Source of the DNA: Escherichia phage PC3
Sequence record: ON184125
Reading direction: 5' to 3' (one strand)
Length of the DNA stretch: 64,000 nt
The notes under the pieces are model-generated. The model saw only the letters and a list, made by a program, of their open reading frames with translations, had not been told where the DNA came from and did not search any database. The position numbers and the translations under genes were made by a program. Shown in pieces: positions 1 through 64,000 of this stretch; within the stretch, counting starts at the first letter, position 1, and the number at the start of each line of letters is the position of its first letter.

Positions 1-2
1 TC

Positions 3-2558
3 GCTCTCAATACTCCACCAACAATCGTGGACGTGTATGCTGATGGGAAACGTCTTTCGGAATCCAAATATTCACTAGATGGGAATGTAATCACTTTCAG
101 TCCTTCTTTGCCACCCAACACAGAACTCCAGGTGATTGAATATACTCCTATTCAATTGGGTAATGGCGGTGGTTCTAGTTCTTCTACGATTACTTGGGTC
201 TATAATGGGGGTTCAGCGATTGGCGGTGAAACCGAAATCACGTTGGACGTCGTTGTTGACGATGTTCCGGCCATTGATATAAACGGAAGTCGCCAGTATA
301 AAAATCTGGGATTCACATTCGATCCATTAACCAGTAAAATCACTCTTGCGCAAGAACTGGAACCAGAGGATGAAGTTGTTGTAATTATCAATGGAACACC
401 AAACATCTATAATCAAATTGATTATACTTTGCGGGAAGTGGCTCGTGTAACCAATGTTAAAGATACAGAGGTCGTTTATTTTAGTGTTGGTGCTGCGTTA
501 AGTGGGTATAAAGTTATTTATGACAAGGAGACGCAAAGGGCTTATCCCTTGCCTGCTGATATTGCCCCAGGTACTACTGCTATCAGTCTTAGTCCTTCCG
601 CTGTACTTGTGCATTCAGCGGGTTCTGTAGATCTCGGGGAATTGGCCGTATCTCGTGAGGAATACGTTACATTGTCTGGGTCATTTGATACCGGTGTAAC
701 AGTTAATACCAAGAATGAATTAGTTGTCTTTACAGATGGGAAGTATCGCTGGGATGGGGAATTGCCTAAAGAGGTTTCTGCTGGCTCAACCCCAGGGAGT
801 GCTGGTGGTACTGGTGCAGGAAAATGGTTAAGTGTTGGTGATGTAAGTTTAAGAAGTGACCTGGCTGATGATGACGGAGTTGATTTAGTTAACGGAGCAG
901 TCAAGGATAAAGATTTTGAGCTTTACAAAAGGCAATCAATTGCAAAAAATAGATTTAATTTCGCTTTTGGGAATAAATACTCAAGAAGCTTTAACAATAA
1001 TTTGCGCTTACAGTTGCAAACTTATGTGGAGAATGTATTTAACTTTGCACCAAAAGCGGTGTCACTTCCAAGTGGGCGGGTGGTATGTATCTACACAGTG
1101 AAGGATGGTGCTAATATTGACCCAGGACAGGACGGCACACCTATGCACATTGATTACCTAATATCTGATGATAACGGTGTGAACTGGACCACTGGAACTG
1201 TTGTTAACAAAGGGCCAGGATATGCCACTTCTGAAACGGTACTATTCCTAAATAATCTTGATGGGTATTTGTATTGTTTCTTTACATCAATGAAGGGGAT
1301 TACGGGGTGGGGGCATGCACAACAAGGAACTAACCCTGACACAACATCAACTATTGAATATGTCATATCAAAGGATGGTGGCAATACATGGAGCACCCCT
1401 GTTGATATTACGCCATTGGTTAAACCATCTGGTGCTTACTTCTCATCAATTGCACCTACACAAGTCGGGTACATAAATGGCAAGCCTGCAATTCCTTATT
1501 ATTATTTAACTCAACTATCTACCGGAATAGTTGAGGGGTATATCACAGTTGATGATAGCGGTAACTACACCTACGGTGAAGATGTCAGGAAAGACACGGA
1601 TACCGATACTCTCGGTACATCTGGCGGTGAAATTGGTTTCGGAAATTTTTATGACGGAACACCGTTTGCCATTGAGCGCGCAGCAGATACGACCACTAAG
1701 CCTTACAAAATAGCCATTCAAAAGCTATTGATGCAAGATTCTAGTGGAAAGTGGGTTGTAAAAGGACAGTTCCCTACCACTAACTGTATGGCGTCGTTCT
1801 TACGCGTTGGCCCTGATTATGGTTTTGATAAGGATTATCTCTTTGTTATCGCACCTGTTGGTCAATCAGGTAATTACGAAGGACGTGCAAACATTAGAGT
1901 ATTCGACTGCTCTGACGATTTTAGCAATCCTATTGATCGCGGCATGATAACAGACACAAATGCTTTGGAGGCAGGTTACAGTTCAACCGTGCTTCTATCT
2001 TCTGGTTCATTTATGAGTATGTGGAACGGTAGACAGTGGACGATCAGCAATTCAATTTACACTATTAACAGGCTTGCGGGTAACGTGATTATCCCTGTCC
2101 CGTTTTGCGGCACTATTAAAATTGTTGACATTAGAAAGACTTTTGCACCCGATTTAAGAATCAACGAGCGAGTGATTGGTCTTGCTGACGGCAAAGAATA
2201 TACATGGAACGGTTCATCATTTGTGCTTGGTATTTCGTCACCAACGAAAACGCTAACAACTGAAACAACTACATTAGATGCCAACTCTTGCGACGTATTT
2301 TATCTCGACGCTGGAAGTAATGGATCAGTGATAACGTCAATCACTGGTGGATATATCGGACAAAGGATATCAATACTTCCGTTATCCGGCAACACTGTTG
2401 TGACGCTTTCAAAACAAGCGTCCGGCGTCTCTGTCACCGACAGAATTATGTATAATACAGAAACCGGGAAGACAAAATACAAGACAAACGGGGAGATTGT
2501 AGAGTTAATAAAAACGAACTACGGATGGTATTTAAACAAATCAGCAAATGCATCATAA
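3..2558 (+). CDS. Tailspike protein 1 (5' partial; BNR/Asp-box sialidase-like domain)
   Basis: Open frame runs off the window start. Carries the ~110-aa module shared with the next tailspikes (VTNVKD...SAGSVDLGELAVSREEYV...NTKNELVVFTDGKYRWDG) and two Asp-box motifs (SDDNGVNW, SKDGGNTW). Confidence 0.75.
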   Translation, partial: ALNTPPTIVDVYADGKRLSESKYSLDGNVITFSPSLPPNTELQVIEYTPIQLGNGGGSSSSTITWVYNGGSAIGGETEITLDVVVDDVPAIDINGSRQYKNLGFTFDPLTSKITLAQELEPEDEVVVIINGTPNIYNQIDYTLREVARVTNVKDTEVVYFSVGAALSGYKVIYDKETQRAYPLPADIAPGTTAISLSPSAVLVHSAGSVDLGELAVSREEYVTLSGSFDTGVTVNTKNELVVFTDGKYRWDGELPKEVSAGSTPGSAGGTGAGKWLSVGDVSLRSDLADDDGVDLVNGAVKDKDFELYKRQSIAKNRFNFAFGNKYSRSFNNNLRLQLQTYVENVFNFAPKAVSLPSGRVVCIYTVKDGANIDPGQDGTPMHIDYLISDDNGVNWTTGTVVNKGPGYATSETVLFLNNLDGYLYCFFTSMKGITGWGHAQQGTNPDTTSTIEYVISKDGGNTWSTPVDITPLVKPSGAYFSSIAPTQVGYINGKPAIPYYYLTQLSTGIVEGYITVDDSGNYTYGEDVRKDTDTDTLGTSGGEIGFGNFYDGTPFAIERAADTTTKPYKIAIQKLLMQDSSGKWVVKGQFPTTNCMASFLRVGPDYGFDKDYLFVIAPVGQSGNYEGRANIRVFDCSDDFSNPIDRGMITDTNALEAGYSSTVLLSSGSFMSMWNGRQWTISNSIYTINRLAGNVIIPVPFCGTIKIVDIRKTFAPDLRINERVIGLADGKEYTWNGSSFVLGISSPTKTLTTETTTLDANSCDVFYLDAGSNGSVITSITGGYIGQRISILPLSGNTVVTLSKQASGVSVTDRIMYNTETGKTKYKTNGEIVELIKTNYGWYLNKSANAS

Positions 2559-2564
2559 CAATAA

Positions 2565-2589
2565 ACCCCGCTTCGGCGGGGTTCTTATT
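2565..2589 (+). terminator. Rho-independent terminator after TSP1
   Basis: ccccgc-ttcg-gcgggg stem-loop followed by TTCTTATT. Confidence 0.6.
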
Positions 2590-2620
2590 ATAACTTTGTT
2601 CATAAATTTATTAGTTCAGA

Positions 2621-2631
2621 CTAAATACCCC
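2621..2631 (+). promoter_or_regulatory. Putative late promoter (CTAAATAcccc)
   Basis: Motif ~27 nt upstream of the TSP2 ATG; recurs before late genes. Confidence 0.45.
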
Positions 2632-2657
2632 ATATTGGTCATCTTTGGGGTATTATC

Positions 2658-5207
2658 ATGATTTCTCAATTCAATCAACCACGCGGCTCCACTTCCATAG
2701 AAGTTAACAAACAATCTATCGCTCGAAATTTCGGTGTCAAAGAAGACGAAGTCATTTATTTCACTGCTGGTATTGATCTCAGTGGATTTAAAGTAATTTA
2801 TGATGAGTCTACCCAACGGGCTTATTCTCTTCCTTCAGGTATTGTTTCAGGAACGACTGCGATAAGTCTGAACGAACAAGCCATCCTCACTCATTCCGCT
2901 GGTTCTGTTGACCTTGGGGAATTAGCAGTAAGCCGCGAAGAGTATGTAACCTTACCTGGTTCATTTGATACCGGTGTAACTGTTAATACTAAGAATGAAT
3001 TAGTTGTATTTACTGATGGTAAGTACCGTTGGGATGGGGCATTACCTAAAGTAGTTCCTGCTGGCACAGACCCTACTCTTCCAGGGAGTGGTTATATTAG
3101 GTGCTCCAATCAGTTCACAAGCACACAGACCCGTGAGGCGTTGCGCCGTAGCTATGCAACAGCAGGCTATAATCTAGTAGATGGTAGCTTTGAGTCGGGC
3201 GGTACACTAGTGAACGCCAACGATGTGCTACTACAAGAACGCACTGGTAAGGCGTTCTCTGGTCCTGCTGGTATAGTTGTCGCTGGGACTAACCCGATAA
3301 CTGGTGGTTACAAAGTTGCTGGAATATACAAACATTTCTCCTCTTTTTACGAGATGATTGCGTCCACGGAGGCAGAGTTACCTGTAGATTCAGTATGCTC
3401 AACCGGCGGTACAATGTGGGTCAGGTCTGCTTCCCAGCCAGCATTAACATCATTTACCCCTATAAGTGCGATTTGCGGGGATGATTTCGGCATAACCGCT
3501 GGAGAGTCTGTCTCTGGCCAGACTATATCTGAATTCCTAACTGTAGCTTACACATCAGGGTGCCGTGGGTACTTCAAGTCAGTCGGTGAAGTTACTGTAA
3601 CCAGCAATATAGAACTATTGTCGATTGATAAAAACTTAGTTGTTGATTGGACTGGTATAAAGTTGTTCGGGGCATCTGATGGGGTGGAAATGCACTTGTC
3701 ATCAACCGAGATTCGGTCTTCACTTCTAGCTGATATGGTAAGTGGCTCCACAGTTGTGCAGGTGGATGGGGCTGTAGAAGGAGATTTGATTTATATAGAG
3801 GACAACAAGACGTATGAGACTCAGTGGAATTTTAACTCAAGGGAGTTGTTTATTGCAGAGCGTGAATCTGGTTCTAGTATGAAAGTTGATAGGCCAGCGC
3901 TATTCAATCATTTAGTAGCAAACAACGTTAAGGTCAACAGGTACAAACCGGTAAGGTTGATTTTCAATAACTTCAAGATGGAGCACTTCAACAATCGTGA
4001 TAACTCATCTTTTGTTAATATAGGCTCCGCATCATTCGGGGTTTCATCTTCATGGTTTCGTGGTTTTTATATGCCAGTCTTTTCTGGTGACGTGGAAACC
4101 AGTGGTGGTTCTTCGTACTTATTGATAGCCTGCTATATGCCAAGAATTGGCAATGTAGTTGCTAATAGGTGTCAGTATCCTATCAGCCCTGCGGCGGGTA
4201 CTTACGATACAGTTATTGATAGCATCACAGCATCATTCTGTCGACATGCTGCCTCCCCAACAACATGGTTCAACAAGTTCGAGGTTAAAAAGTGCTTCGG
4301 TTATAATAACTTCGCCACGATGGACTCGCACGCTGGTTTTGATGCTAAATGGCGTAACGTATTTGCCACCGAAGAATATGATATGCCAAATATAAGATGT
4401 CTTGGTGGTGAGCTGACAGATATCAATATAGTTGCCAGTTTGGGCACAACCCCAGCAGAAGACCCTCAGATAGGTATCGTCACATTTACTGGTGATGCTT
4501 CTATGCACCGAGACTGGATCGCTACTAATGTTGCTCTAAATTATAAAAACCGGACGGATGATATTTTCGCATTACCGTGGCAGGCTGATAATGTCTATTA
4601 CGAAAATATTAACTGCATGGGTGGTTTTATTAGATGTGTAAACACAGCATCAAAAATAAAAACAGTAACATTAACAAACATCAATGCCTGCGTGAGACTG
4701 GTAGGTGACTGCGGAAATCTGAAAACATTAATAAACAACAGGGTAATTCCAGATGATAGTCTCTACATGTATGAGAATGCACCGAACGGGAAGAAAACTA
4801 CATTATGGGAAGTTAACTGTGGGCATACTTCGGGGGCTTCTGCTAACAAAGTTTTAAAGATTTTTGATAACTATGGAACATTAGAATCGCAAAACCTACT
4901 AGTAAAAATTAAGTCGTGTTCTTCATATAATAACGGAGGATCCGTTGCTTATATTGAGAAGACGTACCTAGTAAATCATAAGCTCAGCGCGAATTCTTCC
5001 GCGTCGATATCAGGACCTGTGAATGAAACTCGCATAAACGGCGTGACAGATTCGGACATATCACTCAATGTAACATTAACTAATTCTGCGGGATACACAC
5101 AGTCACCAGATATAAACGCGCATTTCTTTGAGCTAACTATAGCTACAACCACAAGTAGACCGAATAACGTATTCGGTATAACTGTAGAGATATCAAAACT
5201 CAATTGA
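2658..5207 (+). CDS. Tailspike protein 2
   Basis: 849-aa ORF; the conserved module lies at residues ~15-130 and is ~90% identical at DNA level to the TSP1 copy; CTAAATA motif 27 nt upstream. Confidence 0.7.
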   Translation: MISQFNQPRGSTSIEVNKQSIARNFGVKEDEVIYFTAGIDLSGFKVIYDESTQRAYSLPSGIVSGTTAISLNEQAILTHSAGSVDLGELAVSREEYVTLPGSFDTGVTVNTKNELVVFTDGKYRWDGALPKVVPAGTDPTLPGSGYIRCSNQFTSTQTREALRRSYATAGYNLVDGSFESGGTLVNANDVLLQERTGKAFSGPAGIVVAGTNPITGGYKVAGIYKHFSSFYEMIASTEAELPVDSVCSTGGTMWVRSASQPALTSFTPISAICGDDFGITAGESVSGQTISEFLTVAYTSGCRGYFKSVGEVTVTSNIELLSIDKNLVVDWTGIKLFGASDGVEMHLSSTEIRSSLLADMVSGSTVVQVDGAVEGDLIYIEDNKTYETQWNFNSRELFIAERESGSSMKVDRPALFNHLVANNVKVNRYKPVRLIFNNFKMEHFNNRDNSSFVNIGSASFGVSSSWFRGFYMPVFSGDVETSGGSSYLLIACYMPRIGNVVANRCQYPISPAAGTYDTVIDSITASFCRHAASPTTWFNKFEVKKCFGYNNFATMDSHAGFDAKWRNVFATEEYDMPNIRCLGGELTDINIVASLGTTPAEDPQIGIVTFTGDASMHRDWIATNVALNYKNRTDDIFALPWQADNVYYENINCMGGFIRCVNTASKIKTVTLTNINACVRLVGDCGNLKTLINNRVIPDDSLYMYENAPNGKKTTLWEVNCGHTSGASANKVLKIFDNYGTLESQNLLVKIKSCSSYNNGGSVAYIEKTYLVNHKLSANSSASISGPVNETRINGVTDSDISLNVTLTNSAGYTQSPDINAHFFELTIATTTSRPNNVFGITVEISKLN

Positions 5208-5226
5208 CACACCACAAATAAAAACT

Positions 5227-5255
5227 AGCCCTGCTTTGGCGGGGCTCTTTTTGTT
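5227..5255 (+). terminator. Rho-independent terminator after TSP2
   Basis: agccctgc-tttg-gcggggct hairpin plus CTTTTTG. Confidence 0.55.
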
Positions 5256-5395
5256 GTACCACAAACAAACCATTATGTAGACTATTTCAGTCAATCCTGA
5301 CTTAACTAACCTGAGAAATCCCCTATGGTAAATGAACCAGATAACGTAACTCTAGCCAGACTCGAAGAGAGACTGAGAAACATTTTTGAAAACCA

Positions 5396-5423
5396 AAACC
5401 CCGCTTCGGCGGGGTTCTTATTA
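5396..5423 (+). terminator. Terminator hairpin (duplicate of 2565..2589)
   Basis: Same ccccgcttcggcggggttcttatta sequence. Confidence 0.55.
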
Positions 5424-5454
5424 TATCCATGTTCATAAATTTTATTAGTTCAGG

Positions 5455-5465
5455 CTAAATACCCC
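5455..5465 (+). promoter_or_regulatory. Putative late promoter (CTAAATAcccc)
   Basis: Identical copy upstream of TSP3. Confidence 0.45.
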
Positions 5466-5497
5466 ATATTGGCAAATCCTCTATGGGGTATCTTCAA

Positions 5498-7906
5498 ATG
5501 ACCAGAAACGTCGAGAGCATCTTTGGAGCGGTCGTAACAGCTCCGCACCAGATTCCATACACTTACACAGCAACGGGCGGAGAGAAGTTTATCTCCCTCC
5601 CTTTCTACCCTGTCACTGGTATAGTCACAATCAACGGTGGTATGCAAGTTCCGTTAGACAACTTTGAAATCGATGGAAATACGTTGAATCTCGGACGCGC
5701 ATTATCCAAAGGTGACGTTGTGTTCTGTCTGTTTGACAAGATTCTGTCTCCAGAAGATTATAAAACCGGGGTTCGAATCTATAAGTTTCAGGCTATAGGA
5801 GGTGAAACCGAGTTCACTCCTGATTACACATCTTATGGAGTCCAATCTCTTTATATCGGTGGTGAGTACAAAACACCCGAAATTGAATATTCCTATGACA
5901 GCACGACAGGGAAAGTGACTTTACAAACTGCGCTGACTGCAGGCGTTTGGGTAGTCGCTGAAATGTCTGTTAAACAACCGAATATCAGTCCGTTGTTTGA
6001 CCGAAGTATTCAAGAAATCGCTCGTGCTACTAACGTCAAGGATAGTGAAGTAATCCTCAGCACGGATACTACTCAGTCCCTCAATGGTAAGAAGGTTGTT
6101 TATTCTGTTAGTGAGCAGAAGGCATATGGGTTGCCTACATTGCCTACTAACGTATATATTTCTTCCGTTAATGGTGACCAACTAACATACAATCCTGGTG
6201 GGATTGTTGTTGACCTGCTCCCTGCACCCAATGATGTAACTCCAGTGGAGAATGAGTTGCAGGTATATAAAACGGCTATGGTTACTGATGGGGGAACATT
6301 AGTAAATTCTGGCTTATCTGGTGTTTCTTCTGCAATTAAGCGAACCATTGATAGCCATTTTAAAGACTACTATAACGTTAAAGATTTTGGTGCTGTTGGT
6401 GACGGAGCTACTGATGATACGGTAGCCATAAAAGCAGCTATAGCTTATGCTGGCACCACAAAAGGCGTGGTTTATTTCCCGGATGGTAACTATAAAATAA
6501 GCAGTACTCTTGCTCTACCATCGAATGTATCAGTAATAGGGAGAAGTCGTGAATCAGTTATTATAACGAAAACGACATCCACCACCGTTACAGTTCTGGT
6601 GACAGCGCCTGCACTATCTGGAGGGTATACCGGAACCCTGCCTACAGATATGAATGCGGTTATTTGTTTAGGGGATTCTAGTAGTTCAAGATGGTCCGGT
6701 GTCATCACAGGGGTTACTCTGTATGGGACAAAAACTACAACGGAAAACCACGCGGTAGAATTTGGTATCGTAAATGCAGGCGTGGTATCCGACGCCACGA
6801 TAGAAGACGTCTATATTTACGATTGCAAGTATGGGCTAATTCTCCCTGTTGTATTTGCGTCGCGAGTAGGAAACAACCGCGTTACCGCATGTCTCGGTGG
6901 GGTATTTATAAACAACGGCACTTCATGCGTAATATCTACTAACTATAGTAATAGTTGCCGTGATTATGGGCATTGCTATCGGGATCTTAAATACTCTGTT
7001 ATAGAGGCTAATGCCTGTGATCACACTAACAGGAACGACTATTATCCGGACAGGACAAGAGTGTGTTATGGCTATATATTACAGAACCTGCTAGGGGTAA
7101 CGGTAACTGGGAATGGTCAAGAAGGCACTCTGGGTATTAACTGGAGATTGGATAATTTCGACCATAGCTCATTCACCAATAACACCAGTATTAGACTTGG
7201 TTCTGATTACACAGGCCCGTCTAACATATCATGGCTAGAATTAAATGGAGTGGCGCGCAACAGCATCATTGAGAACAATGTATCTTATGAGTACAACTCT
7301 AATGGGATGTTGTTTGGTGGGGCCGTAGCTGGGCAACACCATAATATTTACATCTCCGATATTACGTTTTTTAACGCAATATTGCGTAACAACATTGTAA
7401 GGTCTACACGAAATGGGGTTCCGGTGGAGGCTGGTTGGCTCAACAATGTTACCAGAACGGTGGCGAATTCATCCGCCAAAATCAGGCCAGACCGTACTTT
7501 CTTAGCGAATGACCCCGGTTCGCCTGAAATTACAGTTCAATCAGGCACCAATGCGGTGATATCATACGGCGAGTATACCGTACATAACATAAATTATGTC
7601 GGAGATTTTGCTCATATATTCGGTGTGTTTGATGTGACAATTGAATGGAGTTCCGGCACCAGTCAGTTCATATCTGTGACAGGATTTCCTGTCGCGCGGG
7701 ATTACGCATACATAGCAGTAACAGGGGTGAACAACGGGGACATCGGTTTTACCTCTGGAAATATTCCAGCCAGCTTTCGAATGAACATCGGGAACACTGG
7801 AGGAGCGTTCTTTACTGAAGGTGAAAAAACGCTTCGCATTGATGCAGTTGTGTCCGGTAAACGTTTGTATATTAGCTACGACGGGTGGTATCGGGTTAGC
7901 CCTTAA
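5498..7906 (+). CDS. Tailspike protein 3 (pectate-lyase-like right-handed beta-helix)
   Basis: Motif NVKDFGAVGDGATDDTVAIKAAIAYAG...VVYFPDGNYKISS typical of beta-helix glycanases; divergent copy of the shared module; start chosen by alignment with the TSP2 leader (alternative ATG 5483). Confidence 0.7.
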   Translation: MTRNVESIFGAVVTAPHQIPYTYTATGGEKFISLPFYPVTGIVTINGGMQVPLDNFEIDGNTLNLGRALSKGDVVFCLFDKILSPEDYKTGVRIYKFQAIGGETEFTPDYTSYGVQSLYIGGEYKTPEIEYSYDSTTGKVTLQTALTAGVWVVAEMSVKQPNISPLFDRSIQEIARATNVKDSEVILSTDTTQSLNGKKVVYSVSEQKAYGLPTLPTNVYISSVNGDQLTYNPGGIVVDLLPAPNDVTPVENELQVYKTAMVTDGGTLVNSGLSGVSSAIKRTIDSHFKDYYNVKDFGAVGDGATDDTVAIKAAIAYAGTTKGVVYFPDGNYKISSTLALPSNVSVIGRSRESVIITKTTSTTVTVLVTAPALSGGYTGTLPTDMNAVICLGDSSSSRWSGVITGVTLYGTKTTTENHAVEFGIVNAGVVSDATIEDVYIYDCKYGLILPVVFASRVGNNRVTACLGGVFINNGTSCVISTNYSNSCRDYGHCYRDLKYSVIEANACDHTNRNDYYPDRTRVCYGYILQNLLGVTVTGNGQEGTLGINWRLDNFDHSSFTNNTSIRLGSDYTGPSNISWLELNGVARNSIIENNVSYEYNSNGMLFGGAVAGQHHNIYISDITFFNAILRNNIVRSTRNGVPVEAGWLNNVTRTVANSSAKIRPDRTFLANDPGSPEITVQSGTNAVISYGEYTVHNINYVGDFAHIFGVFDVTIEWSSGTSQFISVTGFPVARDYAYIAVTGVNNGDIGFTSGNIPASFRMNIGNTGGAFFTEGEKTLRIDAVVSGKRLYISYDGWYRVSP

Positions 7907-7915
7907 TTTTATTAT

Positions 7916-7940
7916 AAAGGTCCCATTCGGGACCTTTTCT
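7916..7940 (+). terminator. Rho-independent terminator after TSP3
   Basis: aaaggtccc-attc-gggaccttt plus T-run. Confidence 0.6.
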
Positions 7941-8224
7941 TATATAGAGTTTAGTGTCTGTTGTGTATGCAAGTATTGTTGGTAATAATGGTATTAAAGA
8001 AGCGTATACCTGAGTTCTACAGAAAGGATGGAAAGAATTTGTTACTCCTGCTGGTTCAAGGTGAGGTTTAATACCAGACCGATGTGCATGGTTAGAGGCT
8101 GCTTACCCGTCTAGAATCAATAAACAAATTCTAGGTTGGTTAGCTGAATTGAGAATCGGTAAATAACTTTACTTACATGCCTCCCCACGTTGGGAGGCTT
8201 ACTTAGAAAAACAAAGAGGTCATT

Positions 8225-10450
8225 ATGAACGAAATGTTCTCACAAGGCGGTAAAGGCTCTACTGGTATTCTTACCAATAAGCAAGCCATTGCTCGTAAGT
8301 TTGGTGTTAAGCAAAATGAAGTAGTCTACTTTGCTGTGGGAGTGGACTTGGGTGGCTACAAAGTAATCTATGACAAGTCTACCCAACGTGCTTACTCATT
8401 ACCTGTACTTCCAGTAGGAACCACTGCCGTAAGCCTCAATAAACATGCAGTCCTGGTTCATTCCGCAGGCACAGTTGATTTGGGGGAACTGGCTGCTACA
8501 CGTAGAGAGTTCGTGAACCTATCCGACTCGTTTGCTACTGGTTTAGTTGTGAATACTAGAAATGAATTACTATTTCATAATGGCATAGGTTACACCTACT
8601 TAGGTTCCTTACCTGTAACTATTGTCGCAGGAACTAACCCAGTTGGTAACGCTGACTGGAAGCCGCAGACAGATCCTAATTTACGGGACGTGCGTGCTTT
8701 TGGGGTTGTCGGTGATGGGTCTGATGAGGCATCTAGTTTACAGTTAGCCATTAACTCGGGGAATGTTTTTGTTCCTCCGGGCATGACAATTTCCCATTCA
8801 CAAGTCAACATACCAAAAGGTACGATTTTTACTTTCGGTCACGGTGCTGGGTTGACATCATTGACCGCTAATGCTCTTAATTTCGTCAGCGAGAGCCAAT
8901 TCAGCTTGCTTTCCCCTGCGGCTTCCGGAGCAACGTCCATCACATTAACATCTGAGGTGGCAGGAACTGGGTATACTCGGGCGTTGGTAATACGCACTGA
9001 GGACACAAGTGACGCTTGGTATATTGCCAACGCACAGAATCCGGATGTAACCGGATACCAAGGAGAATCTTTTTTAATATCGTCCATATCAGGTGCTACT
9101 GTAAATTTAGCAACGGCTTTACCGTGGGACCTAACTACCTCCAATTCGGTTATTTATCTTATAAAAGGCAACGCTACTAAGTTCATCGGGGGAATCTTAA
9201 AAAATTCTGCGTCAGGGTCTAGCTACATGTACCAATCTGTGGGGGCTTCGCTTATAGAGTTCCATGGTACTGTTTTTGATTATAATGGAAATGGCGGTTC
9301 AAGGCATGATAACGCGTACGGTGTGGTGTACCACAACACTACCCATACCGGGCGTGTCGGAAATGGTAATATATTTTTTGGTTACGGATCTACAGATTGT
9401 ACTGTTACAGGTACGACCCACATTGGAGGGACCGGTGGGGATGCGCAAATAATATCTTATGCTGGCTGCCGTAACATCCGTACATCCCATAACACCCTAA
9501 AACCTACGGCCAACAACGGAGGTATATATTTTGGTGCAAAATGCTTCGACTGCAACACCCATGCTGATTATATTAAAGGCGGAAAGTATGGGGTTATGGG
9601 GGCATTTGGTGCTCAGTGTATTGTTGTGGACTCGCTGGCGGCAGACGACCAAATATCAGGCGCTATCTTTATGGAGCAATGCCAGAACTTTACCATCACA
9701 AACCCGTCTATTAGATTCGTAAGGACTGGCGCTCAAACAACCGCTGCGATATTAATTAAGGACTGCGATTATGTGACAGTGGATGCAAATGTCCCTGTAA
9801 ATACAGGGGCGAACGGGTATATAGTCAGTATGTATAGCGCTCCTGCATACGCCCTAACAGTTAGAAAAAATATAAACATTACGGTAAAAGGTACTGGCAG
9901 TGTATACCTTACTAGCCCTATGACCAATTTCTCGATTAAAGACTGTTTAACATCCGGCGGTATGACAGTTTACTACGCCAATGGTACGTCTACTTACGGC
10001 AAGGTTACGCGTAATAGTTGCCGGTTTTTAGTAGCTCAAAGTTTCCAATATTGTGACATAGATAGTAACACCATTGCGGGGGATTCTGATTCTGAGGGTA
10101 TACGCCTTGGTGGTAACTGTAGATGGAACAACGTATATAGAAACAAGGTTAGTGGGGTTACTACGGCATTCTTCGTTAACTCAGCACCCGCAAATCTATA
10201 CACAAATGCGTTTCATGATGATAACGTAATAGATTACTCAACAGTAACCACCTTCGTATCATCTCAGACTGGAACCACCACACCAGTTACTGGAGTGTTA
10301 AACCCCGCTCCAGTGAGGAATTTCTTTCTCCCGGCAACAGGTTGGCAGGATAGCCCTACGGTAAAAAGAACTGTTAGTGGCTGGAGGCATAAAGGCACTA
10401 CAACAGGCACAGCGTCTGATTGGTTTACTATCCCCTCGTCAGAAGCGTGA
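8225..10450 (+). CDS. Tailspike protein 4 (beta-helix)
   Basis: Shared module at N-terminus (FGVKQNEVVYF...SAGTVDLGELA), then VRAFGVVGDGSDEASSLQLAINSG beta-helix signature; SD aaagagg upstream. Confidence 0.75.
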   Translation: MNEMFSQGGKGSTGILTNKQAIARKFGVKQNEVVYFAVGVDLGGYKVIYDKSTQRAYSLPVLPVGTTAVSLNKHAVLVHSAGTVDLGELAATRREFVNLSDSFATGLVVNTRNELLFHNGIGYTYLGSLPVTIVAGTNPVGNADWKPQTDPNLRDVRAFGVVGDGSDEASSLQLAINSGNVFVPPGMTISHSQVNIPKGTIFTFGHGAGLTSLTANALNFVSESQFSLLSPAASGATSITLTSEVAGTGYTRALVIRTEDTSDAWYIANAQNPDVTGYQGESFLISSISGATVNLATALPWDLTTSNSVIYLIKGNATKFIGGILKNSASGSSYMYQSVGASLIEFHGTVFDYNGNGGSRHDNAYGVVYHNTTHTGRVGNGNIFFGYGSTDCTVTGTTHIGGTGGDAQIISYAGCRNIRTSHNTLKPTANNGGIYFGAKCFDCNTHADYIKGGKYGVMGAFGAQCIVVDSLAADDQISGAIFMEQCQNFTITNPSIRFVRTGAQTTAAILIKDCDYVTVDANVPVNTGANGYIVSMYSAPAYALTVRKNINITVKGTGSVYLTSPMTNFSIKDCLTSGGMTVYYANGTSTYGKVTRNSCRFLVAQSFQYCDIDSNTIAGDSDSEGIRLGGNCRWNNVYRNKVSGVTTAFFVNSAPANLYTNAFHDDNVIDYSTVTTFVSSQTGTTTPVTGVLNPAPVRNFFLPATGWQDSPTVKRTVSGWRHKGTTTGTASDWFTIPSSEA

Positions 10451-10467
10451 CTTATAGCTGTAAAACT

Positions 10468-10492
10468 AAGGCCCCAAATGGGGCCTTTTCTT
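10468..10492 (+). terminator. Rho-independent terminator after TSP4
   Basis: aaggcccc-aaat-ggggcctt plus T-run; same downstream tail as the 7916 terminator. Confidence 0.6.
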
Positions 10493-10860
10493 ATATAGAA
10501 TTTACTGTTTGCATTACCCTAACCGATACTGCTGTTAAGGTTATTACTTGCCCAGAGATATTAAACATACCCAATTGAATACCTTCTACCATGAAAGGGT
10601 CTGTCGAACCAAGTTTGTAAGTGGCTAATACGTTATCTCTGTTGGCAATGTCTGTACCCTGTACCTTAACACTAGCATCTGAACCTACTACTGTGGTTCC
10701 ATTGGTTCGCCTTGTTTGCGTTCTCCATTCCCTGGCTGTACCAGCACCCCTGCAATAGTTCCTGAAGAATGCGGAGGTCTTGAATCCATGACCATAACCA
10801 CAGAAAGATAATCAAAGCCCCTTCGGGCTTATTTCTTTCTATTCCTCGGTTGGTTGTATA

Positions 10861-10868
10861 CTAAATAT
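10861..10868 (+). promoter_or_regulatory. Putative late promoter (CTAAATAT)
   Basis: ~35 nt upstream of the 1612-aa gene. Confidence 0.4.
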
Positions 10869-10901
10869 CTCTATAATGGCACCTATCGATGGAGCATCAA
10901 A

Positions 10902-13900
10902 ATGCAAGAAATGAACCTCAACCGCCGCCCATATTGGGATGACTGGAATCCAGAGAAGCGTTTTTCGCGCATCCTATTCCGTCCGGCACCTATCAAAGTT
11001 CAGACGCGTGAACTGAACCAGATGCAGACCATCTTCCAGGATCAACTGGAGAAACTTGGCAACCATCTGTTCAAAGACGGTTCAATGGTTATCCCCGGCG
11101 GCCTAACGATCACCAACACTGCTGTGTCCATGAAGTTCACTCTGGCTGGTGGTAGTGAGTTCACTGATCTGGAAGGTATCTCCGAACTCTATGTTCTGGG
11201 CAAGGACAACAATGCGAAAGCACGCGTCCTGTCCTTGGAACGTTATCCAGCTGAGCCAGATACAATGTATGCCATCTTAGAGATGACTGAAAGTGGTAGT
11301 TCAGACGGTTTCGAAGCTGGCGACAATCTATATTTCAACACCTATGACGTGAACGATAACTTCATCCGTGTCGGCTATGGTGTGGCCGATACTGTTGGTG
11401 GTTCGATTGTCGCTCGCATGACAAAGGGTGTTTATTTCGTTCGTGGTATGTTCCTGGATGTTGAACCAGCCACTCTGATCGTAGACAACGCATCGAACTC
11501 TACATCTCACCGCATTGGCTTCAAAGTTACAGAAACAATCGTGACCGAAGCAGAAGATGAAAGTCTGTTCTCCAATGCTCAGGGTACTCCGAACTCTAAA
11601 GCCCCTGGTGCGCATCGCCTGCGCGTCGACCTCGTGTTGTCTCGCTACGGTTATGATGAAGAAGTGGCCGACTTCGTCGAACTGGCGAAGGTGAAAGACG
11701 GTCGCATTCAGTCCATGGTCACCCAGTCAACGTACAACATCCTCGAAGACGCCATGGCTCAGCGTACCTATGAGACCAATGGTGACTACAACGTCTCTAC
11801 TCACCAGATCGACCTGCGTGAACATCTGAAACAGAACAACAACGGCGGCGTTTACACTCCGGCTGAAGGCGGTGATGAAAGCAAATTCGTGGCGGTTATG
11901 AAGCCAGGCATTTCCTACGTTCGTGGTCGTCGTATCGAAAACCTCGGCGAAGAGCTGGTCATAATTGACAAAGCCCGTGACACTGATATCCTGAACAACA
12001 ACCCTGTGGCTGTTTCGACTGGAAACTATCTGGTGTCCAAGAACTCCAAAGGGGTTCCGGTTGTCTCCCGCACAATCCGCTACAAGTTCCTGAACGCATC
12101 CAGCGATGTGCAGGCCACCGCCCTGTTGATTTCGGCAGAGCGCTCTGGTACTGAATTCCGTCTGTATATGCGCGACCTTGTTGTGACTGGGGACATGGGT
12201 ACGGTGACCAAAGTTGCATATGAAGAAAGCGGTACAACGATGTTCTCCTGCGAACTGGAGTCCAATCAGTTCAGTCAGAGTTCAGCAATTGACCTGATCT
12301 TCCCTCTGCCTGTATTTGGTGTGAAGACTCTAGCACCTACAGGCACCATCGACATCAACTACACCGTCCTGCGGTCAAACAAGATCACGTTGAACGCCGC
12401 TGGTGCAGGATCAATCTCTGCTCCTCTGGGTTACAGCTTCAGCCCTGAGTTTTCACTGTACTCCGCAGCGAAAGCAGACGGCACTGCAGCTCAGTTTGAT
12501 ATCTCTTCGGGACTGTCCCTGGCTGGTACTCCGGTTGGTTCAGCACTGCAGATTTCCCTGGGCGCGGGGTACGCCAACCAGTCTATCAACCTGTTGGCAT
12601 TGATGGTCCGCACCACAGCGACGATCAAGACCAAGACTGTTACTGAAGTCACCGAGACTGTGACGTTTACTGCGGCGGCCAGCGCACAACTTGGGAACCA
12701 TGATGGTTACAAGCTGATCAGTGTGAAGAACGCAAATGGCGCTGACGTCACTTCTAACTTCACTCTGGACGGCGGCCAGCGTGATGCTGCATACTACCTT
12801 TCTAACCTCATATCGTCCACAGGAGCCATTTCAGGGACGTTCACGGTGGTGTATCAGTATTTCGCTCACAGCTCTGGTGATTTCTTCACAGCGGACTCCT
12901 ATTCGTCCATCAACTACCCAGACATCCCGAACTATGTTTCATCCAGTTCTGGTACTGTGTATGGGTTGGCCGACAGTCTGGACTTCCGTCCCAAGATCAC
13001 CAGCGGAGCGTCTGACACGGACATGGTTCGCCCGAACACCGCGATCATCCTAGATGCAGAGTACTATCTACCTCGTATTGATGCTGTGTATCTGGCCGAC
13101 AACGGTGTGTTCAACGTTGCGCGTGGTGTGAGTTCCAACAACCTGGCTTCCCCTGCGATCCCAGACAACAGCATGCGCCTGTATGAATTGATGATCCCAC
13201 CATACACGGCCAACATTGACGACATCCAGATTCGTACTATCGACAACCGCCGCTACACGATGCGCGATATCGGTAAACTGGAGACCCGTATCTCCAATGT
13301 CGAATATTACACCTCACTGTCTCAGCTGGAATCCTCGGCGATGTCACAACAGGTGTTCGATCCAATTACTGGCAACCCGCGCTTCAAGAACGGTATCGCA
13401 GCAGACCCGTTCAAAGATTTCCGTCTGATCGACGATTTGTCTGCAGACTGGGTGGGTTCAATCGACACTGACAATGGTCGTCTGCGTCCGTTTGTTCAGC
13501 AGAACGCGATTGACCTGACGCCAGTCGGTTGGAACAACGTTCAGGATGGCATGGTTGTATGCAACTACACCCGTGAGATCTCTGTCCGACAGGACTATGC
13601 AACCACGACCATCAACGTGAACCCGTATGCGGTGTTCAACTGGGAAGGATTCCTGAAACTGAACCCAACTACTGATTACTGGTTTGAGAACTACTATGTT
13701 ACTCCACGTGTGATCAACGAAACGATCAACACCCGTGGTGCGATCAAAGAAGGTTCCGTGTATGGCACATGGCGTACTGTGTCCGTGTCTGAGCGTGTGT
13801 GGGAACCGCATGGTGCAGGTGGTGTATGGTGGGGCTATCGCTACCGCACGACTGTGTCTACCCGTGACGTCACCACGTACACGTACACCGACAAGACGAC

Positions 13901-15740
13901 CACTACCCTGACTGGCGAGCAGATCGTTGAAACGCAGGTAATCCCATACATGCGCAAAACGAACATCAACTTCGAAGCCACAGGTCTGCGTCCGTTCACT
14001 CGTGTGTATCCGTTCTTCTCTGGACGTGATGTGAGCGCGTACTGTACCCCAAACGGTGGTGTACTGGGCGGTGCGTTGAACACTGATGCCAACGGCAACA
14101 TCAAAGGTGTGTTTGCGGTTCCTCAGAACGAGACTATCAAGTTTAACACGGGTGACAACGTCTTCCGTCTGACTGACAGTCCTGTGGACAGTAAGTCTGC
14201 TGATGATACCCTGACCAATGCTGAGGCTGTTCATAAGTCCTTCGGCAAGAAACAGGGCATCCAGAAGACTTATGTCAACACCCGCGTCCTGGGATACACT
14301 GCAACCAAGTCTACGGAAAACAAAACAGAGACGGTTGAAGTCGCGAAGTGGAAAGATCCTATCGCCCAGTCCTTTATGGTTGCCACCAATATCGGCGGCG
14401 AATACATCGAAGGGATTGAAGTCTTCTTCTCTACCAAGTCCCGTGATATCCCGATCACTCTGGAAATCCGCGAGATGAGCAATGGTCTGCCAGCAACGAC
14501 TGTCGTCACTCGTAAGACTCTGAATCCATCAGAAGTTTCCACCTCCACAGACTCTTCTGTGCCGACGATGTTCAAGTTTGATTATCCTGTGTATCTGCAG
14601 GCGCAAACCGAGTTCGCGATTGTTCTCTTGGCCAACACTCAGGACTACAACGCATACATCGCAGAGATGGGTAAGAAGAACTTGCTGACCAACGAGTTCA
14701 TTGCCAAACAGCCGTACACTGGCGTGTTCTTCACATCTTCAAATGGTACGACCTGGACTCCAAACCAGACTGCCGATATGAAGTTCCGTGTATATCGCTG
14801 TAACTTCTCCGCTGGTTCAAACATCGTGACCTTCGATGCTAAAGTCGGTCCGAAGATCCGCCCTCTGGGTCTGAACACCGTGAAATGTGTCAACGGTTCT
14901 TCAACTGTTACTGTGTACGCTCCGGGGCATGGCCTGACTGCGGGCGAAAGTGTTACTCTGTCTGGGTTGACGGGTGGTTGCGGTTTCACTCCTGAGCAAC
15001 TGAACGCTCAACACACTGTGACTGATGCGACGTTCACGACGTTCAAATTCGTTCTGAGTTCCAACGCCGACTCCGACGGTCAGATTGGTGGTGAAGCGGC
15101 TTCTTTCCTAGGCAACTACTTGGTAGACATGTTCTACGCAAGCGTCACCAATTCAGCCCTAGAAGGATCTATGTTGAAACTGGAATACCGCTATCGCGAT
15201 GCGACCTCCAACTCATTCTCTGATTGGGTTGAGTTCGAATCCGATACGGACGTGTCTCTGCCGACGGAAGGTATCTATCGTCAGGTGGGCGACTTCCAGG
15301 TTCGTGCAACCATGACTCGCAACGAGAGTAATGTCTACACGGCTCCAATGATCGACGGTGATGATTTCACTATCATCTTCAACACCTACGGTGTGGATCC
15401 GTTTGAAGATGTGTTCAGCTATGTGACCAAGGATATCGGATTCGATAACCCTTGCACCACTCTGAAGCAATACTTCGGCGCGATGCTGCCTTCTCAGTCT
15501 TCAATGACTGTGCAAGTTAAACTGCTGCGCGCAGGCCAGGAGATGGATGATGTGGCATGGGAAACTGTGACACCGACATCCCCTCTGGTCAATGACGGTT
15601 CTACATTCTTCGAATATGAGTATGACAAGACTGTAGACAGCACCAATCCTTTCGTTGGCCTGAAGATCCGCCTGCTGGTCAGAGGCAACCGCACAGCACC
15701 GCCGTCATTCAAAGATTTCCGTTTGATTGCTCTGGCATAA
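10902..15740 (+). CDS. Large virion structural protein (1612 aa; putative tail fibre/baseplate-associated)
   Basis: Long ORF between the tailspikes and neck genes; CTAAATA motif at 10861 and GGAG 7 nt before the ATG; function inferred from position only. Confidence 0.5.
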   Translation: MQEMNLNRRPYWDDWNPEKRFSRILFRPAPIKVQTRELNQMQTIFQDQLEKLGNHLFKDGSMVIPGGLTITNTAVSMKFTLAGGSEFTDLEGISELYVLGKDNNAKARVLSLERYPAEPDTMYAILEMTESGSSDGFEAGDNLYFNTYDVNDNFIRVGYGVADTVGGSIVARMTKGVYFVRGMFLDVEPATLIVDNASNSTSHRIGFKVTETIVTEAEDESLFSNAQGTPNSKAPGAHRLRVDLVLSRYGYDEEVADFVELAKVKDGRIQSMVTQSTYNILEDAMAQRTYETNGDYNVSTHQIDLREHLKQNNNGGVYTPAEGGDESKFVAVMKPGISYVRGRRIENLGEELVIIDKARDTDILNNNPVAVSTGNYLVSKNSKGVPVVSRTIRYKFLNASSDVQATALLISAERSGTEFRLYMRDLVVTGDMGTVTKVAYEESGTTMFSCELESNQFSQSSAIDLIFPLPVFGVKTLAPTGTIDINYTVLRSNKITLNAAGAGSISAPLGYSFSPEFSLYSAAKADGTAAQFDISSGLSLAGTPVGSALQISLGAGYANQSINLLALMVRTTATIKTKTVTEVTETVTFTAAASAQLGNHDGYKLISVKNANGADVTSNFTLDGGQRDAAYYLSNLISSTGAISGTFTVVYQYFAHSSGDFFTADSYSSINYPDIPNYVSSSSGTVYGLADSLDFRPKITSGASDTDMVRPNTAIILDAEYYLPRIDAVYLADNGVFNVARGVSSNNLASPAIPDNSMRLYELMIPPYTANIDDIQIRTIDNRRYTMRDIGKLETRISNVEYYTSLSQLESSAMSQQVFDPITGNPRFKNGIAADPFKDFRLIDDLSADWVGSIDTDNGRLRPFVQQNAIDLTPVGWNNVQDGMVVCNYTREISVRQDYATTTINVNPYAVFNWEGFLKLNPTTDYWFENYYVTPRVINETINTRGAIKEGSVYGTWRTVSVSERVWEPHGAGGVWWGYRYRTTVSTRDVTTYTYTDKTTTTLTGEQIVETQVIPYMRKTNINFEATGLRPFTRVYPFFSGRDVSAYCTPNGGVLGGALNTDANGNIKGVFAVPQNETIKFNTGDNVFRLTDSPVDSKSADDTLTNAEAVHKSFGKKQGIQKTYVNTRVLGYTATKSTENKTETVEVAKWKDPIAQSFMVATNIGGEYIEGIEVFFSTKSRDIPITLEIREMSNGLPATTVVTRKTLNPSEVSTSTDSSVPTMFKFDYPVYLQAQTEFAIVLLANTQDYNAYIAEMGKKNLLTNEFIAKQPYTGVFFTSSNGTTWTPNQTADMKFRVYRCNFSAGSNIVTFDAKVGPKIRPLGLNTVKCVNGSSTVTVYAPGHGLTAGESVTLSGLTGGCGFTPEQLNAQHTVTDATFTTFKFVLSSNADSDGQIGGEAASFLGNYLVDMFYASVTNSALEGSMLKLEYRYRDATSNSFSDWVEFESDTDVSLPTEGIYRQVGDFQVRATMTRNESNVYTAPMIDGDDFTIIFNTYGVDPFEDVFSYVTKDIGFDNPCTTLKQYFGAMLPSQSSMTVQVKLLRAGQEMDDVAWETVTPTSPLVNDGSTFFEYEYDKTVDSTNPFVGLKIRLLVRGNRTAPPSFKDFRLIALA

Positions 15741-15789
15741 GTAGTATTAACAAGGCGGGGTTGCCCCGCCATTAACAGAGGATATTATC

Positions 15790-16038
15790 ATGCGTGGTGT
15801 AAAAGTACAAGGGCATGCATCGATGATGAGAAGCAGCTCTTGCCCTGGGGCTATCATCTGCACAGACAATGCTGCCGGTTTGGCAGCACTGAACGCTCGT
15901 CGAAATCAGGAAGAAAAGGACAAAACTATTGCAGCGCAGGCAGCGCAAATAGATCAACTGACAGCGATGGTACAACTCATGGCGGAACACCTCGGGATTG
16001 AACTCCCGTCAGGAGGCCAAGATGGCAACCCAAACTGA
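15790..16038 (+). CDS. Hypothetical protein (82 aa)
   Basis: ORF with gagga SD; overlaps next gene by 17 nt. Confidence 0.35.
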   Translation: MRGVKVQGHASMMRSSSCPGAIICTDNAAGLAALNARRNQEEKDKTIAAQAAQIDQLTAMVQLMAEHLGIELPSGGQDGNPN

Positions 16039-16360
16039 CACTGTGATCGATGTGAAAGCGATCCTCACCGGGGTGCTGACGGCGACGATAGTCTCTGTTG
16101 GCTCGGTTGTTTGGATGATGGGTAAATTTGAGAATCGCCTTGATGTGGTTGAGCGTGACTCCAACAAGGTCGACCTAATCCTCACCAAGGTGAACGATAT
16201 GAATGAGAAGATTGCTGTGTTAAACACAGACGTCAACTACGTCAAGCAGAACGTTGCTGAGTTGAAACTCAATAGCAACAGTCTATCCGACGACGTTCGC
16301 ACTTTACGTATCACCGTCGCTGATATCCAGAGCAACAAGGGGAATGGCAATGGCCGTTAA
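16022..16360 (+). CDS. Hypothetical membrane-anchored coiled-coil protein (112 aa)
   Basis: AGGAGG SD 5 nt upstream; hydrophobic segment ILTGVLTATIVSVGSVVWMM followed by heptad-like region. Confidence 0.45.
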   Translation: MATQTDTVIDVKAILTGVLTATIVSVGSVVWMMGKFENRLDVVERDSNKVDLILTKVNDMNEKIAVLNTDVNYVKQNVAELKLNSNSLSDDVRTLRITVADIQSNKGNGNGR

Positions 16361-17102
16361 TTCTATTGTTGATCGTAAAGGATTTATGAATTACATTCTC
16401 AAGAAATTGGGGGCACCTGTAATTCAGATCAACCTTGACCCAACGCAAGTTTCGGATGCTGTAGACGATGCTCTACAGAAGTTTTGGGAGTATCATCGTG
16501 ATGGCAGTCAGGACGCATTCTTTGTTCACCAGGTGACTGAAGAAACTATCACCAACGGTTACATCGAATTCCCCAAAGACATCGACGACGTGGTTGAAGT
16601 CATCGTTGGCCCTCCGATTGAATCGATCGGTAACTGGGCAACCCCTCAATGGCAGATGGCCCAAGCCATGTTGGTACCAAAGGCCGCCCTCGTTTCCATC
16701 CGCTTGGTCGACTATGTTTCAATGCAACAGCGTTTGTCTGACATCACCAGTGTGCTGAACGTGAAGCGCACCTTCGTTTACAAGAAATTCCAGCGCAAAC
16801 TCTACCCACAATTCGCCCTGATAAAGGACGAGGTGTTGGCGTTCAAATGCTTCCAGAACATCGACCCAGAGGTTGAGGGTAATGAAGAAGCATGGAATGA
16901 TATGTGGCTGAAGGCATATGCAACTGCGTTGGTTAAGCGCCGCTGGGCAGAAGTGCTCAAGAAGGCAAGAGGCATCCGTCTCCCTGGTGGTATCGAGCTG
17001 GATGGCGATAGTATGTTCAGTGAGGCTGAAGCGGAGATCGAGCGTTTAGAGGAAGAATTGCGTACTGGTCAGCAGTACCCTATCGACTTCTACATGGGAT
17101 AA
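16344..17102 (+). CDS. Neck protein (gp13-like)
   Basis: Assigned by synteny upstream of recognisable gp14/gp15; start may be the second ATG at 16350. Confidence 0.45.
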   Translation: MAMAVNSIVDRKGFMNYILKKLGAPVIQINLDPTQVSDAVDDALQKFWEYHRDGSQDAFFVHQVTEETITNGYIEFPKDIDDVVEVIVGPPIESIGNWATPQWQMAQAMLVPKAALVSIRLVDYVSMQQRLSDITSVLNVKRTFVYKKFQRKLYPQFALIKDEVLAFKCFQNIDPEVEGNEEAWNDMWLKAYATALVKRRWAEVLKKARGIRLPGGIELDGDSMFSEAEAEIERLEEELRTGQQYPIDFYMG

Positions 17103-17104
17103 GG

Positions 17105-17132
17105 AAAGGCGGGATTACCCGCCCTTCTTTTA
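17105..17132. terminator. Bidirectional terminator hairpin between gp13 and the minus-strand small gene
   Basis: ggcggg-atta-cccgcc with T-runs on both strands. Confidence 0.5.
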
Positions 17133-17342
17133 GATTTTCAAATCCAGGTTTCCGTCGCCACTACCACGCAGCAGACCGTCTTCTGTCTTGTCTTTGGAGT
17201 TCCACCACTCAATGAAGTCTGTGCCATCTACTTCTTTCACCAGACCGACGATGTCGTAATCACCACCTCCAATCTTGGCGTCCACACAGATGATTCGGAC
17301 GCGACGACCGCTGCGAACTTCTTTGATGTCTTCCACTTGCAT
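17130..17342 (-). CDS. Hypothetical protein (70 aa)
   Basis: Minus-strand ORF with gagga SD 7 nt upstream; shares a bidirectional hairpin with gp13. Confidence 0.4.
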   Translation of the reverse strand: MQVEDIKEVRSGRRVRIICVDAKIGGGDYDIVGLVKEVDGTDFIEWWNSKDKTEDGLLRGSGDGNLDLKI

Positions 17343-17371
17343 GAGCTATTCCTCAAAAGAATAAACTTCGA

Positions 17372-17378
17372 CTAAATA
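17372..17378 (+). promoter_or_regulatory. Putative late promoter (CTAAATA)
   Basis: 24 nt upstream of gp14. Confidence 0.45.
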
Positions 17379-17401
17379 CCTTCAAAATTGAGGGTATCGA
17401 T

Positions 17402-18052
17402 ATGGCCACTTCTAAATATTTCAACGCCACCAATCACCAAGGCACACAGAAGCTGATTGAAGATTTGGTACAGGAAATGATTGAGTTGCGCGGGATAGAC
17501 ATCAAGTATATACCCCGTTCCATCGTTGAAAAATTTCCTATCACCAACGATGCTAACCACAGATTCGATCAGGCGTTCGACATCGAAGCATACATGCAGG
17601 ATTATCAGGGCTTCAACACCCAGATGTGGGAGAAGTTTGGGGGTATCCAATTACAAGACGAAGTGACGTTCTCTATCTCGCGCCGCCGATTTGCCGAGGT
17701 GATAGGCAACGGTGTTGGGTTTGAACAACAACCTCAGGAAGGTGACCTGATCTATCTACCACTGGCGAACAAGATCTTCAAGGTCAACAACCCGAACAAC
17801 GATGAAGACTTCATGCAATTTGGTAAATGGTATACGTTCTCTCTGCCGTGCACGTTGTTCCAGTACGGCAACGAAAACTTCGATACGGGCGTTCCGGAGA
17901 TCGACGATATCGACAAACGTCTGTCCATCTTGGACGAAGAGAACGAACCGGACGTGTACAAGGATTCTTCTTTACAGACCGACAATGCTTTAGCAGATGT
18001 TCTTGAGAAGGGGCTTGCAACAGACAATATGAAGATCGACTTTGGAGAATAA
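17402..18052 (+). CDS. gp14: Neck protein gp14
   Basis: KFGGIQLQDEVTFSIS...PQEGDLIYLPLANKIFKV resembles T4 gp14 (KFGMQVQDEVTLSIN...PKEGDLIYFPMDNSLFEI); CTAAATA 24 nt upstream. Confidence 0.7.
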   Translation: MATSKYFNATNHQGTQKLIEDLVQEMIELRGIDIKYIPRSIVEKFPITNDANHRFDQAFDIEAYMQDYQGFNTQMWEKFGGIQLQDEVTFSISRRRFAEVIGNGVGFEQQPQEGDLIYLPLANKIFKVNNPNNDEDFMQFGKWYTFSLPCTLFQYGNENFDTGVPEIDDIDKRLSILDEENEPDVYKDSSLQTDNALADVLEKGLATDNMKIDFGE

Positions 18053-18054
18053 TC

Positions 18055-18750
18055 ATGGCCAGACCATTTGAAAATTACTTCTACCATGATTCATTGATGA
18101 AATACATCAATCTGTTTGCCACCATTATGTCAGATCTGAAGGTGAACACAGAGCGTGGTCTTATGGAAGTCCCATTACACATGGCCATCGGGAGACGCAA
18201 TGACCTCAACAGGAACGTGCCGTCCAACATGCTTCCATTTGCGACCTTCTCTTTTGGTCAGTTTGAGATCAACAAACAGGTGACGAAGACGTACCACAAT
18301 CGACAATCGACACCAACAGCAGGGGCGAAGCAGCGAATCCCCCTGATTATCGATTTTGAGTACAATATCCGAACCAAGAAATTGGTTGAGATGTTACAGG
18401 TGCTAGAGCAGGTTTATTCGGTATTCACTCCCTCTCTAGACTGTGGTATCAAGGACAACGATACACTACAGCAAGACCAGAAGATCAAGATCCAACTGAT
18501 CAGCCACCAGATGTCCGATAACTGGGAAGGGGATGCTTCTGATTCACCACACGTCGACTGCTCCTTCATGTTCCAGCTGAGCGGCTTCATCTACGGGTAT
18601 GACTATTGGGTGGACAACGAGGGAGGCGGGGATCCTAACGGGATCAAAGAGATAATTATCGAAATGTCTAATGATTTGAAAACACCGTGGACGGAACTGC
18701 CGGAGTGGTTCCGTGTTGATAAAGACGGTGTACATCATCCTGGAGATTGA
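18055..18750 (+). CDS. gp15: Tail sheath stabiliser/completion protein gp15
   Basis: N-terminus FENYFYHDSLMKYINLFATIMSDLKV parallels T4 gp15 (FYNSSFRRYATLMGDLFSNIQI); T4 synteny. Confidence 0.65.
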   Translation: MARPFENYFYHDSLMKYINLFATIMSDLKVNTERGLMEVPLHMAIGRRNDLNRNVPSNMLPFATFSFGQFEINKQVTKTYHNRQSTPTAGAKQRIPLIIDFEYNIRTKKLVEMLQVLEQVYSVFTPSLDCGIKDNDTLQQDQKIKIQLISHQMSDNWEGDASDSPHVDCSFMFQLSGFIYGYDYWVDNEGGGDPNGIKEIIIEMSNDLKTPWTELPEWFRVDKDGVHHPGD

Positions 18751-18752
18751 TT

Positions 18753-19445
18753 ATGAGTGCTATGTCAGAACGCCTATTATCCACCCTCAGTGCTATCCAA
18801 GCGCGGGATGAGGTCGCTCAAGAAGTCATGGAGAAGACCTCGCCTATGGCCGGAAAAGATTACGATCCGGATACAGGCGAGTGGTTGGGTGAAAAGCCTG
18901 CGGGGTATGAGCCTGTGGTGTTTCCTCCTTCATTGGACCCAGAAGAGCTGAAGCCCAAGGAGTCTAAGGTTCCAGACTTCGAAGATACTGATGCCACCAC
19001 CGACTACAAACGCATCCGTGACACGACTTATGCCATGCAGGAAGCCACGATGTTCATGATGGGACAGGCAGCCAAACTTGCGACGACGACTGAAGCACCC
19101 CGTGCCTTCACAGTCTTCAAAGAGTTGGGTGAACTCATGCGCGGCCTGAACAAAGACCTGATGGAGAACCAGAAAACTATCAAGGCGGTCACGGGCGACA
19201 GAGAGCCACCTCCTGGAGATGAAACAACCGTCGAGGTCACCACGTCCCCTGATGGCACAACCACGGTCAACGTCGGTAAACAGGCCAGGTCTTCCCGTGA
19301 TCTACTGAAGACCATCGAAGACGCCCGTAAACGTGCTGAAGAACGTGCTGCAGCGAAAGCTGCGTCCAAAGGACCTGATCCCGAAGAAGATGTAATCGAC
19401 GTTCAGGCAGAGCCGAATGGAGAAGGTGAAGACGATGGCGTATAA
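18753..19445 (+). CDS. gp16: Terminase small subunit gp16
   Basis: Lies immediately upstream of and overlapping gp17; central region resembles T4 gp16; acidic C-terminus. Confidence 0.6.
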   Translation: MSAMSERLLSTLSAIQARDEVAQEVMEKTSPMAGKDYDPDTGEWLGEKPAGYEPVVFPPSLDPEELKPKESKVPDFEDTDATTDYKRIRDTTYAMQEATMFMMGQAAKLATTTEAPRAFTVFKELGELMRGLNKDLMENQKTIKAVTGDREPPPGDETTVEVTTSPDGTTTVNVGKQARSSRDLLKTIEDARKRAEERAAAKAASKGPDPEEDVIDVQAEPNGEGEDDGV

Positions 19446-21642
19446 AAAAGAGATAGATTGGGCACCAGAGAAAACTGGTTTTAAAACACCAGACGTCAGA
19501 CTGCGTATGGACCAAACGTTCATGCGCAAGCCGTCTGTGCGCGCTCCTCGTGTGGAGTTGATGCTAACCGACGAACAAGAATCGGAGTTCGTCGAGTGCG
19601 CGATGGACGCCCATTACTTCGCCGCCAACTACTACAAGATCACGACCATCGATAAAGGCTTCATCCTCTTTGACATGCACGATTACCAGAAGCAGTTGTT
19701 CCATGACTTCCAGGACTATCGATTCAATGCGGTCGTCCAGGCTCGTCAGTCTGGGAAATGTGTAAAAGGTGACACGCTTGTCACAGTTTACGATACTCTC
19801 AGCCAAGAGCAGTTGCTCCTGACCATAGGGGAGCTTCACAGCCGCTTCGAGAACGTCAACCACGCTGTGCCGCTGAATACCATTGGCAACCACGACAAGT
19901 TCGTGGACAGCCGCTTCGGCAAGCGTTACTTTGTGCAATCCGATAGTGGCTGGGTTCCGGTTATCGCAGCGCATAAGACGAAGAAATATGCGGAATTCGT
20001 TATTGTGACTGTTACTGGGCGTCGAATTAACGTGGCCGACGAACATATATTCTTCACTCCGGAAATGAAGGAGATATTTGCCAAAGACCTGAATGCTGGG
20101 TCATACATCATGACGTCAGAAGGTCCAGAAGAAATCCGCGAGGTTTGGCAGACTGGTGAGACGCATCACATGTATGACCTACAGGTGAAATCTAGTGATC
20201 AGCGCTACTACACCAACGGCTTCCTCAGCCACAACACGACAGTCGTGGCAGCGTTCCTGCTCTGGTATGCGATGTTCCACTCCGACAAAGAGATCGCAGT
20301 ACTGGCGAACAAAGAGAAGCAGGCGATTGAAATCCTAGATCGTATTCGCAAAGCATATCAAGATTTGCCATTCTTCCTCCAACAGGGTTGTGAGAAGTTC
20401 GGTTCCACGCTGATCGAGTTCGAAAACGGATCAAAGATCTACGCCTATGCGACATCTTCCGACTCCATCCGTGGTCGATCCGTATCGCTCCTGTATGTGG
20501 ACGAAGTGGCGTTCATTGAAAACGACTTTGAATTCTGGGAGTCTACATTCCCGGCGATTGCATCTGCAGAGACTTCACGTTGTATTCTGACCAGTACGCC
20601 GAAAGGTCAGCGCGGGTTGTTCTACGACATCGTCACCAAGGCGAACCCAGAACATCCACAATACAACGACTTCAAACTCACAGAGGTCCCATGGTATCGT
20701 GTTCCAACGTACACCAAAGATCCAGACTGGGAATCCAAACAAAGGGCGAAGCTGGGTGATGCACGTTTCGATCAAGAATTTGGCATTAAGTTCCGTGGTT
20801 CTGTGGGATCACTGATACCTGCCAAGTGTCTGGACAAGATGACCTCGAAGCTGTATCAGGAGCCGAACGAGTTCACCAAGATTTATCACGACTACGATCC
20901 TAAGCGCATCTATATGGGTATCGCAGATACAGGCAAGGGTGTCGAAGGGGATTATTCTGTGCTGACCATTATCGACATCACAGACTATCCTCACAAGATC
21001 GCAGCCAAGTATCGAAATAACACGATACCTCCAATGATGTACGCGTACACAATCGCCGATATGGGTGAGAAGTATGGAACATGCCCGATGCTAGTCGAGA
21101 CCAACAACGACGTGGGTGGTCAGGTAATCACAATTCTATATCAGGAAATTGAATATCCCGAGATCATCTTCACCACAACAGATACCAAGGGTACAGGCAA
21201 GAGAATCGGTGGTCGCCGCCCTGAGCCTGGTATCAATACCAACAAGAAGGTGCGCACAAACGGCTGTGCCAACCTGAAAGCCTTGATTGAACGTGAAATG
21301 CTGGTGATAGATGACCAGGACACGATAGATGAACTCAGTACATTCGTATGGACTGGAACAAGGTATGAAGCCGATGATGGTTGTCATGATGACTGTGTAA
21401 TGCCCCTCGTGTTGTATGCATGGGCGGTGAAACAAGAATGGTTTAGTGATCTCACCAATTCAAATATCTCTGTGGACATGAGAGGACGGTTGTCTGCGAT
21501 GGAAGAATCTCAGATGCTACCATTTGGGGGTATGATGTCGACGCCAGATCCTCACTCTGTGGAGAACATCTCAGGGTTCGGTGGAATTCAGGTTTATGAT
21601 GAACGCTCTGGTATGTCTATGGAAGAATGGCTGAGACGGTGA
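19435..21642 (+). CDS. gp17: Terminase large subunit gp17, intein-containing
   Basis: Split Walker A (ARQSGK...TTVVAAFLLWYAMFH), Walker B LLYVDEVAF, strong colinearity with T4 gp17 once residues 115-273 are removed. Confidence 0.9.
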   Translation: MAYKKEIDWAPEKTGFKTPDVRLRMDQTFMRKPSVRAPRVELMLTDEQESEFVECAMDAHYFAANYYKITTIDKGFILFDMHDYQKQLFHDFQDYRFNAVVQARQSGKCVKGDTLVTVYDTLSQEQLLLTIGELHSRFENVNHAVPLNTIGNHDKFVDSRFGKRYFVQSDSGWVPVIAAHKTKKYAEFVIVTVTGRRINVADEHIFFTPEMKEIFAKDLNAGSYIMTSEGPEEIREVWQTGETHHMYDLQVKSSDQRYYTNGFLSHNTTVVAAFLLWYAMFHSDKEIAVLANKEKQAIEILDRIRKAYQDLPFFLQQGCEKFGSTLIEFENGSKIYAYATSSDSIRGRSVSLLYVDEVAFIENDFEFWESTFPAIASAETSRCILTSTPKGQRGLFYDIVTKANPEHPQYNDFKLTEVPWYRVPTYTKDPDWESKQRAKLGDARFDQEFGIKFRGSVGSLIPAKCLDKMTSKLYQEPNEFTKIYHDYDPKRIYMGIADTGKGVEGDYSVLTIIDITDYPHKIAAKYRNNTIPPMMYAYTIADMGEKYGTCPMLVETNNDVGGQVITILYQEIEYPEIIFTTTDTKGTGKRIGGRRPEPGINTNKKVRTNGCANLKALIEREMLVIDDQDTIDELSTFVWTGTRYEADDGCHDDCVMPLVLYAWAVKQEWFSDLTNSNISVDMRGRLSAMEESQMLPFGGMMSTPDPHSVENISGFGGIQVYDERSGMSMEEWLRR
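19759..20235 (+). mobile_element. Mini-intein (159 aa) inserted in the terminase Walker A P-loop
   Basis: Begins with Cys after SGK (CVKGDTLVTV), ends ...MYDLQVKSSDQRYYTNGFLSHN followed by Thr; excision recreates SGKT. Confidence 0.8.
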
Positions 21643-21645
21643 TCA

Positions 21646-21652
21646 CTAAATA
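21646..21652 (+). promoter_or_regulatory. Putative late promoter (CTAAATA)
   Basis: Upstream of gp18. Confidence 0.45.
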
Positions 21653-21694
21653 TCTTTCAAATTGAGCGAAACTCTACAGAGAAGGAATAAGATT

Positions 21695-23590
21695 ATGGCA
21701 ACTAAAAGCTTCAGCGTTGCGCCGTCCGTACAGTGGACTGAGCGTGATGCCACGCTTCAGACGTCTCCATCCGTTGTTGTTCAGGGTGCGACTGTCGGCA
21801 AATTCCAATGGGGTGAAGCAGAACTCCCTGTGTTGGTCACTGGTGGCGAAACTGGTCTGGTGAAGAAATTCTTCAAGCCAAACGATGCAACTGCCACCGA
21901 CTTCTTAGTGATTGCTGACTTCCTGTCTTACAGCTCTGTTGCATGGGTGACCCGTGTGGTCGGTCCGGCGGCACGCAACGCTGTAACCAAAGGTCAGACT
22001 GCAATCCTTATCCGCAACAAACTAGACTTCGAAACTGCGTCCCCGTCTGCGTCTATTACCTGGACAGGCCGCTATGCTGGCTCCCTGGGTAACGACATTG
22101 CTGTGAACATCTGTGATGCTGCGCTGTTCCCGACCTGGGAATTCCGTAACAACTTCGCATATGCTCCACAGGATGGCGAGTACCATATCGCCATCGTTGA
22201 CAAAGTAGGTCGCATCACCGACTCTTCTGGCGCTGTTAGTCAGGTTGATCGTATCTCTGTATCCGGTACTGCCACCGCTGCTGGTTCCATCTCTGTTGCT
22301 GGTGAAGCCGTGGCGTACACTGACGCTGACACCCCGGCGACTCTGGCGACAAAGATCGGAACCGCGCTGACGTCTCTGTCTGAAGTGTATTCTTCTGTTG
22401 TCGTGAAGTCCAACACCGTCACCGTCACTCACAAAGCAATCGGTCCTCAGGCTGCGACTGCGATTGTTCCAGACGCGAATGGCCTGACTGCTACCGCTGC
22501 CGTCACCACTGTTGGTGCTTCCGGTACGATCATCGAGAAGTATGAACTGGTGCAGACCGCTCAGGGTTCTAAGAAATCTGATGGATCCAATGCGTACTTC
22601 AAAGACGTGATCAACGGCACCTCAAATTGGGTGTACACCTTCGCCACTACCCTGGCTGCTGGTGTCATTGAACTCGAAGGTGGTGTAGACGATTACACTG
22701 GGAACCGTGTTGCGGCTATCCAGGCACTGAACAACGCCGAAGCGTATGATGCCAAGCCAGTGTTCGGTTTCTGTGAAGAACTGATTGAGCAGCAGGCACT
22801 GATCGACCTGTCCACCGAGCGTAAAGACACAGTGTCCTTCGTGTCTCCTCTTCGCGATACGGTCGTCGGAAACCGTGGCCGTGAGATGGATGATGTTGTG
22901 GCCTGGCGTGAAAGCCTTGTTCGCGACTCCTCCTACTTCTTCATGGATGACAACTGGGCGTATGTGTACGACAAGTACAACGACAAAATGCGTTGGATTC
23001 CGGCTTGTGGTGGCACCGCAGGTGTTTGGGCGCGAAGCATTGAAATCGCGGGTATCTACAAGTCTCCAGCGTTCCACAACCGTGGTAAATACAACAACTA
23101 TAATCGAATGGCGTGGTCTGCGTCTTCTGATGAGCGTGCTGTGCTGTATCGCAACCAGATCAACAGCATCGTCACCTTCTCCAACGAAGGCATCGTGTTG
23201 TACGGCGACAAGACTGGCCTGACCCGCCCATCTGCGTTCGACCGCATCAACGTTCGTGGTCTGTTCATTATGGCAGAACAGAACATCGCAGCCATCGCCA
23301 AATACTACCTTGGTGAGAACAATGATGCATTCACTCGTGGGTTGTTCAGCAACGCTGTCCGCCCATATATCCGTCAGTTGGCCAACATGGGCGCGATCTA
23401 TGACGGGATGGTGAAGTGTGACGAGGACAACAACACCGCTGATGTTATTGCAGCCAACACCATGGTCGCGGGCATTTGGCTGAAACCAGAGTACAGCATA
23501 AATTGGGTGTATCTTGATTTTGCTTCCGTGCGTCCAGACATGGAATTCAGTGAGATCGAATCCGGTGGTGGTATCGTAGCTGCGTCCTAA
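21695..23590 (+). CDS. gp18: Tail sheath protein gp18
   Basis: GKFQWGEA motif as in T4 gp18 (GKFQWGPA); size 631 aa; CTAAATA and gaagga SD upstream. Confidence 0.85.
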   Translation: MATKSFSVAPSVQWTERDATLQTSPSVVVQGATVGKFQWGEAELPVLVTGGETGLVKKFFKPNDATATDFLVIADFLSYSSVAWVTRVVGPAARNAVTKGQTAILIRNKLDFETASPSASITWTGRYAGSLGNDIAVNICDAALFPTWEFRNNFAYAPQDGEYHIAIVDKVGRITDSSGAVSQVDRISVSGTATAAGSISVAGEAVAYTDADTPATLATKIGTALTSLSEVYSSVVVKSNTVTVTHKAIGPQAATAIVPDANGLTATAAVTTVGASGTIIEKYELVQTAQGSKKSDGSNAYFKDVINGTSNWVYTFATTLAAGVIELEGGVDDYTGNRVAAIQALNNAEAYDAKPVFGFCEELIEQQALIDLSTERKDTVSFVSPLRDTVVGNRGREMDDVVAWRESLVRDSSYFFMDDNWAYVYDKYNDKMRWIPACGGTAGVWARSIEIAGIYKSPAFHNRGKYNNYNRMAWSASSDERAVLYRNQINSIVTFSNEGIVLYGDKTGLTRPSAFDRINVRGLFIMAEQNIAAIAKYYLGENNDAFTRGLFSNAVRPYIRQLANMGAIYDGMVKCDEDNNTADVIAANTMVAGIWLKPEYSINWVYLDFASVRPDMEFSEIESGGGIVAAS

Positions 23591-23594
23591 AAAT

Positions 23595-23625
23595 AAACCC
23601 CGCTTCGGCGGGGTTTTAAATTTTT
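23595..23625 (+). terminator. Rho-independent terminator after gp18
   Basis: ccccgc-ttcg-gcgggg plus TTTTAAATTTTT. Confidence 0.6.
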
Positions 23626-23646
23626 CCAGATTATTTTATTGAATTA

Positions 23647-23675
23647 CTTTACTTCTTCAATAACTCACGTATAAT
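23647..23675 (+). promoter_or_regulatory. Sigma70-like promoter (CTTTAC-17-TATAAT)
   Basis: Upstream of the 23724 gene; -10 context TATAATTCTA recurs at 31852 and 38245. Confidence 0.4.
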
Positions 23676-23723
23676 TCTAAACATAAGCAGTACGACACCA
23701 ACTTGAAACGAAGGAACTATATC

Positions 23724-24080
23724 ATGACCAAGACCGAAATTAACGCTATCCTGAAAGAAATCGGCCTCTGTAACCTGAAACGCCGCATCAATCCTTACCA
23801 GCCTGCAAAACCAGTACGCGACAGCCAGGGAAAGATGATAAAAGGGATCTACTGTGCAGATGTTGGTCCAATGACGGTGACCAGTCCACACATTGACAGA
23901 TTTAACGCTATTGTTGGGGAGTTTTGTGGTAAGGTTCTGGGTGAACTAGCTAATGATTTATGCTCCCCAGATACCAAAGTTGTAGCTTTCGGGAGCCACC
24001 TCGTCACCTTCCACCTCACCAGCTTCCGTGCCCACGGTGATTATTATGTGTATTATGCTCAGGTTAGCATTCGCAAATAG
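23724..24080 (+). CDS. Hypothetical protein (118 aa)
   Basis: ORF with aaggaa SD, preceded by a sigma70-like promoter (CTTTAC-17-TATAAT). Confidence 0.4.
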   Translation: MTKTEINAILKEIGLCNLKRRINPYQPAKPVRDSQGKMIKGIYCADVGPMTVTSPHIDRFNAIVGEFCGKVLGELANDLCSPDTKVVAFGSHLVTFHLTSFRAHGDYYVYYAQVSIRK

Positions 24081-24086
24081 TAGTTT

Positions 24087-24114
24087 ACCCCGCTGAGGCG
24101 GGGTTTTAGTTTTC
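24087..24114. terminator. Terminator hairpin between convergent genes
   Basis: accccgc-tgag-gcggggt plus TTTTAGTTTT. Confidence 0.5.
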
Positions 24115-25890
24115 CAGTTCATACCGGATAAGACCACACCCCCAGATACGCCCCAACCCGGCTTCTATCGCCAGCATATCCTCTGTTTTACCTTCTACAT
24201 TGTATCCAAGTTTAAGGAATTTCTCTTTCCTGAAATTGAATTTGTGTATACGTGAGCCATAGTCTGGAGTCACATATTTGTAATCAGGGGGAAGGATTTC
24301 CTTTTCAACAAATCCGTTATTCAGGTAAACATTTTTCAGACGACTGACAACACAACGATCACCAAAAGAATATACTGTCTCACCCCGATGTCGAGCGATA
24401 TAATATTTCAGTAAGCGTGAGAATGCGCCATGACAATTGTTAGAAGCAAATCTCACCAATTCAATACCATGCGTCCGTTTGGTAAACAACATCACCGCCT
24501 GGATATTCCCAGTTTTGTCTACAAGGTGTATATAATCTGTCGCCACCACACCACCTTGTATATGGAATCGGTCGAGAAAGTCCTTGGACGTCCTATAGGA
24601 GCCTTCTAAAATGATATGTTGGCGAGCGTATGACAATGGTTTCCCTATCCCCAATTTTGCTTTAAGGAGTGATTTAACCACTTCCCGTTTGTCACGCCAC
24701 TCATCTTCCCAGATATGGATTAATTGAATACCCTGGGCTTCACAGTACATGGTCTTTTCAAGATGGTAGTCTTTGTATCGATGTTTCTCTGTATGCCAGT
24801 ACAAGCCGTTAAATTCTATTGCCAACTTATGTTCTGGGCAGTATATGTCTATCTGGCGTGTGGTCACCCTTCCGTCGAACATTTTACCTCTGAGGACGGA
24901 GAAATTACCAGATTCGCATATAACACCCAATGAATCCAGGTATGAACATATTTCTATTTCTGGCTGCGTTTGGCTTTGGCTGCTGGGGTACGTGAAAGAG
25001 TTCCTATATTCTTCAGAAGAGAAATAGTGAGGTACGCCGTATTTTTCTTTTGAAATGATCCTGGTATTGACCTGGCTTCTATCCCATATAGCCTTTACCT
25101 TCAACGGATAATCAACCCCATATTTTAAGACGCATGTTTTCTTTCTCTTTTCTATAATGGAATTGAGGAACATTGGATGATCCACACCATAGATCTTCCT
25201 CCAAGTCTCAATCACCCTTTCCCTCACTTCTGGCATTTTCATGACGTGTGATACGCCATAGCGTTCCATGACGGAAGCAGCCACTCTGTCCTTTATAACA
25301 TCAGACTTCATAGGGTGGTCGACCCCATATTTCTTAAGGACAGTTTCCCGCGACTTTTGTTTTACTTCTTCCAGTTGGAATGTGTTGGCTACGCCATATT
25401 TCTCTGATATGGCGTTTTCTAGGTTGACCCGTTCTGAGCCTCCCGCCTTCATTGATTTTCGTTGGCATTCTTCGGAACAAAACTTTTTGTATCTGGGTGG
25501 TTGGGCTTCCATTTCTAAGCCAACGTCAGCACCGCAAGTGACACACTGCGACTTCGGAATATCGTACAGCCAAGCAGTTATCGCTTGTGGTTCTTCTAAT
25601 AGGTCGTTGTGTGACACCACGTATCCAACAACATCAACCCCAGTATGGGCCGTGAGTAGGGGATGAGAGATAAGTTTGTAGTTCAACGAACCATCTTTCT
25701 TCCTGAGTTTACTATCAACCCAAGAGCGGCATTCGGTTTCGGTCGTCGGGATGTTATCCAACAAACCCGGATTGCGTTTCATCGTTCCCAGCATGAATGA
25801 TTTACATTCGTCACTACAATACAACGCAGCCTTCCTGGTTGGGGTGAACGGTTTGTGGCAGCATGAACAATTTTTATCGGGGAATGGCAT
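24106..25890 (-). CDS. Homing-endonuclease-like protein 1: two zinc ribbons, KYGV repeats, PD-(D/E)XK (Vsr/DUF559-like) domain
   Basis: CxxC pairs, repeated KYGVxHP units, IDIYCPEHKLAIEFNGLYWH...IHIWEDEW nuclease-like motif; paralog of 31887..33875; inserted between gp18 and gp19 on the opposite strand. Confidence 0.55.
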   Translation of the reverse strand: MPFPDKNCSCCHKPFTPTRKAALYCSDECKSFMLGTMKRNPGLLDNIPTTETECRSWVDSKLRKKDGSLNYKLISHPLLTAHTGVDVVGYVVSHNDLLEEPQAITAWLYDIPKSQCVTCGADVGLEMEAQPPRYKKFCSEECQRKSMKAGGSERVNLENAISEKYGVANTFQLEEVKQKSRETVLKKYGVDHPMKSDVIKDRVAASVMERYGVSHVMKMPEVRERVIETWRKIYGVDHPMFLNSIIEKRKKTCVLKYGVDYPLKVKAIWDRSQVNTRIISKEKYGVPHYFSSEEYRNSFTYPSSQSQTQPEIEICSYLDSLGVICESGNFSVLRGKMFDGRVTTRQIDIYCPEHKLAIEFNGLYWHTEKHRYKDYHLEKTMYCEAQGIQLIHIWEDEWRDKREVVKSLLKAKLGIGKPLSYARQHIILEGSYRTSKDFLDRFHIQGGVVATDYIHLVDKTGNIQAVMLFTKRTHGIELVRFASNNCHGAFSRLLKYYIARHRGETVYSFGDRCVVSRLKNVYLNNGFVEKEILPPDYKYVTPDYGSRIHKFNFRKEKFLKLGYNVEGKTEDMLAIEAGLGRIWGCGLIRYELEN

Positions 25891-25938
25891 AATAAATATC
25901 CTCACTTTGGAGTATTTTAACCCCCATTTATTTCAAAA

Positions 25939-25945
25939 CTAAATA
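25939..25945 (+). promoter_or_regulatory. Putative late promoter (CTAAATA)
   Basis: 27 nt upstream of gp19. Confidence 0.45.
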
Positions 25946-25971
25946 TTTACACTATTCAGAGGAGAACGACC

Positions 25972-26505
25972 ATGGCTACAGTTAATGAATTCAGAGCAGC
26001 TATGTCACGCGGGGGCGGCGTTCAGCGCCAACACCGTTGGCGTGTGACTGTTAACTTCCCTTCCTTCGTGGCTGGAAGCGATACCATCCGTGATGTTTCG
26101 CTGTTGGCGGTGACAACAAATACCCCAACAGGCCAGCTCGGGGAAATACTCGTCCCATGGGGTGGTCGTGAACTTCCATTCCCAGGTGACCGCCGCTTCG
26201 AAGCGCTGCCTGTGACGTTCATCAACGTCGTGGACAACGCCCCGTACAACGCATTCGAAGTCTGGCAGCAGTATATCAACGGCAGCAACAACAACCGTGC
26301 GTCTGCTAACCCAGATGATTATTTCCGTGATGTAATCATGGAACTACTGGATGCGAATGACAACGTCACCAAGACCTGGACCCTTCAGGGTGCCTGGCCT
26401 CAGAACCTCGGTCAGCTGGAACTGGACATGTCTGCAATGGACTCTTATACTCAGTTCACTGTTGACCTGCGTTACTTCCAGGCCATTTCAGACAAGTCTC
26501 TCTAA
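25972..26505 (+). CDS. gp19: Tail tube protein gp19
   Basis: C-terminal LDMSAMDSYTQFTVDLRYFQ resembles T4 gp19 (LDWDSNNEIQTFEVTLALDYWE); CTAAATA and gaggag SD upstream. Confidence 0.8.
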   Translation: MATVNEFRAAMSRGGGVQRQHRWRVTVNFPSFVAGSDTIRDVSLLAVTTNTPTGQLGEILVPWGGRELPFPGDRRFEALPVTFINVVDNAPYNAFEVWQQYINGSNNNRASANPDDYFRDVIMELLDANDNVTKTWTLQGAWPQNLGQLELDMSAMDSYTQFTVDLRYFQAISDKSL

Positions 26506-26571
26506 TGTCCTCAGTGCTGGGGGATCTTTATTCCCCCTCACTAATTACAAGAAAATGTTGAGGACTTAATC

Positions 26572-28266
26572 ATGGCATTCGGTAATGGTGCATTCGGAAA
26601 TGGGTTCTTCGGCCTGTTCGGTAGAGGCGGTAAAGTAGAAGCGCCGATTGATACCGACAAGATGGTCACGAACCAAGAAGAGAAGTTGCTTTCAAAAGCG
26701 ACTGTTGTTGCTCTGGACGATTCTCAGGATGGTTCCATCATCCTCCAGGGCGGCGCGAACACATTCAATTTCGTTGGTGTTGAGAATGAGTTGCTCAACG
26801 TCAAACAGCTGGTCGAAGAGTACCAATCTATGGCTCAGCAGCCTGAGATTCGTAAGGCTGTGGATATCATTGTCAACGACGTCGTCACTTGTGAAGAGGA
26901 AGAGACTCCTGTAACCATAAACCTGGAAAAGGTAGATGGCATCACAAACGAAGTCAAAGAGAAGATCACTGACGCATTCAAAGAGATCATGCATCTCCTT
27001 GACTTTGACAACACGGCGTATCAGAAGATCCGCAAATGGTATATTGAAGGCCGTCAGGCATTCCACGTTGTGGTGGACCCGAAGAACAAGAAAGCGGGTA
27101 TCGCCAAACTCATCATGATGGACTCACGCTGTATCCGCCCAGTGTACATCGTTCAAAAGGCGATGCGCGACGGTATCGAAGTCATCAATGACGTAAAACT
27201 TCAATACTACTACAACCCGAACTACAACCGCAACCAATTCACTGGCCAGTCCGGTACGTCTCAGAACTTCCAACCGTCACAGCAAGAGCTGGTGTTTGAT
27301 GATGAGAGCATAGTGTATCTGGACAGTGGTGAAGAGCCTCTGGCGAATGGGGTTGTACCAAGCCTGCTGAACCCAGCTATCCGTCCCCTGAACAACCTTG
27401 TTACAACTGAAGATGCAACGGTGATCTATGCGATCACACGTGCTCCTGAGAAGCGAGCGTTCTATCTCGACGTGGGTACGCTGGGTAAGAAATCGGCCGA
27501 AGAATACATGCAAGCCATGATGGGCAAATTCAAGAACCGTCTGGCGTATGATCGCACCACTGGTAAGGTGGCTGGTAACACTCATTTGATGGGTATCGCT
27601 GAGGACTACTGGCTACCACGTCGCGAAGGGCAGAACGCAACCGAGATCTCCAACGTAGGCGGTGGCGACCAACTGGGTCAAATGGATCATGTGGTATACT
27701 TCCGCGAGAAACTCTACGAGGCTCTGATGATCCCTAAGAGCCGCCTGCAAGAGGAAGGTTCCATCAACATCGGTGGTTCCAATCTTGCTGAAATTACGCA
27801 GGAAGAATTGCGCTTCAACAAGTTCTGTGCGAGCCTGCGCCGTCGTTATTCTTCTGGTATCTTCCTGGAACTTCTGCGCCGTCAGCTGATATTGAAAGGC
27901 ATTACAGACCAGGCTGACTGGAATGAGAAGATCAAGCCGTTCGTCAAGTTCGAATTCACTTCTGACAGCTTCATCCGTGAACAACAAGAGAACGAAATCT
28001 TGTCGCAGCGTATGGCGGCTCTCGGTCAGATCGAACCATATATCGGCACTCTCTTCTCTATCGATTTTGCTCAACGCAATCTGCTGCGCATGTCCGATGA
28101 AGACATCAAAGACCAGCAAGAGAAGATCGCGAAAGAGAAGAAAGAAGGCAAATACCCTGAAGTACAGGCAGATGAGTCCGGCGGCTTCGGCAGCGGGGAA
28201 GTCAGTCCACTGAAATTCAGACCTAACGTCATCCCAGCGACTAACCCTCCTGGTGGTGAAGAATAA
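26572..28266 (+). CDS. gp20: Portal protein gp20
   Basis: Extended similarity to T4 gp20 (e.g. YAITRAPEKRAFYLDVGTL...EDYWLPRREGQ vs YRITRAPDRRVWYVDTGNM...EDYWLQRRDGK). Confidence 0.9.
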   Translation: MAFGNGAFGNGFFGLFGRGGKVEAPIDTDKMVTNQEEKLLSKATVVALDDSQDGSIILQGGANTFNFVGVENELLNVKQLVEEYQSMAQQPEIRKAVDIIVNDVVTCEEEETPVTINLEKVDGITNEVKEKITDAFKEIMHLLDFDNTAYQKIRKWYIEGRQAFHVVVDPKNKKAGIAKLIMMDSRCIRPVYIVQKAMRDGIEVINDVKLQYYYNPNYNRNQFTGQSGTSQNFQPSQQELVFDDESIVYLDSGEEPLANGVVPSLLNPAIRPLNNLVTTEDATVIYAITRAPEKRAFYLDVGTLGKKSAEEYMQAMMGKFKNRLAYDRTTGKVAGNTHLMGIAEDYWLPRREGQNATEISNVGGGDQLGQMDHVVYFREKLYEALMIPKSRLQEEGSINIGGSNLAEITQEELRFNKFCASLRRRYSSGIFLELLRRQLILKGITDQADWNEKIKPFVKFEFTSDSFIREQQENEILSQRMAALGQIEPYIGTLFSIDFAQRNLLRMSDEDIKDQQEKIAKEKKEGKYPEVQADESGGFGSGEVSPLKFRPNVIPATNPPGGEE

Positions 28267-28303
28267 TTCGACTAAGTATAGAAAACATTTAGAGGATATG
28301 AAC

Positions 28304-28474
28304 ATGGCCGCTATCGATCTGGTAAAAGCAATCATCGCTGGTGATACTGATGCCGCTGCTGCTGAATGCGAAATGGAGCTATCCGCTCGCGCCCAAGAAC
28401 TGGTCCAGCAGGGTACTGAATATGTCTTGAACTCCCTGAGCCAAGACATGGGTCCTTTCGGCGACGACCAGTAA
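28304..28474 (+). CDS. Prohead core protein (gp67-like)
   Basis: Small acidic protein between portal and protease; start chosen by SD spacing. Confidence 0.45.
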   Translation: MAAIDLVKAIIAGDTDAAAAECEMELSARAQELVQQGTEYVLNSLSQDMGPFGDDQ

Positions 28475-28486
28475 GAGGAATGTATC

Positions 28487-28792
28487 ATGGAAATCGAAGA
28501 AGTTGCAACGTTCGCTGATTTCCTGGCTTCCCGCATGGATGAGCAGAAAGTCATTGACAAGGTGAACGCAAAAGGCAAACGCCGTCGCCGTCTGCAGTGT
28601 GCTCCTGGTTTCAAACTGTCTGCGGATGGTTCCCGTTGTGAGGTGATGGTCGCCAGTGAGCGCCGTACCCGCAAGCTGGGCAACCGCAAGGCGATCCGAG
28701 CCAAGAAACGCATGGGTATGGGATACCAGCGCAAAATCGAGCGTCGTAAGAAAAAAGCAATGAAGTTCCGTCGTATGATGGGACTGAGTTAA
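28487..28792 (+). CDS. Prohead core protein (gp68-like), highly basic
   Basis: 101-aa Lys/Arg-rich protein in the T4 gp68 position. Confidence 0.45.
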   Translation: MEIEEVATFADFLASRMDEQKVIDKVNAKGKRRRRLQCAPGFKLSADGSRCEVMVASERRTRKLGNRKAIRAKKRMGMGYQRKIERRKKKAMKFRRMMGLS

Positions 28793-28799
28793 GGAGCGA

Positions 28800-29468
28800 A
28801 TGATGAAACTGTTGCGTGAGATCACTGCGATAGGGAAAGACCTTCAGATTGGCGAAGCGGCCACGGCTACTGGCGGCAAAGCCATGTACATCGAAGGTCC
28901 ATTCGTGATGTGTAACCAGGTGAACCGTAATGGTCGCAACTACGATCTCCAAAAGGTGGGTATCCCTGCTGTCGAAGCATACGACAAAGAGTATATCCAG
29001 GATCGTCGTGCAATCGGTGAACTCAAGCATCCGGATTATCCTTTCCCCGATATCGAACACGCTGCACTCAAAACCGAATCTTTGCGCTGGGAAGGCACCA
29101 ACGCTATCGGTCGAGCGCGGATCCTGAATACACCGAAAGGTCAGATCATTCGTGCTCTGGCTGAAGCAGACTTCAACCTGGCCGTGTCTACACGTGGCCT
29201 TGGTGAGACCAAGTCAGTGAACGGCTATGATGACGTTCAACCCGGCTTTATGCTCACTGCTGTTGATGCAGTCGACCGTCCTTCTGGACAAGTTTGTTAT
29301 GTAAAGGCTGTGAGCGAATCTGTGGAATGGCAGCTTGATGAATCTTCAGGAATTTGGGTTCCTAAGGACATTAAGGGGCATGTGGTCGATTCATTGGTGA
29401 AAACCAATATTCAGTTAGAAGACGACTTCCTGCGCCGCCTCGATATCGCATTGAAACATCTGGGCTGA
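28800..29468 (+). CDS. gp21: Prohead core protease gp21
   Basis: YIEGPFVMCNQVNRNGRNY, GELKHP, GRARILNTPKG, STRGLGE match T4 gp21 blocks. Confidence 0.85.
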   Translation: MMKLLREITAIGKDLQIGEAATATGGKAMYIEGPFVMCNQVNRNGRNYDLQKVGIPAVEAYDKEYIQDRRAIGELKHPDYPFPDIEHAALKTESLRWEGTNAIGRARILNTPKGQIIRALAEADFNLAVSTRGLGETKSVNGYDDVQPGFMLTAVDAVDRPSGQVCYVKAVSESVEWQLDESSGIWVPKDIKGHVVDSLVKTNIQLEDDFLRRLDIALKHLG

Positions 29469-29479
29469 ATTCAGCCTCA

Positions 29480-29486
29480 CTAAATA
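29480..29486 (+). promoter_or_regulatory. Putative late promoter (CTAAATA)
   Basis: 28 nt upstream of gp22. Confidence 0.45.
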
Positions 29487-29513
29487 CTGAAAATCGTTCA
29501 GAAGGAAACAATC

Positions 29514-30368
29514 ATGAAACCTGAATTGCAAAAACTGTTTGAGGGCGTTAACGGCCTCAGCACCGACTTCCTGGATAAAGTGTCTGGTCTGCTGGAATCT
29601 AAAGTAGAAGCCGCTCGCCTGACCGCTATTCAAGAAACCGAAAACGCTGCCAACATTGAGCGCCTGCGTCTGGTTGAAGCTCATCAGGCTGAGATTGCTC
29701 AGCTGAAAGAGTCTCACTTGATGGAAATCGCGACCAAAGTCGATGGCTTCCTGAATGCTGTTGTAGAAGAGTGGGCTAACAAGAACGCTCCTGCTATCGA
29801 CGCTCAGATCAAACGTGAAGCGGCTGAAAATCTGCTGACTGGCCTGACTGGTGTTCTGAAAGAAGCTGGTATTAACTTTGCCACCGACGAAAACGGCCAG
29901 ATCGCTGCGCTGACTGCCCGCCTGGCCGAAGCAGAACAACGTGCTGCGATTGCCGAAAGCGAAAACCGTCAAATCAAAGAAGCCGCGAATGCGACTCTGC
30001 GTGACTCTGTGATCGCCCGTGTCTGTGAAGGTATGGTCGACACCAAGAAAGCAACGGTTGTCAATCTGCTGGAAGCTGTGCAGTTCACCACCGAAAGCGA
30101 ATTCGCTTCCCGCGTACACACCTTCCGCAACCTGGTAGAAGGTAAGTCCGTGAAGAAAGAAGGCGATGACGATGACGATGACTTCCAAGACAAAGTCGGC
30201 GGAAAAGACGGCGATGACGACAACAAAGATGGTAAAGTCGAAGAAGGCAAAAAGTCTAAGAAAGAAGGCGATGAAGATGACGATGAAGATGAAACAGACA
30301 AAGAGCTGAAAGAATCTATCAAGCGTCAGTTGGCCGACTATAATCGTCGCTTCGGCATCAACGGCTAA
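29514..30368 (+). CDS. gp22: Prohead scaffold protein gp22
   Basis: Coiled-coil-like, acidic C-terminus rich in D/E/K; position between gp21 and gp23; CTAAATA upstream. Confidence 0.75.
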   Translation: MKPELQKLFEGVNGLSTDFLDKVSGLLESKVEAARLTAIQETENAANIERLRLVEAHQAEIAQLKESHLMEIATKVDGFLNAVVEEWANKNAPAIDAQIKREAAENLLTGLTGVLKEAGINFATDENGQIAALTARLAEAEQRAAIAESENRQIKEAANATLRDSVIARVCEGMVDTKKATVVNLLEAVQFTTESEFASRVHTFRNLVEGKSVKKEGDDDDDDFQDKVGGKDGDDDNKDGKVEEGKKSKKEGDEDDDEDETDKELKESIKRQLADYNRRFGING

Positions 30369-30450
30369 TTTTAGCAGCCACAGCCCTCGAAAGGGGGCTT
30401 GATTTTGAACTACTAAGTAATTTCAACTTAACTGAATATCAATGTAAGGA

Positions 30451-31782
30451 ATGACCATCATGGCTAAGAAACTTGTTACCGAACAAATGCGCGAGCAGTG
30501 GCTGCCAGTTCTTCAGAAAGAATCTGAAAGCATCCAGCCGCTTTCTGCCGAAAACGTTGCCGTCCGTCTGCTGCAAAACCAGGCTGAGTGGAACGCCAAA
30601 AACCTGGGCGAATCTGACGCTCCTGGCTCCGTGAACGCCTCTGTGGGCAAATGGCAGCCAGTCCTGATCGACATGGCCAAACGTCTGGCTCCGGTCAACA
30701 TCGCGATGGACTTCTTCGGCGTTCAGCCGCTGTCTGGTCCTGACGGTCAGATCTTCGCACTGCGTGCTCGCCAGGGCGTTGCAGACGGCTCCAACACTGC
30801 CCAGTCCCGCGCTGAGCTGTTCATGAACGAAGCCAACTCCGGTTACTCCGGTGACGATACTGCACAGGCTGGCGACCCATCTGGCTTCTCCCAGACTGAG
30901 ATCGAAGGTTCCGGCGCTGCTACCACCACCATCGGTAAAGGCATGTCAACTTCCGACGCTGAACTGCTGGGCACCACCACCAACCCATGGGCACGTGTTG
31001 GTATCACCGTTCAGAAAGCAACCGTGACTGCGAAGTCTCGCGGCCTGTACGCTGACTACAGCCATGAACTGCGCCAGGACATGATGGCGATCCACGGCGA
31101 AGACGTTGACAGCATCCTGTCCGACGTGATGGTAACTGAAATTCAGGCAGAGATGAACCGTGAGTTTATCCGCACCATGAACTTCAGCGCAGTACGCTTC
31201 AAAAAATTCGGCACCAACGGTATCGTAGACATCTCCACTGACATCTCCGGTCGTTGGGCGCTGGAAAAATGGAAGTACATGACTTTCATGCTGGAAGTTG
31301 AAGCGAACGGCATCGGTGTTGACACCCGTCGTGGTAAAGGCAACCGTGTTCTGTGCTCCCCGAACGTAGCATCCGCTCTGGCGATGTCCGGCATGCTGGA
31401 TTATGCTCCGGCGCTGCAGGAAAACACCAAGCTGTCGATTGATCCGACTGGTCAGACCTTCGCTGGTGTGCTGTCGAACGGTATGCGTGTATACATTGAC
31501 CCGTATGCAGTAGCAGAATACATCACCCTGGCATACAAAGGTGCAACCGCGCTGGATGCTGGTATCTTCTTCGCACCATACGTGCCGCTGGAAATGTACC
31601 GCACCCAGGGTGAAACCACCTTCGCACCACGCATGGCGTTTAAAACCCGCTACGGCATCTGTGCTAACCCATTCGTTCAGATCCCAGCGAACCAGGATCC
31701 ACAGGTCTATGTGACTGCGGATGGTATCGCCAAGGACACCAACGTGTATTTCCGTAAAGGGCTGATCAAAGGCCTGTTCTAA
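30451..31782 (+). CDS. gp23: Major capsid protein gp23
   Basis: GVQPLSGPDGQIFALRA and C-terminal KTRYGICANPFV blocks match T4 gp23; 443 aa. Confidence 0.92.
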   Translation: MTIMAKKLVTEQMREQWLPVLQKESESIQPLSAENVAVRLLQNQAEWNAKNLGESDAPGSVNASVGKWQPVLIDMAKRLAPVNIAMDFFGVQPLSGPDGQIFALRARQGVADGSNTAQSRAELFMNEANSGYSGDDTAQAGDPSGFSQTEIEGSGAATTTIGKGMSTSDAELLGTTTNPWARVGITVQKATVTAKSRGLYADYSHELRQDMMAIHGEDVDSILSDVMVTEIQAEMNREFIRTMNFSAVRFKKFGTNGIVDISTDISGRWALEKWKYMTFMLEVEANGIGVDTRRGKGNRVLCSPNVASALAMSGMLDYAPALQENTKLSIDPTGQTFAGVLSNGMRVYIDPYAVAEYITLAYKGATALDAGIFFAPYVPLEMYRTQGETTFAPRMAFKTRYGICANPFVQIPANQDPQVYVTADGIAKDTNVYFRKGLIKGLF

Positions 31783-31807
31783 TCGAACAGTTGTCCTTAA
31801 CCCTGAC

Positions 31808-31837
31808 AAACCCCGCCAACGTGCGGGGTTTTCTTTT
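31808..31837 (+). terminator. Rho-independent terminator after gp23
   Basis: aaaccccgc-caacgt-gcggggttt plus TTTTCTTTT. Confidence 0.65.
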
Positions 31838-31886
31838 GAAACAAACCAGCATATAATTCTAAAATAATAATAGGTAGGATTAGATC

Positions 31887-33875
31887 ATGATTCATATATG
31901 CCGGACATGCAAAACCTCATTCGTCAATGCCCAGTCAAAGGCCGTCTACTGTAGTGTTGATTGCAGAACCTTTTACCAAACAGTTGGTATCAAATTCTCC
32001 CCAGAGTTAATGTCGGACGCCAAATTTATTCAAACTGAAGATGACTACAAAGACTTCATCCGTGAATATTTCTATATGAAGAATGGCAACCTGAATTACC
32101 AACTACTATCTTCACCCCTGTTGTCATCTTACCTTGGCGTAGACCCCCTCAAATATGCCAACCAGCACAACTCTGAAGAATCCGTGAACACCCGTGTATT
32201 GGTCTGGTTACACGACGTCAAACCAACACCTTGTATCACCTGCGGTGCTAGAACTTCTGTCGAGATTAAGAAGTCTATCCCATCCTACCGGAAATATTGT
32301 TCGGAGGAATGCTATGCCCAATCAATGAAGTTGGGTGGTGAAGCCCGTAAAGTCTTGGACAAGACAATACTGGACAAATATGGCGTGGAAAACGTGTTCC
32401 AGGATGAATCCATAAAAGGGAAGGCACGGTTGACCATGCTGCAGCGTTTCGGCGTAGAACACATTATGCAGTCTGAAGAGGGGCGGCAGCTATTCAGAGA
32501 TTCCGTTATGGAAAAATATGGGGTTGAGCACCCGATGCAGTTGGAAGAGATCAAACGGCGCGCATGGGATACCCTCGGTGCTCGGTCTTGGTATGCTACT
32601 TCAGAAGGTAAAGCTGCGCGGGAGAAGGCATTTGGTGGATACCAAGGCGGTCATCCGATGCGTGACAGGGGTGTTATAGAGAAGATAATCTCAAACAATC
32701 TCAAGCGGTATGGTGTTGAATGGCCTGCTCAAGACCCTGTTATCAAAGCTAAAGTTGTAGACACCATGTTGGAAAAATATGGTGTGTCCCACCCATTACA
32801 AATACCAGAAGTGAAAGCCAGAGTCAAACAAAGTCACCAAACAAAGTACGGTAGATTCTATTTCAATAGACATGAGGTTATGTTATTGGCTTCGGAACGT
32901 TCTAAAGAGACATGTGTTAGAAAATATGGTGTACCATATGCGTTGCAGAACAAATCCATGTGGGAACACATTACGTCATCCCTTAATTCGAAATCAAAAC
33001 CAGAAATAGAAATATCTGATTGGCTCACTTCAATGGGGGTTGCCCACAAATGCTCCGACTTCACCCTCCTAAACAATATGAATTGCCAGGACGGTGGAAC
33101 TCGACGCCAGATAGACATCTATTGCCCAGAACACAAACTGGCAATAGAATTTAATGGCCTGTATTGGCACAGTGAGATACACAAATATCGCCGTTATCAT
33201 CTCGAAAAGACAGAGGCATGTGAAGCACAAGGCGTTCAGCTGATACACATCTGGGAAGATGAGTGGCATAACAACCCAGAGATCGTGAAAGGGTTGCTGG
33301 CTGCCAAACTCGGGATCAAGAAGCCATCCGGGTACGCCCGTCAGTGTTATGTAGAGGAAGGTAAGAAGTCGGATATTCTAGAACTCCTGGCCTCTCAACA
33401 CATACAGGGCACCATTCATTCGGCCACGCATTACCTTCTCCTCAGAGATAAGAGAGACAACCGGGTTCGGGCTGTCATGACCTTTATCAAACGTGTGGTG
33501 AAGGGGGAACAGTGTATGGAACTTACGAGGTTTGCCTCCGACGGCATTCACGGGGCGTTCTCTAAACTGCTGGCGTACTACAAGGAACATCTCTGGGATG
33601 GCGTGAAGACTTTCTCCTTTGGCGATAGGTGTGTTGTTAGTCGGTTGTCCAACATTTACCTTTCTCACGGGTTCGTCGAGGAAGAAATACAAGACCCGGA
33701 TTACAAATATCACAAACCAGGGACTCTCATGCGGGAGCACAAGTTTGGATTCAGAAAGGCAGACTTTGCTCAGATGGGCTATGACGTAGAAGGTAAGACA
33801 GAAGATCAGTTAGCAACCGAAGCCGGGCTGGTCAGGATTTGGAATTGTGGACTGATCAAATATGTCTTGAACTAA
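31887..33875 (+). CDS. Homing-endonuclease-like protein 2 (paralog of 24106..25890)
   Basis: Same architecture; stretches such as RQIDIYCPEHKLAIEFNGLYWH are identical in both proteins (~88% DNA identity there). Confidence 0.55.
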   Translation: MIHICRTCKTSFVNAQSKAVYCSVDCRTFYQTVGIKFSPELMSDAKFIQTEDDYKDFIREYFYMKNGNLNYQLLSSPLLSSYLGVDPLKYANQHNSEESVNTRVLVWLHDVKPTPCITCGARTSVEIKKSIPSYRKYCSEECYAQSMKLGGEARKVLDKTILDKYGVENVFQDESIKGKARLTMLQRFGVEHIMQSEEGRQLFRDSVMEKYGVEHPMQLEEIKRRAWDTLGARSWYATSEGKAAREKAFGGYQGGHPMRDRGVIEKIISNNLKRYGVEWPAQDPVIKAKVVDTMLEKYGVSHPLQIPEVKARVKQSHQTKYGRFYFNRHEVMLLASERSKETCVRKYGVPYALQNKSMWEHITSSLNSKSKPEIEISDWLTSMGVAHKCSDFTLLNNMNCQDGGTRRQIDIYCPEHKLAIEFNGLYWHSEIHKYRRYHLEKTEACEAQGVQLIHIWEDEWHNNPEIVKGLLAAKLGIKKPSGYARQCYVEEGKKSDILELLASQHIQGTIHSATHYLLLRDKRDNRVRAVMTFIKRVVKGEQCMELTRFASDGIHGAFSKLLAYYKEHLWDGVKTFSFGDRCVVSRLSNIYLSHGFVEEEIQDPDYKYHKPGTLMREHKFGFRKADFAQMGYDVEGKTEDQLATEAGLVRIWNCGLIKYVLN

Positions 33876-33879
33876 AAGA

Positions 33880-33938
33880 ACATTTCAATAACGGGGCGAG
33901 AGGTATTATTGCCCCGTCTATTAATCGAGGAAATCGCA
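33880..33938 (+). repeat. Copy 1 of a ~45-bp direct repeat with internal hairpin
   Basis: ttcaataacggggcgagaggtattattgccccgtctattaatcgagg; second copy 260 bp downstream. Confidence 0.6.
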
Positions 33939-34139
33939 ATGAGCCTGAAAGAAGATTCTGTAAACACCACAGTCGCCAACTCCACCTTCCGTGAGTGGCA
34001 CGACGTATTGTGTAAAGTCGCGAAAAGCCAGGGTGGTTCGGCCGCCGACGCCGACGCCTGGCGTGATGACTACGAAGCGGGCAAGACCCCGCGCCAGTCT
34101 TGGGAAGATGAATGGGGTTGGGAAGAACAAGAAGGATAA
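33939..34139 (+). CDS. Small acidic Trp-rich protein (66 aa)
   Basis: ATG with gagga SD; preceded by a ~45-bp repeat; C-terminus WEDEWGWEEQEG. Confidence 0.35.
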   Translation: MSLKEDSVNTTVANSTFREWHDVLCKVAKSQGGSAADADAWRDDYEAGKTPRQSWEDEWGWEEQEG

Positions 34140-34199
34140 CAGTTTTCAATAACGGGGTGAGAGGTATTATTGCCCCGTCTACTATCCGAGGGTTGTACC
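34140..34199 (+). repeat. Copy 2 of the ~45-bp direct repeat
   Basis: ttcaataacggggtgagaggtattattgccccgtctactatccgagg. Confidence 0.6.
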
Positions 34200-34424
34200 A
34201 TGTACTTGAAAAAGATCGTGAAGAAGCCGAAAGCCGGTGTTGCCGAGGTGTGCCTCATCGAGGTTTACGTTGATTCTTGTAACAATGAGCAGTGTTACTT
34301 CATGGTCGACACGATGGTGTATGTGCCAGCCTCTCACCTGAACCGTGATTTCATCACAACCGAGAACATCGTCCGCTGGGAGATTGCAACGCAGTCCGAT
34401 ATCGACGAACACAACATTCTTTGA
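34200..34424 (+). CDS. Hypothetical protein (74 aa)
   Basis: ATG with gaggg SD, preceded by the second copy of the repeat. Confidence 0.35.
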   Translation: MYLKKIVKKPKAGVAEVCLIEVYVDSCNNEQCYFMVDTMVYVPASHLNRDFITTENIVRWEIATQSDIDEHNIL

Positions 34425-34441
34425 AAGGAAGGATCTATATC

Positions 34442-34885
34442 ATGTCAAAAGAGAAATACATTTTCATCAGTCCTGCCACGAAGGAGTTCTTCATCTCTGA
34501 CGTGAAAGACCGTGTTGAGAAGTTCCGCTACATGCGCAGCTATGGTCTGGCGTCTGGTGAGATCGATTACCAGTCCCTGGATAATGATCGCCAGGATCTG
34601 ATTGATGACGGCTGGCGTTTGGTCCCATCCCCTCAGTATATCCATATCAAGCTGTACTACATGAAGGACAGCGGGAAGTATTATTCTGAAGGTGAACTCG
34701 TCCTCAATCGTGGAGAGGCTGAAGCTGAACCTGCTAAGTCCTGGATGGAGACTATGGATAAAATCCGCTATCTGCTTGACTCAGGCAATTTGCCTGGTTT
34801 GGTTAAAGGTGCCCGGTACGAGGTCTTCGTGACCGGAGAAGGGCATCCAGGTGGGTATCCGGCGGCATTCCGCGTTAACAACTGA
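34442..34885 (+). CDS. Hypothetical protein (147 aa)
   Basis: ORF with aaggaagga SD. Confidence 0.45.
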   Translation: MSKEKYIFISPATKEFFISDVKDRVEKFRYMRSYGLASGEIDYQSLDNDRQDLIDDGWRLVPSPQYIHIKLYYMKDSGKYYSEGELVLNRGEAEAEPAKSWMETMDKIRYLLDSGNLPGLVKGARYEVFVTGEGHPGGYPAAFRVNN

Positions 34886-34893
34886 GGTTAAAC

Positions 34894-35130
34894 ATGATTA
34901 TCAAAAAGATCGGCGCAAGTCCTCTCACTGGTACTATATTCCAGGGCAGGTTGAACACCAAAACCAGCATGTGGGTTGGTGAGAAGACCGACGTGACAGA
35001 TGACTGCGTAGCAGCTGTAGCTGAACACTTGCGTCACATCAAGAAAGACTATTGCTTCCCAACGACGGATGGTAAGTTTCTGGTGCTGAGCGCCGAGGTT
35101 CACGACACCCTTCCTGATCGCTTCAAATAA
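34894..35130 (+). CDS. Hypothetical protein (78 aa)
   Basis: ORF with gagg SD. Confidence 0.4.
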   Translation: MIIKKIGASPLTGTIFQGRLNTKTSMWVGEKTDVTDDCVAAVAEHLRHIKKDYCFPTTDGKFLVLSAEVHDTLPDRFK

Positions 35131-35155
35131 ATTTTAAATTTATTCAATAAACGGG

Positions 35156-35184
35156 GTTTAATTCTTCAATAAACCCCGTATACT
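35156..35184 (+). promoter_or_regulatory. Sigma70-like promoter (GTTTAA-17-TATACT)
   Basis: Followed by a leader homologous to the one after the 23647 promoter. Confidence 0.35.
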
Positions 35185-35331
35185 TCATTCCATAAGCAGC
35201 ACAACACTGACTTGAAATGAAGGAACTATCACCACTCTCGTTACAAAGTAACATTGCAGCAATTTGTTCTAAACCTTTGAACAGGGTGTGTTAACCACAT
35301 ACCCTATTCCCTACAAATAGAGGACTTTATC

Positions 35332-35652
35332 ATGGCTAACAGCATCCCGATTTTAGAAGCGGTCGTAAAAGAGAACCCTCGTGCGCGCAAATCACGTCGC
35401 CGCCTGACCACCAAACTGGATATTCTGAAACAGAAGTTCGGCGACCACAGCGTGTTCACTCGCATTCGCAATGCAATAAAGGAAGGGCGAACTGAGCTGG
35501 AGCTATATCGACCGAACGGTTCGACACGCGCGTATCAGACCACTGACGGCTTACTGGAACTGATCCGCCTGAGCGGGATGACGATCGAACCTCGTTCGTC
35601 AGGTACTCCTCTGTGCTCCCTGTACGTAATCGGCAATCTTGGGGCGCTGTGA
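35332..35652 (+). CDS. Hypothetical protein (106 aa)
   Basis: ORF with agagga SD; long leader downstream of a sigma70-like promoter. Confidence 0.4.
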   Translation: MANSIPILEAVVKENPRARKSRRRLTTKLDILKQKFGDHSVFTRIRNAIKEGRTELELYRPNGSTRAYQTTDGLLELIRLSGMTIEPRSSGTPLCSLYVIGNLGAL

Positions 35653-35656
35653 TTCT

Positions 35657-36079
35657 ATGAAGAAGTATATCGTTCTCATTACGGGTTCCCGCTCAATCAC
35701 CGAGCGGGATAAGGTATTCGCCAAGCTGGACGAACTCTTGGATCCTCGTGAGGTCTATACACTGATTGAGGGTGAAGCCTCTGGTGTAGACAAGATTTGC
35801 CGTGATTGGGCTGAAATCAATTATGTTCATATCACTCCTATGCCAATACCTCCGAGCTATTATGAAAAGTATGGGAAAGGGATGGGCAACAAACGCAATC
35901 AGGACATGTTAGACAAGGCATTGGATCTCGTCAGACAGACCAAGCTGGAAGTGTATCCGATTGCGATGTGGGATGGTTCGTCCACTGGCACCCTGGACAT
36001 GATCAACCGTTGCAAGAAAGCTGGCCTCCCTGTGGATATCACTCTAATGGGTAAGCCGAAGACCAAGCGCCTTTTGTAA
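35657..36079 (+). CDS. SLOG/DUF2493-like protein (T4 Gp30.3-like)
   Basis: LITGSRS...LIEGEASGVDKICRDWA pattern recalled for DUF2493; overlaps the previous stop. Confidence 0.4.
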   Translation: MKKYIVLITGSRSITERDKVFAKLDELLDPREVYTLIEGEASGVDKICRDWAEINYVHITPMPIPPSYYEKYGKGMGNKRNQDMLDKALDLVRQTKLEVYPIAMWDGSSTGTLDMINRCKKAGLPVDITLMGKPKTKRLL

Positions 36080-36293
36080 CATACCATAAATAATTGAATA
36101 CACACAGCGGAGATACATCATGTTTGTCGTCATCAATCTGTTCTGTTATATCTTCACGGCGTACTTCTTGGGCGCGGTAGGGATCGAGACCTACAATGAC
36201 CTGAAGGATGGGGAATACGCCAACCGAATGGTTTATGTCAAGAAGTTTGTTCGTAAGTTCTGGTCCAACTTCGTTTACAAACTACCATGATCC

Positions 36294-36304
36294 CTAAATA
36301 CCCC
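36294..36304 (+). promoter_or_regulatory. Putative late promoter (CTAAATAcccc)
   Basis: Upstream of the 36329 gene. Confidence 0.45.
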
Positions 36305-36328
36305 CATCATCCATGGGGGTATTTTCTT

Positions 36329-37057
36329 ATGAACGCACAGATCTATGACGCCCTATCACAGGGCAACGCCTTTACCAATCCTCTCCCGTCCCTCAGCAGC
36401 GCCTCACAGGGGTTAATCACCAGCGGTAAGGCGACTACAGAGTCACTGGCTAACACCGGAAATGCGCAGATTCAGGAAGCGCTGACGGCAGGTGGGTTGA
36501 CTACAGCCAAACTCAACGAATCTACAGCAATGTTCAACTCAGCCAACAACAGCATCACTACTTTGAACAACTATGGCGACCAGTCAGTGAAAGAGGCATA
36601 TTCCCGCATCGGTACATCTGTGTCGTATAAGTCCGCCCTGAAGTCTATAGGTCGAGAACCGAACAACTGTGATCTGATCAATAATGCATTTGGGGTTATT
36701 CAGAACCTCGGCAAACAGTGGATCAACACCATGCAAAGTGTTCTCACAACTATCACAAACAAGATGAATGAGCTGGCTGAGTTGGTAGCTCAGGGCGTCG
36801 GTGCTGGTCTTGATGCTATTCAGGCACTGGCTGCTGAAGTTACTCAGGCCATCGACACTGCTGTCGCATCAGTAGCCTCTATTGCTCAGGACATCACGAA
36901 CGGTATTGCAGCAGAGTTAGCCCATATCCAAGACATGGTTGGTAAGTGTCTTAACTTCTCTTTTGCCAACGTGATCTCAGAGTGGGCGAAAGATATCTGC
37001 GCCGGAGGTGTCATCAACAGCATTGGTTCCGATAATCTGAAGAACGCACTGAAGTAA
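36329..37057 (+). CDS. Hypothetical late protein (242 aa, Ala/Ser/Thr-rich, helical)
   Basis: CTAAATA motif at 36294 followed by a hairpin and the ATG. Confidence 0.5.
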   Translation: MNAQIYDALSQGNAFTNPLPSLSSASQGLITSGKATTESLANTGNAQIQEALTAGGLTTAKLNESTAMFNSANNSITTLNNYGDQSVKEAYSRIGTSVSYKSALKSIGREPNNCDLINNAFGVIQNLGKQWINTMQSVLTTITNKMNELAELVAQGVGAGLDAIQALAAEVTQAIDTAVASVASIAQDITNGIAAELAHIQDMVGKCLNFSFANVISEWAKDICAGGVINSIGSDNLKNALK

Positions 37058-37537
37058 TCAGTGCTCCCGCGCCGGAAGAACTCCCACTGGTTCGATGCCA
37101 TCCAACAGCAGGGAGTTCACACCCACATTACTCAGTCTGATCAAGATCGTTCCCCCTGGGTTAACTTCAAAGATACTCATCCCATTTCCAACCGCGTCGT
37201 TGTTAACGAACACGCCCTGAGTTGCGATTCGTACTGGTTTATCTGTGTCATTCATGATCTTGAACGTCACGATTATATCCGATGTTGTACCCAGTCGTCC
37301 AACCATGCGTTGCTTCAGCTTGGCGTAGAATGATGGATTAAAGGTGATAATGATGCTGTTGTTCTGAGAGTAATAAATACTTGCTGAAATGTATGGTATC
37401 TTCCCTTCATCGCCATGCCGCAGGAGAGGAATTGTGGTCTTCCAGTATGGCTTGAGGGTGCTCATGTTCTCATCAAAGCAACCTAAAGGTACGAGTTTCT
37501 GGAAGGGCTGGAACTCTTGCACGATGATGTCCAGCAT
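37058..37537 (-). CDS. Hypothetical protein (minus strand, ~160 aa)
   Basis: Protein-like C-terminal part of the 37058..37873 minus ORF; N-terminal extension looks like shadow of the + gene; start uncertain. Confidence 0.35.
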   Translation of the reverse strand: MLDIIVQEFQPFQKLVPLGCFDENMSTLKPYWKTTIPLLRHGDEGKIPYISASIYYSQNNSIIITFNPSFYAKLKQRMVGRLGTTSDIIVTFKIMNDTDKPVRIATQGVFVNNDAVGNGMSIFEVNPGGTILIRLSNVGVNSLLLDGIEPVGVLPAREH

Positions 37538-37736
37538 ACCCTTGTCACAAGTAGGAACGCTGGCCGACAACGTCACAGGTACAGTGCGCACTTCTGGGTT
37601 CCAGAATTCGGAAACAGAAATTATTGGCGTGACAAAGATGCGACAGCTCGTAAACAAGAGCATCGAGCATGCCAACAACAATCTACTGATCCCGCGCATC
37701 AGGGTCACAAAATATCTCCACAGCAAAGGTGCTATT

Positions 37737-38249
37737 ATGTCCAACGTACAATTCAAGAACGAAAACCCTAATTTCGCGGCGTCCGATAAGTGGCGTCTGA
37801 CTATCGGAGACCTTATACTCCTAACCCGTAACATACACGACTTCAGTATACCAGGAGTGTACTCCGAAGGCATCGATGGTCCGTCTCCTGGTGACGTGTT
37901 GGTTTCTATACCTTCAGAGCGTTTAACCTATGACCCCGTCGTATTTACTTTCGTTATAGACGAGGACTGGAAATCATGGTTACAGATCCACCAATGGATT
38001 ACCAGCAACGTCGGCAAGGATTTGCCTGTCAGCAAGGACATTACCATTGAATTGCTGGATAACCTCAACCGACCGATTGGCCTCACTCTCGTGCTGGAGG
38101 AAGCCCGCCCGACTGCTTTGGACAACGTACTGGTGGACGTAGACGCGGCTGTACCTCAGCTGGTGACGACAGTGACCTTCAAGTTCCAACAGCTGGTTCC
38201 ACTATCTGGTGGGAAGGCGATTGATTCTAATCCGCAAAATGCGGTATAA
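37737..38249 (+). CDS. Hypothetical protein (170 aa)
   Basis: Protein-like 3' part of the 37389..38249 ORF starting at MSNVQFKN; alternative start at MRQLV. Confidence 0.45.
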   Translation: MSNVQFKNENPNFAASDKWRLTIGDLILLTRNIHDFSIPGVYSEGIDGPSPGDVLVSIPSERLTYDPVVFTFVIDEDWKSWLQIHQWITSNVGKDLPVSKDITIELLDNLNRPIGLTLVLEEARPTALDNVLVDVDAAVPQLVTTVTFKFQQLVPLSGGKAIDSNPQNAV

Positions 38250-38250
38250 T
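38221..38250 (+). promoter_or_regulatory. Possible sigma70-like promoter (TTGATT-18-TATAAT)
   Basis: Upstream of the uvsY-like gene; overlaps the preceding gene end. Confidence 0.3.
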
Positions 38251-38279
38251 TCTATGACATTGACAAGCTGGGATATTTT

Positions 38280-38732
38280 ATGAAAGAACAACTACAGACA
38301 ATGGCTACCGAGGACATCATGAACGAACTGGAGCCGCTGATCACAGTGGACCCAGAAGACATGAACCTTGACCAGATCTCACTGAAAATCGGGCGCTCTT
38401 GGATGGCTGTGCAGCGGCATTATCTGCGCGAGGGACGTTATCTTGAATTTCTCAACGGGCGCTTCCGCCAAATCGATCTCTATCTGCGCCGCTACTATGC
38501 AGGGGAGTTACCCCCTAACATCTACGCAGATCGCCCCCTGAAGGTTCGCCCCCTGAAGTCTGACCTAGATACATGGGTCAAAGCAGACGATGACTATGTG
38601 GAGTTGTCTGTTCTGTTACAAGAACAAAAAGCAAAAGTCAAGTTCATAGAGACTTGTTTGGATCGCCTAAACAAACTGGGATACGAAGTGAAAAATGCTA
38701 TTGAGTGGAGAAAATATATTGATGGTGTATAA
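38280..38732 (+). CDS. UvsY-like recombination mediator (tentative)
   Basis: Size and C-terminal pattern loosely parallel T4 UvsY; adjacent to uvsW. Confidence 0.35.
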   Translation: MKEQLQTMATEDIMNELEPLITVDPEDMNLDQISLKIGRSWMAVQRHYLREGRYLEFLNGRFRQIDLYLRRYYAGELPPNIYADRPLKVRPLKSDLDTWVKADDDYVELSVLLQEQKAKVKFIETCLDRLNKLGYEVKNAIEWRKYIDGV

Positions 38733-38747
38733 CGAGGATCACACATA

Positions 38748-39494
38748 ATGGCATCTCTCCAGGATCTACGCAAGCTGAATGACTTCGAAAACCGTCATTA
38801 CACATTTCAGCAATACGAACTTCCTCATAAGGAACTGGAGTGTGTTACGACGGAGAATGGTCGTCATTACGTTTCACCGTCTGGTGTAAAACTGACATCC
38901 GTCACGACTATGCTGGGACGCACTGGAGATCATGAATGGCTTGAGTCTTGGAGGAAGAAGCTGGGCGCAGAGGCCGCTGATCTTGAGACCATGCGCTGTG
39001 CTGACCGAGGGGAGAAGCTGCACCTTGCGTGTGAACTGTATCTAAAGAACCGCCCAATGAAAGAAGTGTTGGAAGCGGCTGGCGAATACATGTTCATGTT
39101 CAAGCAGCTGTTCCCTTACCTGAACAAGATGACAAAGATCTATGCTCAGGAGATCCCATTATATAGCGAGGTGCTTGGTCTTGCAGGTCGTGTAGACCTT
39201 ATCGGGGTTTATGAGGGTAAACCTGCTGTCATCGACTTCAAGACATCGAACACCATGAAGACGCGGGGCATGATCGAGGATTACAGTATCCAGCTGTGCT
39301 TATATTCGGTCATGTTCCAGCAGATGTTCGGCGTCAAGATCACCCGCCTCATCAACGTTATTGCCAACGAGTCTTCCCCTCTACCAACCGTCATTGAGTT
39401 CAACCGTGATGACATTCTGACAAAGATGTTTGAGCGTGTTCGTCTGTATCATCGCATGGATAAAGAACAAAACGGAGTCTGGTCGGATCACTAA
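38748..39494 (+). CDS. Putative PD-(D/E)XK-family nuclease
   Basis: GRVDLIGVYEGKPAVIDFKTS resembles a D...ExK nuclease core. Confidence 0.4.
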   Translation: MASLQDLRKLNDFENRHYTFQQYELPHKELECVTTENGRHYVSPSGVKLTSVTTMLGRTGDHEWLESWRKKLGAEAADLETMRCADRGEKLHLACELYLKNRPMKEVLEAAGEYMFMFKQLFPYLNKMTKIYAQEIPLYSEVLGLAGRVDLIGVYEGKPAVIDFKTSNTMKTRGMIEDYSIQLCLYSVMFQQMFGVKITRLINVIANESSPLPTVIEFNRDDILTKMFERVRLYHRMDKEQNGVWSDH

Positions 39495-39501
39495 ATACCC
39501 C
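39491..39501 (+). promoter_or_regulatory. Putative late promoter (CTAAATAcccc)
   Basis: Upstream of uvsW. Confidence 0.45.
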
Positions 39502-39522
39502 ATAATCCTTGGGAGATTTTGT

Positions 39523-41031
39523 ATGGCAGACATTCAGATTGTTAAGGTTAACGAAGTCCGCATGCGTTGCATCGCAGATCTTTCTATCAGGGAAGAACTT
39601 AATGACTACTTCAAATTCGAAGACCCGAACTTCGTTCCCAACCCCTTCTCTAAATGGGACGGGGTTGTCCGCCTATTTACCAAGTCATCTGGTCTAATCG
39701 ATATCGGTCTGCTGTTTGAGGTATTTAAGTTCTGTAAGAACAACGGATACACCATTGAACTGGATCCGGCACTGAAGTACATTCAGGACATCCCAGATGA
39801 AGAAATCCGTGAATTCATCGACAGTCTGCATCCAAAGATCCGTACCGAAAATCACGAATATATCGATGCCGAGACTCGTGACTACCAGTACGACACCATC
39901 GCCAAGGCTATGCGTCAAACCAGATGCGTCTGTGAACTGGCTACGAGTGCCGGTAAGTCCTTTATTCTGTATGTCATGGCGCGGTACTACAGGCGGCGCA
40001 GAGAAGCTCTCGAAAGTCCTCTGAAGACGCTTATCGTGGTGCCGTCAATCCACCTAGTCACTCAGCTGTACGACAACTTCGAAGAGTATGCGCATGGCAG
40101 TGATTGGAAGCCCGTTGTTAACACCCAGCTGATTTTTGAGGGCGCGACAAAGGAGATCAGCAAACCAATCGTCATCAGCACATGGCAAGGCATTCAAGAC
40201 CAGCCGAAGGAATGGTTCCACCAGTTCGGTGATATCGTGGTGGATGAAGTGCACACCTCCAAGTCTGAGAAACTGTCTTACATCCTAAACAACTGCATCT
40301 ATGCCGACCAGCGCCTGGGGGTTACAGGTACGCTGGCGAATACCAAAGTTGCCGGGCTTCAGGTGGTGGCTCACTTCGGGGCGTACCATAAGATCATCAC
40401 GGCTCGCGATCTCATCAATCTCGGGTACGCCACTGACATCAAAGTGAAGATGATTCAGCTGAAGCACACTCCGGCGGATGCTGTTGGTCTGGACGGGGAT
40501 TATTCCAAGGAAATAGAATACCTCATTACACACCAGTCCCGCAACGAACTGATCGCCAAGATGGCACTGAATCTGAAAGGAAACGTGGCCATCATGTTCG
40601 AGCGTATTGATGGTCACATGATGGTCGTGTATGATATGCTGAGCGCAGTCAAGCCCAACGTGTTTGTCATCAACGGGGAAGTGAAGATCGAAGACCGCCG
40701 CCGCATACAGAAAGCGATGGAGGATGGAGAGGACATCACCCTGTTGGCATCATACGGGACAATGCAGCAGGGAGTGTCGATCAAGAAGCTACACCACCTT
40801 GTACTGGCACACCCGAGCAAGTCATATATCCGCGTCATACAGACATTGGGTCGTCTGATGCGTCAGCACTCCTCTAAGGACGTCGCGTGGATATGGGACT
40901 TAGTGGATGATGCATCGTACAACGCCAGCACGAACCACACTCTTAGGCACTCTCACGAGCGTTACAAGTTTTACCTGGCAGAGCGCCACCCCGTGGAGTT
41001 CATGAAGGTGGCGCTGGGTAATCACGATTAA
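39523..41031 (+). CDS. uvsW: UvsW-like SF2 DNA helicase
   Basis: ELATSAGKS Walker A, VVDEVH DExH box, helicase C-terminal motifs; CTAAATA upstream, consistent with late expression of T4 uvsW. Confidence 0.8.
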   Translation: MADIQIVKVNEVRMRCIADLSIREELNDYFKFEDPNFVPNPFSKWDGVVRLFTKSSGLIDIGLLFEVFKFCKNNGYTIELDPALKYIQDIPDEEIREFIDSLHPKIRTENHEYIDAETRDYQYDTIAKAMRQTRCVCELATSAGKSFILYVMARYYRRRREALESPLKTLIVVPSIHLVTQLYDNFEEYAHGSDWKPVVNTQLIFEGATKEISKPIVISTWQGIQDQPKEWFHQFGDIVVDEVHTSKSEKLSYILNNCIYADQRLGVTGTLANTKVAGLQVVAHFGAYHKIITARDLINLGYATDIKVKMIQLKHTPADAVGLDGDYSKEIEYLITHQSRNELIAKMALNLKGNVAIMFERIDGHMMVVYDMLSAVKPNVFVINGEVKIEDRRRIQKAMEDGEDITLLASYGTMQQGVSIKKLHHLVLAHPSKSYIRVIQTLGRLMRQHSSKDVAWIWDLVDDASYNASTNHTLRHSHERYKFYLAERHPVEFMKVALGNHD

Positions 41032-41399
41032 TCTTGATTCACATAGGCGGGGGTGGCCTCGCCTTCATCAGCTACTACACCGAACAATTTGTCCAGAGAA
41101 GCCAGACATTGTGCGTTCAGGTGTTCACTGATCGTATCCTTCAGCATTTGTTCGCTGTTCAATTGGAATGGCAGAACCTTCGCTTCGATGCCGTTTTCAA
41201 ACGTCACAACGCCAACATACAGACCAACTTTCAGACCTGTCATCAAGCCAAGGGGGACAAATCGCGGCTCCGATGGTAAGTGCTTGTCTGACGCCAGCTG
41301 TGTCAGATAAACTGGGGTGCCTGTGATAAATTGACCTGTGGTGAGGTTGGCGTCTGGCTTACTACACCCGACTGCGTATAATCCTACGAACTGTTTCAT
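41028..41399 (-). CDS. Hypothetical protein (123 aa)
   Basis: Minus-strand ORF convergent with uvsW. Confidence 0.4.
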   Translation of the reverse strand: MKQFVGLYAVGCSKPDANLTTGQFITGTPVYLTQLASDKHLPSEPRFVPLGLMTGLKVGLYVGVVTFENGIEAKVLPFQLNSEQMLKDTISEHLNAQCLASLDKLFGVVADEGEATPAYVNQD

Positions 41400-41531
41400 A
41401 TATTACTCTCGTGTGTTGGTTAACATGACATACATATTATTTCGCGTGCATGTTTAGACCAAATAAATTATTTTTGCTGTTGAATAAAAACTGCTTTCTT
41501 GTTGAACAATGGCGTGGTATTATACGAGTTG

Positions 41532-41574
41532 TGAGCGAAGCGAACAACGAGTATTTGTTTTATGAGCGAAGCGA
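41532..41574. repeat. Direct repeat gagcgaagcgaa (two copies)
   Basis: Two copies about 30 bp apart in the same intergenic region. Confidence 0.5.
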
Positions 41575-41581
41575 ATAGGAT

Positions 41582-41627
41582 TAATAAAGATTATTATCTT
41601 TAATAAAGGTTATTATCTTTAATAAAG
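41582..41627. repeat. Tandem ~19-bp AT-rich repeats (TAATAAAG-Rttattatctt), iteron-like
   Basis: TAATAAAG occurs three times at regular spacing in the 360-bp intergenic region upstream of gp45. Confidence 0.55.
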
Positions 41628-41759
41628 TCCATAAATGCCGAAGGCATTTATTAATAACGCGTAGCGCAATTTGCCACTTGTTCTATAAGCAAAACACAGC
41701 GATACTAGATTGCGTCAAACATGACTTGAACCCCCACTATATTTTGAGGATACATACAA

Positions 41760-42428
41760 ATGCAAGAGATCACTCTCTCCGAACGTACACTTCAGTTGCT
41801 GGCCAACTTTGAGACCATCAACCCATCTATCGTTCTGACACCGGGCAAGATGCTGCGCAGTATTAATGATTCTTCTACTGTGATCGCCGTGGCGCAGATC
41901 GAAGAAGACTTCCCGTTTGAGTTCCCGATTCTGGACCTGACCAAACTTCTGGCCATCCAGCGCCTACCTTCCTTCAAAGGTGCCAAAGCCGAATTCCATC
42001 AGGACTACATCCTGTTGAAAGGCGAAAGCTCTCAGCTGCAATTCTGGCGTTCTGCTAAAGAACTCACGGTTGTCCCGGCTGATACTATTGAACTGCCGTC
42101 TGTCGACTTTGAAGCGATCATCACTCCAGAGAAGATGAAAGAACTGACCCGCGCCTGTTCTACCCTCGGACACAAGACTGTGCGCCTGGTTGCTCAGGGT
42201 GGCAAAACTCGCCTGGTTGCAACCACCACTACCCTGGACAACTCCAACAACTACACTGTTGAGCTGGGCGAAACCGCGCTGCCGGACTTCGTAATGCCAC
42301 TGGATGTTGCCAACCTGAAAATGATCGAAGGCAACTACACTCTGCGTGCATGTGCTGATCTACAAATGGTGAACTTCCAATCATCCGACGCGACGATCAA
42401 TTACTTCGTCGGCGCGCAGATTGAGTAA
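41760..42428 (+). CDS. gp45: Sliding clamp gp45
   Basis: LLANFETINPSIVL matches T4 gp45 LLKNFATINSGIML; 222 aa; gagga SD. Confidence 0.85.
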   Translation: MQEITLSERTLQLLANFETINPSIVLTPGKMLRSINDSSTVIAVAQIEEDFPFEFPILDLTKLLAIQRLPSFKGAKAEFHQDYILLKGESSQLQFWRSAKELTVVPADTIELPSVDFEAIITPEKMKELTRACSTLGHKTVRLVAQGGKTRLVATTTTLDNSNNYTVELGETALPDFVMPLDVANLKMIEGNYTLRACADLQMVNFQSSDATINYFVGAQIE

Positions 42429-42509
42429 TCAATCTCCAGCCTGATGCTATAATGTGTGGGCGGGGGAGTTCCCCGCCTATTTGAAATGATTCTTCTACAC
42501 GAGGCTGAA

Positions 42510-43166
42510 ATGAGGAACCAACCGTTTGTATATCATTTGTTAGGGAAGGATGGTTCTTTCTATTTTGGTTCTAGAACGAAATTGGGTGCACATCCTTTAC
42601 AATTGTTCACTTCATATTTCACTTCTTCACAAACAGTCAAGGAAATCATATCTAAGAAAGGTTCTGATTTCTTTGATGTAGAATTCGTAGAACTGTTTGA
42701 CTCCCCAGAAGAAGCATATTGGAGAGAGCAGCAGTTGATTAGTGAGAACATTGATCACCCAAAATGTTTAAACAAATCATTTCAGCCACTGGGTTGTGGT
42801 ATCGCCAACGGTAGGTCAGCGGGACCCAAACATCACCGAGTTGGTGTCTCGAGTTGGTTGAAGGGTAAGTCTGGGAATCTTCATCCCATGCACGGAAGAA
42901 CTGGTAAAAGTCACCCCGCCGCAGGAATAAAACCTTGGGACACCGGGGCTGCGCTGCTACACAACACCAGACCGATGTGGTTAAAGGCTGGGGTAGTGTA
43001 TGATCACTGGGTTTCTACTGGTGATGGGTGCCATAGAATTGCCCGTTTGTTCTCTATCAAAGAGAACACCGTAACGAGTATGTTAAACAAATTCAAAGAG
43101 GGCTGGAACCCGTATGATGACGACGCTTGGGTTCTGTTCTGTAAACTATATCATGGAAATACATAA
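42510..43166 (+). CDS. GIY-YIG homing endonuclease (Seg-like) with NUMOD-like C-terminal repeats
   Basis: VYHLLGKDGSFYFGSRT...EEAYWREQQLI GIY-YIG core; inserted between gp45 and gp44. Confidence 0.75.
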   Translation: MRNQPFVYHLLGKDGSFYFGSRTKLGAHPLQLFTSYFTSSQTVKEIISKKGSDFFDVEFVELFDSPEEAYWREQQLISENIDHPKCLNKSFQPLGCGIANGRSAGPKHHRVGVSSWLKGKSGNLHPMHGRTGKSHPAAGIKPWDTGAALLHNTRPMWLKAGVVYDHWVSTGDGCHRIARLFSIKENTVTSMLNKFKEGWNPYDDDAWVLFCKLYHGNT

Positions 43167-44155
43167 TGTCTAATATCACGATTGTAAAAGACCAGTACGC
43201 CTGGGAGAACCGTTTCCGCCCTGACAACCTGGACGAGATTATCATCCCTCAAGACGTCCGCGCTAAAATCCATGGCTACATCACCAGCGGTAACGGCAAC
43301 ATCCCGTCTATGCTGTTTTACTCCCCTCAGCCTGGTACTGGCAAGACCACTTCTGCTTTGGCCGTGTGTAATGAAATCGGTTGTAAGCAACCACTGATGA
43401 TCAACGCATCCCTGGACAACAGCATCGACGTTATCCGTGACCGCGTGATTCAGTATTCTACTGGTGTGAGCGTATTCGGTGGCCGCAAAGTCGTTATCCT
43501 CGACGAAGTAGAGCGTCTGTCTATGGCGGCACAGGAGTCGCTGAAGGGTATTGTGGAGAAGGTCTCCAAGAACTGTTCATTCATCTTGACCACCAACGCC
43601 AAGCAACGTGTGAACGAACCTCTGCGCTCTCGTTGCCGTGAAATCGACTTTATCTGGAATGAGGCTGAGGCTGATGAGGTAAAACTTCAGTTCATGCGCC
43701 GCTGTGCTGAAATCCTTCGCAGCGAAGGTGTTGAGTATGACCCTCCTGTGTTGGCTGCTATTGTCAAGCGCCATTTCCCTGATAACCGCCGCATCATGGG
43801 TGTTCTACAGGATAACGTCACCACTTACGGCAAGATCGACGAACGTGCACTGGCTGTGTTAAAATCGGCCGATATGGGCATGTTGGTGAATATGTTGAAG
43901 GATAATGACTGGGCTGGGATGAAGCAGTGGGTGACCGACAACCAGAACTATATCACTGAAGACTTCTATTCCCGCTTCTTCCAGTTCTGTGTACCACAGG
44001 ATAAAGAGAAGCAAATGTTGGTTCAGAATGAGTCTATCCCTGATCTGGTGTGCGTATGTGGTCAGTCTCAGATTGAACACCGTCAAGTCGGCGATGTCTG
44101 GCTGCATGCTGTGTTTTTCCTGACCAATGTCATGCTCAACATCAAGTGGAAGTGA
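43166..44155 (+). CDS. gp44: Clamp loader large subunit gp44 (AAA+)
   Basis: Walker A PQPGTGKTT, ILDEVERL box, sensor motifs; start overlaps the seg stop. Confidence 0.9.
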   Translation: MSNITIVKDQYAWENRFRPDNLDEIIIPQDVRAKIHGYITSGNGNIPSMLFYSPQPGTGKTTSALAVCNEIGCKQPLMINASLDNSIDVIRDRVIQYSTGVSVFGGRKVVILDEVERLSMAAQESLKGIVEKVSKNCSFILTTNAKQRVNEPLRSRCREIDFIWNEAEADEVKLQFMRRCAEILRSEGVEYDPPVLAAIVKRHFPDNRRIMGVLQDNVTTYGKIDERALAVLKSADMGMLVNMLKDNDWAGMKQWVTDNQNYITEDFYSRFFQFCVPQDKEKQMLVQNESIPDLVCVCGQSQIEHRQVGDVWLHAVFFLTNVMLNIKWK

Positions 44156-44159
44156 TATT

Positions 44160-44582
44160 ATGGCCGCCCTTGGATTGTTCGATTACCTGGCTGCTCTGAA
44201 CAGCAGCAAAGAAAACCTTTTGCGGTCTGATGACCCAGAAGTGTTGAAAGGATTCGACCCGTTTATGACGCGGCGTGGTTTAGCTCAGAGCAAAGACACT
44301 CTAGTGGCTGCACAACAGATGAATAAGCTACATGCTGTCACTCCATGGATGCAATGGTCATATGCCTTTTACACCATTCCGGCTCGGAAACGCTACGACA
44401 AATGGTCTAAGAAAGGTCCGATTGATCCTGACGTGAAGTTACTCTCCCAGTACTTCTACATCAGCATGGAGAAGGCATCGGAGTACGTCCGTTTCTTGCC
44501 GAAGGAAGTCCTGGCCGAAATACGCGAGAAGATGAGACGCACTGAGCTGAACGCCAAAGCGAAACCGCGCAAGGCTAAGTAG
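44160..44582 (+). CDS. gp62: Clamp loader small subunit gp62
   Basis: ARKRYDKWSK matches T4 gp62 RGKRYGKWAK; follows gp44. Confidence 0.6.
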   Translation: MAALGLFDYLAALNSSKENLLRSDDPEVLKGFDPFMTRRGLAQSKDTLVAAQQMNKLHAVTPWMQWSYAFYTIPARKRYDKWSKKGPIDPDVKLLSQYFYISMEKASEYVRFLPKEVLAEIREKMRRTELNAKAKPRKAK

Positions 44583-44611
44583 TTCAAACTATTGTAAAAG
44601 GGGAATGAGTC

Positions 44612-45076
44612 ATGGCGCGTAATACGCTAGACATATTGAATATTTCAGCAGTCAACGATGAGGCCAGCATCGTTGATTGTATGGTTGAAGTTCAATTGAA
44701 CCAAGATCGGCCAGGTATATTCCTGGGGATCAAGGAAACACTGAGTCGAATTGGGGTAAACACGCGCCAAGAGCCGAATACTCTGTATCAGACTTGCCAT
44801 ATTCTTCATAAGTGTGGCAAGTATTATATCGTCCACTTTAAGCATCTATTTATGCTGGACGGGCATTACAACGGATTTAACCGCGAAGATGTCCTGAGGA
44901 TGAACCGAATCATCAAGCTGCTGGAGCAGTGGAACATGGTGAAGGTCATTCATCCTGAGCAGGTCACCGAAGCAGCCGATATGTCTCGCATTAAAGTGGT
45001 TAAACACGATCAGGTTCCTGAATGGAAACTGGTTCCAAAATACATCATCCGGCCTACGAAGGCAAAAAGCGAATAA
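44612..45076 (+). CDS. regA: Translational repressor RegA
   Basis: LYQTCHILHKCGKYYIVHFKHLFMLDG and EWKLVPKY match T4 RegA; start may be an internal Met. Confidence 0.85.
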   Translation: MARNTLDILNISAVNDEASIVDCMVEVQLNQDRPGIFLGIKETLSRIGVNTRQEPNTLYQTCHILHKCGKYYIVHFKHLFMLDGHYNGFNREDVLRMNRIIKLLEQWNMVKVIHPEQVTEAADMSRIKVVKHDQVPEWKLVPKYIIRPTKAKSE

Positions 45077-45092
45077 CTGGAGTCGCTAAATC

Positions 45093-45965
45093 ATGACAAC
45101 TACATTTTCCAAGAACGTGAATCTGAATCTGGCTTTCGGTAATGCAAAGGGCGACGTCACATCGCCCGACTTTGGTAAGATCCGCAATCAGGCGAAACTG
45201 GTGCTGGAAGAAACCCGTGAACTGCTGGAAGCGGCGTATTTCGACCACGAGGTGAAAATTGAGTTCACTGCATCTCCGCGAGTCCTGAAAGAACCCGTTG
45301 TTGTCGACATCAAAGACATTATGCGCCAGATCATGGATGCCCAGGGTGACATCACAACAGTCAACGACGGCGTGGCTCATATTGCTGGTTTCGACGGTGA
45401 CGAATGCCTACAGCGCGTGTATGCCTCTAACATGAGCAAGTTCATCCGTAATGAAGGTGAAGTTGTGCCAGCACTGGATTACTACTACAACAAAGGATTC
45501 CCACGCGAAAGTCTGCGCATCGAAGGGGAATTCCCTCAGGCGTGCATCAAAGTGGTAGACACCATCACCGTCGACGGCAAAGAGTACCCGGCTGGCAAGT
45601 TCCTGAAGAACATGGCAACCTTCAAAGAGCCGGACTTCTCTGATATGTTGACCGCCGAGCCTAAGCGCCAGATCACTGAAATCATTCTGACGGGTACGGC
45701 CATTCCAGGCCAGCTCGGTTCTAACGAACACGCTGGTGTTGCCTTCGCTCCGTTCGATTTTATTGACGAGATCATGGGATACACCAAGATGGGCTTCCAG
45801 GCGTTCTCTGGCGAAACAGTCGAGAGCTACATTCCCGTGTTTGTTTTCAATGAAGACAACTTCCCAACTCTACCGTTGATCTGGGGTGAATGGAAAGCCA
45901 ACGTCCGTATCTATGTGGCCAGCCCAGTGCAATCATCTATCACCCAACTGACCCGTATCGATTAA
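45093..45965 (+). CDS. Hypothetical protein (290 aa; N-terminus faintly MazG-like)
   Basis: LEETRELLEAAYF resembles a MazG helix; no further support. Confidence 0.4.
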   Translation: MTTTFSKNVNLNLAFGNAKGDVTSPDFGKIRNQAKLVLEETRELLEAAYFDHEVKIEFTASPRVLKEPVVVDIKDIMRQIMDAQGDITTVNDGVAHIAGFDGDECLQRVYASNMSKFIRNEGEVVPALDYYYNKGFPRESLRIEGEFPQACIKVVDTITVDGKEYPAGKFLKNMATFKEPDFSDMLTAEPKRQITEIILTGTAIPGQLGSNEHAGVAFAPFDFIDEIMGYTKMGFQAFSGETVESYIPVFVFNEDNFPTLPLIWGEWKANVRIYVASPVQSSITQLTRID

Positions 45966-45987
45966 GATATACAGTTATTCACTAAAC

Positions 45988-46020
45988 AACAGAGGCTATA
46001 ATGGCCTCTGTTTTCGTATT
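45988..46020 (+). terminator. Rho-independent terminator
   Basis: cagaggc-tataatg-gcctctg plus TTTTCG. Confidence 0.5.
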
Positions 46021-46033
46021 CTAAGAGGATACC

Positions 46034-47254
46034 ATGAAAGATAAAGCCCTGGACGTCCCGTACTGCGGTGTCCGTGAAGAAAAGATAAAGTCGGCCAAAC
46101 CGGTTCTCAGTCCGACCCATACCAGCCTGTCTTACGAATGGATGCGCGATCGTTATCAGATCCACGTCAAGAAGGACGTCCAGCGCCTTCCTGCTCCTTG
46201 GACTGATAATCCCATATTACGGCAGGTCAAGTTCTGTAACGTCCGGAGAGAGCACGACAGGCAGTCTCTCAACCTGATCAACAACATCGTCAACAACGAT
46301 GCTCTGGGTATGGCCGACAAGATGTTCAACTGCGTGATGTTTCGCATGTTCAACCTCTGGGATCCAATCCAGGCTATCGGCGGCGCGATGACGATCAAAG
46401 AATTCGCCGAGATCAACCTCGATGCAACCCGCGAACGACTTCAGAAGTTCGAGGCCGACGGCGGTAAGGTATTCACCAATGCCTTCAACACGGGCGGCCT
46501 GAAGCAATGCCTGGCTTTCCCTGAGATGGTTGTCAACCACAAGGAGCAGCGCTTCGGTGGGATGATGGTGAATCTGATCTGTAAAGATGGTTCAACCCAG
46601 AACATGGATTATAAAGAAGCCAAGGCGATAGCCGAAGCAGAACCGGACTTCTACACCATCGAAGGTTGGGAACCGTACATGCCAATGCGTGTCATCCGCT
46701 CCCTGAAGGCATTCGTCAACAAGTATCCAAATTATTTCCATGACCTGCTGCGCCTTGGTACTCCTTTGGAAGTATACCAGCGCATGTACGACGACATCGA
46801 AGGGCTTGGTCCATTCCTGGCCTATCAGATCTGGGTAGACTTCACTTACATTCCTGAATATCCTTTCAGTGAGAACCACTTCACGGTTGCTGGACCAGGC
46901 TGTCGCGCAGGGATCGACCTGATGTTCCAGGACAAAGATGGCATGACGCATGAAGAATGCATCTTCTGGTTGCGGGACAATCAGGACGCGGTTTATGGCC
47001 CTCTTGGGTATAACAGGGAAGAATTTTGGTCTGCGGAAGAGCCTTGGGATCGCCATTTAAATATAATGGCAGGAGAAAATATGTTTTGTGAACTTCAGAA
47101 ATATACCCGTTGTGTAGAGGCCATACAGCAAGGTAAAAAGCCGCGCGGGAAGGTTGGATATGACGGCGGTGGGGAATACAAAAAGCGCTGTGATGAAGTC
47201 GTGCTCAAACGTGGTTCCGTCAATTTGCTGGACCGTTTGAAGAAACCTGAATAA
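46034..47254 (+). CDS. Hypothetical protein (406 aa)
   Basis: Long ORF, no motif recognised. Confidence 0.5.
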   Translation: MKDKALDVPYCGVREEKIKSAKPVLSPTHTSLSYEWMRDRYQIHVKKDVQRLPAPWTDNPILRQVKFCNVRREHDRQSLNLINNIVNNDALGMADKMFNCVMFRMFNLWDPIQAIGGAMTIKEFAEINLDATRERLQKFEADGGKVFTNAFNTGGLKQCLAFPEMVVNHKEQRFGGMMVNLICKDGSTQNMDYKEAKAIAEAEPDFYTIEGWEPYMPMRVIRSLKAFVNKYPNYFHDLLRLGTPLEVYQRMYDDIEGLGPFLAYQIWVDFTYIPEYPFSENHFTVAGPGCRAGIDLMFQDKDGMTHEECIFWLRDNQDAVYGPLGYNREEFWSAEEPWDRHLNIMAGENMFCELQKYTRCVEAIQQGKKPRGKVGYDGGGEYKKRCDEVVLKRGSVNLLDRLKKPE

Positions 47255-47368
47255 AGATTCCCTTTACTTCGTTCTTCAATAACTCAATCCAGCGTATATT
47301 GACCTCACTTAAACGAAGCGCCCTGGCAAACGGGGCGCACATTTGAACTGAAACAGGAAGATTACATC

Positions 47369-49387
47369 ATGTCAGATTTTAAGCCCTTCGCAGTAGCTGT
47401 CAACAATAACGTGCTGGCCATGTCAGCAACTGGTCTGTTCATGACCAACATCGATAAAGATGCTCTGTGGGATCTGTATCTGTCTTCTTTCCCTGCTGGC
47501 ACTAACCCGCTTTATCGTGAGCGTACCGAGCACGACTGCACCTGCTGTAAACAATTCATCCGTAACATCGGCGGTGTGGTCACCATCGACTCCGACCTGA
47601 ACGTGATCTCTATCTGGGATAACATTCAGCTGGGTAACGAATACGACGTTGTCGCTGCGGCGCTGTCAGCATATGTTAAGCAGCACGCAATCGTCGACGT
47701 GTACTTCAACGACACCAAGAAAGTTGGTGTTGAGTCGAATCACGAAATGAAAGACGGTATTGTCCGCACCTACAACCACTTCCACACCGACCTGCTGGGT
47801 AGCTATGTTCTGCGGGCAGATACCATCGCTTCTAAGAAGGGTGAAATCCGCCAGGCGATTGAAGTGTTTGAGCGCGGCCTGCGTGAACTGTCTCTGGAAT
47901 CGGCTGAAATCGTTCTTGAATTGATTGACCAGAATTCTCTGTATCGCGGTGAAGAGCACAAAGCGGCAGTGCAGGCGTTCGTGGTGAACAAGACCCTGTA
48001 CGAACAAACTGCAGAAGAGAAACGCGCTCTGTGGGCTTGGCGCACTGGCTACCGTGCAAACGGTCATACCCCTCACGGCATTCGTAATACCGTGATTGGC
48101 TCTCTGCTGGTAGACCTCAATGAAGGTCGGGATCTGGAAACCGCCGTGAAGTCCTTTGAAGCCAAAGTCGCTCCGACGAACTACAAGCGCCCAACCGCGC
48201 TGGTCACGAAGTCGATGATTGAAAACGCGCAGAAAGAAGTCGAAGCACTGGGTCTGACTGATTCACTGGGTCGCCGTTATGCCGTGTATGACGATCTGAC
48301 CATCAACAACGTTCTGTTCGCCGACCTAGCAGCTCAGAAGAAGATGGACCCGTTTGCTCAGCTGGCGTCTGAAGTGAAGACTCCGACCAAGTCCCTGGAC
48401 AAGGTTGAAGAGATCACGATCGACGACTTCCTGACCAACGTGTTGCCAAAGGCGCATTCCCTGGAAGTGCTGGTCGAAAACTCTCACATTGGCAACCTGA
48501 TGTCCCTGATCGCTCCGGCCACCGCAGGCGCTCCTAACCTGTTCAAGTGGAACAACGGCTTCAGCTGGTCGTACAATGGCGAAGTGGCCGACTCCATCAA
48601 AGAGCGCGTGAAGACCGCAGGCGGCAATGTCGACAGCTTCCTCCGTGTGTCACTGGCTTGGCATAACAACGACGACCTGGATCTGAGCCTGAACGATCCT
48701 CTTCACAACCACGTGTATTATCACAACCGTCGTTCGACAACTGGCGCAACTCTAGACATCGACATGAACGGTATGGACGGCATTGATCCAAACCGCCGTC
48801 CGGTGGAGAACATCTTCTTCAGCGATGAACGCAAGCTGCGTGATGGTCTGTACGAGTTCTATGTCACTAACTTCAGCCAGCGTGAAACCTGTGATATGGG
48901 ATTCGAAATCGAAGTTGAATACAAAGGCCAGACCAAGCGTTTTTCGCATCCTGGCCTGAAGCACAAAGATCGCACTCTGGCTGTTGTGATTGATGTCCGC
49001 GCTGGACAAGTGGTAGACATCCGTTCTACCCTGAAAGACGACGCTCGCTCTCAGGAAATCTGGGGCATCAAGACCTCCGTCTTCCAGAAGGTACAGCTGG
49101 TTCTGAACTCACCAAACCATTGGGACGGCGAGCAGACTGGCAACAAGCACGTGTTCTTCATCCTGGAAGGTTGTGTTAACCCTGTCGGCACCCGTGGTTT
49201 CTATAACGAATATCTGAAGCCGGAACTTGATAAACACCGCAAGGTTTTTGAAATGTTAGGCAGTAAGATTAAAGTACAGCCAAGCACTGAGCAGCTGTCC
49301 GGTCTGGGCTTCTCTACCACCCAACGCAACCACGTGTTCGTGAAGGTGAGCGGTTCTTTCAACCGCACTGTGAAAGTTGTGTTCTAA
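47369..49387 (+). CDS. Hypothetical protein (672 aa)
   Basis: Long ORF, Cys cluster HDCTCCKQF, no polymerase or ATPase motif recognised. Confidence 0.5.
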   Translation: MSDFKPFAVAVNNNVLAMSATGLFMTNIDKDALWDLYLSSFPAGTNPLYRERTEHDCTCCKQFIRNIGGVVTIDSDLNVISIWDNIQLGNEYDVVAAALSAYVKQHAIVDVYFNDTKKVGVESNHEMKDGIVRTYNHFHTDLLGSYVLRADTIASKKGEIRQAIEVFERGLRELSLESAEIVLELIDQNSLYRGEEHKAAVQAFVVNKTLYEQTAEEKRALWAWRTGYRANGHTPHGIRNTVIGSLLVDLNEGRDLETAVKSFEAKVAPTNYKRPTALVTKSMIENAQKEVEALGLTDSLGRRYAVYDDLTINNVLFADLAAQKKMDPFAQLASEVKTPTKSLDKVEEITIDDFLTNVLPKAHSLEVLVENSHIGNLMSLIAPATAGAPNLFKWNNGFSWSYNGEVADSIKERVKTAGGNVDSFLRVSLAWHNNDDLDLSLNDPLHNHVYYHNRRSTTGATLDIDMNGMDGIDPNRRPVENIFFSDERKLRDGLYEFYVTNFSQRETCDMGFEIEVEYKGQTKRFSHPGLKHKDRTLAVVIDVRAGQVVDIRSTLKDDARSQEIWGIKTSVFQKVQLVLNSPNHWDGEQTGNKHVFFILEGCVNPVGTRGFYNEYLKPELDKHRKVFEMLGSKIKVQPSTEQLSGLGFSTTQRNHVFVKVSGSFNRTVKVVF

Positions 49388-49431
49388 ACCTGATTTGAAA
49401 TTGTAACCCATTCATCATTGAGGATAGTAAA

Positions 49432-49803
49432 ATGTTTGATAAAGCAACCCGTATGAAACTGCGCTTCGAGTCTAACAAAGGTCTGCTGTCTGTTGAGCAG
49501 GTCTGGGACCTGAGCCTGACTGCCCTGAACGAAATGGCGAAAGGTCTGAGCCGTCAGGTGAAAGCAGCAGAAACCGATGAAGAAGATTTCATTGGCACCA
49601 AAAGCAACGTTGACTCCGAACTGCAGCTGCGCTTCGACGTTGTCAAGCACATCATCGGCGTTAAGCTGAAAGAACGTGACGACAGCAGAGAAGCGGCAGA
49701 GCGTAAGGCGAACAACCAGGTTATCCTGGAGCTGATCCAACGTAAGAAACAGCAAGAGCTGGAAAGCAAATCTGTTGAAGAACTGGAAGCACTCCTGAAA
49801 TAA
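49432..49803 (+). CDS. Hypothetical protein (123 aa, charged/helical)
   Basis: ORF followed by a hairpin terminator. Confidence 0.45.
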   Translation: MFDKATRMKLRFESNKGLLSVEQVWDLSLTALNEMAKGLSRQVKAAETDEEDFIGTKSNVDSELQLRFDVVKHIIGVKLKERDDSREAAERKANNQVILELIQRKKQQELESKSVEELEALLK

Positions 49804-49825
49804 TCTGTCTGACCTCAGCCTGAGC

Positions 49826-49854
49826 AACCCCGCCATGTGCGGGGTTTCTTTTGG
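49826..49854 (+). terminator. Rho-independent terminator
   Basis: ccccgc-catgt-gcgggg plus TTTCTTTTGG. Confidence 0.55.
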
Positions 49855-49863
49855 ACAAAGAAT

Positions 49864-50238
49864 ATGAAACCTGTCATTTGTGATTACTGCGGCCTCCCAG
49901 CCGAATTCGTCGGTGGTGATGTTCTCTACCCTCATCGCCCTGACCTCCGCAATCTGAAGTTCTGGGTGTGCACTCCATGTGATGCCCGTGTCGGTTGCCA
50001 TACCCATGGCGACGGCAGACAACCTTTGGGAAGGATGGCGAATGCCGCTCTCCGTGCTGCTAAGCAGGAAGCCCATAGATCGTTTGACCCATTGTGGAAA
50101 AGCGGAGAGAGGAGCAGGAGCGACGCTTATAGTTGGCTGGCGCATAAGCTGGGGATAAAGAAGCGTGAGTGTCATATTGGCTTGTTCGATATCGACATGT
50201 GCCGTAAAGTAGTGGAGGTCTGTAAACAAATATCATAG
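49864..50238 (+). CDS. Zinc-ribbon protein (CxxC...CxxC; DUF3268-like)
   Basis: ICDYCG and CTPCD cysteine pairs. Confidence 0.45.
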   Translation: MKPVICDYCGLPAEFVGGDVLYPHRPDLRNLKFWVCTPCDARVGCHTHGDGRQPLGRMANAALRAAKQEAHRSFDPLWKSGERSRSDAYSWLAHKLGIKKRECHIGLFDIDMCRKVVEVCKQIS

Positions 50239-50246
50239 GATAACAC

Positions 50247-51119
50247 ATGACAAATCGTACTGGCATAAAACTCACTCCTGAAGTCCTGAAGTCACATATC
50301 GCTGAGGTGATTTACGAAGACCGCGAAGTCGGCGGTCACCGGGCTATCACTTGTCATTTCAAGATGGATAACGGCTTCGTCGTTCACGGCACCAAGCCCA
50401 GCACATCCATAGACCCGGCCAACTTTGATGAAGCCCTGGGCAAAGAGATTTCCTACAATAATACCTTCGACCAGCTGTGGCAGCTCGAGGCGTACCGGGC
50501 GCTTGTTGAACAAGATCTGTTGGCCAAAGCCACGGAAACGGCAGAGATCCGGATCGATAAATACGCTGTTGAACGTAGCGCCCTCTATCCGGCCTATCAC
50601 CTCGGCTTCAATGTGATGATTCAGGACGTGATGTTCAGAGCGGAAAATGGCGAGCGCTTCTTGGCGTCTTTCGTTTGTGGGCCGGATGACATGGAACTTG
50701 TTGTTGAATCTCACAACGCCAAATCTCGTAAGGCTGTTAGTGATTTCCTGCGCGCCAACTCCAAACTCGATCTCACTTATTCGCCATTGGTTCTGCGCAT
50801 CGCCAAGATTTGTCATGAAGCCAACCGCGCATACTGTAAGTCTGTTGGTGACGACTCTCAACTGCCTTGGGAACAATCTCCGGCCTGGCAACGTGAGAGC
50901 GCTTGCAAAGGTGTTATCTTCCATCTCACTGGTGATCGTAAGCCCAGCGAATCACATGAGAGATGGATGGCGGAGAAGGAGTCTGAGGGTTGGGTGTATG
51001 GCCCAGTCAAAGACCCTCAGACCAAACAACACCCTTGCATGGTTCCGTATGGAGAACTCCCGGTACAACAACGCTCCAAAGATTATATTTTCAAATCCAT
51101 TGTAGACTCCTTTAAATAA
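50247..51119 (+). CDS. Hypothetical protein with C-terminal RyR-like domain
   Basis: LPWEQSPAWQRESACKGVIFHLTGDRKPSE...GWVYGPVKDPQTKQHPCMVPYGELP recalls the RyR domain seen in phage proteins. Confidence 0.45.
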   Translation: MTNRTGIKLTPEVLKSHIAEVIYEDREVGGHRAITCHFKMDNGFVVHGTKPSTSIDPANFDEALGKEISYNNTFDQLWQLEAYRALVEQDLLAKATETAEIRIDKYAVERSALYPAYHLGFNVMIQDVMFRAENGERFLASFVCGPDDMELVVESHNAKSRKAVSDFLRANSKLDLTYSPLVLRIAKICHEANRAYCKSVGDDSQLPWEQSPAWQRESACKGVIFHLTGDRKPSESHERWMAEKESEGWVYGPVKDPQTKQHPCMVPYGELPVQQRSKDYIFKSIVDSFK

Positions 51120-51152
51120 GCTCTGAATAATATTTCAACCTGTCAATAATAT

Positions 51153-51188
51153 AATGCCCGGTTATATTCAATCGGGCATTTTTATTAT
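51153..51188 (+). terminator. Terminator hairpin preceding the early promoter
   Basis: aatgcccg-(12-nt loop)-cgggcatt plus TTTTATTAT. Confidence 0.5.
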
Positions 51189-51193
51189 ATTAA

Positions 51194-51224
51194 TTGACAT
51201 CAATACCGCCTGTCGTAATATAAT
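51194..51224 (+). promoter_or_regulatory. Sigma70-like early promoter (TTGACA-16-TAATAT / -19-TATAAT)
   Basis: Canonical -35 TTGACA with AT-rich -10 just after a terminator hairpin; drives the vWA operon. Confidence 0.55.
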
Positions 51225-51269
51225 AGTTCCATGTTGAAATAGTTGGGAAATATAACTCACGAGAGCCTG

Positions 51270-51446
51270 ATGACCGACAACAAATTAAAACGTGCCGGAC
51301 TTGATTGTCTTGACAAATCATTCCGCCCCAGTGATGTTCTGGTCGCCCAAATGGAAAACAACCGGGATTTCATTGAAACTATGCTGGAGAACGCCGACGC
51401 GAACTCCAAACACTCCAAAGCCCAAAAAGGTCAAAACGATGATTGA
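51270..51446 (+). CDS. Small hypothetical protein (58 aa), translationally coupled to the vWA gene
   Basis: ATG downstream of the sigma70-like promoter; stop overlaps the next start (ATGATTGA). Confidence 0.35.
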   Translation: MTDNKLKRAGLDCLDKSFRPSDVLVAQMENNRDFIETMLENADANSKHSKAQKGQNDD

Positions 51447-53640
51447 ATCATTAACATTTAAGAATGCGGTTGCGACCGTCGCGCCGTCTAACCATGTAAT
51501 CGTTGTGGATATCTCCGGTTCCATGTATCGTTCACTTCCAGAAGTCCGTAAGCATCTGAAGGAGAACATGCCTTCCCTGGTGAAACCCGAAGATACTGTG
51601 AGCATCCTTTACTTTTCATCTCGCGGTGATTTCGGAACGGTATTTGCCGGGCGTCAGATCGGTGCCGCATCTGACCTGAGCGAGCTGAACAAACTGATCG
51701 ATCGCTTCCTGCAACCGTCCGGATGTACTGGCTTTGTTGAGCCGTTGAAACTGGCAATGGACACTGCTCGTGGCCTGAAGAAGCCTGGCTATGTCAACAA
51801 CCTGGCGTTCATGACTGACGGGTATGACAACTGCTGGCGTACCAACGAAATTCTACTGGTTGCTGAGACCCTGCCATTTGCTTTCGATAACATTACATTT
51901 ATCGAATATGGCTGGTACTGTAACCGCGAACTGCTGGCGCAGATGGCCGAACGCTCTGGTGCTACTCACGTGTTTGCCGAAGGTCAGACCGAATACCAGA
52001 CCGAGCTGGAAAACGTGCTGAAGTCATCAGTGCCGAAGGTGGTTGTTGATGTGCCTCTGCTATACACCCACGCCATCTATGTTGAAAACGGCGTAGCAAC
52101 TGTTCTGGCGGTACAGCCGGATGAAGACCATCCTATCGGCCACGTGAGCATCCCTGAGAGCGTCGCCAAGCTGTGGGTTGTAAACCCTAACATGATCGAC
52201 CAGCTTGATGCGCTGGCGGATATCCAGGCGGCATACGTGCTGGCGTTCTACGGCGTACACATTATGGACGCGGACCTGGTGTGGGCTGCACTGAAGAAAA
52301 CGGGTGACGTTCGCTTCATCAAACAGTACAGCAACTGCTTCACCAAGCAGGACTACTCCAACATCAAAGTTGATCTGACCCAGGCCATCGTTGATGACCA
52401 GCTGCGCGGCGTTGACGGTATTGACTATGACCTGGTTCCGGCTGAAGATGCGACGACCGTCGTTGACGTGCTGACGTATCTGGCTGAAGCTGGCGTGTGT
52501 GTTGCTACCAAACATCCTATGTTCTCCTACAAGAGCATCGGGCGCGGTACTGTGCAGAAAACCGACGACACCGAAGACAAGCTGGCAGAACAGATCGCGA
52601 ATGCTCAGTCCAAAGAAGAGCGTAAAGCCCTGGCTCTCAAGCTGGCAGAGCACGAAGAGTGGAACCCGACGTTCGAACCTACCAACGACCTGGGTGTTGT
52701 GCCAATCAGCGATTTGGTCTATAACTCCGAGCGCCCGAACATCAGTGTGCGTACAATTCAACACGGTACTGTGGCTGTGCCTGAATTCGCACAGAAGAAG
52801 TTTGGCCTGCCTGAAGAACTGGATACTTTCCAGTGGCGCAACTACACCATCGTCAAAGACGGTATCATTAACGTGAAGACTCTGCCGTTCAAGGCTGATA
52901 TCGAAGTTGTACAGAAGCTGATCGAAATGGGTGTCCACGTGTTTGGTGGTCCGGAAGTGTTTGTCCTGAACCTGGAAAGCGTACCGCTGGTCAACCGCGC
53001 CATGGTCAAAAACATCAGTGCTGCTCAGTTCTTTGCGGATAATGTCCGTCTGGAAGCCCTGAAAGGCAAGCAGAAGGTGCTGAAGTTCTATCGAGACGCC
53101 CTGGTTGGTAAGGGTAACGCCAAAGGCCTGGCAGTACAGTACGGCGCTGAGGCGGCCGAGTTCCTGTCCTCCTACGGTATCCGCGATTACGGCTTCTCAC
53201 CGAAGACTGAGACCAAAGAGTCTACCGACTTCTACATGAGCCGTGAGCTGAACGTTAAGATCGCCGGGGCGTCTTCACTACCGAGCATCGCGGCAGTACA
53301 GAAGAAGATTGCCGAGAACAAGAAACTCAATGCTGGTGACTTGTTCATCGCTAATGCGCTGAAGGAGTACGAAGCATTCGTGAAGTCTCCTATGATCACT
53401 GCCGTGCCTGAATCCTTACAGAAATATCTGATCGAAAACTGGATCGACGCTGCTGCCAAGGCGGCCATCACCGAAGTCCGCGCCCTGAACAAGACACTGT
53501 CTAAAGTGGTTTATGGTATCGTTGCTGGTCATGGCTGGTTCACCGACCTCGACCTGGAAGAGTCCACCATGGAAGTTGAAGTGGATGGCGTGAAGTACAA
53601 GGTCACTGCCGAACTGACAGAGAAAGAAATCAAAATCTAA
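51439..53640 (+). CDS. von Willebrand factor A (vWA) domain protein (733 aa)
   Basis: MIDAS motif VVVDISGSM near the N-terminus; long C-terminal extension of unknown function. Confidence 0.65.
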   Translation: MIESLTFKNAVATVAPSNHVIVVDISGSMYRSLPEVRKHLKENMPSLVKPEDTVSILYFSSRGDFGTVFAGRQIGAASDLSELNKLIDRFLQPSGCTGFVEPLKLAMDTARGLKKPGYVNNLAFMTDGYDNCWRTNEILLVAETLPFAFDNITFIEYGWYCNRELLAQMAERSGATHVFAEGQTEYQTELENVLKSSVPKVVVDVPLLYTHAIYVENGVATVLAVQPDEDHPIGHVSIPESVAKLWVVNPNMIDQLDALADIQAAYVLAFYGVHIMDADLVWAALKKTGDVRFIKQYSNCFTKQDYSNIKVDLTQAIVDDQLRGVDGIDYDLVPAEDATTVVDVLTYLAEAGVCVATKHPMFSYKSIGRGTVQKTDDTEDKLAEQIANAQSKEERKALALKLAEHEEWNPTFEPTNDLGVVPISDLVYNSERPNISVRTIQHGTVAVPEFAQKKFGLPEELDTFQWRNYTIVKDGIINVKTLPFKADIEVVQKLIEMGVHVFGGPEVFVLNLESVPLVNRAMVKNISAAQFFADNVRLEALKGKQKVLKFYRDALVGKGNAKGLAVQYGAEAAEFLSSYGIRDYGFSPKTETKESTDFYMSRELNVKIAGASSLPSIAAVQKKIAENKKLNAGDLFIANALKEYEAFVKSPMITAVPESLQKYLIENWIDAAAKAAITEVRALNKTLSKVVYGIVAGHGWFTDLDLEESTMEVEVDGVKYKVTAELTEKEIKI

Positions 53641-53645
53641 TCCAA

Positions 53646-53670
53646 CGGGCGGGGCAACCCGCCTTTCTTT
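53646..53670 (+). terminator. Rho-independent terminator after the vWA gene
   Basis: ggcggg-gcaa-cccgcc plus TTTCTTT. Confidence 0.55.
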
Positions 53671-53681
53671 GGAGTAATAAC

Positions 53682-54005
53682 ATGAGCAGTAAACCAACAT
53701 ATGTTGAAGTCATGCGTCATCTGGCTCAGTACGCCACTGACAATCTGAATATGGATCTGTGGCGTGACGATGACAAGCGCAAATTGCTGGACGACGTGGC
53801 ATCTCAGAACGAGGACGCCCTGGACAAGCTGGCTGGTCTCCGTACCAAGAAAGACCTCGGCGGTGACGAACTGGATGCCATCGAAATCGTAATGGAACTA
53901 GAAGAAGAGTTTCAGGTCGAAATCGACGACGGGTGGCTAGGTAGTAAAGGCGATGACCCGACCATGGGTGAACTCGCTGAACTCGTGGTTGCCCTGCGCA
54001 AATAA
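53682..54005 (+). CDS. Acyl-carrier-protein-like protein, conserved Ser replaced by Glu
   Basis: KDLGGDELDAIEIVMELEEEFQVEI aligns with the ACP core [24 protein letters not shown]; Glu occupies the phosphopantetheine site. Confidence 0.6.
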   Translation: MSSKPTYVEVMRHLAQYATDNLNMDLWRDDDKRKLLDDVASQNEDALDKLAGLRTKKDLGGDELDAIEIVMELEEEFQVEIDDGWLGSKGDDPTMGELAELVVALRK

Positions 54006-54010
54006 CAGAA

Positions 54011-54042
54011 GTCCCCAACAAACGTTGGGGATTTTTACTTTT
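54011..54042 (+). terminator. Rho-independent terminator after the ACP-like gene
   Basis: tccccaac-aaac-gttgggga plus TTTTTACTTTT. Confidence 0.6.
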
Positions 54043-54046
54043 AGGG

Positions 54047-54076
54047 GTTTACTTCCTCTAAGGAATGTCCTATTAT
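54047..54076 (+). promoter_or_regulatory. Sigma70-like promoter (GTTTAC-18-TATTAT)
   Basis: Upstream of the 54128 gene, after a terminator. Confidence 0.4.
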
Positions 54077-54127
54077 TCAATAACTGGCGAACGATGGGTT
54101 CACCGGGTTGAAAGGTAAGATTATATC

Positions 54128-54367
54128 ATGAAGAACAAAATGGTCGAAACTTCAGTAGAGATTGATCGCAATTGGGGATTGCTCCGCGCTAAAGGGTTCC
54201 GTCGTGTGTATGCGACCAAAGAAGTCTACGCACAGCGCCGTGACGTTATCATCAGCAAGAAAGGCAAAGAGTGGGTTGCTGAAGAAGTTGATGTCGAGAC
54301 AGGCATCGTAGGAAAGGTAAAGGCCAAGGCCGTGATCCTCTTCGCTCTTCTGAAGCACATCAGTTAA
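54128..54367 (+). CDS. Hypothetical protein (79 aa)
   Basis: ORF downstream of a GTTTAC-18-TATTAT promoter-like element. Confidence 0.4.
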   Translation: MKNKMVETSVEIDRNWGLLRAKGFRRVYATKEVYAQRRDVIISKKGKEWVAEEVDVETGIVGKVKAKAVILFALLKHIS

Positions 54368-54426
54368 TTCTATAACTTTGGGCGGGGTATGATTACCCCG
54401 TCTATTTGAAACCAAGAGACTATATC

Positions 54427-54801
54427 ATGAAAAAGTTAATCCTCGCTGTTGCCCTGCTGGGCGCTTCCTTTGCTGCTGTTTCCGCCCCTCCTGTCATCAC
54501 CGGAGTGTCTACCAACGGTGTTTATGCTTTCAAGGCGTATGGCCAAGACCTCGTTCTGTATAAGAACGGGAAGATGATTGAGCGCTGCGTATCAGACGAC
54601 GTGAATCGTGGGATCGACAATCAGGGTAGCCCATACGTCCTGGACATCTATTCCTGCTCCAACGGGACGAAGTCCTTTGGCGTCAAGACCTTTGGCAACG
54701 TCGCCGACGGTGGCTGGGGCTTCATGTTCGAAACCCGCAACCACCACCCGGTCAAGACCATGCAAGAAGAGTTCTTGATCTCTGTCGGGGGTACGTTATG
54801 A
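54427..54801 (+). CDS. Predicted exported protein (signal peptide)
   Basis: MKKLILAVALLGASFAAVSA leader. Confidence 0.5.
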   Translation: MKKLILAVALLGASFAAVSAPPVITGVSTNGVYAFKAYGQDLVLYKNGKMIERCVSDDVNRGIDNQGSPYVLDIYSCSNGTKSFGVKTFGNVADGGWGFMFETRNHHPVKTMQEEFLISVGGTL

Positions 54802-55085
54802 CACCATCAGAGAGAAGTTCTATCAAGGAGATGATCAGAGACAAGGCGTGTGTTGGTCATACTCAGTCAGAGAACATCTTGCGCCTGATGGTAATAAAGA
54901 ACGATATCGACAACAGCCGATTCCAAACAGCGTTGTATGGCATGCTGGAGTTTATATCGCGGTCATCTGATCTTGGCACGGTCCGATATCTTGACGATCT
55001 TACCAAGCTGCTGAACACGGGCGGGGAAACTTTCGACACCGCTCGTATCCTGATTGACGGTAGACCTGAAGAAGACGAGGTATAA
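54798..55085 (+). CDS. Hypothetical protein (95 aa)
   Basis: ORF overlapping neighbours by 4 nt. Confidence 0.4.
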   Translation: MTPSERSSIKEMIRDKACVGHTQSENILRLMVIKNDIDNSRFQTALYGMLEFISRSSDLGTVRYLDDLTKLLNTGGETFDTARILIDGRPEEDEV

Positions 55086-55245
55086 TTTGGATAAAGAATT
55101 GGTTTGGGAAATTGTGAAGGGTGTCCTAGTAATAATCGCGGTGGTTTTCATCTTGGGTGGGAACTTCTTCTATTGGTTATTCCGATCCGACCAGAAACGT
55201 CGCGAACGCAAGGAGAAAGAGAGAAAGGATCGATGGATGCGCTAA
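55054..55245 (+). CDS. Small membrane protein (start uncertain)
   Basis: Hydrophobic helix VLVIIAVVFILGG then basic tail; start may be downstream. Confidence 0.3.
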   Translation: MTVDLKKTRYNLDKELVWEIVKGVLVIIAVVFILGGNFFYWLFRSDQKRRERKEKERKDRWMR

Positions 55246-55277
55246 CTAAGGGATAACCCTATATCCCGAGGTGTGTC

Positions 55278-55727
55278 ATGTTCCTTACATCCTTTATTGA
55301 CTGGTTGAACATCATTAACGGCCTGAGGATCCCTGTTGGGAACCTCGGGCTTTCGCGTTCTTCTATGCCACAAATCGATGCCGACAAACAAGAAGATTTT
55401 CACAAATATCTTGAAGACAACGGCGTGTCCATAGATGCTGTACAAGTGCCCATCAAAATGCTTCGTCTCACCCAGAACGAAATCAACAAGATGAAGGTCT
55501 GGAAGATCATGAAGAACATCAGAAATAAGAAACCTATGGGTCGAGTTTGGGTGTCTTCTGACAATTACGTTGTTGACGGTTCTCACCGATTTGTCGCTGC
55601 GTTGAACATGGACGGCAAACAGCGCATGAAGGTCTACAAAGTTGATTTGCCAGCGATGGAATTTGTTAAACTCGCTAAACAGTTTCAGGGTGTGCGATAC
55701 AGAACGGTCAGCGATACTCGTTTCTGA
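55278..55727 (+). CDS. ParB/sulfiredoxin-like nuclease-domain protein
   Basis: NYVVDGSHRFVAALNMDG resembles the ParB N-terminal DGHHR core. Confidence 0.5.
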   Translation: MFLTSFIDWLNIINGLRIPVGNLGLSRSSMPQIDADKQEDFHKYLEDNGVSIDAVQVPIKMLRLTQNEINKMKVWKIMKNIRNKKPMGRVWVSSDNYVVDGSHRFVAALNMDGKQRMKVYKVDLPAMEFVKLAKQFQGVRYRTVSDTRF

Positions 55728-55806
55728 ATACGATAGTTTATTGAATCCCTTTACTCATCATGGTGAGCCGCCTATCATTTCATCCAATGAAATAAGGAGA
55801 ATCACC

Positions 55807-56493
55807 ATGAAACGTTTAATCCTCGGGGTTGTGCTGGCTGGTCTGGCATTACCCGCCGCTACCAAGCTGAATTCCACAGGTGATAAACTGTGGTCTGACC
55901 TTTCCTATTGTGCTGGGTTCTCCCAGGCGGTTGCCATCGACAAGTCTGGTTCCATAGAGAACTTCGCTGAACTCTGGAACACAGGCAACGTCTCCACTGC
56001 TGTCATCAATGCCGGAATTGAGTTCAACCGTTACAAACAGGGAGCCTATAACCTCAAAGGCTACCTCAATGACGACGAATTTAACCGTGGAGGCATGGAG
56101 GCTGGCGATTTGATCATGACTGGGCGTATGGGCACCCAAGGCCGAATGACCGTAAGACAGTGCCGTTCGCTCCCTTCTCCGGCATTACAGAAGGGTGTGC
56201 AGGTTGGTCGCCGCCACCTGAACCTTATCAACGATGGCAACCAGTGCATCAAAGTATTCGAATACAGCGCTACGCAGACCTCTGATCGCGTCCTGAAGAA
56301 GGAATGGCGCACCCGCGCTCTTGGTCTCAGAGCCTGGCTGGTTGAGAACGATTATTACTTTGAAGACAGGGTTCAGAACGGTCTGAAAGACCTGGCCACG
56401 AATCTGAGCGTGAACCTTGATGATCCCCGCATGTCGCGCGAACTCCAGCAGACTCGTGTTGACTGCGACAATATGATGAAGGAGAACGAGTGA
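55807..56493 (+). CDS. Predicted exported protein (228 aa)
   Basis: MKRLILGVVLAGLALPAA leader; aaggaga SD. Confidence 0.5.
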   Translation: MKRLILGVVLAGLALPAATKLNSTGDKLWSDLSYCAGFSQAVAIDKSGSIENFAELWNTGNVSTAVINAGIEFNRYKQGAYNLKGYLNDDEFNRGGMEAGDLIMTGRMGTQGRMTVRQCRSLPSPALQKGVQVGRRHLNLINDGNQCIKVFEYSATQTSDRVLKKEWRTRALGLRAWLVENDYYFEDRVQNGLKDLATNLSVNLDDPRMSRELQQTRVDCDNMMKENE

Positions 56494-56819
56494 TGAAATG
56501 TAAAATCCTGCTCTTGTTGGTACTGATAGCCGGGTGTGTAAATGCCGCGCCACCGTCTAAACTGAACACATGTGTGGCATGGATGGAGACGTATCAGCAG
56601 TTCCACCCAGATGACAAAGACACATCTATCCTCCTGTCCGACTTCGAGGGGGAGCTGAAGCGCCTTGATCTGTTCAGTGTTGATCAGATAGAGAATGCGC
56701 TGGATCTTCCCATGATGCTGACTGCGGCTGATAACAGTCCACAAACGAAGAAAGACCTGATGTATTGCCGGGGAATTGCCCAGGACTTTGTCGGATTTCA
56801 AAATAAAGTTTCGGGTTAA
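56490..56819 (+). CDS. Predicted lipoprotein (lipobox LIAGC)
   Basis: MMKCKILLLLVLIAGCVNA leader; start overlaps the previous stop. Confidence 0.5.
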   Translation: MMKCKILLLLVLIAGCVNAAPPSKLNTCVAWMETYQQFHPDDKDTSILLSDFEGELKRLDLFSVDQIENALDLPMMLTAADNSPQTKKDLMYCRGIAQDFVGFQNKVSG

Positions 56820-56858
56820 AATTTAGCCCTACATTGTGAACTGAAGGAATACACTGTG

Positions 56859-57725
56859 ATGCTCCTGACCAAAACAATCGCTGCGGCGATTATCGAAAAG
56901 AATAAGGCTTTTGCCCCCAACGCAGCCAAAGTTATGTTGGTACACGAAGACGCTCGCGTGATCTTCGCCGAGAAGTTCGAGATGGGCGCGAAGTTCTGGT
57001 ATGCCGACAACTTACGTGAGAGCAAACTTCAGGGTATCATCCACAAACTGACTCTGGTCGCCAAGCGTAATGACCAGGGTGACTGGGTCGGCGTTTCTGA
57101 CTTCAGTACGAAGATCACCCCAAAGGCTCCGCTTTCTCGTCAAGAGCGCATTCTGGAAGCCCAGGAAAAGCTGCGTGCGGCTCGGAGTACCCCAAAGGCG
57201 AAACCAGATGCAAGCCCTGTCATCAAGCCAGCGGTTGTTCCTAAGTCCAAATACCTCCCGCCCGTGAGTCAAAAGGCTGTGGAGCAATTGGTCGAGAAGC
57301 GCAAGGGTGACGTTGTGATGAAGTCTGACTCTTCAGTGGAGTCGTTCAAGCCGGATCCAGCAGAAGTACAGGCGCTAGCAGAAAAGGTAAAGAATTCACA
57401 ATTCATTTCCCTGCGTGAACTTGAACCGCCTACTCGCCGTCGTGTCGCCAACGAGCTGTTTGTGTCGTTCAGGTCGGATGGCAAGATCGTCCTGTGCAAA
57501 GCCCTGCGCGATGCAATCCCTTGGACAACTCTGAACATGATGGTCACTCGCGACTTCAAGCGTTTTGGTATCATGCAAGGCAAGGACTACAACGTGAACC
57601 AGAGTGGGACTTATGTCAATCGCGCCATGTGCTCTAAGCTGTCATTCCCTGAAGATACCGGAACGATCCGTGTCGTTCTGAATTGGGATGACAATCTGAA
57701 CATGTATGTTGGCGATTTCCAATAA
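56859..57725 (+). CDS. Hypothetical protein (288 aa)
   Basis: ORF with gaaggaa SD. Confidence 0.45.
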   Translation: MLLTKTIAAAIIEKNKAFAPNAAKVMLVHEDARVIFAEKFEMGAKFWYADNLRESKLQGIIHKLTLVAKRNDQGDWVGVSDFSTKITPKAPLSRQERILEAQEKLRAARSTPKAKPDASPVIKPAVVPKSKYLPPVSQKAVEQLVEKRKGDVVMKSDSSVESFKPDPAEVQALAEKVKNSQFISLRELEPPTRRRVANELFVSFRSDGKIVLCKALRDAIPWTTLNMMVTRDFKRFGIMQGKDYNVNQSGTYVNRAMCSKLSFPEDTGTIRVVLNWDDNLNMYVGDFQ

Positions 57726-57781
57726 TCAATAACCTCGGGCGGCTTATCATAAAGCTGCCCTTTCATTTGAGTGACTATATC

Positions 57782-58444
57782 ATGGAAAAACTTTATTCTA
57801 TTATCGTCGGTCCTGATCCTGACGGATTATTCTTCGCCCCGTTGTCTTATATTGCCCACGCCCGTATCGGTAGCCATTACGCATATTGCACACGTGGCCA
57901 CGACGGTTCCAATATCCTCCATTATAGCCGCCTGAACGATTTCCTGGCACTTCAACCAGAAGATGTTGTGCTGGCGCGTCGCGTGTTCATCGACTTCAAC
58001 GCGATGCACAACAACGAAATCGACGCTCGCTATCATGCCATGCGTTCTATGGAAGGGGGAGACTGCATTTATCGTATCGACCATTTTAGTGAGTTTACCG
58101 AATGTATTGATTGGTTTATCTCTGATAAAGTGATGGGTGAAAGAATCGTCACAACTTCGTGGGTACATGCGGAACAACTTCGTGTGTCTACCGATGCATA
58201 CAAAGAAGTCGAAAATCTGTGCAACAAGTTCCGCATCTCGGTGGCCTGTAATCAAGACCTGGGCGAAGAGATACAATGGACAGCTGAGTCTCCTCATTTC
58301 AGTGGCCTGGTGATGACGGCCGAAACCCGTTCCCGTGCTGTTGTCCAGTTAGTACTCTGGGCGTTCTACCAGCGCACCCCGTTCTCATACATGGGACAGA
58401 AAGAGATTGATGAACTCCTGAAGTCTCACGCGGTGGAGGTGTGA
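57782..58444 (+). CDS. Hypothetical protein (220 aa)
   Basis: ORF. Confidence 0.45.
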   Translation: MEKLYSIIVGPDPDGLFFAPLSYIAHARIGSHYAYCTRGHDGSNILHYSRLNDFLALQPEDVVLARRVFIDFNAMHNNEIDARYHAMRSMEGGDCIYRIDHFSEFTECIDWFISDKVMGERIVTTSWVHAEQLRVSTDAYKEVENLCNKFRISVACNQDLGEEIQWTAESPHFSGLVMTAETRSRAVVQLVLWAFYQRTPFSYMGQKEIDELLKSHAVEV

Positions 58445-58445
58445 C

Positions 58446-58730
58446 ATGGCTGGCGTATGGTGTGATGTCTTGCTGGTTCGTTACAGCGTAAATGGGTGTG
58501 CCCAAGTGCGTTCCGCCTTCTATCCAGTACCGTTCTCCTCTGGTGGCCTGACGGTTCAGCGAGTTCTCGATATTGAGGCAGAACTGAACAAACGATCTTG
58601 GGGTGTGCGTGGTGTACAAGTCCTGGGGTACGATCTTCTGAACGAAATGTTGATCGATGAAGATCGTGTAGAAACGATTATTTCCCGGACAGACATGGAA
58701 TCATTCATCTCTAAAGGAAACACCCAATAA
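58446..58730 (+). CDS. Hypothetical protein (94 aa)
   Basis: ORF abutting the previous stop. Confidence 0.4.
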   Translation: MAGVWCDVLLVRYSVNGCAQVRSAFYPVPFSSGGLTVQRVLDIEAELNKRSWGVRGVQVLGYDLLNEMLIDEDRVETIISRTDMESFISKGNTQ

Positions 58731-58820
58731 TTTCGCTTTATTCAATATGTTTTGTTAGGTAAGATGTAGTCCTCTTGTAGTGAACATGAAAGTAAACATT
58801 AACCCAACGGAGAAATCCAG

Positions 58821-59099
58821 ATGAATCGTACTGAATTTGTTGCCCACATTGCTTCGACCCAGAATATCACCAAAGGCGAAGCGGAGAAAGTAGTGGCATC
58901 CTTTATCGACGGTGTTAAAACTGCAGTTGCTGCAGGCGCATCTGTACAGCTGGTTGGCTTCGGTGCGTTCGAAGTGAAACACCAAGAAGCGCGTGAAGGT
59001 CGCAACCCTCTGAACGGCCAGACCATTCAGATCGCGGCGAAAAACGTTGTGAAATTCAAAGTGGGCGAAGGTCTGAAGAACGCTGCCAACGGCAAGTAA
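58821..59099 (+). CDS. HU/IHF-family histone-like DNA-binding protein
   Basis: VQLVGFGAFEVKHQEAREGRNPLNGQTIQIAAKNV matches the HU core; followed by a hairpin terminator. Confidence 0.85.
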   Translation: MNRTEFVAHIASTQNITKGEAEKVVASFIDGVKTAVAAGASVQLVGFGAFEVKHQEAREGRNPLNGQTIQIAAKNVVKFKVGEGLKNAANGK

Positions 59100-59147
59100 T
59101 TCTATCTGACGCGCGGCCAGGCTCTGCAATCAGGGTATGGCAAAAGA

Positions 59148-59184
59148 GAAAGCCGGAGTACAATGCTCCGGCTTTTTCGTTCTT
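59148..59184 (+). terminator. Rho-independent terminator after the HU gene
   Basis: aaagccggag-tacaatg-ctccggcttt plus TTTTCGTTCTT. Confidence 0.65.
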
Positions 59185-59227
59185 GGGGATCGGGTAAACT
59201 ATAGGCGAATCCCATAGGAGGAAGAAA

Positions 59228-60946
59228 GTGACAGCATTCAACCAATATACCAAGGCGCTTGACGGCGTCGGACCAGTCAGCATAGACCGCATCAAGTCTC
59301 TTGCCACTGAGTTCTTCCCGTATGACACCGCCAACCCCGGCCAGATGGAATGCATCGTTGAAGCCATTGATGCCCTTGTGAATAAGAAATTCAAACACGT
59401 GATCATCGAGGCTCCGACTGGTGTAGGTAAATCCCTCATCGGCACTACCATCCATAACGTGCTTCGCCATTTGGTTCTTGAGCACAACCCGTATGGTCAG
59501 TTCCGCACGTCTATCACGACGCCGACCAAAGGTTTACAGGATCAGTATGCAGCAGAGAAAGCCGTGGCGATAGACATCCTGAAGGGCAAGAAGAACTATC
59601 GTTGCCACATCAGTCCCGACCTATACTACAACGCCATTCAGTGCCGTATGGCATGCCGTGATGGCCACTGTAGTAAGAATCGTTGCCCATATGTTCAGGC
59701 GCGTAGACAGTGGACCGACGTCTCCTCCCTGCGCTGCACCAACGCCGCCATGATGGTGGAGATGTGTACGACGATTTGTATGAAGCCGGAAAACCGTGCC
59801 GATATGCTGATCCTTGACGAGTGTCATAAGATGCCCTCTACGCTCCTAGAGCATACTATCATGGAATACAACATAAAGGCTGTGGAAGGGTTGCTTACGA
59901 TCCCCGAGGGAGTGCCTATCGTGGAGACCATCAAGGATATCATCATCCGCACAGAGAACTATGAATTGGGCAAGCTGTATTCCCTGTCTGGTGAGATGCA
60001 TGCGATATTTGATGAACTGCACGGCAAGGTTGAATCCCTGTTGGAAACTCTTGAGGAACTGGTAGAGGACGAGCGCCTGACTGAAGCCCAGGTGATGAAG
60101 CTGTCTGATATTATTGATACTCTTCACAACCTCAGCGACTACTGTGGTATCATGGGGCAGACCAACGCCAGCACTTTCATCGTGCAGGAGAAGGACAAGG
60201 GTATGATTCAGTTCAAGCCTGTCATCGCCTCTGATGTATCCCAGTTCGGCCTGTTCCGCAAGGGTGACTACCACGTTCACATGTCGGCTACCATTTGTGG
60301 GATTGACTCGTACGCCCGGTCACTGGGTATCCGCGAGGGTGAGTACCACAAGATACAGATCGGCAACCCTATCCCGATTGAGAACCGGAAAGTCAACTAC
60401 ATGCCCATCATGAAGATGACAGCGAACATGGGTGACTACGAGATGAAGAAGCTGGCTGAATACGTGGATGAAATTATCGCGTTCCACCCTGGGCAGTCTG
60501 GCATCATTCACACAGTCAGTTATGACCGCGCCCTGGCTCTACAAAAGTTCAGTAAGTACCGGAATATGATTCACGTTCCTCGTACTCGTAAGGCTCTGAT
60601 GGACATCATGGAACACGCGTTCAGGACGAAGACACCTTGTGTCATCGCCAGTCCGGCCATGGAAGAGGGGTATGACTTCAAAGGCGATTATAGTCGATTT
60701 CAGATCTTGATCAAGGTGCCATATGATTACCTTGGTGATCCTCTGGTGGCCCACGTCAACAGCGTGGACCCATCGGCGTACTTCAGGATGGCGGTACTGC
60801 GTATCGTTCAGATGTGTGGGCGTTCGGTCAGGGGTGTGAATGACTGGGCTGCGACGTACATCCTTGATTCTTCTTTTGAATCACTGATGATGCGCAACCC
60901 AGAGTTCTTCCCCGCTTGGTTCACTGATGCCGTGTTTGAGGTTTAG
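59228..60946 (+). CDS. DinG/XPD-like (Rad3-family) Fe-S helicase
   Basis: GTG start after AGGAGG; Walker A IEAPTGVGKS, DEAH-like LILDECH, cysteine cluster CHISPD...CRMACRDGHCSKNRCPY between them. Confidence 0.75.
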   Translation: MTAFNQYTKALDGVGPVSIDRIKSLATEFFPYDTANPGQMECIVEAIDALVNKKFKHVIIEAPTGVGKSLIGTTIHNVLRHLVLEHNPYGQFRTSITTPTKGLQDQYAAEKAVAIDILKGKKNYRCHISPDLYYNAIQCRMACRDGHCSKNRCPYVQARRQWTDVSSLRCTNAAMMVEMCTTICMKPENRADMLILDECHKMPSTLLEHTIMEYNIKAVEGLLTIPEGVPIVETIKDIIIRTENYELGKLYSLSGEMHAIFDELHGKVESLLETLEELVEDERLTEAQVMKLSDIIDTLHNLSDYCGIMGQTNASTFIVQEKDKGMIQFKPVIASDVSQFGLFRKGDYHVHMSATICGIDSYARSLGIREGEYHKIQIGNPIPIENRKVNYMPIMKMTANMGDYEMKKLAEYVDEIIAFHPGQSGIIHTVSYDRALALQKFSKYRNMIHVPRTRKALMDIMEHAFRTKTPCVIASPAMEEGYDFKGDYSRFQILIKVPYDYLGDPLVAHVNSVDPSAYFRMAVLRIVQMCGRSVRGVNDWAATYILDSSFESLMMRNPEFFPAWFTDAVFEV

Positions 60947-61710
60947 TAACCCGCAACGAAGGACAGATGGCACTTGACATTCGGTTCCAACGACGTCACA
61001 GAAACCGTCATATTGTCCGTATCTTGGCTGAAGTCAATGGTGGCGAGAGGTTTGGTCTGAATATGGTTGTAGACACTGTAGATCAGATCCTCGCCACGAT
61101 ACCCTACCTTCCCGTCGGTGTCTTGCCAATGACCCAGTGTCTCATCGTAGACATGCACTCTGAACTCGATCATATGGAAGAGTGCCTTGGGGATGTCCTT
61201 GAGTACGCTGGTGCCAACCACGGGAATTTCTATGCTGGAATTATTGGAGTTCCCTTCATAGACCGAAGCCCATGCAAAGGTAGGATCACCCCCAGCAACA
61301 GGGGTTCGCTTCCAGTATTGGAATTCTGGGTTGCCCGAAGCGTTCTTCTGAAGTAGAATGACCTCACCACCTTTGAAGTTCGAGGTATCGATGTCGCCTC
61401 GCTGAAGTTCATCTGCTGGAGATCCAATAAATTTCCAGCCTTCGCGATCCAGTAAAGACTTATAATAGTCGGTGAACACGTTGCTGTCTTCTGCATCGTT
61501 GATGGCATCTTTGAGACCTTGGCCTGTCACCATCTCGTTGAGCTTCAACCACATGTTCTTGACAGCAGAAGCTGCTGCGACTTGTCCAGCAGTCCCACCT
61601 GCAGCATAATCATAGATGATATCTTCTGACTTGATAGCATCATAGATAGAGAGGAGCAATTGCTCAATCTGCGGGGCGGTGAGACTGAAACGATATGCGC
61701 GGGGTGCCAT
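60943..61710 (-). CDS. Hypothetical protein (minus strand, 255 aa)
   Basis: AAGAGGA SD before the ATG at 61710; convergent with the helicase, divergent from RNase H. Confidence 0.5.
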   Translation of the reverse strand: MAPRAYRFSLTAPQIEQLLLSIYDAIKSEDIIYDYAAGGTAGQVAAASAVKNMWLKLNEMVTGQGLKDAINDAEDSNVFTDYYKSLLDREGWKFIGSPADELQRGDIDTSNFKGGEVILLQKNASGNPEFQYWKRTPVAGGDPTFAWASVYEGNSNNSSIEIPVVGTSVLKDIPKALFHMIEFRVHVYDETLGHWQDTDGKVGYRGEDLIYSVYNHIQTKPLATIDFSQDTDNMTVSVTSLEPNVKCHLSFVAGY

Positions 61711-61755
61711 AGTTTCATTCCTCTTTCTATAAAACCAGTTTGGGATATTTATATC

Positions 61756-62283
61756 ATGATAGAAATTTATTCTGACGGGGGTTCTAACCCGAAGACCAAC
61801 CAGGCCGCAGGATGGGCATTTGTCATCAGGCCAATAACGGGTATGCAATGGAAGGTGTTCTTCGGTCATCTACCTCCCCCGTCCACTAACAATATCGCCG
61901 AGTTGTTGGGTGTGACCAACGCATTGAAGCTACTGTGGGCATTCTCAGGAAAGGGTGAGCGCAGAATACCAAAGGCAACAATTTGGTCTGACAGCCAATA
62001 TGCTATCAAGAGCGTCACCGAATGGCGAGCGAAGTGGGAGTATCAGGGTTTCCCAGAAAAGAACGTTGAACTCATCAAAGATCTGTTCAGAATCTATGAT
62101 CTCGTTTGTTCAATTTGTGATGTTGAACTAAAATGGGTTAAGGGTCATGCGGGGCACGAAGGCAACGAACTTGCCGATGACTGGGCCACAGCAGCCAAAA
62201 ACGACAGCAACTTCCTGATTGAGAATGACAAGATCTCGGTGAAGAAGGTTGTTGGATCTTTTGATGAATTTATCGGTATCTGA
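61756..62283 (+). CDS. rnhA: Ribonuclease HI
   Basis: IEIYSDGGSNP, IWSDSQYAIKSV, WVKGHAGHEGNELADDWA match RNase HI catalytic blocks. Confidence 0.85.
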   Translation: MIEIYSDGGSNPKTNQAAGWAFVIRPITGMQWKVFFGHLPPPSTNNIAELLGVTNALKLLWAFSGKGERRIPKATIWSDSQYAIKSVTEWRAKWEYQGFPEKNVELIKDLFRIYDLVCSICDVELKWVKGHAGHEGNELADDWATAAKNDSNFLIENDKISVKKVVGSFDEFIGI

Positions 62284-62294
62284 GGGATTTCATA

Positions 62295-63086
62295 ATGGGA
62301 ATGAACTTCGTGGACAGAGGGGAGAATGTCGTCAAATATTTCACAGACGAAGATAACGAGCGTGTCATCAGTATCCTTCGTGATTGGATCCCTGCTCGTA
62401 AGAAGGCTCTGGCTGAAGGCACCAGGCTTCCAAAGATCCCCAACTATGTTGCTCTACAGGTCCAGCGCATCATCACCAAGATGAGCACCCGCTACAACTA
62501 TCGCGACTATCCCTTCCGTGAAGACATGGTCTCTGAAGCAATAGTCAACATCTTGCGCTACCTCCACACATTTGACGTCGAACACATTGGAAAGAAAGGG
62601 AAGATCAACTTCTTCTCTTGGGTGACCATGTGTGCTGATCGATCATTCGCTCGTAAACTGAATATCGAAGAAGAGCACACGTACATTAAATTGCGCTCAT
62701 TTGAAGAGGCGGGTGGGTTCGCAGGCCTGGCAGACGATCCCGACTTCCAACAAGAGGTCTTTGTTGATGCTACAGGAATTGGCATGGACTTCCGTGAACG
62801 TATCGGCAACTTTGAGAACAAAAAGGACGCTCAAAGGCAGAAGGAACGAGAGAAGGTGGAGGCAGCTCGTCTCGCAGAATCGAATAAAAAGATTGCGAAA
62901 GGCATACTTCAATACATGGCGCAGGCTAAGAATACGGTAACAGCGCAGGCCGAAGACAATTCAGATCAGGACTTCGGCAAAACCCAATTCAATCTGGAAG
63001 ATGATATCTGTGCGATGGAACCAGATTGGGAAGCCCTCAAACAAAGATTAGAAGAACGGGAGAAAAAGAACAATGGCGATTGCTAA
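62295..63086 (+). CDS. gp55: Late-transcription sigma factor gp55-like
   Basis: N-terminal half parallels T4 gp55 (ISILRDW vs IIDWK; NILRYLHTFD vs IKGLHNFD); next to gp47 as in T4. Confidence 0.6.
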   Translation: MGMNFVDRGENVVKYFTDEDNERVISILRDWIPARKKALAEGTRLPKIPNYVALQVQRIITKMSTRYNYRDYPFREDMVSEAIVNILRYLHTFDVEHIGKKGKINFFSWVTMCADRSFARKLNIEEEHTYIKLRSFEEAGGFAGLADDPDFQQEVFVDATGIGMDFRERIGNFENKKDAQRQKEREKVEAARLAESNKKIAKGILQYMAQAKNTVTAQAEDNSDQDFGKTQFNLEDDICAMEPDWEALKQRLEEREKKNNGDC

Positions 63087-64000
63087 AATTGGCGATCTGC
63101 ATATCGGGAGCCGTAATGGTTCTCGATACGTTCGCGACTTCATCAAGAACTATCTCATCAATTATTTCATTCCTGAACTTGCCGACTCTGATATCAAAGA
63201 GGTCTGGCAGTTCGGTGATATGTTTGATGTCCGCAAATTCATGTACGGTCGTGACAAAGACTGGCTGAAGGATGAACTCACCCCTGCATTGAAAGCGGCT
63301 GGTATCAAGTGGAATGGCATCGTGGGTAACCATGACATCACCCTGGAAGAGTCCAACCGCATCAACTGGCCATCCTACCTGAACGAACTCGACCCGGATG
63401 TGTACTGCTATTACAGCGAACCGACCGAAGTGATGATCGAGGGTGTCAAGACTCTGCTGCTGCCTTGGATCAACAAGGAGAACTATGATGCGTCTATTAA
63501 AGCGATACAAGATACAGACGCCGAGTACTGTTTTGCGCATCTGGAGCTGGCGGGGTTCAAAATGTACCAGTCTTCTACTTGTGATCACGGTCAGATCGAC
63601 GTTGCTCTGCTTTCCAAGTTTACCAGGGTCGACACGGGCCATTTCCATACCCGTTCGATGGAAGGTAACATTCAATATATTGGGACTCCATATCACCTGA
63701 ACTGGGAAGACTACAAAGACGGCACTAACCGTGGCTTCTATGTGGACGACATGCGTGGTGGTGAGATCTTTATCCCGAACGCCGAGCACCAGACGCTGTT
63801 CCGCTATGTGGAATATGATTACACCAAGTTGTCCTCTGATGAAGAAGGTAATTGGATCGACCCGGAATGGCTGAACACAGGCTTGGGTATTGAAGGGCAA
63901 ATTGTTAAGGTTATTGTACAGAACCGTGACAATGCTAAGCATTATGAAAAGTTCTGTGATGCGATGAAGCGATGCAAGTGTATTGACTACAACTTCATCG
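63073..64000 (+). CDS. gp47: Recombination endonuclease subunit gp47 (Mre11/SbcD-like), 3' partial
   Basis: GDLHIG, GDMFD, GNHD, HFHT phosphoesterase motifs colinear with T4 gp47; runs off the window end. Confidence 0.8.
   Translation, partial: MAIAKIGDLHIGSRNGSRYVRDFIKNYLINYFIPELADSDIKEVWQFGDMFDVRKFMYGRDKDWLKDELTPALKAAGIKWNGIVGNHDITLEESNRINWPSYLNELDPDVYCYYSEPTEVMIEGVKTLLLPWINKENYDASIKAIQDTDAEYCFAHLELAGFKMYQSSTCDHGQIDVALLSKFTRVDTGHFHTRSMEGNIQYIGTPYHLNWEDYKDGTNRGFYVDDMRGGEIFIPNAEHQTLFRYVEYDYTKLSSDEEGNWIDPEWLNTGLGIEGQIVKVIVQNRDNAKHYEKFCDAMKRCKCIDYNFI

Follow-up and report, generated by a model that had tools for sequence, protein, structure and literature searches.

The vWA gene of an Ackermannviridae phage, together with a small ORF that precedes it, forms a bicistronic unit between two terminators. 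The unit was examined in a window of 64,000 nucleotides from Escherichia phage PC3 (ON184125), which is 100% identical, at the same coordinates, to Escherichia phage PH4 (ON184126.1; Ackermannviridae). The operon itself is ordinary, and its large product is an uncharacterised protein under strong conservation, in which a vWA domain and a β-sandwich are joined in an unvarying arrangement to a conserved module of ∼480 residues without a known fold. The reading that best explains the data as a whole, and which is adopted here tentatively, is that of a translationally coupled unit of the middle or delayed type whose large product may be a cytoplasmic MIDAS adaptor serving phage development.

Organization of the two-gene unit

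On the plus strand the unit is ordered as terminator, promoter-like site, 58-aa ORF, 8-nt overlap, 733-aa ORF, and terminator, and both genes are annotated in the PH4 record (PH4_000051 and PH4_000052). The upstream hairpin (51153–51180, plus strand), correctly placed ahead of the promoter-like site in the first-pass annotation, has an 11-bp stem and ends a RyR/N4-gp49-like gene; UUUUUAUUAUAUU follows it directly, with the U-tract extending to ∼51192. The hairpin folds at −18.4 kcal/mol (z = −5.3), a stability that none of 200 shuffles equaled. The downstream terminator (53647–53664, plus strand; −18.5 kcal/mol, z = −3.1) closes the unit, and the next gene, encoding an acyl carrier protein, starts at 53682. 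Both flanking elements consist of a GC-rich hairpin and a U-tract, as is required of intrinsic terminators, and both are also annotated in the Maynard record. The vWA gene sits within a replication and nucleotide-metabolism block, outside the structural modules, with neighbors that encode the clamp loader, RegA, a Dda/PIF1 helicase, thymidylate synthase, DHFR, dCMP deaminase, and DNA polymerase.

The small ORF, PH4_000051 (51270–51446, plus strand; pI 5.2), has the 58 codons originally counted, and a weak Shine-Dalgarno sequence, GAGAG (51261–51265, plus strand), can be read 4 nt before its ATG. It matches phrog_11447 (E = 6e-45) and occurs in 221 phage records, all of the Ackermannviridae type. 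Orthologues in four genera keep the reading frame and the motif G-x-D-x-L-D..F-x-P-S..L..Q-x-E-x-N-R-x-F, and substitutions are most frequent at the third codon position, followed by the first and then the second. Judged by these sequence comparisons, the small ORF is a real gene specific to Ackermannviridae. It adjoins the vWA gene at every inspected Ackermannviridae locus.

The junction between the two genes (51427–51446, plus strand) contains an AAGG Shine-Dalgarno sequence within the small ORF (51427–51430), 8 nt upstream of the second ATG, and an 8-nt start/stop overlap, ATGATTGA (51439–51446). The junction sequence AAGGnAAnAACGATGATTGA is kept in Kuttervirus, Agtrevirus, Limestonevirus, and Taipeivirus. 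Conservation of the overlap and of the upstream AAGG in four genera supports the earlier suggestion of translational coupling, by which the vWA gene would be translated through the small ORF. The small protein ends in an acidic tail (...GQNDD), the conservation of which is confounded because the Shine-Dalgarno sequence and start codon of the vWA gene overlap it; this acidic protein may be an Ackermannviridae-specific partner or regulator that is co-made with the large protein.

The vWA domain and β-sandwich form an ArnB/Sec23-24-type core

PH4_000052 (51439–53640, plus strand) encodes a protein of 733 residues (81.2 kDa, pI 5.1) that matches phrog_2426 ('unknown function') over its full length; neither a signal peptide nor a transmembrane segment is evident. 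The AF2 model has a pLDDT of 87.5. The vWA domain (residues ∼17–195; 51487–52023, plus strand) has the Rossmann-like α/β fold and is recognized by Pfam VWA PF00092 over residues 20–184 (27.3 bits vs a cut-off of 23.8). The N-terminal MIDAS motif noticed at first reading, VVVDISGSM, occupies residues 21–29. Conservation places the MIDAS residues at D24, S26, and S28 (51508–51522), T97 (51727–51729), and D127 (51817–51819), all on the plus strand; they do not vary among 51 homologues, conservation across 246 sequences is at least 93%, and DxSxS is present in 241 of the 245 full-length relatives. The Pfam score and this invariance establish that the MIDAS is real and not a chance match, which had been named at the outset as a possible refutation.

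The β-sandwich (residues ∼196–250; 52024–52188, plus strand) follows the vWA domain, and the two together align to 4fx5, ArnB, and Sec23/24, superposing as a single ArnB/Sec23-24-type core. Shared with ArnB/VWA2 of Sulfolobus (8s05_B, 5a8j) and 4fx5 from Catenulispora is an 'orphan' MIDAS vWA domain, probably cytoplasmic in the phage protein as well, followed directly by a β-sandwich. Sequence identity to these proteins is only 13–17%, and the phage protein has ∼410 extra residues without a counterpart in them. ArnB, a protein of ∼380 residues, partners with the FHA/zinc-ribbon protein ArnA under kinase control, whereas neither an ArnA-like partner nor a kinase was identified for the phage protein. 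The core was also compared with the trunk and β-barrel of Sec23/Sec24 (1m2v, 3eh2, 2nup) and with ITIH heavy chains (6fpy). The zinc-finger, helical, and gelsolin domains of Sec23/24 were not detected in the phage protein, which also has no membrane-coat context, and ITIH proteins are extracellular.

A conserved C-terminal module without structural relatives

The remainder of the protein (residues 251–733, ∼480 aa; 52189–53637, plus strand) is a family-specific module. Searches with the C-terminal 484 residues returned nothing from Pfam, NCBIfam, PADLOC, or PDB sequences and only 'unknown function' from PHROGs, in line with the ∼500 residues of unknown function described at the outset. The module is modeled with a pLDDT of 89.9; structural searches found no relatives, and BFVD returned family members only. 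Its near-invariant polar residues are D290, Q304, Y364, R432, N434, S436, R467, D474, N519, K546, D597, Y599, and W700. With a confident model, no structural relative, and a dozen near-invariant polar residues, the protein is a tractable target for structural and functional work.

The family comprises 1,030 cluster representatives, and nearly all of the best 150 are 680–820 residues long, with the module extending from about residue 250 to the end. An alignment of 246 sequences has 52 columns with identity of at least 93%. Members in the phage collection belong to Ackermannviridae, several T4-like lineages, and PBS1/AR9; the family is uniform in length, and the hosts range from enterobacteria to Rhizobium and Bacillus. 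The vWA gene is conserved in the 150 Vi01-like phages that have been compared (PMC10892097), and many of these serve in the biocontrol of Salmonella, E. coli O157, and Dickeya. A cell-autonomous bacterial function was rejected, there being only 6 full-length relatives in 185,579 species genomes; at least one of the six is probably on a phage contig, and their neighborhoods have no common partner gene. Partnership with PH4_47 (672 aa) or with the DUF3268 zinc-finger protein was likewise discarded, as the distributions across phages differ, and a link to thymidine hypermodification was rejected because that modification can be carried out in vitro with five other ViI genes alone.

The upstream region fits a phage-specific promoter motif

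Between the terminator and the small ORF lie a −35-like hexamer, TTGACA (51194–51199, plus strand), and a −10 region, TAATATAAT (51216–51224, plus strand), that contains both TAATAT (51216–51221, spacer of 16) and TATAAT (51219–51224, spacer of 19). The hexamers and spacings are as the first-pass annotation described them; its further claims, that this is a strong sigma-70 early promoter and the best of the host type in the window, overstate the case. TTGACA-16-TAATAT scores 10/12 against sigma-70, a score tied by ∼15 other sites in the window and exceeded by a minus-strand site at 47403 (11/12), and the 17 sigma-70-like sites in the 46–58 kb interval are near the shuffle expectation of 10.7 ± 3.4. 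Among intergenic sites in the correct orientation, however, TTGACA-16-TAATAT alone has a perfect −35 hexamer. Sequence comparison showed this hexamer to be private to PH4, the product of a G-to-A change: Det7, 4HA11, and Maynard have TTGGCA, so that the −35 element is not conserved in relatives, and the upstream regions of SS9, Mutine, and A221 read TTCAATTAAC-N9-TATAAT without TTGACA.

TATAAT is preceded by a phage-specific upstream box, ATCAATACC (51199–51207, plus strand; consensus TTCAATAAC), which ends 11 nt before the −10 hexamer, and the two fit the motif TTCAATAAC-N11-TATNAT. The window contains nine matches to this motif vs 0.78 ± 0.95 expected, an excess that is inflated because the motif was defined after viewing this window. 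Eight of the nine are intergenic, on the plus strand, and 30–79 nt upstream of a start codon. The motif stands ahead of the vWA unit in Maynard, SS9, Mutine, A221, RC-2014, Menlow, and IME250 and heads the unit in four Ackermannviridae genera; none was found in the 1.5 kb upstream of the unit in Ag3. The small ORF lacks a preceding intergenic gap in Ag3, Menlow, and RC-2014.

For sigma-70 alone, a −35-like element at a distance of 14 nt from the −10 would be too close. In MotA-dependent middle promoters of T4, the MotA box lies ∼12 nt upstream of a sigma-70 −10 element. The PH4 site is similar in that a TATNAT −10 is preceded by a box, ending 11 nt upstream, in place of a well-spaced −35; it differs in the box itself (TTCAATAAC rather than TGCTTtA), and Ackermannviridae, unlike T4, have no recognizable MotA or AsiA. 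The layout resembles that of an activator-dependent middle promoter.

Late genes of PH4 have a different signal, CTAAATAY, which precedes structural genes (10 matches vs 2.5 expected). Ahead of the vWA unit, neither CTAAATAY nor the T4-type late motif TATAAATA occurs in PH4 or at the eight other Ackermannviridae loci checked, and the unit's promoter fits a phage-specific, non-late motif. The cyanophage-type late motif NATATAATA does match the PH4 −10 region; the match was judged coincidental because PH4 late genes use CTAAATAY. Transcription would start near 51231, ∼7 nt past TATAAT, from a promoter that is probably not an immediate-early one of the sigma-70 kind but belongs to a middle or delayed type; the chance TTGACA in PH4 may add some activity with host RNA polymerase only. 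Early and middle promoters of ViI-like phages are stated to have escaped identification (PMC3184105), and TTCAATAAC-N11-TATNAT could be the missing class.

Expression timing and virion association

The Ackermannviridae and Kuttervirus transcriptome literature yielded nothing usable. The only family member with expression data is the AR9 homologue g068, with values of 0.96, 106, and 431 at 5, 20, and 40 min. A value of 0.96 at 5 min that rises later means that g068 is not early, contrary to the early expression first proposed, and g068 behaves as a late-class gene. The evidence on timing is mixed overall: the late motif is absent, but the AR9 homologue rises late and peptides of the orthologue are present in LIMEstone1 virions.

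In purified LIMEstone1 virions, ORF108 ('vWa containing protein', 81 kDa) was detected by 6 unique peptides covering 11.4% of the sequence, more than was obtained for some bona fide structural proteins of the same table and compared with one peptide each for the contaminants flagged by the authors. In CsCl-purified Sajous1 the orthologue is represented by 1 spectrum, equal to the clamp loader and dUTPase. The name 'phage associated protein' is not given to the orthologue in Vi01, AR9 g068 carries no virion-protein label, and the virion proteome papers on phiD3, PD10.3, and PP35 do not mention the vWA protein. Virion association, which had been named at the outset as evidence that would count against an early role, is partly indicated by the LIMEstone1 peptides, with little or no virion signal elsewhere.

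Proposed role and alternative explanations

The 81-kDa protein would stay in the cytoplasm and, from what is generally known of MIDAS domains, may act as a metal-dependent, protein-binding adaptor. It would hold a partner by an acidic or phosphorylated residue, presenting that residue to the conserved C-terminal module or being regulated through the module. The conserved role would lie in intracellular development of the phage itself, while replication proceeds and afterward, and probably not in host-specific takeover or anti-defence.

The first-pass annotation had proposed that last role as a candidate, with a strong host sigma-70 promoter driving an immediate-early vWA protein for host takeover or neutralization of defences. 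The 10/12 site in the intergenic gap right after the terminator, the missing late motif, and the position among prereplicative genes speak for it, as do the use of vWA domains as peptide-binding modules in conflict systems and the report of only about eight sigma-70-like promoters each in CBA120 and AG3, thought to act early. We nevertheless consider it improbable, given that the perfect −35 is a PH4-only substitution, that the gap is missing in three relatives, that the AR9 homologue is not early, and that the LIMEstone1 orthologue is found in purified virions. Neither gene of the unit nor any neighboring gene matched a PADLOC profile, and a long protein of uniform length with 52 near-invariant columns across phages of very diverse hosts is unlike a fast-evolving counter-defence gene. 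The original interpretation is partly supported: what it described is mostly an ordinary operon, with the promoter over-read. Its other remark, that vWA proteins usually act in ATPase-associated or membrane complexes, finds no support as regards a nearby MoxR-type ATPase in the contexts examined. That the protein works as cochaperone to such an AAA+ ATPase, on the pattern of RavA-ViaA, NorQ-NorD, CobS-CobT, and the ATV tail system, is highly unlikely: no MoxR-type gene was seen within ±12 kb in PH4 (39–66 kb) or beside homologues in 12 other contexts, and the proteins conserved across Vi01-like phages include neither MoxR nor CobS. In the MoxR-associated proteins ViaA, NorD, CbbO, BchD, and CobT the vWA domain has a cognate AAA+ gene, which the phage neighborhoods examined lack; the phage family also differs from them in having the vWA domain at the N terminus, followed by a unique module, and its best extended structural matches are the orphan vWA and β-sandwich proteins.

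Packaging is a further alternative, in which the vWA protein would be made middle-to-late and be either a low-copy virion-associated protein, possibly ejected, or a morphogenesis factor. The LIMEstone1 peptides, the Sajous1 spectrum, and the late rise of AR9 g068 argue for it, and in some GenBank records homologues carry the name 'minor head' or 'minor tail' protein, seemingly through automated labels. We regard it as unlikely, since the late motif is absent at 9 of 9 loci, the structural modules do not include the gene, comparisons revealed no similarity to virion proteins, the Sajous1 signal does not exceed that of replication and nucleotide enzymes, and the orthologues of AR9 and, by its naming convention, Vi01 are not flagged as particle proteins.

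A broader proposal is offered as speculative and doubtful. T4-superfamily and PBS1-like phages would share, in the vWA protein with its C-terminal module, a component that is widely conserved and has gone unrecognized. The C-terminal part would adopt a new fold and contain a conserved polar site, belonging to an enzyme or to a binder of ligands or nucleic acid, and controlled through the MIDAS. Expression in Ackermannviridae would come from a new, activator-dependent class of TTCAATAAC promoters, which would be the missing early/middle class of the family, and a few copies of the protein might enter the particle and accompany the DNA on delivery.

Architecture of the vWA unit

A 2.6-kb query matched Escherichia phage PH4 (ON184126.1; Ackermannviridae, Aglimvirinae) at 100% identity, and the record shares the coordinates of the window. 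The vWA unit lies entirely on the + strand and contains an upstream terminator (51153–51180; an 11-bp hairpin followed by a U-tract, −18.4 kcal/mol, z = −5.3), a −35-like TTGACA (51194–51199) placed 16 nt from TAATAT and 19 nt from TATAAT, a small ORF of 58 aa (51270–51446), the 733-aa vWA ORF (51439–53640), and a closing terminator (53647–53664; −18.5 kcal/mol, z = −3.1). The vWA ORF starts inside ATGATTGA with AAGG 8 nt 5′ of the start, which is confirmed by the orthologues, all having MI.... at the N-terminus. All sequence features listed by the first-pass annotation were found in place. The two-gene unit itself is ordinary, and GenBank already annotates the gene as a vWA-domain protein of unknown function.

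The probable promoter fits a phage-specific motif

The promoter had been called the best host-type promoter in the window. This is an overstatement, because it scores 10/12 by simple hexamer scoring, ∼15 further sites score equally, one site scores 11/12, and promoter-like matches showed no clear enrichment over shuffles in the scan. Among the scanned sites it is the only intergenic, correctly oriented one with a perfect −35 hexamer; Det7, 4HA11 and Maynard have TTGGCA (∼98% identity over the spacer), making the perfect −35 private to PH4. The 11/12 site, the top sigma-70 pattern match of the window (47403–47376, minus strand; TTGACA-16-TAAAAT), is antisense at the 5′ end of PH4_47. No gene on the minus strand follows it, and the match probably arose by chance.

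TATAAT, poorly spaced from TTGACA at 19 nt, is found exactly 11 nt 3′ of ATCAATACC. The pattern [ATG]TC[AT]AT-N13/14-TAT[N][AT]T, with the core TTCAATAAC-N11-TATNAT, matched nine sites on both strands of the window vs 0.78 ± 0.95 expected from Markov simulations, statistics that are optimistic since the pattern was set after the sites were seen. All but one lie on the + strand (33884–33909, 34145–34170, 42428–42453, 47275–47300, 51167–51191, 51199–51224, 54368–54393 and 57725–57750), essentially intergenic (at least 96%) and 30–79 nt 5′ of the start codon of non-structural genes; only 6.6% of the window is intergenic. The same regular expression matches the head of the small ORF/vWA unit in RC-2014 (Limestonevirus), Menlow and IME250 (Taipeivirus), loci that played no part in defining the motif, and likewise in Maynard, SS9, Mutine and A221. 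Ag3 was the only case among the loci checked in which the motif was not found within 1.5 kb upstream.

The −35-like TTCAAT is just 14 nt from the −10, too close for normal use by sigma-70. In its box/−10 layout the site resembles the middle promoters of T4 with their MotA box, but neither MotA nor AsiA is recognisable in ViI-like phages. Of the earlier proposal of an early sigma-70 promoter, the promoter itself is probably real and of a non-late class, whereas its early sigma-70 status is not established, given the PH4-private −35 and the phage-type motif. Assignment of the vWA promoter to a phage-specific motif is new. Early and middle promoters of ViI-like phages have been reported as unidentified (PMC3184105), and the motif may represent this class.

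Structural genes are preceded at ∼25–35 nt by CTAAATAY (10 matches in the window vs 2.5 expected; + strand, 2621, 5455, 10861, 17372, 17412, 21646, 25939, 29480, 36294 and 39491). It is found before tail-spike, baseplate, tail-tube and prohead genes, with one copy before the helicase gene at 39523, and probably represents the gp55-type late promoter of PH4. Both CTAAATAY and TATAAATA were absent upstream of the vWA unit in PH4 and 8 other Ackermannviridae loci checked.

Possible overlaps of hairpin and promoter-like motif were noted at 33893–33922, 34154–34183, 54377–54406, 57734–57760, 45988–46012 and 51153–51180. Several of these sites hold the spacer and −10 within a GC-rich hairpin whose loop contains or adjoins TATTAT, TATGAT, TATCAT, TATAAT or TATATT, and there one element looks to double as terminator of the upstream gene and promoter of the next.

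The C-terminal module and the small ORF

Residues 20–184 of the vWA protein match Pfam VWA above the gathering threshold. The metal-site (MIDAS) residues D24, S26, S28, T97 and D127 are invariant across 51 homologues and at least 93% conserved in a set of 246, and DxSxS is present in 241/245 full-length relatives. An AlphaFold2 model from a 51-homologue alignment reached pLDDT 87.5, and residues 250–733 modelled separately reached 89.9. This C-terminal module retrieved only its own family from BFVD and has no covering model in Pfam, NCBIfam or PADLOC. Exhaustive phmmer with the C-terminal part gave 1,030 cluster representatives. Of the best 150 listed, almost all are 680–820 aa long and carry the module from residue ∼250 up to the C-terminus; the vWA-plus-module architecture is therefore fixed. 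New here are this evidence and the finding that no structural relative is known for the C-terminal two-thirds. In 52 columns, identity reaches at least 93% over 246 sequences; among these columns are the polar residues D290, Q304, Y364, R432, N434, S436, R467, D474, N519, K546, D597 and Y599. The module is under as much constraint as the MIDAS domain, suggesting a specific binding or catalytic site.

The small ORF matches phrog_11447 (E = 6e-45), and its substitutions follow the codon-position order third > first > second. Kuttervirus, Agtrevirus, Limestonevirus and Taipeivirus have orthologues of 47–58 aa ahead of vWA and keep the junction AAGGnAAnAACGATGATTGA. It is present in 221 phage records, all Ackermannviridae-type, and no such ORF was seen upstream of distant vWA homologues (Slopekvirus, pf16, PBS1, metagenomic contigs, bacterial loci); judged by this distribution, it is a lineage-specific companion outside the conserved core. 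Its acidic end (...NNDD) would be a natural candidate MIDAS ligand, but the same nucleotides encode the vWA Shine-Dalgarno sequence and start codon, so that conservation of this end says little either way. In Dickeya phage RC-2014, the annotated 180-aa ORF DA66_0073 (981–1523 of the locus examined) is probably an in-frame run-on whose last 56 codons (MTNQINRAG...) are the small-ORF orthologue.

Distribution and possible role of the vWA protein

By tblastn the vWA protein occurs in 503 phage records, covering Ackermannviridae, Straboviridae of Slopekvirus and Karamvirus types, Pseudomonas phage pf16 and Rhizobium phages, with a homologue in Bacillus phage PBS1 (28.8% identity, 79% coverage). 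A comparison of 150 Vi01-like phages lists it with their conserved proteins (PMC10892097). Bacterial genomes are nearly devoid of relatives (6 full-length in 185,579 species), and no partner gene is common to the neighbourhoods of these six. One of the six, of 49% identity, is carried by a 178,077-bp contig in the Flagellimonas marina assembly (NZ_JBHSCL010000010.1); from its size and this identity, the contig is probably a T4-like (Karamvirus-like) phage genome inside the assembly.

We tentatively favor, at somewhat under an even chance, a joint reading in which the vWA protein would be a cytoplasmic MIDAS adaptor with a conserved C-terminal activity, transcribed from a non-late, probably activator-dependent promoter and translationally coupled to a lineage-specific small acidic partner, and would serve the phage's own programme inside the cell, both during replication and afterwards. 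Its co-directional neighbours in PH4 and metagenomic T4-like contigs are clamp loader, RegA, Dda/PIF1 helicase, thymidylate synthase, DHFR, dCMP deaminase, ligase and polymerase. No MoxR-type ATPase or other recurrent neighbour was seen in the contexts examined, and a MoxR cochaperone role is highly improbable. The first-pass annotation saw a host-takeover or anti-defence candidate; its strong and uniform conservation in phages whose hosts are unrelated counts against this, and such a host-specific role is quite unlikely.

A low-copy virion or morphogenesis role is unlikely, and the available evidence on timing and location is conflicting. Literature searches turned up no transcriptome for Ackermannviridae. 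In the proteome of purified LIMEstone1 virions, ORF108 ('vWa containing protein', 81.06 kDa) was detected with 11.4% coverage and 6 unique peptides, against one peptide apiece for the author-flagged contaminants. AR9 g068 corresponds by synteny to PBS1 gene 259, a match of the PH4 vWA protein, and belongs to the AR9 late class (values of 0.96, 105.6 and 431.5 at 5, 20 and 40 min). In part, but not decisively, the evidence thus points to the virion association or late expression that the first-pass annotation named as refuting its reading. The VWA protein of Sajous1 virions gave one spectrum, equal to clamp loader and dUTPase, and AR9 g068 bears no virion-protein label. The Vi01 orthologue is named 'putative uncharacterised protein'; other Vi01 proteins are named 'phage associated protein', which, going by the naming, would mark particle-detected proteins.

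Genomic surroundings

A mosaic breakpoint lies at ∼51600–51700, in the 5′-terminal part of the vWA gene. From 50600 to ∼51650 PH4 is 97–99% identical to Kuttervirus Maynard and Det7, and from ∼51650 on it is 91–100% identical to Aglimvirinae phage A221 but just 80–89% to Maynard; this switch indicates that the promoter, small ORF and first ∼60–80 vWA codons were exchanged as a cassette. The gene directly upstream (50247–51119) fuses an N4 gp49/Sf6 gp66-family domain (residues 9–84) to a RyR domain (235–279). After the vWA terminator, a phage acyl-carrier-protein gene (PP-binding; 53682–54005) has no promoter motif of its own and may be expressed by read-through.

Two large proteins, of 406 aa (46034–47254) and 672 aa (47369–49387, PH4_47), have no Pfam match and by gene order appear to correspond to Sajous1 gp179 and gp180 (3 and 1 virion spectra, respectively). 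The latter are annotated 'putative DNA-directed RNA polymerase', a label for which no sequence support was found in the two PH4 proteins. PH4_47 is preceded by a separate promoter of the TTCAATAAC type and is present in 557 phage records.

Follow-up and report, generated by a model that had tools for sequence, protein, structure and literature searches.

The 107-residue product of the ORF at positions 53682 to 54005 of Escherichia phage PC3 is an acyl carrier protein (ACP)-like protein in which the Ser that accepts phosphopantetheine is replaced by Glu. A carrier-protein fold has here become a non-carrier, one that belongs to the core genes of a phage family and is of a kind met repeatedly among viruses. 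Our tentative proposal, to which we give a probability of about 0.45, is that this pseudo-carrier is most likely a stoichiometric ligand of host ACP-binding proteins; the binding, the competition and the timing that this would involve are what we infer.

The ORF is present in the ORF list of the window, the whole stretch of 64,000 nucleotides analysed here. At 100% identity, the window corresponds to the opening 64 kb of the record ON184126.1, Escherichia phage PH4 (Ackermannviridae, Aglimvirinae), in which the same ORF is CDS PH4_000053, annotated 'acyl carrier protein'. It is preceded by a GGAG ribosome-binding site and is intact in 270 phage records at a coverage of at least 80%. The gene thus already exists as an annotated CDS and as a PHROG family. 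In the literature searched on phage ACPs, ACP mimics, anti-defence and Ackermannviridae, neither the missing Ser nor any function is mentioned, and what we found were annotation-level mentions and the detection, once, of one peptide of the protein in the Sajous1 proteome (PMC10892097).

The protein has the ACP fold, and its homology to ACPs goes far beyond chance. The Pfam PP-binding profile (PF00550) matches it with an E value of 1.1e-5 and 26.0 bits, above the gathering cut-off of 20.8, and PHROG 4154, 'acyl carrier protein', covers it end to end (residues 1-107, 2.4e-57). With its full-length match and its position after the gene for a von Willebrand factor A (vWA) protein, it belongs to the PHROG 4154 or Ackermannviridae 'acyl carrier protein' orthologue group. 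In a phmmer search about 100 solved ACPs matched, the best of them at 5.5e-6; the alignments all run through residues about 50-84, with E63 facing the Ser. When a profile of 31 orthologues was compared by hhalign with a profile of Ser-type viral ACPs, the probability was 99.3% (E 2e-20), and E63 again fell in the Ser column. Of the 24 residues from 58 to 81, 16 are the same as in the corresponding stretch of E. coli AcpP (residues 31-54). The AF2 model has the four-helix bundle of carrier proteins, and Foldseek ranked ACPs first, although without significance, as expected for so small a protein. By both phmmer and NCBIfam the closest sequence matches are housekeeping ACPs of the fatty-acid synthase (FAS) type, not polyketide synthase (PKS) or nonribosomal peptide synthetase (NRPS) carriers. 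All NCBIfam ACP models nevertheless score far under their equivalog cut-offs; the best, TIGR00517, reaches 34.6 bits against 70.45 and matches helix II only (residues 54-83).

At the Ser position stands Glu63, encoded by GAA at 53868-53870. This is not a sequencing slip, because any Ser codon is two nucleotide changes away. Among 41 protein clusters of 55-98% identity, all that cover the motif have Glu at position 63, except for two with Asp. Glu or Asp is also found in the distant full-length relatives P0042-P0047, P0049, P0062 and CRW-SP2, and in orthologues from 100% down to about 35% identity the position is always one or the other. The acidic residue is, on these alignments, a family property and not an oddity of PH4. 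None of the marks of a functional ACP that we looked for was found: the D-S-L Ser at the N-terminus of helix II is replaced throughout orthologues and distant relatives, the scores stay below curated equivalog level, and the gene is not associated with ACP-dependent enzymes, none of which occurs among its neighbours, and lies outside any fab, PKS or NRPS cluster. In the complete related genome of MK-13, where most genes are 'hypothetical', no phosphopantetheinyl transferase (PPTase), ketosynthase, acyltransferase or ligase is annotated. With Glu or Asp invariably in place of the acceptor Ser, the sequence predicts that the protein is neither phosphopantetheinylated nor able to carry acyl thioesters.

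These results bear out much of what an earlier note on this DNA had proposed. It had described an ACP-like protein with Glu for the attachment Ser, which the profiles, the alignments and the GAA codon confirm, and had named a PP-binding profile search and an AlphaFold model as checks; the former is significant and the latter returned the ACP four-helix fold. Its claim that canonical phosphopantetheinylation is impossible is supported by the family-wide Glu/Asp and by the absence of Ser from the list of residues invariant among the 31 orthologues. The peptide that it quoted, KDLGGDELDAIEIVMELEEEFQVEI, does match the ACP core, but its residues are 57-81 and not 58-83.

The features of the protein and its surroundings are listed in the table. 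Within the loop I insertion AF2 predicts two short helices (residues 30-40 and 44-51). In the helix II region D62, which lies in the motif just before the helix, and L64, D65, I67, E68, E74 and E76 do not vary at all, and M71, L73 and E75 hardly vary. Three of these sites, D62, E68 and E74/E75, correspond to D35, E41 and E47/E48 of E. coli ACP, which form ion pairs with AcpS and whose neutralisation abolishes modification by AcpS (bioRxiv 10.1101/2025.01.28.635281); SpoT and fatty-acid enzymes are likewise bound through helix II of ACP (PMC3340395). Conservation of helix II is not proof of docking, because the same residues also stabilise ACP. In the connection between helices II and IV, D83, W85, G87, D91, D92, P93, T94, G96 and E97 are invariant.

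Table. Features of the ACP-like gene, its product and its transcription unit (coordinates in the window)
Feature	Position	Strand	Basis
Sigma-70-like promoter candidate, TTGACA-16-TAATAT; could drive the small ORF, the vWA gene and the ACP-like gene	51194..51221	+	Consensus match only
vWA protein, 733 aa, intact MIDAS motif; syntenic, probably co-transcribed, candidate partner only	51439..53640	+	
GC-rich hairpin with weak T tract, between vWA stop codon and ribosome-binding site of the ACP-like gene	53647..53664	+	
CDS of ACP-fold protein PH4_000053, 107 aa, acidic, pI 4.26	53682..54005	+	
Helix I of the ACP fold, residues 7-22; Y7, V10, L14, A18, N21 and L22 invariant	53700..53747	+	MAFFT alignment with short relatives and E. 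coli AcpP; AF2 helix 7-21; list of invariant residues
Loop I insertion, residues 23-46; Ackermannviridae-specific hypervariable cassette, at least three allelic types	53748..53819	+	Alignment, dN/dS, AF2
L59-G60-G61-D62-E63-L64-D65, counterpart of the LGADSLD attachment motif	53856..53876	+	Alignments
Helix II, 'recognition helix', residues 63-77	53868..53912	+	Alignments, AF2
Family-specific helix II-IV connection, residues 83-97, 4 aa longer than in AcpP	53928..53972	+	Alignments
Strong terminator hairpin, TCCCCAAC-AAAC-GTTGGGGA, then TTTTTACTTTT on the + strand, right after the gene	54012..54031	.	

Selection acts very differently on the core of the protein and on the loop I insertion. Over the 83 codons outside the insertion, dN/dS is about 0.03 in comparisons among PH4, MK-13 and the IMG/VR locus L027 (dN 0.01-0.05, dS 0.34-0.50), and the gene is therefore functional. 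Within the insertion dN rises to 0.5-0.67 and dS is saturated. At least three unrelated-looking cassette alleles occur, that of PH4 and LIMEstone, that of MK-13 (also in IMG/VR L024) and that of IMG/VR L027, in proteins that are about 99% identical elsewhere, which looks like exchange or strong diversifying pressure.

The ACP-like gene is probably the last cistron of the vWA transcription unit, to judge from consensus scans that place a promoter candidate upstream of the small ORF and vWA gene, a weak hairpin between the vWA and ACP-like genes and a strong terminator directly after the latter. The intervening hairpin is a candidate for a partial terminator or an RNA-stabilising element, and in Klebsiella phage May a terminator is annotated at the equivalent place. 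Downstream lie genes for small proteins, several of them with signal peptides, and for a spanin-type lipoprotein; the genes upstream include those for a 5-hmdU DNA kinase, a DUF8224 protein, a DUF3268 zinc finger protein, an N4-gp49/RyR protein and the vWA protein. The kinase gene (46034-47254; PF18723, 2.5e-79), about 6.4 kb upstream of the ACP-like gene, encodes the enzyme that marks thymidine hypermodification in phages of this group. The small ORF of 58 aa at 51270-51446 runs 8 nt into the vWA gene and has counterparts of 57-68 aa in May, CRW-SP2, MK-13 and the metagenomic locus L008. In L003, L008 and L013/L019 a ribose-phosphate pyrophosphokinase and a nicotinamide phosphoribosyltransferase (NAD salvage) are encoded between the N4-gp49/RyR gene and the vWA unit; this pair is absent from PH4 (window 51119-51270), and a variable insertion point therefore lies just upstream of the operon.

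The order vWA gene, hairpin, ACP-like gene is common to PH4, Taipeivirus May, CRW-SP2, the metagenomic locus L008 and Erwinia phage Bue1, and this synteny is limited to Ackermannviridae and Bue1. In Bue1 (MG973030) the ACP-like ORF, of 99 aa, was missed in the gene calls of the contig; it occupies the 440-nt gap after the vWA gene (L120 5316-5615; AMDELDYIEFIMELEDD) and reads AMDELD, with Glu at the Ser position. The vWA family itself occurs in 472 phage records, T4-like phages of about 175 kb included, against 270 for the ACP-like protein, and JC221 and Thanatos-1 have the vWA gene without an adjacent ACP-like gene. Where the ACP-like protein falls to 35% identity the vWA protein is still 72-98% identical, and no co-variation of cassette type with vWA sequence was found. 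Structure analysis of the vWA protein confirmed the vWA domain and an N-terminal beta-sandwich but gave no hint on its C-terminal 440 aa and none of a link to ACP. Obligate co-occurrence together with co-variation, by which we would have recognised a ligand of the metal site of the vWA protein, was not found, and the functional link between the two genes is weak. The connection to the vWA protein that the earlier note implied is thus weak, given that the synteny is restricted and each gene is widespread without the other. The note's placement of the ACP-like gene just after the vWA operon has to be amended, the gene probably ending that unit, whereas the position before a group of exported proteins stands.

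Proteins of this kind also occur outside Ackermannviridae. A scan of IMG/VR with the pattern [DN][LV]GxD[ED]LDx[VI] gave 19 loci, 13 of them on viral contigs of 19-265 kb that are not Ackermannviridae and encode ACP-like proteins of 76-110 aa with DELD or DDLD. The short relatives P0053, P0055 and P0057 combine a DDPT-type loop with Glu and have neither the insertion nor a vWA gene nearby. All-against-all BLASTP of the ORFs around 20 non-Ackermannviridae ACP-like loci and those of the window revealed no shared neighbour family besides the ACP-like protein, and this suggests that the host supplies the partner.

Most viral ACPs keep the Ser, which has given way to an acidic residue in the PH4 family and in a few further lineages of viruses: IMG/VR holds at least 454 ACP relatives, and in the best 80 the Ser is kept in 74. 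The Ser-bearing phage ACPs, usually listed as auxiliary metabolic genes, are likewise stand-alone small genes common in viral contigs, and the close Ser-type relatives P0058, P0061 and P0065 share a DD-x-T loop with the PH4 family. When the Ser column was masked, the nearest neighbour was of the Ser type for 19 of 42 acid-type proteins, which indicates several independent losses. The restriction to Glu or Asp is, as far as the alignments reach, robust within the PH4-type family only; a more general claim, that these residues are the usual replacement for Ser, was dropped, the Ser-less samples having been gathered with profiles or patterns biased towards Glu and Asp. In two Vibrio phages, 277E43-1 (L014 2980-3513) and P018-4 (L016 2989-3549), an ACP-like N-terminus is fused to a C-terminal domain of about 100 aa that both proteins share (full-length BLASTP, 3e-14). 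At the attachment position, one of these orthologous fusions has Asn and the other Ser, a difference which suggests that the Ser can be dispensable in phage ACP-like proteins.

We propose a stoichiometric ligand because the docking helix, the acidic residue 63 and the fold are conserved while acyl carriage is, by sequence, impossible. The most economical target is a client of host ACP, because there is no conserved phage neighbour and the closest relatives are FAS-type ACPs. The protein would descend from an ACP of the type II FAS kind that kept the fold and the acidic helix II and exchanged the acceptor Ser for Glu or Asp for good. Made in the cytoplasm early or in the middle of infection, it would dock by helix II onto the basic ACP-binding sites of proteins normally bound by host AcpP, acting as a competitor that can be neither acylated nor regulated. 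Candidate targets would be AcpS, PlsB and enzymes of fatty-acid or lipid A synthesis and, outside lipid metabolism, MukB, SpoT and IscS. The acidic residue 63 may place a negative charge where holo-ACP has its phosphodiester and may also cap the N-terminus of helix II; since such capping suffices to explain Glu or Asp at this place, mimicry of the phosphate is no more than possible. The variable loop I cassette and the W-G-DDPT loop may tune specificity.

There is precedent for ACP acting through protein contacts without its prosthetic group. Keating, Carey and Cronan reportedly found in 1995 that overproduced apo-ACP is toxic to E. coli and inhibits the glycerol-3-phosphate acyltransferase PlsB, and Therisod and Kennedy are said to have observed in 1987 that ACP without the prosthetic group supports synthesis of membrane-derived oligosaccharides. 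The ATPase of MukB is stimulated equally by apo- and holo-AcpP (PMC8602292). Both forms were also used in assays of the Tn7 protein TnsD with uL29, where uL29 and ACP stabilise TnsD and where a helix II double mutant of ACP, D39R/E42A, was tested (PMC12372198). E. coli apo-ACP, as a ligand or inhibitor, would thus resemble the phage protein, except that it is a normal host protein in its unmodified state, while the phage paralogue is unmodifiable by sequence. The earlier suggestion of an ACP mimic, decoy or scaffold fits the conservation of helix II, the dN/dS values, the lack of an annotated PPTase or ACP-dependent enzyme in MK-13 and the published activity of E. coli ACP without its prosthetic group (PMC8602292, PMC12372198); on the other side, no partner was found.

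The protein might still be a carrier, through non-canonical attachment or through another residue, as its GenBank and PHROG annotation as 'acyl carrier protein' would have it. T94, the sole invariant hydroxyl residue among Ackermannviridae orthologues, offers itself as a site, but it lines up with the Thr that ordinarily caps helix IV, and in the relative P0053 a Gln takes its place; it was rejected as an alternative attachment site for these reasons, and S88 was rejected because it is not conserved. As no Ser is conserved, the NCBIfam scores all fall far below cut-off and MK-13 has no annotated PPTase or acyl-handling enzyme, we consider continued carriage very improbable; PPTases are not known to act on any residue but the Ser that opens helix II. 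A catalytic Ser that has been lost would befit a pseudogene-like relic, that is, a decaying and functionless remnant of a captured acpP gene. This reading is the least probable of all and already contradicted by the selection analysis: besides the low dN/dS of the core, the ORF is intact throughout the 270 phage records, it has a ribosome-binding site and a terminator, position 63 admits acidic residues only, and a peptide was detected, once, in the Sajous1 proteome.

Two further readings accept a functional non-carrier and differ in its partner. As an accessory subunit or cofactor, the protein would be a metabolism-independent ACP-like module that stabilises or activates a phage protein much as host ACP serves Tn7 TnsD. 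The vWA protein encoded next to it is the obvious candidate partner: the exposed carboxylate of residue 63, whether Glu or Asp, would then complete the metal site (MIDAS) of that protein. The MIDAS sites of integrin I domains take an acidic ligand residue, and a contact of this kind would explain why only Glu and Asp occur at position 63. The MIDAS residues (D24-x-S26-x-S28, T97 and D127) are invariant in 45 vWA homologues, the gene order is conserved and the genes are probably co-transcribed, the invariant and family-specific W85, G87 and DDPT suggest a dedicated interface, and an ACP serving as cofactor of a mobile-element protein has a precedent (PMC12372198). Yet ACP-like proteins with DELD or DDLD occur in viral contigs without a vWA gene nearby, and the vWA protein is more widespread, much more conserved and does not co-vary with the cassette, so that we hold this reading to be unlikely. 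Against the proposed docking on host proteins, W85, G87 and DDPT could equally well form an interface for a phage protein, and a partner may be encoded elsewhere in the genome, as many genes of these phages are unannotated. Quite improbable, in our judgement, is a general acidic mimic or anti-defence protein in the style of Ocr or ArdA, which would titrate a DNA-binding or basic host defence protein and whose ACP ancestry would be incidental. The protein is indeed small and very acidic (27 Asp and Glu in 107 aa, pI 4.26), its gene lies in an early or middle region which in relatives holds NAD-salvage genes, and a hypervariable cassette in otherwise near-identical proteins is a frequent pattern at host-virus interfaces. 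However, E. coli AcpP is just as acidic (pI 4.05), so the acidity is inherited, and the conserved set consists of the helix II residues of ACP and not of a DNA-like array of charges. There was no PADLOC match, which says little as that library holds defence and not anti-defence proteins, and in the literature searched no known defence system is tied to ACP.

Returning to the proposed ligand of host ACP clients, comparison with known ACPs shows what is particular to it. E. coli AcpP and other type II FAS ACPs (PF00550) have Ser as the acceptor, in contrast to Glu or Asp throughout the phage family, which in addition has a loop I insertion of about 25 aa and a W-G-DDPT connection longer by 4 aa. 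ACP-like subunits are also found in large complexes, namely SDAP/NDUFAB1 of mitochondrial complex I, mt-SAF32 of trypanosomes, ATPTT11 of Tetrahymena and the 'acyl carrier-like' subunit of COX; these are eukaryotic and organellar, unlike the phage protein, and canonical mitochondrial ACP still has its acyl-phosphopantetheine, with which it reaches into LYR partners.

Few bacterial proteins are as highly connected as ACP: it takes part in making lipids, lipid A, biotin and lipoate and binds MukB, SpoT, IscS and SecA. A viral version that cannot be charged would offer a natural probe of this hub, or an inhibitor of it, encoded in a gene, and it could show which ACP interaction matters during infection. 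A wider version of the pseudo-ACP reading strikes us as somewhat unlikely: that viruses have repeatedly evolved pseudo-ACPs whose carboxylate imitates the phosphate of holo-ACP, that these, closed to modification and blind to metabolism, block or hijack the host ACP hub (lipid synthesis through PlsB or AcpS, or non-lipid clients such as MukBEF or SpoT), and that the loop I cassette is engaged in an arms race. If true, this would be a host-takeover mechanism not described before, and a core gene of Ackermannviridae would carry it. Hundreds of phage genes, those of therapeutic Ackermannviridae included, are labelled 'acyl carrier protein' and counted as auxiliary metabolic genes; because acyl carriage is impossible by sequence, the label is functionally wrong for the PH4-type family. 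The Ser position restricted to Glu and Asp, together with the recurrent independent losses, makes for a clear and cheap experimental entry point.

Two minor observations concern other ACP-like genes. Eleven proteins of the genome and metagenome protein library (P0096, P0101, P0115, P0118, P0121, P0147, P0165, P0182, P0189, P0074 and P0077) begin with a lipoprotein-type or signal-peptide N-terminus and continue into ACP-like domains that read DELD or DDLD in place of DSLD. From their sequences they appear to be exported ACP-fold domains that cannot be phosphopantetheinylated. In Xanthomonas phage phiXF1 a Ser-bearing phage ACP gene (L015 2992-3237) lies between the phage gyrB and gyrA genes, an odd location for a protein of lipid metabolism.

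Follow-up and report, generated by a model that had tools for sequence, protein, structure and literature searches.

A core gene pair for predicted periplasmic proteins, labeled as a spanin, and its neighbors in a Vi1-like phage

Do the genes for predicted exported proteins that lie within 2.4 kb of one another in a Vi1-like phage (Ackermannviridae) form one envelope system, and does the spanin label that two of them bear describe what they do? Spanins are proteins that rupture the outer membrane when the cell is lysed. The presence of this label on gp59 and gp60 in public records had been missed by a preliminary description of the DNA, which treated the genes as one cluster with a candidate role in superinfection exclusion or cell-envelope modification. 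Here, the stretch was analyzed within a 64-kb window (the whole of the DNA studied, 64,000 nucleotides), where its five genes, all on the + strand, match deposited CDSs of Escherichia phage PH4 (ON184126.1) with the same coordinates. The genes of the stretch fall into three unrelated kinds: the gp59-gp60 pair, gp55 with gp57, and gp58. Taken jointly, the best reading, to which we give an even chance, is that gp59-gp60 is an orphan periplasmic pair and not a canonical spanin, that gp55 and gp57 occupy an accessory slot, and that gp58 is a ParB/Srx-like virion protein.

Exported proteins without a conserved cluster

The genes in question are as follows.

gp55, 54427..54801, + strand: 124 aa, accessory, predicted secreted, with a Sec signal peptide; phrog_5474, function not assigned
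gp57, 55087..55245, + strand: 52 aa, TTG start, predicted accessory single-pass membrane protein; phrog_14464 'membrane protein'
gp58, 55278..55727, + strand: 149 aa, pI 9.9, ParB/Srx-like DGSHR motif, without signal peptide; phrog_2859 (E=9e-45)
gp59, 55807..56493, + strand: 228 aa, core, predicted secreted, signal peptide with conserved AxA; labeled 'i-spanin' in relatives
gp60, 56493..56819 (or from a GTG at 56490), + strand: 108 aa, core, predicted secreted; labeled 'o-spanin' or 'Rz-like spanin' in relatives

That three of these proteins are predicted to be exported held up. The leaders expected at 54427 and 55807 were recovered as Sec-type by a hydrophobicity heuristic in gp55 and gp59, and the LIAGC lipobox assigned to 56490 is the canonical LIAG/C of gp60 (slashes mark predicted cleavage sites), with its start at 56493 or the GTG at 56490. 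Scanning all ORFs of the window, only gp55, gp59, and gp60 combined an ATG start with a strong signal-like N terminus, and gp60 was the sole convincing lipobox ORF. gp59 and gp60 count as one unit, and by a rough estimate (p about 0.1-0.2) it is not unlikely that gp55 lies nearby by chance. Scans of the region with Pfam, NCBIfam, PADLOC, and Rfam gave nothing significant except the ACP domain of gp53.

What did not stand was the picture of a conserved cluster in a simply nonstructural setting. gp58, gp59, and gp60 belong to the core, but relatives carry other genes in place of the accessory gp55 and gp57. Homologs of gp58 and of the vWA protein encoded upstream are virion proteins confirmed by mass spectrometry in phage LIMEstone1. 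Homologs of the three exported proteins were missing from the 39 LIMEstone1 virion proteins found by mass spectrometry, a nondetection and not proof of absence.

To separate signal peptides from anchors, we summed Hessa-type hydrophobicity values across 19 residues, a heuristic benchmarked on lambda and T4 proteins. gp55, gp59, and gp60 (+3.8, +4.9, and +3.6 kcal/mol) grouped with known signal peptides (lambda Rz1 +2.9, T4 PseT.2 +2.5, Bor +3.6) and not with membrane anchors (lambda Rz -2.5, T4 PseT.3 -1.2), alongside which gp57 scored -1.0. The features recognized by Sec SPase I, a basic n-region, an h-region of 7-15 residues, and small residues at -3/-1, were found by the same kind of heuristic in gp55, gp59, and most gp60 homologs. 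In the LIMEstone1 GenBank record, the homologs of gp59 and gp60 carry SignalP-type signal-peptide notes (methods in PMC3296691) and the gp55 homolog carries none.

The gp59-gp60 pair

The N terminus of gp59, MKRLILGVVLAGLALPAAT/K, has a hydrophobic core of 12 residues followed by Pro-Ala-x-Ala. Homologs summed to +5.3 to +6.5 over 19 residues and kept the AxA with a variable middle residue (AAA, ATA, ASA, AHA) down to 32% identity; those at 31-36% identity have textbook signal peptides (AWS/E, ASA/A, ANA/G). PH4 itself has Thr at -1 of the consensus site (AAT/K), a poorer cleavage site than that of its relatives. The single, retained N-terminal transmembrane anchor (N-in/C-out) that marks an i-spanin is not predicted for gp59.

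Mature gp59 has a pI of 6.6 and four conserved cysteines (C35, C119, C147, C220). A homolog of 126 aa corresponds to the N-terminal part only, which suggests that gp59 is built from two parts; in each, a conserved pair of cysteines might be joined by a disulfide. The AF2 model was unreliable (pLDDT 38.9, helices only in residues 140-227) because the alignment was too shallow and its members too similar; the globular, two-part nature of gp59 therefore rests on its composition, the cysteine pattern, and the naturally truncated homolog. The record of the LIMEstone1 homolog notes a COILS coiled coil. Few polar residues are invariant, a paucity that suggests binding rather than catalysis. gp59 had no matches in Pfam, NCBIfam, or PDB, and a PDB profile search returned chance-level matches only. 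Its profile HMM found 11 matches among 1.84 billion representative proteins; wherever contigs were examined, the full-length or clearly related ones all came from Ackermannviridae-like contigs, and no annotated family was reached. The split gp59 of Salmonella phage 38 was rejected as proof of dispensability, its lesions being two 1-nt homopolymer deletions that are most likely sequencing errors.

gp60 begins MKCKILLLLVLIAG/CVNAAPP, which fits the lipobox [LVI][ASTVI][GAS]C with V at +2. PH4 thus shows the o-spanin signature, an invariant lipobox Cys not followed by Asp at +2, but the family as a whole does not. The canonical lipobox occurs in 6 of 36 family cluster representatives (7 by the permissive PROSITE rule), the others having AxA signal peptides. 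The lipobox Cys is missing from about 80% of gp60 clusters, including those of Vi01-type, CBA120-type, and Klebsiella phages. Among 21 related viral loci from IMG/VR, a lipobox-type Cys motif occurs in only 3, the remainder ending AxA/xP, and distant homologs have VLA/T and ARA/D in its place. Several separate clusters do place a cysteine close to the cleavage site. A Gly/Ser-to-Cys change confined to the PH4/Marshall/Maynard sub-clade would have created the lipobox, so that gp60 of PH4 is probably lipidated and held by its lipid on the periplasmic side of the outer membrane; a soluble protein is predicted for most relatives. As lipidation is confined to one sub-clade, it would not be essential to the function of the family. 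In lambda, the lipid anchor of the o-spanin is indispensable.

Mature gp60 is small and acidic (pI 4.4), with invariant cysteines C27 and C92, and AF2 modeled it as a compact helical bundle (pLDDT 83.5 overall, above 90 for residues 21-100). The model had no fold relative outside its own family and resembled no solved structure, neither sequence nor fold linked gp60 to T4 Spackle or proteins of the RI type, and a PDB profile search gave chance-level matches only.

gp59 and gp60 are adjacent, as i- and o-spanin genes are, whether embedded, overlapped, or separated, and their stop and start codons overlap at TGATG (56491-56495). Adjacency with an overlap of 1-4 nt is retained in contigs L004 and L005 at 32-36% identity. 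Among about 282 Ackermannviridae-type records, gp59 was present in 270 and gp60 in 281, and the pair is listed as core in the core-gene table of PMC10892097. The following features bear on its transcription.

T4-early-type promoter-like site, 54047..54076, + strand: GTTTAC-N18-TATTAT, upstream of gp54 (promoter scan)
T4-early-type promoter-like site, 55749..55778, + strand: CTTTAC-N18-TATCAT, upstream of gp59 (promoter scan)
gp61 and terminator, 56859..57760, + strand: 288 aa, phrog_3828, without signal peptide; terminator at 57737-57760 (terminator scan)

The motif TTTAC-N17-19-TATNAT occurs three times in 64 kb against 0.35 expected, and the 54047 site recurs unchanged in LIMEstone1 under the annotation 'putative early promoter'. 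Among closer relatives, conservation is higher between gp58 and gp59 than at the 3' end of gp58; in the distant contig L004, the intergenic region is not conserved. From these motifs, the promoter of the pair looks early rather than late, and the terminator probably closes a gp59-gp60-gp61 transcription unit. The T4 late-promoter motif TATAAATA was dropped: with 2 matches against 1.1 expected, it is not enriched and is therefore useless for timing. A literature search for Kuttervirus transcriptomes or experiments on these genes found nothing.

Exclusion, lysis, or timing

Judged on its sequence features, the gp59-gp60 pair is not a canonical Rz/Rz1-type spanin, despite the public label, because the gp59 leader scores as cleavable and the gp60 lipobox is absent in most relatives. 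The best reading is an orphan soluble periplasmic pair. Both proteins would be exported via Sec and released into the periplasm, where they may act together as a complex. From early in infection onward, this complex would bind some component of the envelope, and its most probable effect would be to exclude or blunt a superinfecting phage or to protect the envelope. Such an exclusion or envelope-protecting function, or the envelope modification proposed in the preliminary description, would be a plausible candidate role.

A noncanonical part in lysis, with a pair, soluble or in this sub-clade lipid-tethered, that accumulates during infection and destabilizes the outer membrane or its wall links after endolysin has acted, so replacing spanins, seems unlikely to us, though it is the alternative with most to recommend it. 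Lysis rather than exclusion, a typically dispensable function, is favored by the core status of the pair in a family where no other system for outer-membrane disruption is recognized. The lipobox scan of the window gave no other convincing candidate, and the cysteine near the cleavage site in several gp60 clusters would fit action at the outer membrane. Kongari et al., moreover, found relatives without a canonical spanin and explicitly permit other topologies. Against this, neither protein has a cationic amphipathic segment like that of the phiKT disruptin (gp60 pI 4.4, gp59 pI 6.6), the few invariant polar residues suggest binding and not catalysis, and the promoter looks early. T4 spanin genes are also located among early genes. 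We know of no mechanism by which soluble proteins of the gp59/gp60 type disrupt the outer membrane. We hold it somewhat less probable again that the Ackermannviridae pair constitutes a new system of outer-membrane disruption or envelope remodeling that does not bridge both membranes, with the lipid anchor an optional addition of one sub-clade.

That gp59-gp60 is, after all, a canonical two-component spanin, bridging the periplasm and fusing both membranes at the end of lysis, we regard as very improbable. The layout in PH4, a protein with a hydrophobic N terminus followed by a lipobox protein, is what spanin searches seek, and the label recurs across resources (i-spanin/o-spanin in KF669653, 'Rz-like spanin' for phrog_3843, 'I-spanin' in UniRef). 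T4 spanin genes are likewise unlinked to those for holin and endolysin. However, the gp59 N terminus, with its conserved AxA, is 6-7 kcal/mol less favorable for insertion than the anchors of Rz and PseT.3, most gp60 clusters lack the lipobox Cys, and gp60 is modeled as a compact bundle. Kongari et al. did score phage Marshall as having a two-component spanin; in the same study, the Marshall pair is a length outlier among all spanins, with 300 periplasmic residues, and close relatives of Marshall (Maynard, Vi01, SFP10, CBA120, PhaxI, ECML-4, and AG3) were scored spanin-less. The literature searched shows the Marshall label to come from annotation and offers no experiment in its support.

Slightly less credible still is a regulator of lysis timing like the T4 antiholin RI, in which periplasmic proteins sense superinfection and keep the holin inactive. 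The proteins are predicted to be periplasmic and early expressed, and rIIA and rIIB occur in the family, but neither in sequence nor in fold was a resemblance to RI or any solved structure found, and no T-type holin was identified in this analysis. To our knowledge, lysis inhibition has not been described for these phages.

The choice matters beyond PH4. About 280 sequenced Vi1-like phages carry the pair, many of them candidates for therapy or food biocontrol, and a rising share of records bear 'i-spanin', 'o-spanin', or 'Rz-like spanin', names carried over from a single genome annotated by students. The conservation of the signal-peptide features and the lack of the lipobox indicate that the label is wrong; in that case, the means by which the family breaks the outer membrane would still have to be found, and the pair would be an uncharacterized periplasmic system of a major phage family.

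Neighboring genes and known systems

A variable slot holds the accessory genes gp55 and gp57, which encode a predicted secreted and a predicted membrane protein, respectively. gp55 begins MKKLILAVALLGASFA/AVSAPP and would mature to about 104 aa, Gly-rich and with 2 Cys. Of about 282 records of related phages, 104 (37%) contain it. It has a 23-aa in-frame deletion in Marshall and shows no homology to the extra secreted protein that adjoins the pair in contig L005. The interleaved small membrane protein that had been proposed is gp57, a one-pass protein with a single hydrophobic segment of 21 residues. From its acidic N terminus and very basic C-terminal tail, it is predicted to lie N-out/C-in; matches to holins and YajC were sub-threshold only, and LIMEstone1 has a nonmembrane ORF in its position. 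The surrounding genes are small and cytoplasmic.

gp54, 54128..54367, + strand: 79 aa, small, basic, cytoplasmic; phrog_804 (E=5e-29)
gp56, 54798..55085, + strand: 95 aa, acidic, cytoplasmic; phrog_4458 (E=3e-36)

gp54 is conserved in the distant contig L004 and is followed by a terminator-like hairpin (54381-54402); its LIMEstone1 homolog also has an annotated terminator. gp56 has homologs in L004 and in LIMEstone1 (ORF103).

For gp58, the VVDGSHRF motif behind the proposed ParB/Srx-like gene is present, while the ParB assignment is tentative. The protein matched phrog_1033 'ParB-like partition protein' weakly (E=5e-4, residues 66-132), and UniRef names it 'ParB/Sulfiredoxin domain-containing'. 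DGSHR, to be compared with the conserved Gly-x-His/Arg-Arg loop of the ParB/Srx fold, is invariant in 25 homologs and is preceded by an LTQNE element. No ParB-type Pfam family was significant, single family members matching ddrB-ParB (E=0.07) and ParBc_2 (E=0.08), and a PDB profile search returned no ParB and chance-level matches only. The gp58 domain also lies inside 'DarB-like antirestriction' proteins of ~4,000 residues in BcepIL02, PEp14, and Gervaise-type phages; Pfam made no ParBc call on the Gervaise giant-protein segment or on a Stenotrophomonas homolog of gp58. In LIMEstone1, the homolog ORF101 (17.3 kDa) is a 'confirmed structural protein', identified by mass spectrometry from 5 peptides at 35.6% coverage. 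gp58 would thus be packaged in the virion, kin to a domain of giant DarB-like ejected proteins and unrelated to the exported proteins, making it a lead to early host takeover more than to the biology of the envelope. That the whole 2.4-kb stretch, the ParB-like gene included, works as one envelope or exclusion module is the least credible reading of all: the genes are close and on one strand, and two of the window's three early-type promoter motifs lie inside the block, but gp55 is found in only 37% of relatives, gp57 is replaced elsewhere, gp58 is a virion protein without an export signal, and denV and other genes are inserted between these genes in some relatives.

Set beside known systems, the gp59-gp60 pair shares with spanins (lambda Rz/Rz1, T4 PseT.3/PseT.2 with its separated architecture) adjacent, overlapping, envelope-directed genes in a phage of a Gram-negative host, a downstream protein with a lipobox in PH4, and, as in T4, a location unlinked to holin and endolysin genes. 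It differs in the cleavable-type leader of gp59, where spanins have a membrane anchor of 19-20 residues, in a composition that is Gly/aromatic-rich with four conserved Cys, as against the more charged one of the spanin coiled coils (gp59, 8.6% Gly, 8% aromatic, and 26% charged; Rz and PseT.3, 1-2% Gly and 34% charged), in the lipobox missing from most gp60 homologs, and in a gp60 modeled as a folded helical bundle rather than a short Pro-rich tail. T4 Spackle (Sp), Imm, and the antiholin RI offer a functional analogy only, in that gp59 and gp60 likewise are small, predicted Sec-exported periplasmic proteins, helical and cysteine-containing, of a large T4-related myovirus and are probably expressed from early promoters. 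The receptor-blocking lipoproteins T5 Llp and Cor resemble gp60 of PH4, a lytic-phage protein predicted to be a small lipoprotein of the outer membrane and to be produced ahead of lysis; unlike them, gp60 would be lipidated in one sub-clade, shows no sequence or structural similarity to them, and has no known receptor. Finally, gp58 differs from the virion ParB/Srx domains of polyvalent, DarB-like proteins in standing alone at 149 residues and in lacking significant similarity to Pfam ParBc or solved ParB structures; it resembles them in its DGSHR and LTQNE elements, its weak PHROG match, and a homolog packaged in the virion.

Gene content and transcription signals

The region was 100% identical to the same coordinates of Escherichia phage PH4 (ON184126.1), which belongs to the Vi1-like myoviruses (family Ackermannviridae). 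At the DNA level, the region matched 243 records of related phages.

Genes and transcription signals of the region
54047-54076 (+), promoter motif GTTTAC-N18-TATTAT, identical in phage LIMEstone1
54128-54367 (+), gp54
54427-54801 (+), gp55
54798-55085 (+), gp56
55087-55245 (+), gp57
55278-55727 (+), gp58
55749-55778 (+), promoter motif CTTTAC-N18-TATCAT, in the gp58-gp59 spacer
55807-56493 (+), gp59
56493-56819 (+), gp60
56859-57725 (+), gp61
57737-57760, terminator 3' of gp61

The T4-early-like pattern TTTAC-N17-19-TATNAT occurred three times in 64 kb against 0.35 expected, a count reached by 1 of 100 shuffles. Two of these sites are the motifs listed here, the first of which was annotated in LIMEstone1 by its authors as a putative early promoter; the third lies at 23648-23675 (+). 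Among closer relatives the gp58-gp59 spacer was better conserved than the coding end of gp58, and a hairpin terminator was located 3' of the acyl-carrier-protein (ACP) gene. Together, promoter motifs and terminators suggest two putative transcription units of early type, one spanning gp54-gp58 and the other gp59-gp61. No transcriptome of Ackermannviridae was found in the literature.

Homologs of gp59 and gp60 were present in 270 and 281 phage records, respectively, compared with 282 for an unrelated core gene, and gp55 in only 104. Erwinia- and Serratia-phage lineages encode a 126-residue gp59 comprising the N-terminal part only. The gp55 homolog of phage Marshall (L001 3328-3636) has an in-frame 23-residue deletion bordered by a VKT tripeptide repeat, which would fit a dispensable gp55, and LIMEstone1 carries an unrelated non-membrane ORF in the gp57 slot with denV inserted upstream. 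In two distant metagenomic contigs (L004 and L005; 32-36% identity), the gp58-gp59-gp60 order and a 1-4 nt gp59/gp60 overlap were retained among different flanking genes. The stretch is thus a mosaic of core and accessory genes. Although the three predicted exported proteins of the preliminary description are all present, their description as a cluster carries little statistical weight because gp59 and gp60 count as a single unit, to which the accessory gene gp55 does not belong.

Two 1-nt homopolymer deletions (A5 to A4, T3 to T2) split the annotated gp59 homolog of Salmonella phage 38 (L035 401-1068) into two ORFs; sequencing error is the most likely cause, and a pseudogene was set aside. 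In L004 (7028-8028; Ackermannviridae-like, ENA ERZ940655), the genes directly 3' of the gp59-gp60 homologs encode a 69-aa protein that has two hydrophobic segments and a Band_7/SPFH protein of 263 aa whose lipobox, LLLTG↓C, is a true one; Kuttervirus genomes encode an SPFH lipoprotein at a different place.

Export signals and a probable ParB-like virion protein

N-termini were scored by summing values of the Hessa biological hydrophobicity scale over 19 residues. The benchmark set, taken from annotated records, consisted of Rz, Rz1, and Bor of lambda together with PseT.3 and PseT.2 of T4. The i-spanin anchors (Rz, PseT.3) scored -2.5 and -1.2 kcal/mol and the lipoprotein signal peptides +2.5 to +3.6 kcal/mol. 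The signal peptides proposed for gp55 and gp59 held up, with sums of +3.8 and +4.9 kcal/mol, a basic n-region, a 12-15-residue hydrophobic core, and small residues toward the core end. gp60 (+3.6 kcal/mol) begins MKCKILLLLVLIAG↓C, confirming a canonical lipobox, and was the only ORF in the 64-kb window with a convincing one. The Lol-sorting rule predicts lipoprotein destination from the +2 residue; gp60 is a predicted outer-membrane lipoprotein because this residue is Val. The small membrane protein is gp57, with one hydrophobic segment of ~21 residues (-1.0 kcal/mol) and a Lys/Arg-rich tail. Among ATG-started ORFs across the window, only gp55, gp59, and gp60 had a strong signal-like N-terminus. 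Given the benchmark scores and this whole-window scan, the exported-protein observation is real, and it is largely ordinary.

Other N-termini were also recorded. A 213-aa ORF at 37058-37699 (-) has a lipobox-like LLFTS↓C that may be spurious. In Marshall (L027 11435-11779, -), another gene annotated 'putative conserved lipoprotein' encodes a Cys-rich product of 114 aa (…FSTTA↓C); it overlaps the gene for a non-membrane 260-aa protein, and the two do not form a spanin-type pair. The gp60 homolog of Escherichia phage A221 (P0047) was deposited as 78 aa without signal peptide or lipobox because it was annotated from internal Met31, and is an example of start-codon errors masking export signals.

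The VVDGSHRF motif noted for the ParB/Srx-like gp58 was present, and DGSHR within it was invariant across 25 homologs together with LRLTQNE and MPQI motifs. Profile support for a ParB-type domain was weak: phrog_1033 matched at E=5e-4, ParBc_2 and ddrB-ParB of Pfam matched single family members below threshold, and PDB gave no match. UniRef names it 'ParB/Sulfiredoxin domain-containing'. Domains of this type are embedded in giant proteins, namely those annotated 'DarB-like antirestriction' in BcepIL02 and PEp14 and one of 4,511 residues in Ralstonia phage Gervaise (L033 1501-1824, within a 13.5-kb CDS). A Pfam scan of 1,108 residues of the latter found nothing, so the family is effectively undescribed in Pfam.

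The LIMEstone1 homolog of gp58 (ORF101 in GenBank, 17.3 kDa) is a 'confirmed structural protein'; Table 2 of PMC3296691 includes an unknown structural protein of 17.31 kDa, with five unique peptides and a coverage of 35.6%. For homologs, other records use 'structural protein' or 'virion-associated protein'. Virion location, which the preliminary description took to count against its proposal, therefore applies to the gp58 homolog but not to gp55, gp59, and gp60, whose homologs are absent from the LIMEstone1 virion list. Lacking an export signal, gp58 is best read as a packaged ParB/Srx-like protein, probably ejected, and functionally unrelated to the exported proteins. Upstream, a 733-aa vWA-domain protein gene (51439-53640, +) adjoins the ACP homolog (53682-54005, +; PP-binding, E=1e-5). 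The vWA homolog is an MS-confirmed LIMEstone1 virion protein (six peptides), and both had single spectra in Sajous1 virions.

The spanin annotation of gp59 and gp60

Homologs of gp59 and gp60 are named i-spanin and o-spanin in the Marshall record (KF669653), 'I-spanin' in UniRef (gp59), and 'Rz-like spanin' in RefSeq and PHROGs (gp60; phrog_3843). The Marshall announcement came from an undergraduate annotation course and contains no lysis experiment. In a spanin survey (Kongari et al. 2018, PMC6139136), Marshall is a two-component singleton whose periplasmic length, 300 residues, exceeds that of every other spanin listed. The survey scored Maynard, Vi01, SFP10, SJ2, SJ3, CBA120, PhaxI, ECML-4, and AG3 as 'spanin-less', yet all nine carry gp59/gp60 genes as Marshall does. 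This leaves the label both unverified and internally inconsistent.

The adjacency of i- and o-spanin genes was found in gp59/gp60; an i-spanin membrane anchor was not. Compared with the anchors of lambda Rz and T4 PseT.3, the gp59 N-terminus is 6-7 kcal/mol less favorable for membrane insertion. In 20 homologs the gp59 segment ends L-P-A-x-A followed by Lys/Gly, with both alanines constant and x being A, T, S, or H, a pattern that reads as the signature of a signal-peptidase I site. A search of 1.84 billion representative proteins yielded, as the only distant homologs, sequences whose signal peptides are classical yet unrelated (...STSAWS↓E, ...SFHASA↓A, ...VSTANA↓G). For the 95%-identical gp59 homolog of LIMEstone1, the record carries a signal-peptide note, and its methods cite SignalP and TMHMM (PMC3296691).

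PH4, Marshall, Maynard, and phages very close to them had the o-spanin lipobox, but it was not a property of the gp60 family. Six of 36 full-length cluster representatives had a canonical lipobox (one more by the permissive PROSITE rule), the remainder ending VYA↓AP, VLA↓AP, VQA↓AP, ALA↓VP, and similar; two distant homologs likewise lacked it. A lipobox-type Cys motif occurred in only 3 of 21 related IMG/VR loci, all of them from the clade that shares at least 95% identity with PH4. Records of moki and LPST94 annotate 73%-identical gp60 homologs as 'putative lipoprotein' or 'o-spanin'; at this level of identity, the Cys was absent from every cluster and locus examined. These data support the view that one sub-clade gained the predicted lipid anchor when a single Gly/Ser-to-Cys change arose shortly before the old cleavage site (LIAG-C-VNA↓AP). 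gp59/gp60 should not be classed as a canonical spanin.

Elsewhere, a 112-aa protein (16022-16360, +) has a 22-residue N-terminal hydrophobic segment followed by ~75 charged, Pro-free, heptad-like residues, a classic i-spanin or holin-like layout. Its gene (phrog_3961) is part of the family core, with 282 phage records, and is closely followed by the neck-protein gene; none of its neighbors was found to encode a lipoprotein.

Nature and role of the pair

Neither protein matched Pfam, NCBIfam, PADLOC, or PDB sequences. The AF2 model of gp60 is a compact helix bundle (helices 23-37, 42-57, 63-69, 75-78, and 83-106; pLDDT above 90 for residues 21-100), with invariant cysteines in the first and last helices. 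Foldseek returned no PDB match with E below 2 and BFVD only the protein's own family (Erwinia phage phiEa2809); with no specific structural relative, T4 Spackle-like or RI-like folds are therefore unsupported. gp59 is rich in Gly and aromatics and has four conserved cysteines, and the truncated natural variant suggests two parts with one cysteine pair each. Its AF2 model was unreliable; a COILS signal is reported for the LIMEstone1 homolog. gp60 evolves faster than gp59 (59-99% versus 76-95% identity). The data support a family-core pair with overlapping stop/start codons and predicted Sec export, probably disulfide-stabilized in the periplasm.

We propose that gp59 and gp60 may form a complex that would bind an envelope component from early infection. 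Our leading guess for the role, a tentative one, is exclusion of superinfecting phages or envelope protection. The main alternative, non-canonical outer-membrane disruption, is rather doubtful, although the core status of the pair and the lack of a recognized spanin or disruptin in the family add weight to it; there is a minority chance that the pair represents a new way to breach the outer membrane. A canonical spanin is very unlikely. The rest of the probability falls to functions outside these three.

The chief use of this analysis is a negative one: sequence conservation within the family itself does not support the spanin annotation that is spreading through Ackermannviridae records. gp59/gp60 remains an orphan periplasmic system of modest novelty, to be placed in the broad group of periplasmic or envelope proteins that phages encode.
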